NCBI GenBank assembly: GCA_020536535.1
Contig: JAHLWZ010000914.1
Coordinates: forward strand, 1 to 49,061
Reading direction: 5' to 3'
From: Pelomyxa schiedti
Lineage: Eukaryota > Protista > Evosea
DNA length: 49,061 bases
Below, piece after piece: positions 1 through 49,061 of this stretch (its first letter is position 1; each line of letters opens with the position of its first letter). The position numbers and the translations under genes are program-made. The notes below the pieces were generated by a model. That model had not been told where the DNA came from. It worked only from the letters and a program-made list of their open reading frames with translations, and did no database searches.

Positions 1-8
1 ACACACAC

Positions 9-203
9 CATCTGTTGTATTTTAGCGGCGACGGCGGCAGCCTCGGCGATGTACTCGTCGTAGTCGTGGCGCAGTCTGCGGCACGTACCCGCCTTGATCT
101 TGGCATCACGCTTAACACCTGCCACACCGCCACTTTGTGTCGAAGACCCGCAGCGCACGCCCACCCGCCCGCAACTCGTTGTACTCGTAGTACTAGACAT
201 CAT
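9..203 (-). CDS. TBCA: Tubulin-specific chaperone A, first exon (gene continues beyond window start)
   Basis: Minus-strand ATG at 203 reads MMSSTTSTTSCGRVGVRCGSSTQSGGVAGVKRDAKIKAGTCRRLRHDYDEYIAEAAAVAAKIQQM, followed by a GT donor at 8-7. This aligns with the cofactor A N-terminus (RQIKIKTGVVKRLVKE..YEKEA....KIEKM). Not in the ORF track. Confidence 0.8.
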
Positions 204-631
204 TGTTTGAGCTGTCTTTTGGTTTTTCTCGAATGCATTCGGGATCAGATAGAAGATTTCCTTGCCAGAGGGTCCACTCCAAGGAGGAGAAGTACTACGA
301 GAAGCTTGATGTTCCTTATGTTATCATCATGCATGAGGGATTGAATCGATCAAGGTCGAGATTGAATCAGCCTTTGTTTATTTTGGATGTGTACTCCGGG
401 TCATGATGATCGGATCTCGCGTAGTTCCTGGAATGACACTTTCAGCTGTAACAAAGAATTCTGGTAAGTCAGGGGACTATGCGTTATTCCACAACATTTC
501 TCACCTTGCTTCCTCCTGCCTTTATAACCAAACAACAACAAACCATCACAAACCGAAAAAAAACCAAGTGACGGTGGTGGTGAGCAACCAAGAACAAGCA
601 ACAACAACAACAAGAACCCACACAAACAAAA

Positions 632-2197
632 ATGATCGCGGTCATGACTTACAGTAAACAAGCCACTGGGCCCCTTGCGTTCTCTCCATTATCTCCACTA
701 TCATCACCCTCATCACCATCATTTCCAGAGCGCAAGAGCAGGCGATCGCCATCACCCTCTCGCCATTACAACGCGCGTTACTCCAGTTCTCTTGCTCCCT
801 CCTCCTCCTCCCTCAGTGACCGTGATGTTGTCAAGACAACTGCGGCGGTGTACACCCGTGACCAGTTCTTTGCGTTCGCAGTGTCATCACACCGCAGGTG
901 CGGGAGCATAAGCCCAGCACACATCCTCGTGCAGAGTGCCCCGTTGCTGAGGTTCCTGTGGGACAACTTGTCACTCGGGGGTGGGGTACCTGCTTCGCAG
1001 CTGCGTTCATTGAATTGTGCTGGAACTGACTCCTCTGCCTTATTGGATTCTTTGCGTTCTTATTCTCTTCCTGACTCGAGGAGTGGTAGTTGTATGGCTG
1101 AGGGTAGTTCTTGTTGTTGTGGCCGTAGGTGCAGGAGCTTTGCCGTTTCTGTATCAGCATACTGTTCCAGTGGAGAGTGCTCTAGCAGAACCGTGACATT
1201 CGATTTATCTCCTCTGCTTCTGGGTCTCACTGGGAGTGTCACACACCACGAGTGGCAGTGGGGAGTTACATGGGTGGATTCGCGGCTATGTGTTGCTCAG
1301 ATAGCTGGCTCTTCCGATGGGATCACAAGTTATTACTTGCAGGACAGGGCCAGGGGGCTCCAGAGGCCGCTTCTGAAGGACTCGGAGACTGTTCTCAATG
1401 AAGATATGCACAGTACAAACGGGAAGTGGTGGGTGGCCTGTGTTGGAAGTAGTTCCGTTGCGGTCAAAAACCTGATGGAGGGTAGTTCTGGTGCTAATAA
1501 CCAAGAACATCATAGCTTTGCGAGGGTTCCTCGTGCTGACAGCAGTGCTGAATGTGTAGACAAGGTGATGATTAGCAAGTGCAATGAAGATGAGGCCGTG
1601 ATCGTGAGCCATTGCTCTGGAGATAAGTCCAGAATGCGGATTGAGGTGATAGACCTCAATCAGACGCTCTTGGGCAACACACTGTCAGTGGTGAGTACCA
1701 CGAGGCCTCTGTTTCCATCATCTGATTCGAGGAACCTTGTGTCAACATCCACACTGGCTCTTAAGAAACGAAACGGTGCAAGGGTGTTCATAGTAAAAGC
1801 TGTTGTCAGAGACCCGATGAGGGCTATCGTCTACCAAGTTGATGAGGTCACGGGAATAACAACAGAACTTACCAGCATTCCAATGGTAATGGGTGGGTCG
1901 AACTCCTGGAGCTCTGGGCTTTCCCAGCTAAGTGATTCACAGTTCTGTATATCACAGAGGAACGAGATATGGGACTGCAACAGCTCATTGAATCCAGTGA
2001 GGACACTAAGTACCGAGGGAACAAGAAAAGGGCGAAACGTGCAAGTCGTGGCCGAGTCTGGATTCTTGATTGAAGTTGAGCATAAGTCGCTAAGAGTGGT
2101 TGAGGAGTCATCAGGTTTTGAGGTGCTTGCTCTTGACTTCCTTGTCCCTCAGCTAGTATCGTTGTCAATCAAGAAAACCTCATGCACATATGTTTAA
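632..2197 (+). CDS. Intronless 521-aa hypothetical protein of a lineage-specific family (N-terminal TRDQFFAF..HRRCG..SP motif, beta-rich C-terminal region)
   Basis: Long uninterrupted ORF. Shares spaced motifs with the 4214-5226 gene (RxQFxA, RC...SP, NGKW, AVI...IDL..T...L.V). Confidence 0.8.
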   Translation: MIAVMTYSKQATGPLAFSPLSPLSSPSSPSFPERKSRRSPSPSRHYNARYSSSLAPSSSSLSDRDVVKTTAAVYTRDQFFAFAVSSHRRCGSISPAHILVQSAPLLRFLWDNLSLGGGVPASQLRSLNCAGTDSSALLDSLRSYSLPDSRSGSCMAEGSSCCCGRRCRSFAVSVSAYCSSGECSSRTVTFDLSPLLLGLTGSVTHHEWQWGVTWVDSRLCVAQIAGSSDGITSYYLQDRARGLQRPLLKDSETVLNEDMHSTNGKWWVACVGSSSVAVKNLMEGSSGANNQEHHSFARVPRADSSAECVDKVMISKCNEDEAVIVSHCSGDKSRMRIEVIDLNQTLLGNTLSVVSTTRPLFPSSDSRNLVSTSTLALKKRNGARVFIVKAVVRDPMRAIVYQVDEVTGITTELTSIPMVMGGSNSWSSGLSQLSDSQFCISQRNEIWDCNSSLNPVRTLSTEGTRKGRNVQVVAESGFLIEVEHKSLRVVEESSGFEVLALDFLVPQLVSLSIKKTSCTYV

Positions 2198-2411
2198 ACC
2201 CAAACAAACAAACGTTTGTGTTGTGTAAACAGGAAAACAATTTTGTCAATTTTTGTAACATGCAGGAACTTAGTTTCTTGTTTTCTACTCAAAACGATTG
2301 AGAGCTCTCGATGACACTCGGCACCAATCAACACGACTTGATCGATGGACGCTTCACGTAAAAAGGCAACACGAAATTTCGGAACACCAAAAAAAAAGAA
2401 CTTTTGAGGAG

Positions 2412-4151
2412 ATGAAGGGGGTAGCAGCAGGGAAGTGGTGTGTTGTAGCGATAGTGATTGTTGTTGTAGTGATGATGATGAGTGGACTTTGTTGCGGCAA
2501 CGGCGTACCTGACGCGTACGGGTACCCCAATGCAAACGAGAGAAAAGTATGTAGTACTTGTGGGATTGGCCTTTTTTTTTTTTTTTTTATTTTCCCCTCA
2601 CACCGATTTTGTATTTTGTCTCCTATTGCGTTATAGTTGTTTCAAAATATTTTGAAAATAATTATTGATAGTTCTTGGTTCTGCTGAACAATGCGCGGGC
2701 AGACCCTGAGACTGCTCTGGCTGATTGTGCTGGGCCACCCGATGGTCCTTGCAAGGTTTAAATCCAGCTTTGTTTGTTTAGTAAAATAACAAAACAGCTA
2801 ACCTTCTGTAGGAGAAGGTAAACTGTTATGGACCAGTTCGCCCTTTGACTTTTACCAAGTTGAATGCCCATGCTTCAAGGTAGAAAAAAGCGTTGAAAAC
2901 CCATTCCCCTTTGACCACTGCACAGATTTCATTCACAGCATATGACAACAGGTATAACAAAATGAGCAAAGTTACAATAAGTAATTTTTTTTTTTTTTTT
3001 TGATTATCAGGTGGATATTTTGCTCATAACTCGAACTGTGAGCTTGTATCAAATATTGAGACACTTTATCTTGGGGGAACGTGTGCAAATGCCGCAGCAT
3101 CTTGCTCGTGTGTGGGAGGTACTCCCACTTGTGGGTCTGGTTGCACGGACCCATGGGAAAGAGTTGCACTGTTTGAAGGTAGTGCGAATGCAGAAGATAT
3201 TTCCAGCACTGAGGACCCCGAGGTTTCGCTTTTATGCTTTTGATTTTTTACTGACTCCAAGCAGACTTCACTCGACATGTTTTTGACTGAGACAGCGGCA
3301 TCCACTACATGTGAATGGAGTTACACAAACGGTCACAGGTTATTTCTTGTAATTTTCTGTCTATCGGAACGAATTTGCAACAAGATATTCCCTGTTGAAA
3401 TACGGCTATGGAATGGGCGTTGGAGCAGCAGGAAAGTTGACCATTGATATGAGCAGCGGAACCGACTCCGATGAAGATATAAAGTACTTCCATTCGATTC
3501 TTATTGGAACTAACCATCAAAAAAAAAAAGTCTGCCGAGTGGAATGAACCTGGGATCCGGAACCTCCGCAGAATTTTGGGCCAACTGGTACCACCCCTCC
3601 CTGGCACCAACAGTTCACAAAGTCAATGTCGACGGGACTTGCTATGACATGGCCGTGGGGCTCTCACAGACCGCCAACAACACAGCGTACACGCACAGCA
3701 TGAGCCTGTCCACCGGGTGCCACAACTACTACTTCGTGTTCAGCGATGGGACCACAGAGCACACATACCCTTCTGCCGGCAGCCTCACAACCGGCACATC
3801 CTGCAGTGATGGATACAGTTCATCATCAAGGCCCGCAAGTTGCGGTGCGTAGCTTTGGACCCCCCCATGTTTTTTTTTCCCCTCTTCCCTAATGAGTTCC
3901 CAGGTGGCACTACAGAAGAATCCGAATCCACTCCCACTTCCACTTCCGCATCGCGATCCAGATCGACGTCGGAATCGCACTCAACTAGCACTTCTAGGTC
4001 ATTGAGCACGAGCACCGGCACTGAATCATCATCCACAACCCATGTGTCATCCAACACGTACCTGTACTCATCAGTTGGCACACTCACCCACCCCTTACTG
4101 CTACTTGTACCCCTCATTGTCGTTGCTGTGGCTCTTTCAGTGTTGATCTGA
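2412..4151 (+). CDS. Secreted, C-terminally membrane/GPI-anchored CAP (SCP) domain protein, spliced
   Basis: Spliced reading: hydrophobic signal (MKGVAAGKWCVVAIVIVVVV..), YPNANERK|FLVLLNNARADP, HASR|FHSQHMTT|GGYFAHNS, DPWERVALF, NAEDIS, NGHR|YSLL..GMGVG (CAP motifs). Then a Cys-containing beta domain (FWANWY..VNVDGTC..GCHNYYFVF), an S/T-rich stalk and a hydrophobic tail ending at TGA 4149-4151. Confidence 0.75.
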
Positions 4152-4213
4152 AGAAGAAACCCACTGTCTTTTTTTTTTTTGTTTCCGAATTCTTAGAAGG
4201 GGTGGTGCACCAG

Positions 4214-5226
4214 ATGGACGACGAGGCGACGACGACGACGATCTCATTTACGCGGACACTCGACGCGCGGTCACACAGTTTGTGGCATTGGCATGTGGAG
4301 CAACAGTTCCTCGTTGTTCTCGTGGCTCCCCCGTGTCCCTGCTGCCTGTCGACCTGTTGGTGAACGAAATCGGACGCAACTGGGTCGTCGCGTTGTTGGA
4401 CCCAGTTGGCTTCTCTGTGGTAAGTGGGTTCACCTCAGAGATAGTTGGCGCCGGTGAGGAGCCGCTGTCCCCTGCGGCACCACCACCACGCTCTCTGTAC
4501 TCGGACTGCTGTGTGGTTTTCGTTGGGGTGTCACACACGCTTGGTGTTGTGTGGCACAAGTTGCGGTGGTTTGGTGGTACCGCTTCTTCATGCTCAGTTA
4601 CTATTGAGTGCTACCTGGGGAGTTCTCGGTGGATAGCCAGGTTCATAAATGAGTGTTCATTCTCTGAGAGCGCTGACGCACACTGTCGTCCCGGGGACCA
4701 CCACTTTTTTGTGATGAGCGATGATGGGAGATGTGTTAGGAGCATCCACGACGGACGGATCACTGTCACAGAGCGCAGCAAATGGAAGAGCAATGGAAAG
4801 TGGCTGATCTTGAGTGCTGAGCGTCTCTTTAAAAACCAAATGAAAGTGTGGAGGCTCAATGCAGGCCTGCCTGTGGGCGATTGTGCGGTGCTGCAGACTC
4901 ACTCTCCCGCGAGTTTCCTTGAGCATGCCAGTTTCAATTCTTCTGTAGATGACAACCAGGCTGTGATAGGCTGTGGGAGAGACGATCAGTGGGAGTTGCT
5001 CTTTGTTGACTTGAAAACAAGCTTCCTCACAGGTAACCTGTTTGTTACCGGGAGTCTATCTCTTCCATACAAGAGTCTACGTGAAGTTCTGTGGCTTTCA
5101 CGTGATGAAATTCTCACAGTGCATGTAGACTTCCGCGGGCGGGGCAGGGTTTACAACACGCTGACTGGTCGCTATGTCAACTTTTTGTCATGTTGGGACT
5201 GGAAAAGTGCTGTTTGTACTCTCTGA
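4214..5226 (+). pseudogene. Second member of the intronless orphan family, with an apparent 2-nt frameshift near the 5' end (pseudogene or sequence error)
   Basis: ATG 4214 (MDDEATTTTISFTRTLDARS) is 68 nt from the main ORF at 4282. Removing one CA from tcacacag (4271-4278) restores DARSQFVALACGATVPRCSRGSPVSLLPVDLL. The ORF is shorter than its 521-aa paralog. Confidence 0.55.
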
Positions 5227-5502
5227 GGCACGCACAACCCCAAGTTCAAACGAGTCATCAAAACCGCAATTTTACCATCGGCCTCGTCCCGATTCACCTC
5301 CCTGGCCCGAGAGCCCGCTTATTTCGTTGGTGGAATGATCCGCCATCCTGGTTCTCTGTACCCTGTGAAGGGAAAATTCTGAAATGTGTGGAACACATCT
5401 GGGCCAGACACATTCCGTTTCGTGGTCTTTCCAGCCTCTGAGGAGCAGCACATTGTCAGACAAATTTCGTTCTAAGAGGAATTTCTCGGAAACAGATCAA
5501 GA

Positions 5503-8500
5503 ATGAAACAGGCGACACCGTTTCGGTCATCGGCAGGCGATACCGACGACGAGGACGGGGAACCCCCCACCGCGACCGCAACCATCACCCCGGAACCACG
5601 ACGGAGGACACCTGCCGAATCGAGCTACAACGCCCACCCCCACCACCCCGTCGCAACCAAGCCGCGGCTGCGACGGCCGCCTCCTGGAGAAAGTACAACG
5701 ACCACTGCGCCAGAGCAGCGGCGCGCGGATCCCCGCCACCACCACCACCACCAGCACAGGCGGCCGGAGGAACAAACAATCGAGAAAAGTTCGGAGGCTA
5801 GTGGGGGAGCGAGAGGGAGAGGGGGAGGGGGAGGGGGCGGGGGCGGCCGGCAGCACCAGCGCCGCGGAGGTCGTGCTGCTGCCGCTGCTGCAACCAACAC
5901 AGGCACGAGCACCACCACTACGAGCCCAGTGTATGTCACAGCGGTGGGCGGCGTGGCTGCACTCGCCAGCACCGGGCACAGGGCTATGCACCAAAACCAC
6001 AGTTATGGGATCGTTGGCGCTGCGAGCGAGGAGGGGGAACGTGAGGCCGACGACGTGGCGGGGGGTAGCGATAACGATCCCGGCCGCGGTGGTGATTATG
6101 GGTGTGGTGGTGGTGGTGGTGGTGACCAACGAGGGGATGATGATGAGGATATCAACGACTGTTGTTTGGCAACAACAAACACATCAACATCATTCCAACA
6201 GGGTTCCACTGGAGTGGGTGATGGAGATGGGAATGTTGGGGAAGGAACTGGGCGTGGGTACAGTTACTTGGGGAGTATGCATGCATTTTCCGGAGATAGT
6301 GTCCAGTTGGATGCCGCAAGTACTGGTGGCACATTAATGACTGAAGTGTGTGGATTGTTTCACACCTGTTATACTTTTTTTTTTTTTTTTGCCAAAAAAA
6401 CACAGTGATCCAAATTCCAATGTATTCCAACAACAAACACAAGAGTTATACTGATTTGACCAGTGATTACAGTGATGACGAGTCGTACAGTTTTGTGAGT
6501 ACAGCAAGTCAGATTGTACCCCCTACACTTGGAAACATTGTCAAACTTAAAAGACAAATTAGTCACTGGAAACACCAAGTTGCTCGCCTGGAGAGAGAAA
6601 AACACTTGATTGGTAATGCTCCCTCCTCTGAAATCAACTCATTTCCGCGCAGAAATGCAGTCCCAGTCCGAGCTCAACGAACTTCATGAGCAATTTGTTG
6701 CTGAACAAGAGCAATTTTCGTTGCAAGTTGAAGAACTACAAGAGAAACAGAAACGGCTCGAGCAGGAACACCCGCTTCTGAGTGAACGCTTGCAAACCTT
6801 GCGAGAGTCACTGGCGGATGTGACGACCATTTGTATTTCCGATGAGCGGTTTGTACCATTCAATAGAAATGAATACATCTTTACGTATCTATAGGGCACA
6901 GGCCCTGAAAGTTGTTCCAGAAGAGCAACTGCCTCTTACAGACCTCATTGCTTTGAAAATTTACAATATAGTTGCCCCCGCTCGAAGACAGACAGATCAA
7001 TTAAAAAGAGAGAACGACGCCCTAAGTGGCCAGGTTATCCTCCGATACAGCGTAAATCTTTGTGCTGATAAAGTTCTGTTTAGGTTCGCCAGCTTTCTTC
7101 AGATATGAAAACAGAGCAAACACAACTCGAATCAGCACTGGCGACCACCAAGGACGACTTAAATCGGTGCACAGTGGAGAGGGATGTACTGAAAGAGAGG
7201 AACTCCCACCTGCTGGCTGATCTAAGAGAGAGGGATTCCACAGTGGCATCACTTCAAACTGATTCCGAAAAATTTAAAGCTGTACTCAAACCCCAAGATT
7301 TTTTCCGAAACCTCATATCCCTTAGGTAAGCAAGGACCTTGCTCAGTGCAAAACCGAGTTGCAAGAAGCTCTGAGGCGAGTCAGAGAATTGGGAATCGAA
7401 AATGAATCAATAAAATCCAGTGCGGGTGCCACACAGAGCAATGCTGCTGGTAATAGTCGCAGGCAAGTGCTCTTATATTTTCACCTTGTTCATTGTTCAA
7501 AAGAGCTGAGATGCTCACACTTGATAAAGACTTCCTCACCAAGCAAGTTGAGGAGAGCAATGCGAAAATTGAGCAACTGGAAGAGGCTTTGGCAAGGAAA
7601 CGTGTGAGATCGGCCTCACTCAAGCAGAGAAATGACGATCTCGCTCACCAAGTACAAACTCACCTCAAACTCTGGAGGTTTTAATGTCCCACAGGTTCAC
7701 GCTCTGCAAGACGCCCCACGGCAACAATATGAGAGGAGACTGCACGAAGAAATTGACTTGATCCAGAAAAAAATGATTTCTGACGTTACAGAGATGCGTG
7801 CTCAATCGCAACATTCCCTGGAACTGCAAACAACAGCTTTACGCGAAGTCTGCCCCGCCTCTATTATTATTACTATTAAAAACGTGGCTCACATTTCCTC
7901 AGGCACGGGATTCAGCAATAGCAGAGTGCAAACGTCTCAAACTTGAAGTGGAATCGTGGCGTGAAAAATACGAGCACAGCAATAATACTCATTCTCAGCT
8001 CACCAGTTCTTTGGAGTTACGTTTATCCGAGGCACTCAATAATGCCAAGGTGAAGCAATTTGAATTGGATCGCATCATGCTTCAGTATACTGCTGCCCAA
8101 TCAGAGTCTGCAAGAGCCGGAATTGAATGCGAGAAATACAGAAAGAAACTGGACTTATTGACCTCAGAGTACCGTTCACTACAGGTGAGCATTCCGTCTT
8201 TTTCCCGGAAGTCAGTCTCAAAGAACTTCAGGCTTCATATGACAATCAAATACACGACCTTATGTCTCAGCTGCAGCAACGGGAGTCTCGCATTAACCAG
8301 CTTCAAGATGACAGTGGGTACTTTGCCGGAAATTTAGGAACAGCACAAACACTGACCAAAAAGGTTTGCACAGCAGAAAATTCTTTCCATATTCACTCAC
8401 CGGGAACTAAGATTGCCGACCTGGAGAAAAGTCTCACAGAGCAGAAGAATATGCTGGACTCGACCGCGGCACAGCTCGTGCAAGCAAACTCTTCACTTTC

Positions 8501-8999
8501 CCTCGTCCAGCAACCACAGAAATTCCTCATAGACAAAGTCCGGCAACATGAAACTACAGCATCACAACAGGCCCACGAACTACAATCCCTGAGGCAGAAG
8601 CTCTCACAGTCAGAGGGCGAATGCAGCCGGCTGATTCAAAGAAACGCAGCACTAGAACAGAAAGTGCTCAAAGTTGCCACTCTCAAAGAAAAGGTTCTCA
8701 CCAGCCTATCCCAACAACAGCAACAGCAACAGCAACAACAACAACAATCGTTCACAGCAACCACACACCGCAACAGCATAAACCCAGCCAACAACACAGC
8801 AACACTCGCCCAATCTGTAAATACCACCACGCAACCACAATCATCACCACCTTCTCTCACCAATACCTCCACACCACCAGCTTGGTCCACAAAGCTATCA
8901 CAGAAGCTTCAACTTCAAACACAGTCCAGGCCAACCACAATCCCATCATCATGTACATCATATCACCAACCCACAGCCAACCACACCAACAGCCATTAG
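5503..8999 (+). CDS. PIBF1: PIBF1/CEP90-like centriolar coiled-coil protein with low-complexity termini, multi-exon
   Basis: Exon peptides match PIBF1 blocks: ISDERAQALKVVPEEQLPLTDLIALKIY, EMLTLDKDFL, QYERRLHEEIDLI, ALREARDSAIAE, KVKQFELDR, IECEKYRKKLDLLTSEYRSLQAS, QQPQKFLIDKVRQ. Confidence 0.85.
8712..8747 (+). repeat. CAA/CAG repeat encoding polyQ (12 Gln) in the PIBF1 tail
   Basis: caacaacagcaacagcaacagcaacaacaacaacaa seen directly. Confidence 0.9.
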
Positions 9000-9359
9000 T
9001 TGTTGTTCAATCAACAACAAACATCACAGCAGAATGAATTCACCCTGCGCAGAACCACCTACACCAACAACTACAAGGCCCTTTTGCCCCTTCGCAGCAG
9101 CCTTCCGTTTACGGAAGTGGCAAAACGCTCATTCCCGCAACCGACAACGGATTCGCCCCCGGAAGATCACCTTGATCAACAACACACACCCCTGTAACAT
9201 GCACCTCGCGTTGATGTTCAGAGAACGAATGTTTTCAAAACGCCAAGAAGAGGGAGAAAAAAGAACCAGCAACAAAAATTCCCTGTGCGTGAGCTGAACA
9301 GGACACACGAAAAATTATCCGTGTACATATAACACATCCACTTGTGCTTTGTAAACAAC

Positions 9360-12300
9360 ATGAGGAGTAACAGGGTGGGTGATAGTGGTGATGGTGGTGG
9401 GACAGGGGACTATTTGACCCCCCCTGCTGATTGTGATATTGTGGCACGGACACCACCACCTCTATTTGCAACTAACATACCTGGGAGTGTGAGCGGGATA
9501 GAGGGCCATTTGAGGCGAATTGGTACTCCAATAAAACCTAGGGCCAATAAGGCCTCTTGCAGAGGGTATGTGTTGTGTTTGTGCTTGTATTTGACCCGTG
9601 TGCTTTTGTTACTTTTATGAGAGAGGTTGACATAAAAGCAGGTTAGCTGGAATGTGCTCTATGAAGTTCCTTGTACCTGTGACTGCTGCCACGTTCATAG
9701 GAACGATTGTGGTTTGTTGCTTGGCCCCGATGAGTGCACTATGGTTCTCATCAATGAATAGTCTCACAACAACATGCATAAACAGTTTGACGAGGGTATT
9801 TTCCCATTTCCTTTCGTTTGCGACAACCCCGACAGTGACCCATCATTTGACTTTGATTCCAGCAAATTGATGTCTATCGGTCGCTCCTCGTTGAGCAGAG
9901 TGTTGTGGCCGTTTCTGACCAACTTGGGACCCTCCCTTGTGTGGGCGATGTGATTAGCGGTTCTATTCGGGAAGAGGCATTTCTATCTAGCATTCCAGTT
10001 CACAACAATAGCAAGGCATTCAGGTTGCTGTTTCATTCTCTGCTTAGAACGTACCCAGTCAATAATTTGGTTTTTTTCCCCTTTTTTTTGCTGTTTTTTT
10101 TTTTTTTTTTGATTTTCAGCATAGATTGTTGCTTGGGTAAATTCTCAAGGAGAACATATGTATGTAGATAGAGGAGATAGTTGGGGTTACTATGACAGCA
10201 ATGTGGAGTCTGATTTGCATCTTTTCGTGATCAAGGATAATATCTTCACATCACAACCGGCAACTACTCTCACTGATTATAACTTTACAAACAAGGATTG
10301 GTGGTACGTTGATTCATTCAGGGTCCGCTTTTACTCACAGATTCTCTTTATCAGGAAACTTGGCTTAACCGGCTGGAATGGAGCATGGACTCCTATATAT
10401 ATGTCTGCAAATGCGAATGACGGCCGAGTCATTGCGTACACACTTAGAGCTGAAGCCTCTGTGCCAGCTGTGGTGCAAATTACATACACGGTGGTCTACT
10501 TGCAGGACTTCTTCATCGACTTCAATCTTACAGCAAATGGATTGGCTTTCTTGGCTGAAGACCACTCTTTGGAAATCATTGCCGGGACCAGAGGGGTTCC
10601 AGTATCAGTTGCCGGGGACGTATTTGCTAAGAATTGTTCCGTTTCAATGATCACAGCGGTTACAGAAACGGTACTTAGTTTTCTTCCTCTCTAAACATTT
10701 CTCTGGGAATTCACACCAACATAGTGGCTGAATACATCCGGTTTCTTGGAGAGTCACTTTACAATGACATTTGATGAAATGGGCCTTACTTATGTTGACA
10801 TTGTTTCAATCAGGACAAAGGGAAACCTTGTTCTGTGGATGTTTCTCATCACCCCCGAGAAAGTACTTTTAATGGCTCTCATCGTTGCGCTCACAAAAAT
10901 ATGTAAAAAAGGATTTCCTGGACACGGTACGAGAACAGCAACAAGTTGCAATTTCCCACTCCCGAATTTCTCTATGGATTGTACTGTTCCTTGAATTTTG
11001 CATTGGAGCGGTAGCGGTTACCATAAGTGTAGCCCTCTCCCTCGTTTTGGCGAGATCGCTGGGGGAGATCATAAGCAAATTGCAAAGAGTGTCTCGGGGG
11101 CAAATTGCCAAGTATTTGCTTCGCTTTTTGTTGATTTCATAGCTTAATTACTACCAGGACTGACAGCAATACCAACCTAAGAAACAGTATGCTCCAAGAA
11201 ATCGATTCCGTAAGTATTCATGCTATTTGACAAAGCTCATTCCTCAAAAAGTTGAACTGGGAAGTTGCCAGAATGCAATCTGCACTTGAGTCATTCAGCC
11301 AGTAAGTTCCCTGTCTTTTGTTAAAATTTTAACCAACATCTATTTAAGATACGTTCCCAACCAAGTAGTAAGGTATAACCGTTTCATCCATTCCAGTGTT
11401 ATTTTTACACATTATGAAGATACCTGTGCAAGAACAATATGAAACCAGTCGTAGGCGTGAGCACAATGCATTGTACCGTGATGTTTCTGGACGTTGTTGA
11501 CTTTGTATGTGGACAACCCTTTCTTTAGTTACGTGACTGTGTGTTACAGACCCGGAATATGGATCAACATGGTGCACAAACTATCATTGACATACTCTCC
11601 ATCATGTTTGAGTCATTTTCTACTATAATCACGAAAAATCAGGGCTGTATTGACAAGGTACTGATTTATCTCAGTAATACTTAGATAAATCTAACATTCC
11701 AAAAGTATATTGGGGATGCCATTATGGTGAGCAATAATCGAAATCCCTTTTCCGAACTAAAAAGGAAAAAAGGCGTTGTGGGGGTGCCCGGTTATTGATC
11801 ACAACTCTGAATTTCATGCATGCAAAGCTGTGGCAGAAATTTTGGATTCTCTTTCAAAACTGAATATGATTTTCGCAGCGAAATCTTACCCTACAATGCG
11901 AGTGCGCATCGGGGTGTGTTCTACCTTATGAAACTAAGGCCCTTACCAAAACCTAGTTGCATTCCGGGGAAGTAAAAGCTGGCAATGTTGGGTACAGGCG
12001 TAATCTTTCTTTCTTTTCCTCTGATTCTTTCCAAGGTCAAGTCACCGGCTCAACTATACTGTATTAGGTATTTCTCCTTTAGTTGTTGTAATTTATTTAC
12101 TCCGGCACAGGAAACACGGTGAATTTGGCCAGCCGATTAGAGCCTCTCAGTAAAGAACTTGGCACCTCAGTTCTTGTATCTAGTAGCATTAGGGATGCCG
12201 CAAAATCCAGCGGTGCTTTTTCTTGGCGAGCCCTTGGTCACACCAAAGTATTCTAAGTTACCTACATGTGAAGTGTAATGGATTGCAGGTGCGGGGCTTC

Positions 12301-12619
12301 AAGGATCCAGTTCTTGTCCACGAATTCTTTGGATTGACTTCCCAGTATGGGATTCCCTTGCTATCCCTTTCCCTCCACTAACCACAAAACAAGCCTGACA
12401 CCGGAGCACAAAAAGCTTCTATCGGACTATGAACACATAGACAACTTCCTCTACAACAATCCAATCCAACTTAGTCCCGAATCACTTACAGACAACAGTG
12501 AAGAAATCAGCCAGGCAATGGCTTCGTACCTAGAAGTTAATCCCAGTGACTACCCAATCACACAGGCCAGAATCAAACTCTTCAACAGCCCACAATCGCC
12601 ACCAACCACCAGCACCTGA
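9360..12619 (+). CDS. Receptor-type class III adenylate cyclase, paralog 1 (TM - Cache-like sensor - TM - HAMP - cyclase)
   Basis: Two TM helices flank an N-glycosylation-site-rich region with a W..W(T/S).(I/V)Y motif. HAMP-like LARSLGEIISKLQRVSRGQ. Catalytic motifs TVMFLDV, IDK|YIGDAIM|ALWGCP, RVRIG|LHSG, RLNYTVLG|NTVNLASRLE. Stop at 12617-12619. Confidence 0.88.
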
Positions 12620-12905
12620 ACAACACAGCAAAATCACCCACTAGAGAGTTGTATCAAAGTCGGAATTAAATATAGTTAGATAGACAGACACCAAACAAAA
12701 AGCGATATCACACGATGTCCTGTGGCTCCCCAACAGGCACATCATTAATTCCCTTTACTGTAAATCTGGATCGGCGACGTTCACCTCGGTTTAGATCCGC
12801 GCTCCAAATCGGGCGAAACAACGTTCAGAAGTTGAAAAAAAACAAGCGAAACAGTTCCATCTGTGTTGGTTTAGGTCCCAACACAAACTAATCTAACATA
12901 CAACC

Positions 12906-15900
12906 ATGACTACCACCAACGCTGTTGCGGCAAACAACAAGGTAGTAACATCTGTCTCCCTCCTCGGTAGTATAGTAGTATCAATCCCAATGTTTGCCAG
13001 GGAAACATCGATGTCAACGAAGATAGCGCAGAAACACAAAGAGGACTCACAACTAGTAGTACGGGTGAGTGCAGTGCAACAGCAACAACCGTGACTAGTG
13101 TGATGTCATGTGGTGGTGAGCACGTGCGCGAGTGCCACCTGAGTGGAATAGGTGTTCCAATGGCATCTTTCAAAAGGAATCAGACGTAAGTGCACCTTGT
13201 TGTTGCTTCCCCCACACTGGTTCTGCCACAACACTAAGTTCTGACATTGTATTTCAAATAGTAACATGTGTTCGCTGATGCTATTTGTACCAGTGGCTGC
13301 AGTTGTTGTTATTCTAGCCATTGTTGGGTGCTGTCTGGCACCCATGGGCGCACTCTGGGCCCGCACACTGGACTCCCTCACAACAACATGTATTAGTAGC
13401 TTGACTCATGTAAACTCCCCAACCTTGGCCGAATTTCTTACTGATTAACGCCACTTGAATATACATACAAGGAAATAGGAGTGTACCGATCACTTCTTGT
13501 TTATCAAAGCGTGAATGCAGTCACCGAGCAGGTGATGATTCCACCATCTGTTGCGGACATTGTGAGCCACTCCATCCCAGAGTCTGCATACACGTCACCA
13601 GTTCCACTGTGCAACGACTCTACTGCGTTCCAGCTTGTGTTCCGTGCTGTTGTTTCATTGTTCCCTGTCAACAACGTGGTATGTATCTCTCAGTTTTGAT
13701 TTTTGTTTTCTTTTGATCATACTTTGTTGGTTTGAGTCGCTAGCGATTCAATTATTTTTGGCATAGTTTAAATTGCATGGCCAGGTGGCTGCCTGGGTGA
13801 ATAGTAAAGGGGAACACTTTTATGCTGATAGAGCCGACCTTTTTTGGGGATACTATGATGGGAACATCAGCTCAAATTTAACTCTTTTCCTGAGCGACGG
13901 AACAGAGTTCAACATGCAGAGGGGAATGACAATCACCAATTACAACCTCACAGGCAGAGATTGGTGGTAATGTATTTTTTATATTATCAAATACTAAATT
14001 TTAAGTCACCTTGCCACAAAGAAATTAATAGTACTATTCTAACCACTTGATATTGAGTTTAATAAAGGAACCTTGGACTCGCAGCATGGAACGGTTCATG
14101 GACCGCTGTGTACATGTCGGCCAACGTACGTGATGGCAGAGTTATTGCATATACTCTGAGACCTCCAATGGCAGTACCGGTTGTATTACAAGTTGCACTC
14201 ACTCTGAATTGGCTGCAAGGCTTTTTTATCAACTTCAACTTGACCACAAATGGGTTGGCTTTCTTGACTGAAGACAAGAGCTTGCAAATACTTGCGGGAA
14301 CCATTGGTGTTCCAATATCCATTGGCGGAGATATCTACGCTCCGAATTGCTCTCTTCCGGCAATCAGAGAAGTCACGGCAGAGGTGCGTACACTCTTCTT
14401 TCCATCGAACTCTCAAAAAAACCTCAATAGTGGCTGAACACATCTGCATTTTGTGAGAGTCACTCCACGATGACAATTGATGGAAGTATCGTTTACACAG
14501 ACATTGTTCCTATCAGAGCAAAGGGTGGTCTTGTTCTGTGGCTCTTTCTTGTCACTCCTGAAGATGTAAGTCATCTCTCCGATCCCAGTTTCACACAATT
14601 GACAAGAAGGATGACAGGATTTCCTGGAGAAAATCAATGAAGAGCAAAGGCGGGCAAACAACCACTCTCACACAGCTGTGTGGGTTGTGTTGTCGATAGA
14701 ATTATTTGTTGGCGCAATTGCTGTTGGCATCAGTGTTGCACTGTCCCTTGCTTTGGTGAGATCACTGAGTAAAGTCGTCAAGAAACTCCAAAGTGTTTCA
14801 CGTGGACAAATCGCCAAGTTCGTCCTATTATTACTAACTATTATCAACTCATCCCATTGCGATAAATGAAGAAGTGGAAGTTCAACTCTTTTGCAGAAGA
14901 GTGTTCTGAAGGAAGTCGATTCAGTATGTGCCCTGGGCTCCCTATCTGACAATAACTCCTTATTCTGTTGTTATTCAGTTGAACTCAGAGGTGATGAAAA
15001 TGCAATCTGCACTTGACTCATTCAGCCAGTAAGTAGCTCTGTCATTGCATAAACGAATAACTTCTGATTCAGGTACGTTCCAAGCGAGGTCGTGAGGTAA
15101 ACACACGCACATACTATCTTCGATCATTGATGGTGGTGTGCAGATACTTGTGTAAGAATAACTTGAAAGCTGTTGTTGGAGTGAGCAAGATGCACTGCAC
15201 TGTGATGTTTCTGGATGTTGCCGAATTTGTATGTGACTTCACCTCACTCACCCTGACATTTCTGAGTTGCTCACGTTTCCACAGACTCGGCACATGGAAC
15301 AACAGGGTGCACAAATCATGATTGAAATGCTTTCGACGATGTTCGAGTCTTTTTCCACGATCATCACAGAGAACAACGGGTGCATTGACAAGGTTTCCTG
15401 CACACTTCTCTTTTTTTCCCCAATGTTCTGACATGAAACCAGTATATCGGAGGCACGATCATGGTGAGTCTTCAGAATGATCTTTTATATCTCCCCTGAT
15501 TGAACCCAAAAAAAAAACAAAGGCATTGTGGGGGTGCCCAGTTATCGACCACAACTCTGAGGTTCACGCATGTCAAGCCGTTTCCGGCATTTTGGCCTCT
15601 CTTTCCAAGTTGAATATGATTTTCAGAGCCAAGTCCTACCCGACGATGCGAATTCGAATTGGGGTGTGTCAAACTGCATTTCTTTTTGAACTCACAATGT
15701 ACAAGGTGAATTCCGGCGAAGTTCAAGCAGGCAATGTTGGGTATGGGTCTTCCAAATCCCTTTATCTTACTTAGATTTCAAAAGGTCAACTCACCGGTTG
15801 AACTACACTGTGCTGGGTATTACTGTTCTTTCTGGTTTTCGCGTGTCTCAATCACACCATTTTTCTTGTGCAGGAAATACAGTGAATTTGGCCAGCCGAT

Positions 15901-16449
15901 TGGAACATCTCAACAAAGAGCTTGGAACGTCTGTCCTTGTTACCAACAGTGTCCGGGATGCTGCTAAAGGGAGCAACACTTTCTCATGGAGAGCACTTGG
16001 TCACATCCAGGTATTCCCTCGCTTTCGCTTTTAGCCCGCACTAATGCAGCCCAGGTTCGCGGGGTAAATGAGCCTGTTCTTGTCCATGAATTCTTTGGAT
16101 TGTCCGCATTGTATGTGAATAACAACACATAACTAGAATGAAAAAAGCAACAGACACACACAAGAACCAACAAACACACAGGATGACACAAGGCACTCGG
16201 AACCTCCTTTCAGCGTACCAACCAATTGACACTCTCCTTTATACCGGGGACATCACCAACAACGGCAACAGCAACAATAAAACCGGCAACAATTCCACAA
16301 CGGAACAAGCGAAAATGGACAAGGACGGAAGAAGAATGAGAATGATCAGTGAAGCCATTTCACATTACCTTGACAACAACCCCGACGACCACGTGATTGC
16401 CCAAGCCTCCCTCTTCATGTTTGATGACAAGAACCACCAACATCACTGA
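12906..16449 (+). CDS. Receptor-type class III cyclase, paralog 2 (YIGGTIM, second metal-binding Asp lost)
   Basis: Same exon series as paralog 1, with first intron 12942-13000. Micro-exon 15443-15463 encodes YIGGTIM. NTVNLASRLE is retained. Confidence 0.85.
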
Positions 16450-16631
16450 CTGTGTACCTTTGATGAGAATTACATACCCTTTTTGTTTGTGCGAATCTGC
16501 ACTTCCTCAACGCGAAGGAGAAATCTAACAACATTTCAGAAGATCCACGGGACCAATCAGGCCAGCACACCAACTCTTTCGCCCAACTTGAAAAGCCAAC
16601 ACACATAGACCCGACCACACAAATTTTTCCC

Positions 16632-19600
16632 ATGAAGAAGCTTCTGTTTGGACCACACAACAACAACAAGGTGAGTGATACCCACCCCACCAGCATCATC
16701 AGTAGTGGTGTTGATGGTTCCGTGGATGGTGGTGGAAATGGCAGGCAACAGCCTCAGAATGAGTGTTCGAAGCGGTCGGGGTGCAGCCGCTCCTCAAACG
16801 CAACGACAGCGACCAGCGTGATGTCGTGCGGTGGAGGCACCCATGTCGAGTGCCATTTGCGCGGAATTGGCATGCCGATGGATGTTTCGTTCCGAAAGAA
16901 CCAGAGGTAGATGATAGATGGTGTCTTTGCTTGGTTAATGATTCTTGAGTTTTTTTTTTTTTTTTTTCCCTTTTACCCTGAAATTCAACCAGCAACCTGT
17001 GCTCTTTGATGTTCTTGGTTCCCTTGACAGCATTTATTGTCATTTTGGCTATTGTTGGTTGCTGCTTGGTACCAATGAGTACTCTGTGGTCTCTCACACT
17101 GGATTCTGTCACAACAACGTGCCACGGAAGCTTGACCCACGTAATAATCCTTCCCTATTCGATGAGTGCATCTCTAGTGTCACTAACACCCCGCGTCTCC
17201 GTCTGATGTTCTTCTAACCTTTTTCACAGCAAATTGATGTGTACCGATCACTTCTGGTTGGGAAGAGCGTGGATGCAGTAGCTGCTCAGTTGATGATTCC
17301 TCCGACAATTGCAGATATTGTGAGGCACTCCATCCCAGAATCCGCATACACATCACCAGTTCCACTGTACAACGACTCGACTGCGTTCCAACTTGTGTTG
17401 CGTGCTACTGTGTCATTGTTCCCTGTCAACAACGTGGTACGTGTCAAGTTAAGTCTTATCTTTCGTTTTTTTGGTTTGTTTTTCGTCTCACATACATGAG
17501 TTACTATTACAAAATAGATTGAACAAACTATTTTATTTTTGGCATTAATTCCACTTGCATGCAGCTAGCAGCGTGGGTGAATAGTGAAGGGGAACACCTT
17601 TATGCGGACAGAGCGGACTTATGTTGGGGATACTATGATGGGAACCTAAGTTCAAATTTAACACTTTTTCTGAGCTCCGGGACAGTGTTCAACATGCAAA
17701 GGGTGATGACAATCACCAATTACAACCTTACAAGCAGAGACTGGTGGTATCAATCACTCTCAACTTCGATTTTCGGATTTCTAATTTTGTGCTTCCTTAA
17801 GGAGCGTTGGACTCACAGCATGGAACGGTTCATGGACCCCTGTGTACCTGTCAGCCAATGCACGTGACGGCAGAGTCATTGCCTATACAGTAAGACCTGT
17901 GCTATCCATTCCCGTTGTATTACAGGTTGCAATCACTCTGGATTGGCTACAACGGGGTTTTTTCATCAACTTCAACTTGACCACAAATGGATTGGCTTTC
18001 TTGGCTGAAGACAAGAGCTTGAAGATACTTGCGGGAACCATTGGTGTTCCAATATCAACTGAGGAGGATGTCTACGCTCCAAATTGCTCTCTTTCAGCAA
18101 TCAGAGAAGTCACGGCAGAGGTGCGTGCCGCTCTCATTTCCATTGAACTCTCTCAACTGGTAATAGTGGCTGAACACATCTGGATTTCGTGAGAGTCACT
18201 CCACGATGACAATTGATGGAAGTATCGTCTACACAGACATTGTTCCTATCAGAGCAACGGGAGGTCTTGTTCTGTGGCTCTTTCTTGTCACTCCTGAAGA
18301 TGTAAGTCATCTCCCCGATCCAGTTTCACACAATTGACAAGAAGGATGGCAGGATTTCCTGGCGAAAATCAATGAAGAGCAAAGACGGGCAAACAAACAT
18401 TCCCACACGTCTGTTTGGGTCGTATTGTCGATAGAATTGTGCATTGGTGCAGTGGCTATTGCCATCAGTGTTGCACTGTCCCTTGCTTTGGTTAGATCAC
18501 TGGGTGATGTCGTCAAGAAACTCCAAAGTGTTTCACGTGGACAAATCACTAAGTGTGTCCTCTCCTTTCCTATTATCAACTCATCCCATTGCGATAAATG
18601 AAGAAGTGGAAGTTCAACTCTTTTGCAGAAGAGTGTTTTGAAGGAAGTTGATTCAGTATGTACCCCTTCTCGCTTCCTGATCTTAATGTTTTTATGCAGT
18701 TGAACTCAGAGGTGATGAAAATGCAATCTGCACTTGACTCATTTAGTCGGTATGTGTTAATTTTGCATTGTGCAAGGAAATAACTTATATTTCAGGTACG
18801 TTCCAAGCGAGGTCGTGAGGTAAACGCACCCTCTCTTCTAACCCCACACCTTCGCTCGTTGATGGGAACTGGGGGTGGTTTTCAGATATCTCTGCAAGAA
18901 CAACTTGAAAGCTGTTGTTGGAGTGAGCAAGATGCATTGCACTGTGATGTTTCTTGATATTGCCGAATTTGTATGTGACTTCACCTCTCCCTCACTCCGA
19001 GTTACTCACGTTTCCACCAGACTCGGCACATGGAACAACAGGGTGCACAAATCATCATTGAAATGCTTTCGACGATGTTCGAGACTTTTTCCACGATCAT
19101 CACAGAGAACAACGGGTGTATTGACAAAGTTTGTGCACACTCCCTTCCTTTTCTCTTTTTTTCCCCAATGTTCTGACATGAAACCAGTATATCGGAGGCA
19201 CGATCATGGTGAGTCTTCGGAATGATCTTTATTCTCTCCCTCCCTTTCATGATATCTCTCTCCTGATTGAACCCAAAAAAACCAAAGGCATTGTGGGGGA
19301 GCCCAGTGATTGACCACAACTCTGAGGTTCACGCGTGCCGAGCCGTTGCGGATATTTTGAACTCTCTTTCCAAACTAAACATGATCTTCAAGGCCAAGTC
19401 CTATCCGATAATGAGAATTCGAATCGGGGTGTGCGCAAATTAGCTTTATTCCTCTATTCTCATGAATTGACCAGCTGCATTCCGGCGAAGTTCAAGCAGG
19501 CAATGTTGGGTGGGAATCTCATTTCTTGCTTTTTTCTTTCTTATTAATCCCAAGGTCAACTCACCGGTTGAACTACACTGTGTTGGGTGCGCTTAGTTTA

Positions 19601-20207
19601 GCTTTTCTCATCTCTCAATCATCATTTTCTTGTGCAGGAAATACTGTGAATTTGGCCAGCCGATTGGAACATCTCAACAAAGAGCTTGGAACATATGTCC
19701 TTGTTACCAACAGTGTCCGGGATGCTACTAAAGGGAGCAACACTTTCTCATGGAGAGCACTTGGCCATATTAAGGTGTCTATTCTTGCTGTTTCTCACTA
19801 CGCACTTATCCAACCCAGGTTCGCGGCGTAAATGAGCCTGTTCTTGTCCATGAATTCCTCGGATTGTCCGCATTGTATGAGCTTAACACAACAACAATAG
19901 CATCTCCCCCCATTACACACTGGTGTGAAGCCTTCCTTAACAAACACACAGGATGACACAAGGCACCAGGAAGCTAATTTCAGCCTACGAACCAATTGAC
20001 ACTCTCCTCTACACCGGCAACAACAACAATTCCGCACCAAATGAAAACATGGATAAGGAGGGAAGAAGCAAGATCAGTGAAGCCATTGCACATTACCTTG
20101 ACATAAACCCTGACGACCACGTGATTGCCCAAGCCTCCCTCTTCATGTTTGATGCTCCTGCTGCTGATATTTCTCGTGCGAACCAACCTGCTGACAATCT
20201 CCCGTAA
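16632..20207 (+). CDS. Receptor-type class III cyclase, paralog 3 (YIGGTIM, second metal-binding Asp lost)
   Basis: Close duplicate of paralog 2. Micro-exon 19188-19208 encodes YIGGTIM. Stop at 20205-20207. Confidence 0.85.
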
Positions 20208-20303
20208 CTGTTCTCACTCAGATCGCTCGATCGAACCGACGCTTCACTGAATTTTTTTTCAAAAGAAAAATAAATAAAAGCGAAAAAAAAGACCAGGCGG
20301 AGA

Positions 20304-22047
20304 ATGGGCGACAAGGTGAAGCGACACCACTTTTTTTTGTTGTTTATATATATCGCGTGTTTTAACTGATGGTCCAGTTGTATCTATAAAGTTATTTGTA
20401 TTTTACAACAAATAAACACCACCCGACCTTTTTTTTTTTTCCCTTCCCCCCAACTGCGAAATAGCCAAAGGAACTGCACTCTTAACTTTAATGAAATAGT
20501 TCACGAGGGCAGAGTTGGAGAAAATGACTCTGCTGGAACTACGAGACCGGCTCAGGGAGAGGAAACTGAAAGTGGGCGGGCTCAAGGCCGAGCTGGTCAC
20601 AAGGCTCCTCGAAAACGACGCGAGAAAGATTCTCGATGACGCCCCTTCGCCTTCGTCGGCTGATTCTGCGAAGGACACTCCAAGGTCCTGTACTGATTCA
20701 AGTGCTTCTTCGAACTGGTTGGTGCTCCCTTTTTCTTCCTAATACAAACTGTAATAGAGCTCATCATCACTAACAAAAAAAAAAACCCAATATAGTACCA
20801 GAACTAGCGCAAGTACGTGCACTACTAGTAGCAGTGGGAATGTTGGAACAAGTGATAATGAAGAAAGGGAGGGCAGCTCCAATGATGATCAGCCTGTTGC
20901 GCCAAGGTCCAAGAGGCCGAGAAACACCAAGGGCGGCCCAGTGGAAGCAAATACTGTCCTGGTAATAAAGAAATCTGCTGGCCCACCTGTGGTAGTAGCT
21001 ACTACCACTGCTGATAATGACTCTAGTGAAAAATCGGATGACTCAGAGCCAGAGGAGGGCGCCGAAGGGTGCAGTGGTACGCCTGCTGTTGCAACCAGTG
21101 CGGCCGCGTCACCTGTTTTCGGAAATAAGTTGAATTCGGTCCCAGCACTAGAAGTCAAGCTTGCTGGGACCGATTTCGACCATTTCCCGAAAAGCAGCAC
21201 ATGGCGTGATGTTCTTGACGGCTCCTTTAGGAAAGAATATTTTTATGAATTAATGAAGTTCGTTCAGAAGGAGAGACAGTCAAAAGTGGTACGAACTGCA
21301 CTAATTCTCTCAAGTTCTCATACTAACCACTGTCAGATATTTCCTCCAGCAAAGGATGTGTGGAATGCATTCGAATTTACTCCATTTGACCAAGTTAGAG
21401 TTGTAATTATTGGCCAGGATCCCTATATCAACGCCGGTAAAATGGTTTTTTTAGTTTCAGTAACCTAAGGATATTCAGGACAGGCCCATGGTCTTTGCTT
21501 CTCTGTCAAACGTGGGGTTGCTGTTCCGCCATCTCTGAAACGCATGTATGAAGAATTGAAACGGTCAATTCCTACGTTCCGCGCTCCAAATCACGGTTGC
21601 CTGGAATCCTGGGCCCGGCAAGGTAAAATTAACTTCCATCTCTGCAGAGCTGCTTTTGCTCACATTTCAATTAGGGGTATTCATGATTAATGCCACTTTG
21701 ACCGTGGAGAAAGGGCAAGCAAACTCACACAAGGACAGTGAGTGGAGCACATTTACTGATGAAGTTGTTCAAGTTCTCAATGAGAGAAAGAAAAATGTGG
21801 TAAGAATATCAGCCTCCGCACATTTCCGGAGTACTCACCAAAGTTATTCCAGATATATCTTCTCTGGGGAGCCTTTGCCAAGAAGAAAGGAGCCCGTATT
21901 AACAAACAGGCCAACCATATACTTGTGGCCAACCACCCTTCTCCACAGTGTGGAACCAAGTTCATGAACTGCAACCACTTTGTCAAAACCAATGAAATAC
22001 TGGAGTCCCTTGGCGAGAAACCCATTGATTGGCACCTCCCTCCATAA
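20304..22047 (+). CDS. UNG: Family 1 uracil-DNA glycosylase with N-terminal SAP domain
   Basis: SAP: [36 protein letters not shown]: [75 protein letters not shown]. The start exon MGDK (20304-20315) is tentative. Confidence 0.9.
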
Positions 22048-22211
22048 AACCAGAACATAACCCACAGTACCACTATCAATTGTATCCTGAAAACAAAAGA
22101 AAATTGTTGGATAGAATTTTCTTTTCCCTTCGTTTGGTTTTTCCGTCCCTCCCATAAGCGCCCCGGGCATTCTCGTTCTTTTTATACGACCGGGAGTCGG
22201 AGAAGGAATTC

Positions 22212-22425
22212 ATACCTTCTCGGCCTTTTGGCTAAGATCAAGTGTAGTATCTGTTCTTTTCAGCTTAATATCTGAAAGCTGCCCATTGGGTAGCATCGAT
22301 ATTAACTTATTTTTCGTGGGGTCGCTTGGGGGTGTCCTCTTGGTGGTGGGGCTTGCTCCGCCGCCAAGTTGGGTGCCCTCCTGATTGCCCAGGCACTGCA
22401 CTGCCGCCTCGTGTGGTCAGCCCCA
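22212..22425 (+). ncRNA. U2: U2 spliceosomal snRNA
   Basis: 5' end ATACCTTCTCGGCCTTTTGGCTAAGATCAAGTGTAGTATCTGTTCTT.TCAG.TTAATATCTGA matches the U2 consensus, including the GTAGTA branch-pairing sequence. Stem-loop IIb 22278-22294, Sm-like ATTTTTCG 22309-22316, stem III 22328-22380, stem IV 22381-22420 with a TGCAC loop. The 3' end is approximate. Confidence 0.96.
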
Positions 22426-22583
22426 CTCCCATAATCAAAAAACCATACAGGACGGGAGGAATACAAACGCTTAAAAGCACCCAACACCCAGTTTTTTTAA
22501 ATTTTTAAATTTAAATTTTTGTGGCATTTCCACATAGGCACAACATTGATCTATTCTTTTTTGTAGTGGCACTCCAAATGTAA

Positions 22584-23186
22584 CTAGTGGTTGTTGTCCA
22601 AGTCAGTGAGGAAAGTGCTTGGGTCAGGGACATTGCCGGTCATCTGGGCACCACTAAAGTCCAACCCGGGGTGCTCCTCCTGGAACCTCTCCAGCAGGAT
22701 CCTCTTCCTGGCCTCCTCCTGCTCCACCGGGTTGAGCTGCCCGTGCCTCACAAACACGCTGGGCCACACCTCGTTCTTCCGCTGCTTCGTCAGTGTGATG
22801 TGCACCACGCCGTCCTCCCAGGTCCAGAAGCTGTCACTCTTCTTGATTGGCGCGTGCAGCTTCTCGTCGTTGAGCAGCGGTGGCGCCGTCTTGAGCCCAA
22901 GCCGGACCTTGTCGACGTCGATGGTGCACGCGATGTCGCGGGCCTTTACTCCTGGGGGCGGAGTGGTGTATATGTTTACCTGTGCTGTTGTGTCAAATGA
23001 ATGCCGAGAGAGAGACTAACAGAACAACAACAACATCGACGACGACACCACGCACCAATAACAGAAATTAAAAAAAAAAAGGCAAATCACACGCACTTCG
23101 TCAGTGGACTGGTCCCACTCATATATGGTCCTGCCCTCATACACAAATGCCTTGCGGTCGTGCTTGAACGCCTCCATCGCAGCCAT
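22584..23186 (-). CDS. NUDCD2: NudC-domain (CS domain) protein 2, two exons
   Basis: MAAMEAFKHDRKAFVYEGRTIYEWDQSTDE|VNIYTTPPPGVKARDI...DSFWTWEDG..HITLTK...WPSV...KRILLERFQEEHPGLDFSGA. Intron 22980-23096. Confidence 0.88.
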
Positions 23187-23278
23187 GTTCTCCTCCTCGT
23201 TGTTGCTCAGCGAATAGTTATTAATTAATCAGTCGATTTCATTTTCTCTGAAAAAACCCTGATTCCAACCGTTTCGAA

Positions 23279-24717
23279 ATGGACACGTGCACGTCAATGG
23301 GTAGTACCAATAGACTGAGGGACGTGCTTGTGACGGTTGTGTGGGGCGCGTCGCTGTCCCTGGGGAGTACGCGCAGCGCCCGCGCTGGCTGTCGCTCTGT
23401 TCGTGCTCCTGATGACGGAGAGGAGCAGGCGGGTGATGTGGATTATGGGTGCGACGTCAGCGGCGGCTATTATTGCCGGCTGTCGATGGTTCCACGTGAC
23501 GTTTTGATGCACATATTGTCGTATCTACGCCCAAGTGTGTTTGCGTGTATGTTACTACTTTTGATTCATGAGTTGGCCATGATGATGTGATGATGTGCGC
23601 TGATGTCGTTGTGGTTCTCAACTTTGATTTGTGGTTTTGACGTGGCTGGGTTCCAGGGGAGATTTTCTTGTTCAGCACTTATGAGTCTATCCCGTATCTC
23701 CAATCTTTTGATGTGGATACTATGCGGTGGGTGGTACCTCCTCCAGCTTCTCCATTAAGTCTGGGCTCTGCTTCATTCCATAATTTTGCTTCCACCCATT
23801 CCAAAAACTGCTTATTTGTTCTACATGTTATACCTGAGGGAAGTACTCAGTATGCTATGTTCTACAATATCATGGATAACACGTGGAATCGCACAGAACC
23901 AATGATGGGTGAGCGTTTTACCCCAAACGCTGCCATGGTTTTCAATCAGTATGCACAACAGACAGCGATGATTGTCACAGGCGGGGTTCTTTGGAAATCC
24001 GTGCAACTTTGCACAGTCCTCTCCACAGCTGAAATGTTGATCTTACCCTCGCATAATTCCGCAGACTTGCTCAAGTGGACCTACATACCTGACATGCACT
24101 TCCCGCGGCTGAACCACGCCTCTGCAGTGATCGACGGGAACCTGTTCGTGTCTGGTGGAGTTCAGTCCACAAAAATCTGGTCACCAGGAGAAGTTCAACA
24201 ACTTGCAGAGTGCGAAATACTCAAGTGGACCCCAAACAACCCAATGGAATGGATCAAAGCCAAACCAATGCACTGCCACCGGGTTGCTCACTCACTCGCC
24301 AGGAACAACCAGACCCGGCAAATATATGCCATCGCCGGATCCACCACACCCCAATCTGCCGAGGTTTACGATGAGAACTCTGACTGTTGGCTTGAATTAC
24401 CACAGCTTCCACATTCTTATCCCTGGCCCGCATGTGCGTGGATTCAGGGAAGGCTGTTCGTATCCGGCAACCAGGGGGCATCATGCTACGATCCCAGAGC
24501 CGGCACTTGGCACTCACTGCCACCAACCAACGCCCACAAGTCCAAGGTTTCACACCGGCAGTCCGTCGTTGCAGTGGATGACAAGCTGCTATTTGTGGTC
24601 AGCAGAACAGAGGCATCAGTGTTCAACACAGTGACCAACACGTGGACCGAAATGCCTCCCCCAGACACATCATCACCTGGGGTGTATGACACATCAGCAT
24701 TGTTCTTCCTTCCCTGA
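23279..24717 (+). CDS. F-box / Kelch-repeat protein
   Basis: F-box-like RLSMVPRDVLMHILSYL in exon 1, then an intron ending TTCCAG 23656. Kelch repeats follow (MHFPRLNHASAVIDGNLFVSGG, MHCHRVAHS..IYAIAG, AEVYD...W, CYDPRAGTW). Confidence 0.85.
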
Positions 24718-24925
24718 GATGATTTAACACTAGGTGGATTCATAGGAGCAGGTTCATACTCACTGCACTGACCCCAACACAAGTAACATGGCAACAACAA
24801 AGGAAAGAAAATGAAATAATTGATGATCACACCCCAAAACAACTCTACGGTCAATCCCAAGAGATAAAAAAAAAAACCGAAAAGTGAAACGAAAAGTTTC
24901 TTTTAAAAAGAAAAAAATCGTACCG

Positions 24926-26137
24926 ATGGTGATGCGCCTTGTTGCTGTTGTTTGTGCGCTTGTTGCTATTGTTGCCGCTCAGGACTACGTGAGTTTCCAC
25001 AATCTTTTCTTTTAGTTTCGTTGGGGATACTGACTCGGTCACTTTTTTTCCCCTTTTTTTTTTGTTTTTTTTTTGTTTTTTTTTATATTTTGTAGCCATG
25101 CACGTATACATCGTCTACTGGGATGTATTATGACCTGTCACCATTGTACCGCACCGCATCGTACGTAATTTCTTTTTTTCCGAAATGTAGAAATTATGAG
25201 GGCCTTATTTTCTTATTAGACAATCCGACTGGTATATCAAGGACTCAAAGAATAACGAGTACGCGAGTGATACCAATTTTTTACAGAAAACCAAAGAGAG
25301 CACTGACTTGTACTTTTTTTTTTTACCTTAGGTTCTTTGTCAACTTCTGTGGTCTTACACATACCACAGTATGTACCCCTGCTCAAGCTGTGTGCCAGAG
25401 GGCCAGCAACAGCAAGTTGTATGGTTGTGGAGAGGGCAAGAATCAAGCCTTCACTGACAGAAGTATCAATTTCTCCTCCCTGATTGTGCGGCTAATGAGA
25501 CAACACTAGCCACCGATCCAAGCAATGGTCTTACAGTGACTTACAGCAACGGTACTATGTGCTCCGCTGCTGGACGCAAAACAGTTATCGAGTTGCAATG
25601 CAATCAATCTATTGCCGGAACCTTCACATACGCCGCTGAGACCGCTTCTTGTGTTTATGGACTGTATGTATCTAAACAGTACCCGAGTTTCCCGCAAAGC
25701 TCATTCCCTGTACCCAAGAACATTTGTATCCAAATATGCTTGCCCAACCACACCCGGCAGCTCTGGTGGCATTGATATCGGCTGGATTTTCATCATCATG
25801 TGTGCCTTTAGTTCTTTTTTGGTTTTTACTTACACAATATAATATATAATACTAGTGCCATTTGCTGTGTTGGAATTTACCTTGGTGCTGGTGCTGTCTA
25901 CAACTGGAAATTCCAGAACAAGACCGGCATTGAACTTATTCCCAACCTTTCATTCTGGAAGAGCTTCCCATACCTCCTCAAGGTAAATTCCCATTTCGTA
26001 ATAATTAAACCAAATCAAACCCAAACCATACGTTTATTTTGATTATTACTCACAAAAACCTATAGGATGGAGTCATGTGGTCGATCAAGCTTTTCCCCAA
26101 AGAGGGATATTGCTCTGATGGTTACACTGCAATTTAA
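24926..26137 (+). CDS. ATG27 / cation-dependent mannose-6-phosphate receptor-like (MRH domain) type I membrane protein
   Basis: Signal peptide MVMRLVAVVCALVAIVAA. MRH motifs YYDLSPL, FFVNFCG, VTYSNGTMC...RKTVIELQC, CVY..FVSKYAC. TM segment, then YNWK...GIELIPNLSFW and C-terminal YTAI* (YxxPhi sorting motif). Confidence 0.85.
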
Positions 26138-29100
26138 TACAATGGTATACAATTTAGCAGTAGAGAATTTGATTTTTTTTCCATAGTTCCGATTTCCTGG
26201 GTACTGTGGGTAAACTCTAAAGAAATTGGGTGCATACAAGTGCAGTGCCCTGAAACTTGGTCTTGTTCTTGTTTAGATGCTAGTTGCAGGAAGACTTCCC
26301 CAAGTGACGTTTGGTAGAGTGCGTAATCAACAAGCACTTGGTGATGAAAGTATTAGTTGACTGGTAATAGCAGTAACGAACCCACCTCCTCTTTCCTTGG
26401 CCCCTTCCAACTCTTGGAAAGCTATTGCGAGAGTGAAGGTCGGTCCTCCAATGGAATAGACCCGGCGGTCCAGGAACTGGCTAACAACTTGTGCTCCAGG
26501 GAAAAGGTGTTCCATAGTTCTGCATTGTGTTAGGATGTTATCTGGTTTTTTTTGTTCAAACCCAGTGAAGGTCTCTACAGAGGTATCTGGAGCAAGCTGA
26601 ACAGAAAGCCGGTAACCGCCATTGAACTTTTCTTTGAGATGTTGCACAGATCCAAAGCATTGCAGCTCACCTGGATTATGTGAGATTTTATGTTACCAAG
26701 GCTTTGGTTCCGTTTTGGGCACCTTTGACTATTATAGCCAATTTCGTGCACAAGTTTTCCGCCTCCTATTCCCAATGAGATAGTGAAGTGAATGCAAGTT
26801 GACAGATACCTCCATGGAGTGAGTTGTTAGAACTACTGCTCGTTCGTGTTGTTCTCTTTCCTGTGAACAGTAACTATTGAAGGGCATTCAACCAAAAATT
26901 ACTCGCTGTATGACGTGCCATAATGCCCTGCGAGTTATAGGATCCATTCCAGTACTTGGTTCATCCAGGAAGAGAATTCTTTTTGAGGCGTCAACAAAAG
27001 TGTCTCAGAAAGGGGAAAATACTTATTTCCCGGAAGGGTAGCAATGGCAACACACAACTATTTTAAAAAATACATGTTACAGGTAAAGATGGGAATACAA
27101 AATACCTTTCGCCAATTTCCACCACTGTATACTTTGGCAATCCTATCAGCAACTTCAACCAAATCTACCAAGGACGTTATTAGAATAAGGGAAGCGAGGG
27201 TCAGAACCTAGATCTTTAATGACTCGGTTGACTACCATTTCTCTGATGTACTTTGGGGAGTGATGCCTAATTCTATAAAATAATTCAAGATGCTCACGGC
27301 TGCGAGTGTTAAGAAAAACGGTCAAAAGAATGCGACCAACCCTGTGAGGTAGTCAATTATGGAGTTCGCCTGCAAGCATCTTCCCAAAGGTTGGTGGGAA
27401 TAAATTGATTCCTTCAATCCTCTGACAAGTTGATTCTGTATTTGTATTCTTCCAGAAGAAACAGGTTGATCACCAGTGATCATACTAATCAGCGTCGTTT
27501 TACCGGCACCATTTGGGCTGTAATGTAAAGTCAGAAGAGAAGGAGAGATAGAAAAAGGAAACCCTAGTAGTCCAAAGCACTCTTCGGCAGCAATGCCAAA
27601 CGAAGTGTTCTTCACAACAGCATTTGTACCATACACTTTAGACACCTTATTAACCACAAGGATGTCATTTTCAGCTGTTCAACTATTAGATAATGCGAAA
27701 AAGATATTCATTTGTCAACTTTGTATCGATTCAACTCTCAGTCGTTCTTGGTGTACATCAGAATCTTCATGTGAGTCGTCACTCATAAGATCGCTGAACA
27801 AAGCATGAACGACACATTGATCCTGTGAGGAAGCTTACGTGGAGGACTTCTTTGATGTATTTATTCTTTGTGACAAATATTCATAAATGACCACGGCACT
27901 CCCAATTAGAAAAGTTTCCAGTGATATCGCCAACAAACTTAATGGAAAATGGCTGTCCCATGTAAATGCATCAGAAATTGAGGGTTCCTTCAGGGAATTC
28001 GCCAAGGAAGCAAGGTAGCTAATGTAGGAGTGAGACAGCCTTATCGCCACCTTATGGGGTGGCTGTGGGCACTGGAGAGGTACCTCATTCCAGCAATAAA
28101 CGCGGAAGAAGGGAGGCAATTGGCAATATATGGAGAGATTTCAAAGATCACCCTTCCTACTTGTCCAAATTCTTGTAATAGCAGAAGCAAAGAGCTTTTG
28201 GAAAGGTTGAGCTCTGCACAAAGGGAAAATAGGCTTACAGGATAAGAATTGGAATAAGAGTAACCCCGTAGTTGATTAGAACAATCCACTCTACTTTATG
28301 TCAATCTCAAGAAAAGAACTCAGTCCTACTTATGCAAAACTCGGACTTCGAGAAGAAATTCGAGACAGCGTGGTTCATAATAACCAAAGAAATTACGAAT
28401 AAGAGGCAGAGTAACATGAAGGGGATGAACAAAACGCCGGTCAAACCAGGAACCTAATTAAACTCACCATGGAAGGGTGAAAAAGTAGGAAACCTGAAAG
28501 GCCCAAAAAATGCACCAAACAATGGAGAGCCCAGGGAGCAGAATAATGATGTCAGCAGCCCAGTTAGTAATAATATATACTGAAATCCTTCATAGAGATT
28601 ACAAACTCATTCCCTCAGAAAAGGGTCAACCTGAGTCCTGATAAATACAGCTGCGACCGTATCATGGTTTCACGCTGAAAAACAAGGTGTTTAGCACCCA
28701 GGGCACTCACAACCATCAATCCTAGTAAAAACATGAAGTAGACATAAGTTGAGATTGATGCTGTAAAGTCTGACAAAAAATAGTTAGTTAAAATGTAGGA
28801 ATATCAATAAATACCCAATGTCGCACTAGGCAGAGGGTAACTACTACTCGTCAGGTAGTAATCTAAATTAAGAGCTGAAGCCAAAGAATTTGAGAAGAAA
28901 TTGAGTGATGCAACAGGTGAGCTTGGTTCGCTTTGATTGTATATCAACTAAAGGGTGTTAAGATATTGTGTACTTTGTTTTGCAGGAAAAATTACTGTGA
29001 CATTGAAAGATAAATCCTGGATGCTAAAACTATTAAAAACCAAGGCAAGAATGAAGCCTTGTTTTTCCATCGTATAGTTTTCCAGCAAGTACAGATCGGG

Positions 29101-32100
29101 CATGAGTGTGAAGTTGGCATCGATGCCGGCCGAATGAGAAGCATTGAAGAAATGGGCCACATCCTCCAGGTTGCATCCTATTTTAACAACTTAACCAAAA
29201 CAATGAAAAAGGGGGAGAAACCTGGAGACACCAGATAGGGAATTTCCAATGGAGTAAACTCAGAAATGGAAATTTTATGGTCTTCCGCATTGGCTTGAGG
29301 CATGGCATATACTGTGAACTGGATGGTACATGAGTATTTCTATTAATTAGAAACACGATACCTCCAGTGGAATTAAAACTATTAACACGAAGAACGCTGG
29401 TGAAAGAATAGAGAATAGGAGTTGTTTCCAATTGCGCTGTGATAAATGGTTTGTAAGTTTGTAAGTTTGTCAGTCTTTTGGATAGACTTACCCGATTGAG
29501 AAGAAACCTTTGTTTAGAAATAGCGCAAAATTGGTCAAAGAAATTTGCAGGCTTCTCCGTCATCTGAAATTCGAACTAAGAGCATGGAAGGTTATAAATA
29601 GGGGAGTCAACTTCCTCTTCCATCAACGGAATTTCTTCCTCAGGACCGTCTAGTATTTGAACTCCCATTTTGGCCGGAATAGCATCTTCTTCTCTGAGTT
29701 CAACTGCGTCTGTGGACTTATTGGCAATCCGGAGGAAGACATCTTCCAGTGAAGTGTTGGAAAGGCCATAGTTTTCTATATGTAACTCTTGTTTTAATGC
29801 ATCTAATTGCTGGATCAAGTAAGTAAAATGGAGAAGAGAAAGAAGCCACCTTGAAAAGAGGTCCAAAGTGATGGGTTTCTGCCTGAGGAAGTAGTACATC
29901 AAAGTTGTTGTGAGTATCATTGCAAAGTCTTGGCTCGGATATAAATTTGGAAATGACATTCAATACATCAGATGTCACACATGAATTCGCTTTGCTGACA
30001 TGAAGATAATAACCAGTGCCATATCTTTTGTCTTATAAGTGAATAATATCATAATTTTGGGAAGTGCCTTTGCTTCAAGAACTGCGGAGTCCCTCCACAC
30101 TGGAACTGTAATCTGATAAGAAAAAGTATACAAATTTCCGTAAAACCTTCCCATTAACCATAATGTAGATTCTGTCACTCAGAAAATCAGCTTCTGATGT
30201 TCTCTTAAGAGTTGGAAGGGAGAAGGAAAAGTGGAACCTTCCATGCTATGCGTGGTCAGAATAATAGTCTTATTTTCTTTAGTAGTCTTCAGTAGGTTCC
30301 ATATTTTACTCCGGGAAAGTGTGTCCACACCACTAGTCGGGGTAAACAGCGTAAACAAATGTGAGTGCATACCTGCTTGGCTCATCGAGAAATACAACTG
30401 TTGGCGTTAGTCTAAGTTACGCGGGAAAAAAACTGCACCTTTTGGGTCTCCAATGAGTGCAATAGCCAGTGATAACTTGCGTTTCATTCCCCCACTGAAG
30501 GTTTTTACAGCCTGCTTTGGGGGAGTCTGCAAGTCAACTGCTTCCAACATTTCAGATACCTGTGGACTTTAAGTGGCAGGAAGTATTCGGGGAACTACTG
30601 CAATGTCCATATGTGATGTTGGGATGCCTTTCAGTGTCCCAAATAGAGTCAAATGTTCTCGTGCAGTGAGATTTTCATAAAGTAAGTCGTGCTTGAGGCA
30701 GTTGTTGGTATTTTATGTTTTTCCCCTTAGAATTAACCTGTGGGCATACTCCAATTATCTCACGAATCTTATCAATTGCAGATGTTATATGGAAACCTTG
30801 AATGATGGCATCCTATGTTGTTGTAAACAATTCATAAGAGTTAAAAGAAAGGCCCACCCCAGATGTCGGTGGAAGTAAGCCTGTGAGCATTGACAGTGCC
30901 GTTGTTTTTCCAGCTCCATTATGTCCCAATAAACAGAAAATTTGACCTGTGCAGTTTCAGTATCCTCTTTAAAGAAAAATCCCAAACCTGGGAACAAAGA
31001 AGCTGTAATACCCTTCACAGCACGTACAGGTTCTGTAGAGCTTGTAGAAGGGAATGTTTTGCTCAAGAATTGCAGATGAACCCCCTTACACATACTTCAG
31101 ACTCCTACTCAATGTTTTTACACTACCTGACAGGTATCCACAAGTGTTGAGCAAGGTTCAAAGGCAGATGCAGATTCGTCATTAGGCTCTTGTGCCATCT
31201 CCGCTCCAGAATCTTCACTAAGTATAAGATGGAAGTACAAGCAATTAATCTTACCAAAAAGAGTAGGCATTGCGTTTTGCTTTTTGGGCAACCAATATGA
31301 CTTCATGAATGGAAAGTAGTAGGGTTTTGGTATGCCGTATTCTCCAGGATTCACTTCGTTAAGGTACCAAGCAAGAACCTTTTTTTTTTAAGGATAAATA
31401 TTCATAAAGAGTGATAATAACCATGTAAAGAAGAGTATCAATGAAAGTCATGGCCAAAAGAACGGAAAAAGATAAACGATCAGGTGGGGCAGTCTGGGCA
31501 ACTGAAAAAGTCATACTGAAAGGAGGTGAAATTGCAATGAAGGAGAAAGAACGAGTACCCAGTTTTTTCTATTTCACACTTGGAGATACAGGTCAGACGA
31601 ACAAAATAACAAAACCAGGGAGGAATACCAAAAGTATTTGATAGAGACCTGCACTGTTTGTTAACAGAAAAAAATGAAAGGACCTACCAAGGTAAAAATC
31701 AACAGGAGCTATCAAACTGAGGAGAATGTATAACCCCCGGTTAACTGGAATATAGGCCATCAGGCCGCCTATCAGATAAATCCACACAATACCAACAGCT
31801 ATTGCAACACTAAGAAAGGTGGGAAGGAATTCACTTTCAAAATCAGGTACGATTTGTTGTTCAAAAAAGCCTGTGCCATGAAGCAAAATGTAAGGATGCT
31901 ACAAGCGAATTCTAGGAAGAGCAGTAAGACAAGGATCCAAGAACTGCAGGGTGCTTAGGAATTCCTTTATTGTTTTTGTACCGGGTACCCATACCTGTAT
32001 TTGAACATTCCAGAAGCAATTCCAACAACAGCCATGATAAACGCAGAGAGTAACAGAAGGGTGCCAAGAGAGATGCTCCAGCTCAGCCAGTACACCTACT

Positions 32101-33247
32101 CCCTTTTTGTCAAGTGCAGGAATTAAATAACTCTTACATGAAGTTTCAGGCCCATCATACGAAGGTAGTCACGGACTTTGGAAGATTTTTCGCCAATCTT
32201 AAAAAATAAATGAAGATCATGGTAGAAAAGACCAATACCAGGTGAGTTAGAGCAAAGACAACAAGGGGAATAAATGCAAGTAAGAAAAAGGAGGGAATAA
32301 TTGCTGGTAATAACGACATAATATCCTTTCAACAAATTAAAGGAAGTGAAAGTGAACAAAAATTACCATGAACGGCTCATTACTAGGGAGTAACTTGGTG
32401 AGAATAGAGTAACCCAAAAGCTGTCCAGTTTGTGAACTCAAGTTGAATTGTCGTTCCAGAAGTGTCTGTTCAAGTGTATACTGCATCAGCAAGTAACCGG
32501 AAGAGTCATACAACGTGGCATTATAGAGGTAATTATACATGGAATTAAAGGCTGCAAAAGGAGGCAAAATAAGTAATTGAATACAAGTAATAGATATACG
32601 ATTTGCTGCAGAATCGGAGGTTGATGTGTCAGCAGGCAAAACGGAAGACGGGAACCGTATAGAATAGTTATTGTATGTGAAAGTATCGGTAAACACAATC
32701 CCTATTTTCCACTGAGAAAATTCCAAAAACAAGAACCTACCGCCAAAAACTGTCCCGTTATTGTCCTCATTATACTTATCAAACTCCTCAACGGTGGGGA
32801 AAAAAATAAGGTCCATAGAGACGAAAAATGAACTCTGGCTGGAATAAGGCACAAAAAGCTGGGGAGAATATAGTAGTACCTCCATAAGTTTTCTGTAAAC
32901 ATTTTGTCCAATGAGCCTTGTTTCATTATCATCAGGAACAACTCCCATCACACAACCAAATCCGGCGCAACTGAGGTAAGATGTAGAAGTGCCGAGATCC
33001 TCAACAGGTACAACAGGGTAGTCCATAACTTCAGGTAAAAAAAGTGAACCTGGAGAAAAGGAAAACCAAGGAAACCTTCATTGGAAGTCATGTCAGAAAC
33101 ACGAGCAAACATTAGAAAGTAAACGGCAGCCAGGAACGAGACGAGAACCGGGCACAGGCACTCACATACCGTAGATCTGATCTGCCTCTTTTGAAGCCAT
33201 ACGTTCTTCCGCAGCATAACGAACAACTGTGCCCTCGTCCCTGCCAT
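26134..33247 (-). CDS. Full-length ABCA-subfamily transporter (two TMD-NBD halves), many exons
   Basis: N-terminal [18 protein letters not shown]1: [29 protein letters not shown]|[29 protein letters not shown]2: FGLLG|[45 protein letters not shown]. Confidence 0.93.
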
Positions 33248-33679
33248 CTCTCCTTTATTTCGTCTTTTGAAGGGGTTGTCTTTTAATCAAGGTTTTATGT
33301 TAACTGGTTGTTTGTGGCGAAAAGTGAAAAGAAAAATTGATTGATCGAGCAGGGGCAGCACTGCCCTTTAATGGTGCCAAGAAAAAGGAAAACTTCTAGA
33401 AGGTGCTTCGCGGGTTTTCGTTTGCCCCATGGATCGTCGCCAAAAAGCCTAGGCTCAGATCTTTGTCAGTTCTTGCAGATCTGCTGCTAGCTGGAACCAT
33501 CCAGAGATTCGACAGGAAAACTCACACACGGTCTCACACCCTGAATCTGGATCTGGCTTATGATGCATGGAGATAAGAACTTACTTGGGTCTGTTTTCGA
33601 ATCATTTGTGTTGACTGATTCTGCCAGGGATTGTGGGAGAAATTAGAGACGAAATACAAGAAATACAAGTATTCTTTGA

Positions 33680-34285
33680 TCAGATAAACTTGAGTACAAG
33701 GGGGATAATGACAACAATGGCAATAACTAGGAGAATGGCAACAACTATCAGTATTATAATACAACAGAGCTAGAATAAGGTTACTGTAATGGACATCCAG
33801 AACTTTGTGTATACCTTCCAGTTTTTGCACCTCATATGAGTTTTTATTCCATGTGCCTCCTTTATAAAAACAGCCGCGTTTGACTCGAGATTGCCTGTGA
33901 AATTAACATGTGTAATGTTGTAGCAACATTAACTGGTGTTTGTTTGTGTTGGTGAATTTCCGTTTACTACCATAATATTAATACAAAGAGTGTCTGTGCT
34001 TCATTTTGCAAGGGGACAATTTCTTAATACACACTAGCTGCGACCTCCAGCTCATTTAGCTTTTGTTGATTGTTTAGCATCACAGCGACGTTTTCTGTCA
34101 TCTGTTCAGCCACGGCATGTACTTCCTTGTCTACTGCCTGCACCTTGTTGCTGGTAGTTGATTTGGTGCCACCCACCAATGGTGTGGATTTCCTAATATA
34201 ATGTGTTGTTGTAGTGTTTGCCAGTGGTTAGTGACGTGGCACCCACTTTAATTGCAATTGCAAACCTTGCTCCTTGTCCCGACAT
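33680..34285 (-). CDS. Short synaptobrevin/VAMP-type SNARE (brevin), four exons, Asn at the zero layer
   Basis: Spliced: MSGQGAR|KSTPLVGGTKSTTSNKVQAVDKEVHAVAEQMTENVAVMLNNQQKLNELEVAA|SNLESNAAVFIKEAHGIKTHMRCKNWK|LCCIIILIVVAILLVIAIVVIIPLVLKFI*. This is a SNARE motif followed by a C-terminal TM anchor. Not resolved by the ORF track. Confidence 0.85.
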
Positions 34286-34653
34286 TGTTGAGGCGACTGT
34301 TATTGAAAAAACGACAAGGAGCAAATGGTGCCGTTCCAAACGAAGGGGAAGAAGAAAAAATAATCAGAACTTTGTTTTCGGGGATGTTTCGCAGCTAGCT
34401 TAGGGAAATCCACCCTCCAAAGTGTGTTGACGGGACCCTTCGCAAACCTGGGAATAACTCTGCAGAGGTGCCAAGCAATCACTTTTTCCTTCAAGCAAGA
34501 AAAAGTCTCAGAAATGGCTTCTCCTCTTCCGACCTCACCCGATCAGCCTCATTGAAACCTCAACGCTGGTGAGCTCAACCACCATTATGGTTCTCGTTCA
34601 TTGGGAAGTCCCAAATCCGAGGAGGGCCATTCCCCTAAAGGACAACAAAACAG

Positions 34654-36011
34654 ATGAGCACCGCTTCGGCGACGACGAGCGCGACGGCGGGGGTGCTGGA
34701 GCTGCCGTTCCCGCCGTGCACCTGCGACCCCGCGCACGCGGCCAACCTCGCCCGCGTCCGCTCCGCCGTCCTCAGCGGCCGCCTCTCCCGCCTCCTCGTG
34801 CAGCTCGTGCTCCCCTCGCCGGTGGACGCGACGCCCGCGGCACGGGAGGGGGCGCAGCTGGCGAGGCGGCGCGGCGCCAACTTGGGGTACGTGCAGTCCG
34901 TGCTCGTGCACTACTACGTCGCGTCGCTGTGGAACTTCAGGTGCGCCACCTCCGTGGTGCCGCCCATTCCACCTACCGTGGTTCCGTCGCCGTCTTCGGC
35001 GACGGGATCGGCGCCGCGGCGGGATTGTGGGAGGGGGGAGGAGGATTCGGTTGGTGTTGATGTCGATGTTGTTGATGTTGGTGGGAATGTGGCTCCAATT
35101 GCAGAGAGGATGGAACAGGTTCATGCTATGGTTGGATTCTCTGGAACTGGAACTGGAATTGGGAGGAGGGTTGCTCAGGCCAATGAGGCAAGGGCCAGGG
35201 CTGGGATACTGAACCCTCTGGTTGAGATAGACCTGGGGGAGCCGGGTGATGCGGCTGACATACTGGCTGAGCTCAAGTGCCATGTGAGGGACCCTGGGTG
35301 CTCGGGCGGGCACCACCCAATGTGCCCGTATGCTTCGGAGCCTGCGGAGCCGCCGCAGGTTTTCCCGGATGTGTGCCTTGGTGGTACATTTGACAGGCTC
35401 CACGCTGGGCACCGGCTCCTGTTGCAGACCGCGGCATTCGTGTGCAGTAAAAGAGTTCAAATTGGATTGACAGGTGTGGCTTTCCTTGCACTACCGTAGT
35501 TTTTCTAATACTTCCGCACAGACATCTCCATGCTGCATTCTAAGGCCAACATCAATATGATTCAACCATTCAGTGTCCGGGAAGCAGCCGTTAGGGAAGA
35601 ACTGATGGCCCTCAACCCAAATTTGGAGTTTCTGGTATTTCATTTTTCTCCGCTCTTCGTGCCGGAATTTATTCCTTTCACAGATTCTTCCCCTGACTGA
35701 TCCCTGTGGGCCAGCCCTTTATGTTGATCTTCCGGCAACATTAGTTGTCTCTCCTGAGACTCTTAAAGGTATATACGCCATAAAACCCAATTAGCCGCTT
35801 TACTTTATCAATTATACTTACAAAACCCACACAAACAGGTGCCCAGTATATTAACAACAAACGGGCAGAATCCAACCGGGGGCCACTTTCCACAGTCATG
35901 ATACCATATGTACCATCACCTGCATGCCTTGGATCAGGCAAAATAAGTTCCTCTGCAATCCGTGAGGACGAAAAGAAGAGAGCATCACCAACACCCCAAC
36001 AAAACCCTTGA
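34654..36011 (+). CDS. Eukaryotic-type phosphopantetheine adenylyltransferase (cytidylyltransferase family)
   Basis: VCLGGTFDRLHAGHRLLL (HIGH motif), IQPFSVR, PLTDPCGP, LVVSPETLK|GAQYINNKR, KISSSAIR. Stop at 36009-36011. Confidence 0.88.
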
Positions 36012-36345
36012 AAAAAATAGAGGAACCAAACAAAACATTTTTTCCCACAATTGCAAAAGTAAAAGAATCGTTTGACAACTAAGTCCCACAACGCAACTGC
36101 GTGCTCCGACACAAAAACGAGGGGATGACATTGAACACAATGGTTGCTTCTGAATCATTATGATTTCAAATTTGTTCTCTGACACTTTTTTTCCATTGTA
36201 TGGAAGGCCAGCTTTCCAAAATCGAAAAAATTGCATTCAAAAAGCTTAAGGAAAGGGACATGCTTGAAAGGCTAATGGGCATGGGGAACAATCTCCTTGA
36301 AGTGAGGAAGCATGACACAGCCAGTATCACATGATTGTCACATGA

Positions 36346-39300
36346 TCAAGAGGCTGGGAGGTTGAGGAGCTTGAGCCTGGCCTGGGCTACTGTGTAATCA
36401 CTGGGGTTCTCATCCAAGTACTGTGTCATAGCCTGTGCAATTTGGTCTGCAAGTTCAACACTGGGTGTGGTGCTGCGGTCCTCTGTTTGTGTATCTTGGT
36501 TCAGAGGTTGTGGCTGTGATTCCGTTTGCGGTTGTACTTGTACTTGTGGTTGTGGTTGTGATTGTGATTGTGATTGATCTATATCATTGACTTTGCTGTA
36601 GAGGAGGGTGTCAAGGGGTTGATAGGCCGCAATAAGCTTCCTCTTCTCTTGTGTGAGGCTATATTGGTGAGTTAGATATAAAGGGATGTATGTTTAACCT
36701 ACGCAGATGTTAGCCCTAGGAATTCATGTACAAGAACCGGGTGTTTGAATCCCCGCACCTTGAATGCGATTATTCCGGGCGGTGTCATTGAGAACAGAGA
36801 GGGAATCCCCACACCTTGATGTGACCAAGGGCTCTCCACGAAAAGACATTGTGGGTTTTTGCCGCATCTCGTATACTGTCTGATACAAGGACTGAAGTTC
36901 CGAGTTCCTTATTAAGGGGTTCCAATCGGCTGGCCAAATTCACTGTGTTTCCTGACCGTCCGTGAACTGAAGGTTGGAAGTTGAGGGGAATGGAAATACC
37001 TAGTACGGTGTAGTTGAGCCGGTGGCTTGATCTTGAGAAGATCAGAATAAAAAAAGAGAGATAATTTCATACCCAACGTTACCGGCTTTTACTTCTCCTG
37101 AATGTAACTGGGGAGAAAAATGTAAATGAAAAGTAAAACGTGGGACTCTTATACACACTCCAATCCGAACCCGCATTGTTGGAAGTGACTTGGCAGTAAA
37201 AATCATGTTTAATTTTGAAAGCGAATCCAATATATCTGCCACAGCTTTGCAGGCATGAAACTCTGAGTTGTGATCGATAACCGGGCATCCCCATAAAGCC
37301 TGCGTAAAGATGAATAAAATAGAGACGAGTCACTAGAGCTCACCATGATAGCATCTCCAATGTACTTTTTATCGCAAGATAAAAAGAGTGGTTGAGTCGT
37401 GGGAATGAATATGTAATGCTTACCTTATCAATGCAACCATTGTGTCTGGTGATGATGGTGGAAAATGACTCAAACATTGCCGAGAGAATTTCAATGATAG
37501 ATTGTGCACCATGTTTTTCCATGTTTTGGGTCTGGGAATAAGAATGAATCTCATTATAGTAAGCAACGGAAAATATTAACATACAAAGTCTACTACATCC
37601 AGAAACATTACTGTACAACGCATTGTACTGACCCCGATAATTGGTTTCATGTTGTTTTTGCACAAGTATCTTGAGTCAATGTACATGTGAAAAACGGAGA
37701 ATTCATTCTGATAAATTACCTCACAACCTGTGTGGGAACATACCTGAAATCATTAGATCAAATGGCACAGCAGATTACTTACTGGCTGAACGACTCGAGC
37801 GCAGCCTGCATTCTTGTGACCTCAGAATTTAACTGCATAAAGATGAGAAAGTGGATAAGAGTCAGAAACTTACGGAATCAATTTCCTGAAGTATACTGTT
37901 TTTCAAATCAGCGTTACTGTCACTCCTTTTTTGTATTAGGGTAAGCCAGTAAAATGGAACTCTGACTTGGTAATCTGTCCCCGTGATACTCTTTGAAGCT
38001 TCTTGATCACGTCTCCGAGTGCTTGGGCCAGCACAATGGATAGTCCAACACTGATCGCAATAGCTAATAGCCCAATGAAAAATTCAGCAGAGAGCACTAT
38101 CCATAATGACATCCGCGAGTCCCGAACTGCCTTATCTTGTTCCTCATTGATTGAGGCCATGAAGTCCTTTTTTTCGTGTTACAACCATCAAGAGGGAGGA
38201 ATGTACCCTACTTTCTCGGGGGTAACCAGAAAGAGCCACAGAAGAAGGCCACCATTTACACGAATAGGAACAACATCAACATAGGTAAGGTCTTCGGCTA
38301 TTGTCATTGTAAAGTGGCTTTCTGCAAAGCTGGAAGAATAAAGCCACTGCGATATCAAGTTATGAATACGGTGGGTGTGAAGTACTTGGCAGACCTGCGC
38401 ACACGTTTCTCTGACGACTAATACAGAGCAGTTAGGAGCGAATATATCTGCATCAAGTGACATGGGAAGACCAGCAGTGCCAGCAATTATTTTCAAGCTC
38501 GGGTTTTCAGTTAAGAAAGCGAGCCCATTGGTGGTAAGGTTGAAGGTCATGAAAAAGTCTTGGAGGAATGCCAGAGTGAAGGTGATCTGAATTACAACTG
38601 GCACTGAAAGCCGGGGTCTCAGTGTGTAGGCAATGACCCTACCGTCATTGGCATTGGCACTCAAATAGACAGAGGTCCACGAACCATTCCATGCTGTGAG
38701 TCCCAGGTTCCTTTTCCTGTGAGATTAACATAGAGGAGAAAGACTGCAATACCACCAATCTCTGCTTGGCAGATTGTAATCTGGAATAGCCATTACCATT
38801 TCTGTGGTGAAAGTATTCCCACGTAGTGCAAAGAGCGTCAAATTTGAGGAGATGCTGCTGTCATAGTAACCCCAAGAGTCACGCCAGTCAGAATATAACT
38901 GTTCTCCAACAGTGTTGACCCATGCGACAATCTACGGGTAGAGTAAGGGAAGGGCGTAATTCATTCGTCGATAGAGAGGCACACAAGGTTGTTCACTGGG
39001 AACTGGTCAACCAAAGCCCGGCAAATGAGTTGAAATGCACTACTATCATTATGAACAGGGACCGTAGAATTGTATGCCGATTCTGGAATGGCAATTCTTA
39101 CCAGGTCTCCAACCATGGGCGGAATGGATAATTCTGACGAAACAGTTCCAACAGTCTGGTCAACCAACAAGGATCGATAAACATTGATTTCCTAAAAGTA
39201 GAGTAATTCCCTTGTAATCTTTAATAGAAGAGAAGGGTGTACGTACATCAGTTAAGCTGGAAGTACAAGTTTTTGTGAGGGAGTTGAGAGAGGAAAACCA

Positions 39301-39712
39301 TAAGGCACTCATTGGGGCCAAACAACATATCACAATGGTCAACACTATACTCGCTGCTGTAATGGGAACCACCATCATCAACGAGCACGCACCGGCCAGC
39401 TGGGTTTTCCTAAGCCATGGTCAGTATCACTCTTTATTTATTCACTTCCTCTCTTCCATTACAGGCATTCGACAACATGTTTAATATTATAAAATATAAA
39501 ATGGAAATAGAGTGTTGTAAACAACAAATGGCACACCCATTTCCGCTGTTTTGCAAGATAGGAGCTCCGATTCCGCTCAAGTGAATGTCATTACTGTGTA
39601 CACGCGACATTGTGGGTGTTAGTGATGATATCACAGTGGGTGGAATAGCCGGCGAAGCGCTAACAAGCCCTGCCGCATCATGCACTTTGTTGCTAGTGAA
39701 AAAGTTCCTCAT
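36346..39712 (-). CDS. Receptor-type class III adenylate cyclase, paralog 4 (catalytic motifs intact), inverted relative to paralogs 1-3
   Basis: Same architecture and exon series: HLSGIGAP, TM1, ANANDGRVIAYT, TM2/HAMP, TVMFLDVVDF, IDK|YIGDAIM (37344-37364), RLNYTVLG|NTVNLASRLEPLNKELG. Confidence 0.87.
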
Positions 39713-40292
39713 TGAACACTCCCAACAAAATTGTGCTCAAAAAATGGCTCTGGTCTAATAGTACAGAGGAAGAAGGTACGAGGGAAATTAAAACCCGCTG
39801 GCGGCGCAGAAAATAGCCAACGCAAAATTCCCGTAGTACCCTATGCAATTGGGTTGTTTGTTATTGTTTGTTATTTGTGGTTGTTAGTAGTGTGTGTATC
39901 TACCTGTGTTGTTCCAATGGACGAAGTACCTCGCCGTACTGGGGATGTGTTTTTTCGCTTTTTGTGGAAGTTACTTGAAGGACTTTGTTCCCAACGGCAG
40001 GAGCTAGCTGATCTTCCTCACAGTCCCAATACGGCAACTCTACGGCCGGTTAGGAGAAGACGACTTGCAAGATGTTATGATCATCAGCAGGATGGTGAGG
40101 AATCGGTGGGGACTTTTTTTTGTTGTTTTCGTCTCCTGGGGGTCTCAGTCATCCAAAAGGTGCACCCGCATCACATTTGGGAATGTGAGAGTTGTTGCTT
40201 TTATTAATAGTGGGACGGACTACTGTGCAGGTTTTTGTTGGTGTGTTTTGTTGATGGGTGCTTGTTACTTGTTGTGGTGGTGTTTATTTTTA

Positions 40293-42871
40293 TTAGGGAT
40301 TATTTGGAGGTGGTGTTGTTGGTGTTGTGGATATAGTGGGAGGTGCGTGGGATTGGGCTAGTGCCACTTGGTACTGGTGCGTGAGAATGGCGTTGGTCTT
40401 GCTGAAGATGGTGGTGAACATACTCCCTGTACAGGGGAACCGGAGGATGCCACAGAGTTCATTTATCTGTGCGCGGGTTGGAATTGGGTGATGGTTAGTG
40501 CCGCGGCGGTTGTATTTGGTTTCATACTAGGTGCGTGACACTGTCGTATGTTACGTCGCGATGGCTGAGCTTTCCTCCATAGATAGACACTCTACAAGCC
40601 ATTTAACATCAATACAGGAGGGAGAAAAGAAACCTGAAGTGTTGAACGGTAGTGTCTTCCTTCTTATATGAGAATGTGAGGCAGCCGGGTTGTTGACTGA
40701 TTCACCAAATCAGAAGAAAACAAGGTAAAGAGAAGTTAACCTTATTCTAACAAGAAAATGTCCGTGTCCGTCTAAAGGGCACAGCTTTGATATTGCATCA
40801 TCGGTGGATATATACCCATGGAAATAAGGTTGTTGACACAGTTGATTTACCTTAAAGAATTAGGCGAAAGGAGGTTATTAATTTTTCTCCAAATACTCTT
40901 TGTAAAAGCCTTCCATCATTCCCAGGTCCGAAAACGGACAACATTCTTCCCCAACTTTCCAAGGATACGTTGCCATGCTCGTTAGCTAGTGTAGAGTTAG
41001 ATAAGATCTTGGACAAGTTGGCGTACTCAATAAAATTCTCAAGCATTCTAGGGTCGGTGCTGTCATGCCGGAATGTGATCTCGTGAATTTTAGGAATACT
41101 TTTGTGAAGTCATCCCATGGAATGTTATCCTGACAGATTAAGCCAGTAACTGTGAACAAAAGTACCAAACCTTCCCTTTCAATAGCCTACGCGAGTGTGA
41201 ATAAATTATAAAGACAGACGAATGAGTAATACTCACAGTAGCCAAAATGTTTTCCCCCAGGGATCTGAAACCACGCAATCAACACATACATCTTCCAATC
41301 TATGGCACGATAAGAAACAGTTTTTTGAAAGCGGCTTAAACTTTAGGAGTACAGTTTCAGCATCCGGTCTAGTCCCTGGATCCTGAATAGTGTTATGGAG
41401 GGTAATTTCGTAGGCAACACATACAGCATCCCAGCAAAGTTTCATCAGGGATGCAAGACTTTGTGGGCAAATGTTGTCTGTTGCAGGTCGCTCTCCCGCA
41501 ATCACTCTTTCTCCCAGAGAAGCGGTGCCTGAGGTATTGGTGTTATTATGGAAGATGTTCTTCCATGTTACCTTGGCTGGTATGATTTTCTGTGGTGTAA
41601 GGTTTTTTCTTGGTGAAAATTGCCCACCTAAGTACGTGTTTACACACTCTTCTCCAAGTGCTATATGGGAACTTACAAGCAAATTCCAAAGGAGTAAATA
41701 TCTGCCTTGATATTTACGATATATAGGAAACCTACAGTTATTCATTTGATTGCAAAGATAATTTACCAACCTTGGGTGTGAATTGGCCCCCAAGAAGAAC
41801 TTCCGGTGCTATACCCCAGTGAGTAAAAATGAAAGTGAAAGGTGGCAAACCAATGTACTCTTTTTCAAAATATATGTACTCATTGCCAATATGTTTAAAT
41901 GTGGAAGCTCCAAATCCTGGAAGGGGTCAGAAATGAAACAAGACGAATGTCTAGAATACCGCCTAGTTTTACCATGTTGTGTTCATCCACAAGCATGCTG
42001 CTTGGGGTGAGGTTCCTGGTTTGGTGTAAACACAAATGAGTTGATTCGAGGGAAGCTAGATAAAAAGCACCTGTGTAGGACAGCTGGATTTGAGTTGTGG
42101 AGCCAGACCAAACCTCGCACGGCATCAGAAGCCATCCTCATCCGCTGAAGCAATGATAGCTCTTCTCTGAAGTACTCCATTAGGTGCACTCCATAGTGTC
42201 CACAAGGTAAATTACTTATGCAATAACGATTCCAGGTCGTGCTTGTGCAAGTATTCCATGACAATTGCCATGTTTGGACCACTGATGCACGCTCCCAGAT
42301 ATTGGCAAATGTGCTTATGTGCAACCTTGCTGAGTATTTTTATTTCGTTCTCAAAAGCGAGTTCAACAGCGCCGTCATCTTCAGTCTCTGCGGTGCCGTT
42401 GTTCATTAGAAACCGCAAAGAGTGGAAAGTAGGCATACGAACCAGGGCGGTTAACGAGCTTTATAACGACCTGTTGGTTCCGGCACAAGCCAACCCAAAC
42501 GCTTGTGTGCCCGCCAGTGTGAATCTCACGGTGCAACTTTTTTGTGTGAGGTTACGTGGGAAAAAAAAAAAGTGCCCAGCGGCAGAGAATGGGAATTACC
42601 ACTAAATCGTCAGCGGCGATATTAGGAGGCCCAGATGATATTGCCGCGATATCGCCGTTAGACACAATGGAGCAAGATGAGGAATCTATTGTGGTGTGTG
42701 GTCAAGAATCGGCAACGGCGGGATCTGGGCGACGATTCGCGAGCAAACGGTAGTGATAGGGAAAACGACAAAGAAACAAAACAAACACCCACTTCCACAC
42801 GACGATGACGACGAAGACGATGAAAGAGATCCACTCGCCGACACCGACTTGGCAGATCTCGGTCCGCTCAT
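40293..42871 (-). CDS. SHK-type TKL kinase - SH2 protein with a degenerate (pseudokinase) catalytic domain
   Basis: GPPNIAADDL, CRNQQVVIK, FENEIKILSKVAHKHICQYLGAC, RGLVWLHNSNPAVLHRNLTPSSML, VKLGGFG, YIAPEVLL, ADIYSFG, ERP...CPQSLASLMKLCWD. SHK-like linker DCVVSDPWGKTFW...LECLRILL...WGRMLSVFGP. SH2 FHGYIS...HFLVRIS. Confidence 0.85.
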
Positions 42872-43044
42872 TTCCGTTTTTCTGGTGAAATGATTTTCCG
42901 TTCTCACATTTTGATTACGGTAATCCACAGTACTCAAGTGGACCTCTCGACTCTGACAGGGACCTTACTTACTTATACTAATCCCATGTTCCAACAGCCG
43001 ACTGTCAAGCCCATCTCGAAAAAAAAAACCTGGTTGTTTCAATA

Positions 43045-43614
43045 ATGACTGCAGTTGTGGACACTGCTGTTGTGGCCGAATCTGCGACCAGTAGTAGTAG
43101 TACTAGTGGCAGTAGCAGTGGTGTCAGTTGTACTACAACTTCGACTGCAAGTAGTGGTGGTGCCGGTAGTAGTAGTAGTACGACGTCTGGCGGGGGCGAG
43201 CCTGTTGTTGCGGCGACCACTGCGTCGTCGTTTTTGATGAACGACCCTTTTGTGGACGCCGTTTTCATGGACGCGATCGAGCACTACCAGCCGTGCGGCG
43301 TGAATGCCTACCTGCACGCCTTGTCGATCCAGAACTACATCAGGGAGAGGACCAAGGGCCGCTACCCTGCCGTTCCCACAAGGATGATCCTCCAGCGCTT
43401 CGCGGCCCTGTTCTGCCGCGGCTCCGGAGGCGGCGAGAACTCCACCGAGACCCCCGCCGCGGCCGAGGAGGGCATGGACCTGGCCTCGCCGTCCTTTGGA
43501 GGGGGTGATGATGCCGGCGGGGGTGGGGGCGACAAGAAGACAGGGAAGAAGAAAAAGAAGAAGAAGTACTTTGACATGCCACCACCAGAAAAAAGAAAAG
43601 CGAAAAAGCACTGA
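43045..43614 (+). CDS. EAF7 / MRG-binding protein-like NuA4/TIP60 subunit
   Basis: VDAVFMDAIEHYQPCGVNAYLHALSI...VPTRMILQRFAALF aligns with the MRGBP/Eaf7 core (VEVCLFHAM..HKPVGVNRHFHMICI...VPSKVIWDHL..MY). It has a C-terminal FDMP motif and a basic NLS-like stretch. Confidence 0.7.
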   Translation: MTAVVDTAVVAESATSSSSTSGSSSGVSCTTTSTASSGGAGSSSSTTSGGGEPVVAATTASSFLMNDPFVDAVFMDAIEHYQPCGVNAYLHALSIQNYIRERTKGRYPAVPTRMILQRFAALFCRGSGGGENSTETPAAAEEGMDLASPSFGGGDDAGGGGGDKKTGKKKKKKKYFDMPPPEKRKAKKH

Positions 43615-43928
43615 GAAGCCACCCCATCCCCTTTGCCACACATGTTTCTATCCAGTTACTTATGACTGTACTATGTTTCCAAAGTAGTTATGAGTGGTGC
43701 ACCTGCAGGGAAAAGACTCCTACCAAACCACCTCCTAAATTTGCACAAAGACTGGTGATCACATTGGGCTTTGAGGTATTGAATAAGCCAATTTACTGGA
43801 AATCACTTTCTTCGTCGAAGTACGAAAAACCAAAAAACACAAAAACAAACAAAATCGTTATCGGGCCCCCGCTTCCCCTCAATCAACACCCACCCATCCC
43901 ACAATCCCTGCCGACGAGTTATCTCCGA

Positions 43929-44038
43929 ATGACAACGACCCCTTCCACGTCCACGTCGCCCGCCACCGACTCGCCCTCTCCCTCGTCTCCCCCAACCACG
44001 CCCACGGCGCCCCCCACGGCCACGAGCAGCAGCACCAC

Positions 44039-44073
<35 letters not shown>

Positions 44074-47000
44074 GGGCCGCGCACAACGAGACGTCGGGCC
44101 ACCGCCTGATGATGCCCACCCTGAGCTCCGCCACCGTCCTCACCTCCGCCGACGCCCTGCGCCGCGAGCGCTCGTCGGGACACAGGCGAGGCCGCGCGGG
44201 CGCGCCCGAGGGCGGGGCGCCGCCTCCGCCTCCTCCGACGATGCAGCGCGCGGACGCACACGCGGACGGCGATTATGGGAGCGCAGCCGTAGATGGCAGC
44301 GGAGGCGGTGACGTCAACAGGAGCGTCTCGTTGCCTAGTATGGCAGGTAATGCAACTACAATTTTGGGGGCGTCACCTTCTTGTTCTACTATTAGCAGCA
44401 CAGCAACAACAACGACAACTGCAACTACTAGTACTAGCATTGGTACCAGTAGGAGCCAGAGTTCTGGGGGATTGGCTGGCTTGTGTGAATCGCCGCCTAT
44501 TGGTGATTCCGCTATGATTCCATCGTGCCATGGCGTGGGGCTTGGGAGCACTGTTCACGTTCTGCTGCTGGTTCCAAATAAGGCCAAGGACACTCACTCT
44601 CCAACGGACTCTTGGTGCTGCCGCGTGAGGCCGCCTACGGAAACGAGGAGGATGCTGCATTCTCGATCACCTAGCACTCTGAACCCTGCTTTGCTGCGCA
44701 GGGTTTCGTCCTCTCCAAGTCGGTCTGTGTCAAAGGACCCGGCGGAACCCAGGAATCCCCCAGGAAGCTCGAGTGCGAGGCTGGTCCCGCAGCAATTTGG
44801 CAGCTTCACTGCCAGCCTTTCTTCCAGTGCTGCGAAACTTTCAGGTGCGGGAGCAGATCTTTCTTCAGGTGCTTTGAAGTTGATTGGGGCTGGTAGCCAC
44901 ACTCCGGCTCCTGTGCCGGAGACACGCGTTGCTGAGAAAGAGATACCCGGCATTTTTACCATCCAGAAGAGTGACGATGTCACAATTTTGCGCAGTGGGG
45001 TGGGGGATTGGAGGGATGGAGAGCAAGTTGTAAGACTTTCTGTTAACAAAACTTGGCGGACGTGTCTAGGATTTTATAAGGTATTTTGTTATAGCGTGCA
45101 ATGGAACTCTAAAAATTGAATAGAGAGGCCCCTCAATATTATTTGGTAGCTCCGTTGAACCTGATTCAGGAGAAGCTGATATCATTCTTCACCAGCAATC
45201 ACACCCAGGAGAAGAATGTGTGGTTTCACTCAGATCAGCCATGTTTGTGGATACATGGGTTTCCTTCCGGGTGGATACAGATGGTGCTATACGAACGACC
45301 ACCACTCCGGCTGAAGCTGCTCTATTCTGTACTGAAAACTTTTTCTCCTCTATCACTCACTTTGTCAAGATGTGGAACCCAGTAAAACAGGGAAAAGAGA
45401 GACAAAAGCTGCTGCCGATAGCTTGAACCAAGTGTCGGCGTGGCTTGTACCATGTACGTGTATGAGCTAATTCTACTTTTCTAAAACATTACTACAGCTC
45501 TTCTTAAGACTCATATAAACCCCACACAAAGTGTGATCTTAAAGACCTTGCGTGCCATTGCACCCAAATGGAATCATCCTTTGTCACTCTACTTGCAGAA
45601 TGTTCCTCACTTTCTTTCAACGGACGAAAAAATGCAGTATGAACGCTACTGCACATTAACTTGCTCATTCTTTCAAGGGAAGAATGTTTGTGGATCTACT
45701 GCTTAGAGTTCCTCGAGCTTCAGCCAGGGCTTTCATTTTTGCAGGTTAATTTAGGCTGTGGGCAGACAGCCCATCTCGCTTGTGATATCCTTGCTGCAAA
45801 TGACGCACAGCCATCCTTTTATACTGGTTGGGATACAAGTTCTATGTTGGAGCCTTTGTTGCAGTATGATTGTCGGTGTCGTATCTTTCAATTTAACCCC
45901 GATCAAAGATATGTGCACAGGCACAGGCACGCCAGGGCAGGACACATCGCAGTTTCTGTCCAAAACACCTACACATTTTCCAACAAGTACAAAGCCAAGT
46001 ACGATAGGGTTCTGTTGTGTGGGAGGGTGAGCCAAGGAAGATTTCATCAGATGACAACCCTGCTGAGGCCAAGAGGTCTTATGATGGTATGTCAAAATTC
46101 GCAAGGAGTGATCATTAAGCAACTATAGGCATGCTTTGATACACTGGCTGGACCCAATTTATTTTTGGTCAGGAAGAGTTTAGAAGGGGAAATTTCCCGA
46201 GACGTGATACCCGTCCCTGGTACCCTATAGAATACAAATGGACCCTAATTTCCTTCAGATTTCATACGCCTTTCCGCAGTTCTTGTGTTCCCTGAACCTT
46301 CCCTGGTCTTTGAAATTAACGACCGAGTACGCTTCTACCAATTGCACACCTAATTCCAAAAACCCTTAGATATCACACTTCCATGGAGATTTAACTGATG
46401 AAGAAGGTTTATAGCCTCATTTTGGTAATAACTTAATGTCATTTAGAGTTAAAACAATGGCTTTGCTACTTTGGAGATGCCTATGGGATGGATTTGAGCA
46501 CCTATTCCACAAAACTCATTCAGGAGGGATTCACACTGCCTTTAATTAAAGAAGGTACAACTGCTTGAGCCATTTCCCCCACTCATACTCCTATCAGGAG
46601 GCCTTAGCTTAGATGACCTTTTGCGTATTAACATTCCACAAAGCGATATCAGTGGATTAGCTTGTGCATTGACGAAGTATTCAGAATTTATTGCCCGGAA
46701 AGCGGAATCTGCACTCAACGAGATAAAAAGTAACACCATTTCGACCGTCTCACCTCAATTAAATAAACGAAAAGAGAAGGCTGTTAATATTGAGGTTTCA
46801 ATTAAAAAGTTCAACCTGGACATTGTCAGAGTGGACGCAGTTCAGTCGGAATTTGAAGTACACCTGCAGTTCGTCATAACCTACCATGATGATGCATGTT
46901 GGCGAGCTTTCATGGTATATAGCTACCACCTATTGAGACCCTCATCTTACTCCTGTTTCCAGACGAAAAAACCCACAGATGAGGACCGGAAATTAATTGC

Positions 47001-48346
47001 CTTGACTGATCTTAGTGTTTTACCTAATTTCTCCTTTCCCAATTCCAGAGGAACAGTTGAAACACTTGGGCAGGTCTTATCTACTCTTTAGCTTCACGTA
47101 ATTGACATGAATTTAGAACGCTTGGATTTACCCGAAAACTGGTACAATTGAGGTGTCAACCCTTTTTTCTGGAATTTTCTTTGAGATTATGGAACTGCAA
47201 CGATTTCCTTTTGACCGACAGGTACTTTACTATTCGTAAGATCTTTAACCAATCGCTGGATAGTTACTCCATATTTATCTTATGCACGACAAAGATAATC
47301 AACACAATGTCACCCTCAAATGGAAGGAAACACAGTACCACACCCTATCAATTTCAATGAAATTCACCTCTTCTTAGAAATACAGACATGAAGCTGGTTA
47401 CAAATGACCGAGAATGGAAAGAGGCCCACCCATCAATTGCTTTCCCCACTGGCACAGAGACAAAACTGGTGAGTAACTCTATGCAGTATTTGCATTCGAA
47501 AAACTTAATGAACATCAGGCACTTCTTGGAAGAGTGGAAAGTATGCCCTTTTTTCCTTTTCATTTTACAACCCCGTTTTAATTTTTCTTTTCTAGGGTTA
47601 TCTACGTACTTCATGTGGAACGTTGTATTTGTGGTAATTCCCCCTGTCAGAATCCAAACCCAAAAAAATCGAAACTCCCGAACCACCAAATAAACTCCCA
47701 ACAAGATGCTCCTCATTGTGTCTATGAGCTTTATTGCCTGGTGTCTTGACCCAACAGAAGGAGGAGACCGGCTAGGAATCAACCTCACACTGTTGCTCAC
47801 AGCAGTCGCCTACAAGGTAAACACCCTTCCTTTGCAAAACTCTGACCTTGTTTACAGTATGTCATTGGAGCGTACCTTCCAAAGACCGCGTACCTAACAA
47901 TCCTGGATTACTACATCCTCTCGGCATTCGTTCTCCTGATTATAATCATTGTTGAGAACGGAATTGCAGCTGCTGTATCCGAGCCAACAAACGCCGAATT
48001 AGACAAGTGGTCAGAGATAATCCTTATTCCTGTATGTACTAAACTCCCTCTTCATTCTATCCAGAAACCACAAAACAAAACAAAACAAAACAAAACAAAA
48101 CAAAACAAAACAAAACAAAACAAAACAAAACAAAACAAAAACCGGCTATAATTCCCTTAACTACACCTAATTCCAATGTAATAGGTATGGATGCTGCTCA
48201 ACATTGTAATTGTTGCCGGATCAATATTTGGCTTCTTCAATCAGAGCTGGGAGGCTGTTGATGCCAGCCAGGATGAAACAGCACCCCCTGAACAAAGGGC
48301 TGCAGAACTAGCTGAAGAAATGGAACTTAAAGAACATGATGATTAG
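43929..48346 (+). CDS. Multidomain Cys-less pentameric ligand-gated ion channel: low-complexity N-terminus, PCMT/PCMTD-like methyltransferase domain, SAM-like domain, pLGIC ligand-binding domain, four TM helices
   Basis: A continuous GT-AG splice path can be traced by eye. MTase: VILKTLRAI..CLEFLELQPGLSFLQVNLGCG..YDRVLL..LLRPRGLMM. SAM-like: EEELKQWL...LSTYSTKLIQEGFTL..LSLDDLLRINI. pLGIC: IVRVDAVQSEFEVH, LPNFSFPN, MELQRFPFDRQ, RLSTYFMWNV, GDRLGINLTLLLTAVAY, LPKTAYLTILD, DKWS..VWMLLN. Confidence 0.8.
48071..48140 (+). repeat. (CAAAA)14 microsatellite in the last intron of the pLGIC gene
   Basis: Perfect pentanucleotide tandem array seen directly. Confidence 0.95.
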
Positions 48347-48510
48347 CACCCACAACATCAGCATCAATAAACAAACTAATCACAACCAAGCAAACATAAC
48401 CCCTGGACACAGCTACAAATAACAAGTAACAATAACTCAATAAAAACCCATCAAAAAGTGCTTTTGTGTTATCTAGTTTTGGGTACTTGTATTCTTTTGT
48501 GGGCAGATCC

Positions 48511-49061
48511 TCATGAGGATTTTGTGGCGTAGAGGCACAGGTAAGCAATATGCCATTCAGCTGAATGTGTGTTAGCAGTGCCGGTTTTGTTATTGTGGTA
48601 TTTTTACCTCCTCCTTTGCCATCAAGTTTGGCTATATCACTGGGGTCTGCAACTCGAACTTTGTCGTCATCAAACAGAAGCCATGAGTCTGTGTGGATAT
48701 TAACTGCGGAGAATTTGCAAATGAAACGCACCATCGTCTTGTTTCACCCACGCAACATAATGTCCTCCATCAGAGTATATTCCTTTGTGTGTAACCACGG
48801 CTTTGAGAGTGTACTGCCCAGTGTCATTCTCTGCCGGAGTTTTAGTTCCAAAGTTGATACATTTGAATGGAGTTGTACCTGCGTTTTCTGGGTTGACAGG
48901 TAGTGCCGCAACCGGGGGCGCGGTTGTTGCAGGAGAGGAAGTATCCATGGGAGTTGGGGATTCGGTGGAGGATGTGGTTGTTGTACTTGTGGTTGTTGCG
49001 GAAGTAGCTGGAGTAGATGTAGAGGGAGTCACATCTAAAGATGCTTCAAGAAGAGCTCTGC
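48511..49061 (-). CDS. USP14: Proteasome-associated deubiquitinase USP14/Ubp6, 3' exons (partial)
   Basis: NDTGQYTLKAVVTHKGIYSDGGHYVAWVKQDD|DSWLLFDDDKV...DIAKLDGKGG|AEWHIAYLCLYATKSS*: His box and the USP14-type C-terminus. Confidence 0.9.

Follow-up and report, generated by a model that had tools for sequence, protein, structure and literature searches.

Pelo_14066 of Pelomyxa schiedti encodes, as one protein, a domain resembling protein-isoaspartate methyltransferases (PCMT-like), a SAM-like (sterile-alpha-motif-like) helical domain and a complete subunit of the pentameric type of ligand-gated ion channel (pLGIC). The gene occupies positions 43929-48346 on the forward (+) strand, as do all features described below, of the window, by which we mean the whole 49,061-nucleotide stretch of contig JAHLWZ010000914.1 that was analyzed. 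The reading we favor, and consider likely, is that the product is a Cys-less pLGIC subunit with ~790 N-terminal residues that include a pseudo-methyltransferase, with its ligand-binding domain (LBD) and added modules facing the cytosol and the modules serving as a regulatory crown. Ahead of the channel, the chain would start with an S/T/P-rich stretch that is disordered, continue through a probable beta-trefoil and a PCMT/PCMTD-type fold, and end in the SAM-like domain.

The gene corresponds to GenBank model KAH3744552.1 (P0001), annotated as "hypothetical protein Pelo_14066," and has 21 exons with GT-AG boundaries throughout. Its coding length of 3405 nt comprises 1134 codons plus the stop (1134 aa), from the ATG at 43929 to the stop at 48344-48346. 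Each exon was translated separately, and 21/21 map in order on KAH3744552.1 in a single frame that stays open: exons 1 to 7 at 43929-45080, 45124-45328, 45370-45453, 45498-45636, 45678-45863, 45909-46086, and 46129-46219; exons 8 to 14 at 46259-46326, 46370-46406, 46447-46554, 46598-46729, 46775-46914, 46963-47073, and 47117-47221; and exons 15 to 21 at 47264-47334, 47378-47468, 47519-47540, 47596-47633, 47706-47816, 47858-48031, and 48185-48346. This mapping and five paralogs bear out the single GT-AG path from the PCMT-like through the SAM-like to the channel part that a first-pass annotation had traced, and the match to the paralogs and to the annotated protein excludes a chance origin of that path. 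The public model removes two in-frame 45-nt introns, for which frame alone does not discriminate splicing from read-through. The stretch at 45864-45908 (GT..AG), in the PCMT-like region, lacks conservation with the nearest paralog, whereas the sequence on either side of it is conserved, and the other paralogs have an obligatory intron there; at 46730-46774, in the linker between the SAM-like domain and the LBD and outside the RNA cover, paralogs L014 to L016 shift frame, so that an intron is obligatory at this site.

The channel exons are expressed, with contigs from two single-cell RNA runs confirming eight channel introns (46915-46962, 47074-47116, 47335-47377, 47469-47518, 47541-47595, 47634-47705, 47817-47857, and 48032-48184). 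Cover by these contigs starts at 46781, and they therefore test the channel exons and leave 43929-46780 (the 5' end and the PCMT and SAM exons) uncovered. In the transcriptome of Pelomyxa sp. JSP, P0017 and P0022 are open reading frames (ORFs) that each run from the SAM-like part into the channel. RNA evidence for the linkage traced in the first-pass annotation covers the channel in P. schiedti and the stretch from the SAM-like part onward in the JSP ORFs.

The C-terminal 350 aa form a clear Cys-less pLGIC, with profile matches in the PDB to ELIC (E 7e-28), GABA-A beta3 (about 1e-24), and DeCLIC (2.9e-21) and Foldseek alignments of the full channel, some 340 columns long, to GABA-A beta3, GluCl, GLIC, and sTeLIC (E about 1e-19, TM 0.55-0.66). 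PDB profiles, AF2, and Foldseek place the ligand-binding beta-sandwich at aa ~795-974 (exons 12 to 17, 46775-47540), where Pfam Neur_chan_LBD stays under its cut-off with E values of 2e-3 for P0001 and 1e-5 for the paralog P0002. The Pro-loop FPFD (47204-47215), the Cys-less equivalent of the Cys-loop, was read directly, and its four residues are unchanged across nine members of the family. The transmembrane domain (47596-48238) scores 33.8 bits with Pfam Neur_chan_memb, over the 28.1 cut-off, and is divided by hydropathy and AF2 helices into M1 (47607-47633 plus 47706-47747), the M1-M2 loop (47748-47771), M2 (47772-47816), M3 (about 47894-47956, followed by an M3-M4 loop of about 22 aa), and M4 (48017-48031 plus 48185-48238). 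The ELIC alignment, which sets the register and numbering of M2, gives D at -1' (47766-47768), R at 0' (47769-47771), and L at 9' (47796-47798), confirming the complete channel and the individual residues named in the first-pass annotation. The Pelo_14066 channel is probably cation-selective, judging from the analogy to other channels with an acidic residue at -1'. After M4, an acidic C-terminal tail (48239-48346) contains the motif S-W-x-x-V-D/E-x-x-Q, which is found across the clade, and then the stop; W1103 and Q1110 of this region are invariant in the family alignment.

The PCMT/PCMTD-like Rossmann domain (aa ~482-700, exons 4 to 8, 45498-46326) was assigned by profile, Foldseek, VIA, and motif alignment, with the strings LELQPGLSFL, QVNLGCG, GWD, YDRV, and LLRPRG all within 45678-46086. 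Its sequence matches in the PDB were to the PCMT family only (PCMTD1, E 7.9e-4), and a search of 1.84 billion representatives returned 14 proteins at E 1e-3, namely, three family models and eleven others, among which 7/7 scanned carry Pfam PCMT and three more are PCMT-like by eye. The eleventh, P0007, is a repetitive protein and was taken as a false match. The top 14 Foldseek hits were all PCMTs, and VIA gave Z 13.5-17.7 against whole PCMT chains (model residues 130-358) compared to ≤12.1 for other methyltransferases. The domain has the PCMT-type fold, in which a class I Rossmann core is flanked by the N-terminal helices and C-terminal strands of PCMT. Pfam PCMT (PF01135) gave no match when searched exon by exon and, on the domain, reached 11.2 and 15.0 bits in 2/5 paralogs only, below its 20.3 cut-off.

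An alignment of the domain, in five paralog models, with genuine PCMT-domain proteins confirmed that AdoMet motif I is degenerate (Q-V-N-L-G-C-G versus the genuine D-I/V-G-S-G-C/S-G) and that the post-I Asp is kept, as had been read on first pass. The acidic residue preceding the glycine loop is Q or H in the family, the loop itself varies among paralogs (NLGCG, NVSIG, NVGTG, and GLSQC), and the five models have Q-E-E, E-T-R, E-T-Q, or Q-E-Q where the substrate-binding SAP motif would precede motif I. Given that the glycine loop and SAP motif are both lost and variable between paralogs, the PCMT-like domain is probably a pseudoenzyme. The post-I acidic residue of PCMT binds ribose; the corresponding G-W-D, which reads A-W-D in the nearest paralog, is retained by 4/5 paralog models. 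P0003 has W-N-I-D in its place, as does the sixth paralog at C423 (L015), so that the Asp holds that exact position in 4/6; by another count, the acidic residue is retained in 5/6. Retention of this Asp in most paralogs would leave room for some nucleotide binding.

Residues ~702-791 (exons 9 to 11, 46370-46729) are modeled as a SAM-like five-helix domain, an assignment based on one profile search and a medium-confidence AF2 model. The family profile matched the SAM domains of Caskin-1 (E 2.8e-5), Caskin-2 (0.04), and MAP3K15 (0.44) in that search of the PDB, with the Caskin-1 and Caskin-2 matches together ranging from 2.8e-5 to 0.05, and the AF2 helices span aa 711-726, 730-739, 744-750, 754-759, and 764-791 (pLDDT about 78-86), in agreement with the first-pass call of such a domain. 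The last, long helix extends almost directly into the first LBD strand. Clustering via this domain is possible. Pfam SAM_1 and SAM_2 had no match on any of seven family members. Of the Pfam profiles expected from the first-pass domain calls, Neur_chan_memb exceeded its cut-off, Neur_chan_LBD stayed below, and neither PCMT nor SAM_1/SAM_2 matched significantly.

Upstream of these domains, aa 1-337 (43929-44939) form a GC-rich, S/T/P-rich low-complexity region without a signal peptide or hydrophobic segment that is alignable with the closest paralog only. It is followed by a beta-rich region that we call domain X (aa ~338-470, 44940-45420; from late exon 1 through exon 2 into exon 3), which is conserved in all paralogs and whose strands are predicted by AF2 within a longer model (pLDDT 75-87). 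Weak profile matches to IL-18 and IL-36 (E 0.4-1.2), a sub-threshold Pfam IL1 match in one paralog (E 0.08), and Atlas feature look-alikes (0.90) that all come from beta-trefoil families, ricin-type lectins included, were found for domain X, along with Foldseek matches to the IP3 receptor in this region. Domain X is probably a beta-trefoil.

Five further P. schiedti loci keep the identical exon order with intron-sized gaps, giving a six-member family, and nowhere else in the P. schiedti genome was a PCMT-like or SAM-like module of this kind present. The substitution pattern (pN 0.09-0.23 versus a saturated pS of about 0.75) shows purifying selection on every module. Our literature search found no description of this fusion or of a pLGIC with a cytosol-facing ligand-binding side.

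Several observations bear on membrane orientation. None of the paralog models has a signal peptide, and five have no hydrophobic segment before M1. In a crude hydropathy test, an N-terminal hydrophobic signal was absent in about 35/40 close relatives, drawn from genomes and transcriptomes of several phyla, and present in 8/8 distant canonical pLGICs, and near-membrane basic loop residues favored the LBD side in 40/41 clade members versus 0/8 canonical channels, counts that are not independent given that the clade members are related. Canonical channels also show partial conservation of the pre-M1 Arg and the M2-M3 Lys. Several relatives have a Pfam-significant domain before the LBD, either PH (P0033 and P0047) or SAM (P0042 from Amorphochlora and P0043), with no hydrophobic segment between that domain and the LBD in P0033, P0042, and P0043 and one in P0047 at ~residue 414. 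The missing signal peptide and pre-M1 helix, the basic residues on the LBD side, and the PH and SAM domains of relatives together suggest that the ligand-binding side probably faces the cytosol, opposite to the outward-facing LBD assumed in the first-pass annotation.

In our reading, M1 most likely acts as an N-in signal anchor, which would leave the LBD, the N-terminal modules, and the C-tail in the cytosol, and a ligand or partner in the cytosol would trigger channel opening. The N-terminal modules, in five copies atop the LBD ring, would form a regulatory or scaffolding crown, comparable to the N-terminal lobes of DeCLIC, in which the modules would bind proteins and catalyze no methylation. 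We lean, by a narrower measure, toward extending this topology to a widespread protist clade (Amoebozoa, Rhizaria, green algae, and dinoflagellates) of pLGICs inserted inverted, with a cytosolic LBD, N-terminus, and C-tail and gating by intracellular ligands, to which individual lineages would have added PH or SAM domains, the Pelomyxa additions being a beta-trefoil, a pseudoenzyme of PCMT-like type, and a SAM-like domain.

The main competitor to a cytosolic LBD is the canonical orientation, in which the LBD and N-terminal modules would be outside or luminal owing to a missed signal peptide or unusual insertion, and the trefoil and S/T/P-rich stretch would be a glycosylated, sugar-binding outer part. 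To our knowledge, every pLGIC studied is a receptor for extracellular or periplasmic signals with its LBD outward, and the known accessory N-terminal domains (those of DeCLIC and bacterial periplasmic sensor fusions) are also outward-facing. The mucin-like look of the S/T/P-rich stretch and the ricin-type lectins among the look-alikes of domain X would fit such a protein equally well, and the 5' end lies outside the RNA cover. The N-termini were all taken from automatically built gene models or from ORFs in transcriptomes, and a short signal-peptide exon may have been missed. Against this orientation, five independent paralog models and about 35/40 relatives lack a signal sequence, and the ATG at 43929 follows the stop of the upstream ORF (43612-43614) by just 314 bases; the bias in loop charge runs the opposite way, and PH, SAM, and PCMT domains are cytosolic kinds. 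We consider the canonical orientation unlikely, if the most serious of the alternatives.

Less probable still is the mechanism put forward on first pass, a cation channel gated by AdoMet/AdoHcy or isoAsp-damaged proteins in a working PCMT-type pocket. The PCMT/PCMTD-like fold, its purifying selection, and the GWD acid retained in most paralogs are compatible with a ligand pocket, and human PCMTD1 is reported to employ the same fold for binding rather than catalysis (PMC12590147). This is countered by the replacement of the SAP motif in every paralog, by Q or H at the acidic position before a loop that is itself unconserved between paralogs, and by Pfam PCMT scores of just 11 to 15 bits in 2/5 paralogs, and such gating now appears quite doubtful. 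An annotation artefact, be it a PCMT-like/SAM-like gene merged with a neighboring channel gene or a decaying pseudogene, might be suspected given that no RNA contig crosses 45498-46780 and that one contig retains two introns. Against this, neither a separate start codon nor a separate signal belongs to the LBD: exon 11/12 encodes the SAM-like end and the first LBD strands in a common frame with no Met between, and the gaps between exons across the PCMT-SAM-LBD junctions are 39-50 nt. Order and frame are kept in six paralogs, JSP transcripts link the SAM-like part to the LBD, and purifying selection is strong, and we regard an artefact as highly improbable.

The six-member Pelomyxa family joins a pLGIC to modules of cytosolic kinds without an export signal, and the broader clade shares these traits and has the reversed charge bias. 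If the proposed orientation is true, gating from the cell interior would be a new working mode for a well-studied superfamily. The family would also offer a natural system for studying how add-on domains are coupled to the ligand-binding ring, and it appears to have recruited a PCMT-fold pseudoenzyme as a channel module in a way that is invisible to Pfam-based architecture tables.

Among known systems, ELIC and GLIC give the best sequence matches and share FPFD, the acidic -1' residue, R 0', T 6', and L 9'; they too have a very short M3-M4 loop and no cysteines in the Cys-loop. The bacterial proteins begin with a signal peptide, carry no added domains, and have M3-M4 loops that are basic, whereas the Pelomyxa protein has no signal but ~790 additional residues at its N-terminus, an M3-M4 loop that is acidic, and a post-M4 motif that is conserved. 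DeCLIC from Desulfofustis (PDB 6v4a; PMC9897478) likewise has folded modules fused to the LBD N-terminus and stacked on top, and its modulatory crown is a likely working analogy for the Pelomyxa modules, although its lobes are periplasmic, beta-rich, and calcium-binding and those of Pelomyxa are of cytosolic kinds with no export signal. The protist SAM- and PH-pLGICs (P0042 from Amorphochlora amoebiformis, the environmental P0043 and P0033, and P0047 from EukProt) fall in one channel clade with the Pelomyxa protein, at profile E values of 1e-30 to 1e-54, and carry FPFDRQ (P0033, P0042, and P0043) or YPMDRQ (P0047). Like the Pelomyxa protein, they lack a signal peptide and place a domain of cytosolic type ahead of the LBD, and all but P0043 (5 against 6) show the reversed charge bias. 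Their SAM or PH domain is Pfam-recognized and at the very N-terminus, and a PCMT-like domain is absent. The SAM-like profile from Pelomyxa had no significant match to the Amorphochlora-type SAM (hhalign E 0.09), and the two kinds of SAM fusion may therefore be independent. The SAM domains of Caskin-1 and Caskin-2 are the best PDB matches, aligned over helices 2 to 5; similarity is low, with no Pfam SAM match on the Pelomyxa side, and Caskin SAMs polymerize. For the PCMT-like domain, the closest solved relative is human PCMTD1 (PDB 9oma/9omf; PMC12590147), with E 7.9e-4 over the whole exon and VIA Z 14.8, which shares the LQPG-SFL and N-C-F/L motifs and is reported to use the PCMT fold as a binding module beside a protein-interaction module. 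PCMTD1 and the protist PCMT-BTB and PCMT-RING proteins keep the GxGxG loop and SAP motif that the Pelomyxa family has lost, and the partner of the PCMT-like domain is an ion channel in Pelomyxa as opposed to a ubiquitin-ligase adaptor.

The channel gene at window positions 43929-48346 (plus strand) follows a single open-frame path of GT..AG exons, as the first-pass annotation had described, and inspection of the three forward frames over 43900-48400, with each junction checked, found it continuous to a stop at 48344-48346. A profile of its largest exon, searched against 1.84 billion representative proteins, recovered a public full-length protein of 1134 aa (P0001; GenBank KAH3744552.1, "hypothetical protein Pelo_14066") from Pelomyxa schiedti, an anaerobic archamoeba. 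All 21 exons, translated singly, map in order onto this protein, and the ATG at 43929 already proposed as the start is that of the public model. The model removes two in-frame 45-nt introns (45864-45908 and 46730-46774), neither of which reading frame alone can show, and both sites are obligatory introns in the paralogs. Our searches with the window gene were run per exon and later with P0001. The first exon is much GC-richer than the rest of the gene (61% in 44001-45000 versus 41-44%), which fits its Ser/Thr/Pro/Ala/Gly-rich coding. The last intron (48032-48184) contains an (AAAAC)n microsatellite of ∼14 units (48062-48146), at which contigs from the DNA runs break. The 3' end is overlapped by the stop of a convergent neighbor gene (48327-49061, minus strand), whose intron at 48561-48607 (CT..AC on the plus strand) is supported by RNA contigs and whose C terminus (G-H-Y-V-A-W-V-K) presumably resembles that of a ubiquitin-specific protease.

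RNA at this locus comes from just two small single-cell runs, and its coverage begins at 46781, spanning the channel exons (the 3' 1.6 kb only) and not those of the upstream domains. The RNA thus supports the channel exons, and the link from the channel to the upstream domains in P. schiedti is carried by other evidence. Eight introns (46915-46962 through 48032-48184) are confirmed by RNA contigs, which also show the 3' part fully spliced from exon 15 into the 3' untranslated region (UTR). One RNA contig is unspliced through the introns at 47222-47263 and 47335-47377 yet spliced at the next, and so represents a transcript that is partly processed or retains introns; the spliced form of intron 47222-47263 is absent from all RNA contigs.

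Four observations link the PCMT-like domain (45498-46326), the SAM-like domain (46370-46729), and the channel. One exon encodes both the linker and the end of the SAM-like domain, and the initial strands of the ligand-binding domain (LBD) follow in frame with no intervening Met; the gaps between exons across the PCMT-SAM-LBD junctions are 39 to 50 nt; the same exons recur in the same order and strand at five further loci of the 52-Mb assembly (contigs C1065, C530, C237, C423, and C1020), with identities from ∼75% down to 30-45%; and two open reading frames from the Pelomyxa sp. JSP transcriptome (EukProt EP01106; P0017 and P0022) encode most of the SAM-like domain together with the channel in a single frame. 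We regard the proposal that all three parts belong to one gene as confirmed. Comparison of the window gene with its closest paralog shows saturation at synonymous sites (pS ∼0.75); nonsynonymous differences are 0.09 in the SAM-like domain, 0.13 in the PCMT-like domain, 0.12 in the LBD, 0.14 in the transmembrane domain (TMD), and 0.23 in domain X, indicating that every module is maintained by selection.

The identity of the channel part is clear. A ten-member family profile matched 300 distinct PDB sequences at an E value of 0.01 or better, with ELIC first (7e-28), followed by GLIC chimeras, GABA-A beta3, and DeCLIC. An AF2 model (pLDDT 75.7) shows a beta-sandwich plus four helices and matches GABA-A beta3, GluCl, GLIC, and sTeLIC (E ∼1e-19; TM 0.55-0.66). 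Pfam placed Neur_chan_memb over the cutoff and Neur_chan_LBD slightly under it on P0001; per exon, it gave weak Neur_chan_memb matches on two TMD exons only and matched no exon of the PCMT-like domain, SAM-like domain, or LBD. The FPFD motif, D at -1', R at 0', and L at 9' are present as first annotated, together with T at 6', and the M3-M4 loop is ∼22 residues long. D at -1' is kept in two paralog pairs and replaced by G in the third (window 47748-47771 versus 4727-4837 in L015 and 4894-5004 in L016, the loci on C423 and C1020), so charge selectivity may differ between subfamilies. This third pair has also lost the intron between the M1 exons.

For the PCMT-like domain, an exon searched alone against PDB sequences matched solely PCMTD1 and a PCMT, and a six-paralog profile matched PCMTD1 over its whole length (E 7.9e-4), all four of its matches being PCMTs. 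In the 1.84-billion library, 14 proteins matched at 1e-3, of which 3 were models of the family itself; of the remaining 11, the 7 scanned with Pfam all carry PCMT domains, several of them joined to BTB-BACK or RING (Pharyngomonas, Mastigella, and Anaeramoeba), and the 4 outside that scan comprised 3 that are PCMT-like by eye and a repetitive protein (P0007) that we took for a false match. PCMT structures also came first for an AF2 model of residues 335 to 792 (pLDDT 75.3): the top 14 Foldseek matches were all PCMTs (E 7e-8 to 4e-6), and VIA Z was 17.7-13.5 for PCMTs (PCMTD1, 14.8) versus ≤12.1 for other methyltransferases. Because PCMTs fill the matches to this three-domain model, these fold results speak to the PCMT-like domain. 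The public protein of the C237 paralog (P0002, KAH3765081.1) omits ∼30 PCMT-like residues; as the DNA is open and conserved across this stretch (3327-3420 of that locus, L014), the acceptor was probably mischosen in annotation.

The first-pass annotation had suggested gating by AdoMet or isoAsp-damaged protein. In an alignment with genuine members, the domain retains the blocks LQPG-SFL, N-C-F, DR-hh-G, and LLKPGG, and the post-I Asp is mostly kept. Neither the SAP motif nor the acidic residue preceding the glycine loop survives in the family, and the loop itself varies among paralogs, which leaves such gating unsupported. From these losses and the variable loop we read the domain as a pseudoenzyme from a PCMTD-like branch.

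The domain encoded by exons 9 to 11 we call SAM-like with moderate confidence, since Pfam SAM models gave no match on it. The full profile matched the SAM domains of Caskin-1 (E 2.8e-5 and 1.2e-4), Caskin-2, and MAP3K15. Its two top-ranked matches, to IcmE/DotG, were rejected as repeat artifacts in which no single stretch passes, and a CheR_N match in one member (E 0.1) was dismissed as chance. Half-domain profiles, too short for this purpose, gave only nonsignificant SAM matches in the PDB for the N-terminal half and none for the C-terminal half. AF2 predicts five helices, the last of which (aa 764-791) ends a few residues short of the first LBD strand. Domain X is a further conserved beta-rich domain (aa ∼338-470), for which signals were only weak but mutually agreed on a beta-trefoil.

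Within the P. schiedti genome, the PCMT-like and SAM-like modules are confined to six loci. About nine more divergent pLGIC loci (C1721, C238, C346, C838, C1004, C998, C93, C187, and C583) carry an F-E-L-Q/V-R-F-P-L-D-R motif and have no detectable PCMT-like or SAM-like exons; PF02932 recovered few loci in the genome scan, and the family profile recovered many more. A candidate seventh member at the end of contig C85 (L018, 16500-19891, minus strand) was rejected as a near-identical copy of exons 20 and 21. Its exon 20 is identical at the protein level and is followed by a diverged intron. From position 47971 on (window 47971-48600), all four runs carry one shared set of base differences and short indels, and the copy looks like a second haplotype or recent duplicate. 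Protein-library searches found no PCMT-like protein with a channel outside Pelomyxa. Searches of the literature outside subscription journals turned up no relevant account of pLGICs joined to SAM, PH, or methyltransferase domains, nor of pLGICs in an inverted topology, and a survey of protist pLGICs (PMC4795631) makes no mention of such fusions, signal peptides, or inverted orientation. Pfam is blind to both upstream modules, so entries in architecture databases would show plain channels; two of the paralogs have been automatically named GABA receptor subunits.

The orientation of the LBD in the membrane also appears unusual. In all five annotated paralogs, the sequence ahead of M1, including the first 70 residues, is free of hydrophobic segments. 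Among 5.8 billion proteins, the channel profile found close relatives in Pelomyxa sp. JSP, Amorphochlora, Paulinella, Nonionella, Chlamydomonas, Symbiodinium, and metagenomes. Judged by simple hydropathy, an N-terminal signal is absent in ∼35 of 40 of them and present in all 8 distant canonical matches (from bacteria, plus a sea-urchin glycine-receptor-like protein). In four relatives the LBD is preceded by cytosolic domains that are significant in Pfam, namely PH (P0033, residues 3-106; P0047) and SAM (P0042 and P0043). We also counted Lys and Arg near the membrane on the LBD side (pre-M1, M2-M3 loop, and post-M4) and on the other side (M1-M2 and M3-M4 loops). Among clade members, the LBD side had more in 40 of 41, against 0 of 8 canonical channels; because the sequences are related, the nominal P value of 2e-8 overstates this bias. 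With Sec61 signal anchors, large signal-less N-terminal domains remain cytosolic upon insertion of the first helix. Together, the absent signals, the cytosolic domains of relatives, the charge bias, and this signal-anchor rule suggest that the subunit is most likely N-in, C-in, with a cytosolic ligand-binding domain. Such a channel would sense from the cytosolic side, its N-terminal modules potentially forming a noncatalytic regulatory crown, which we consider a more interesting reading than AdoMet or isoAsp gating. On the ligand-binding side, a post-M4 motif, S-W-x-x-V-D/E-x-x-Q (window 48239-48270; aa 1100-1110), is conserved across the whole signal-peptide-less clade, whereas canonical pLGICs have almost no tail after M4.
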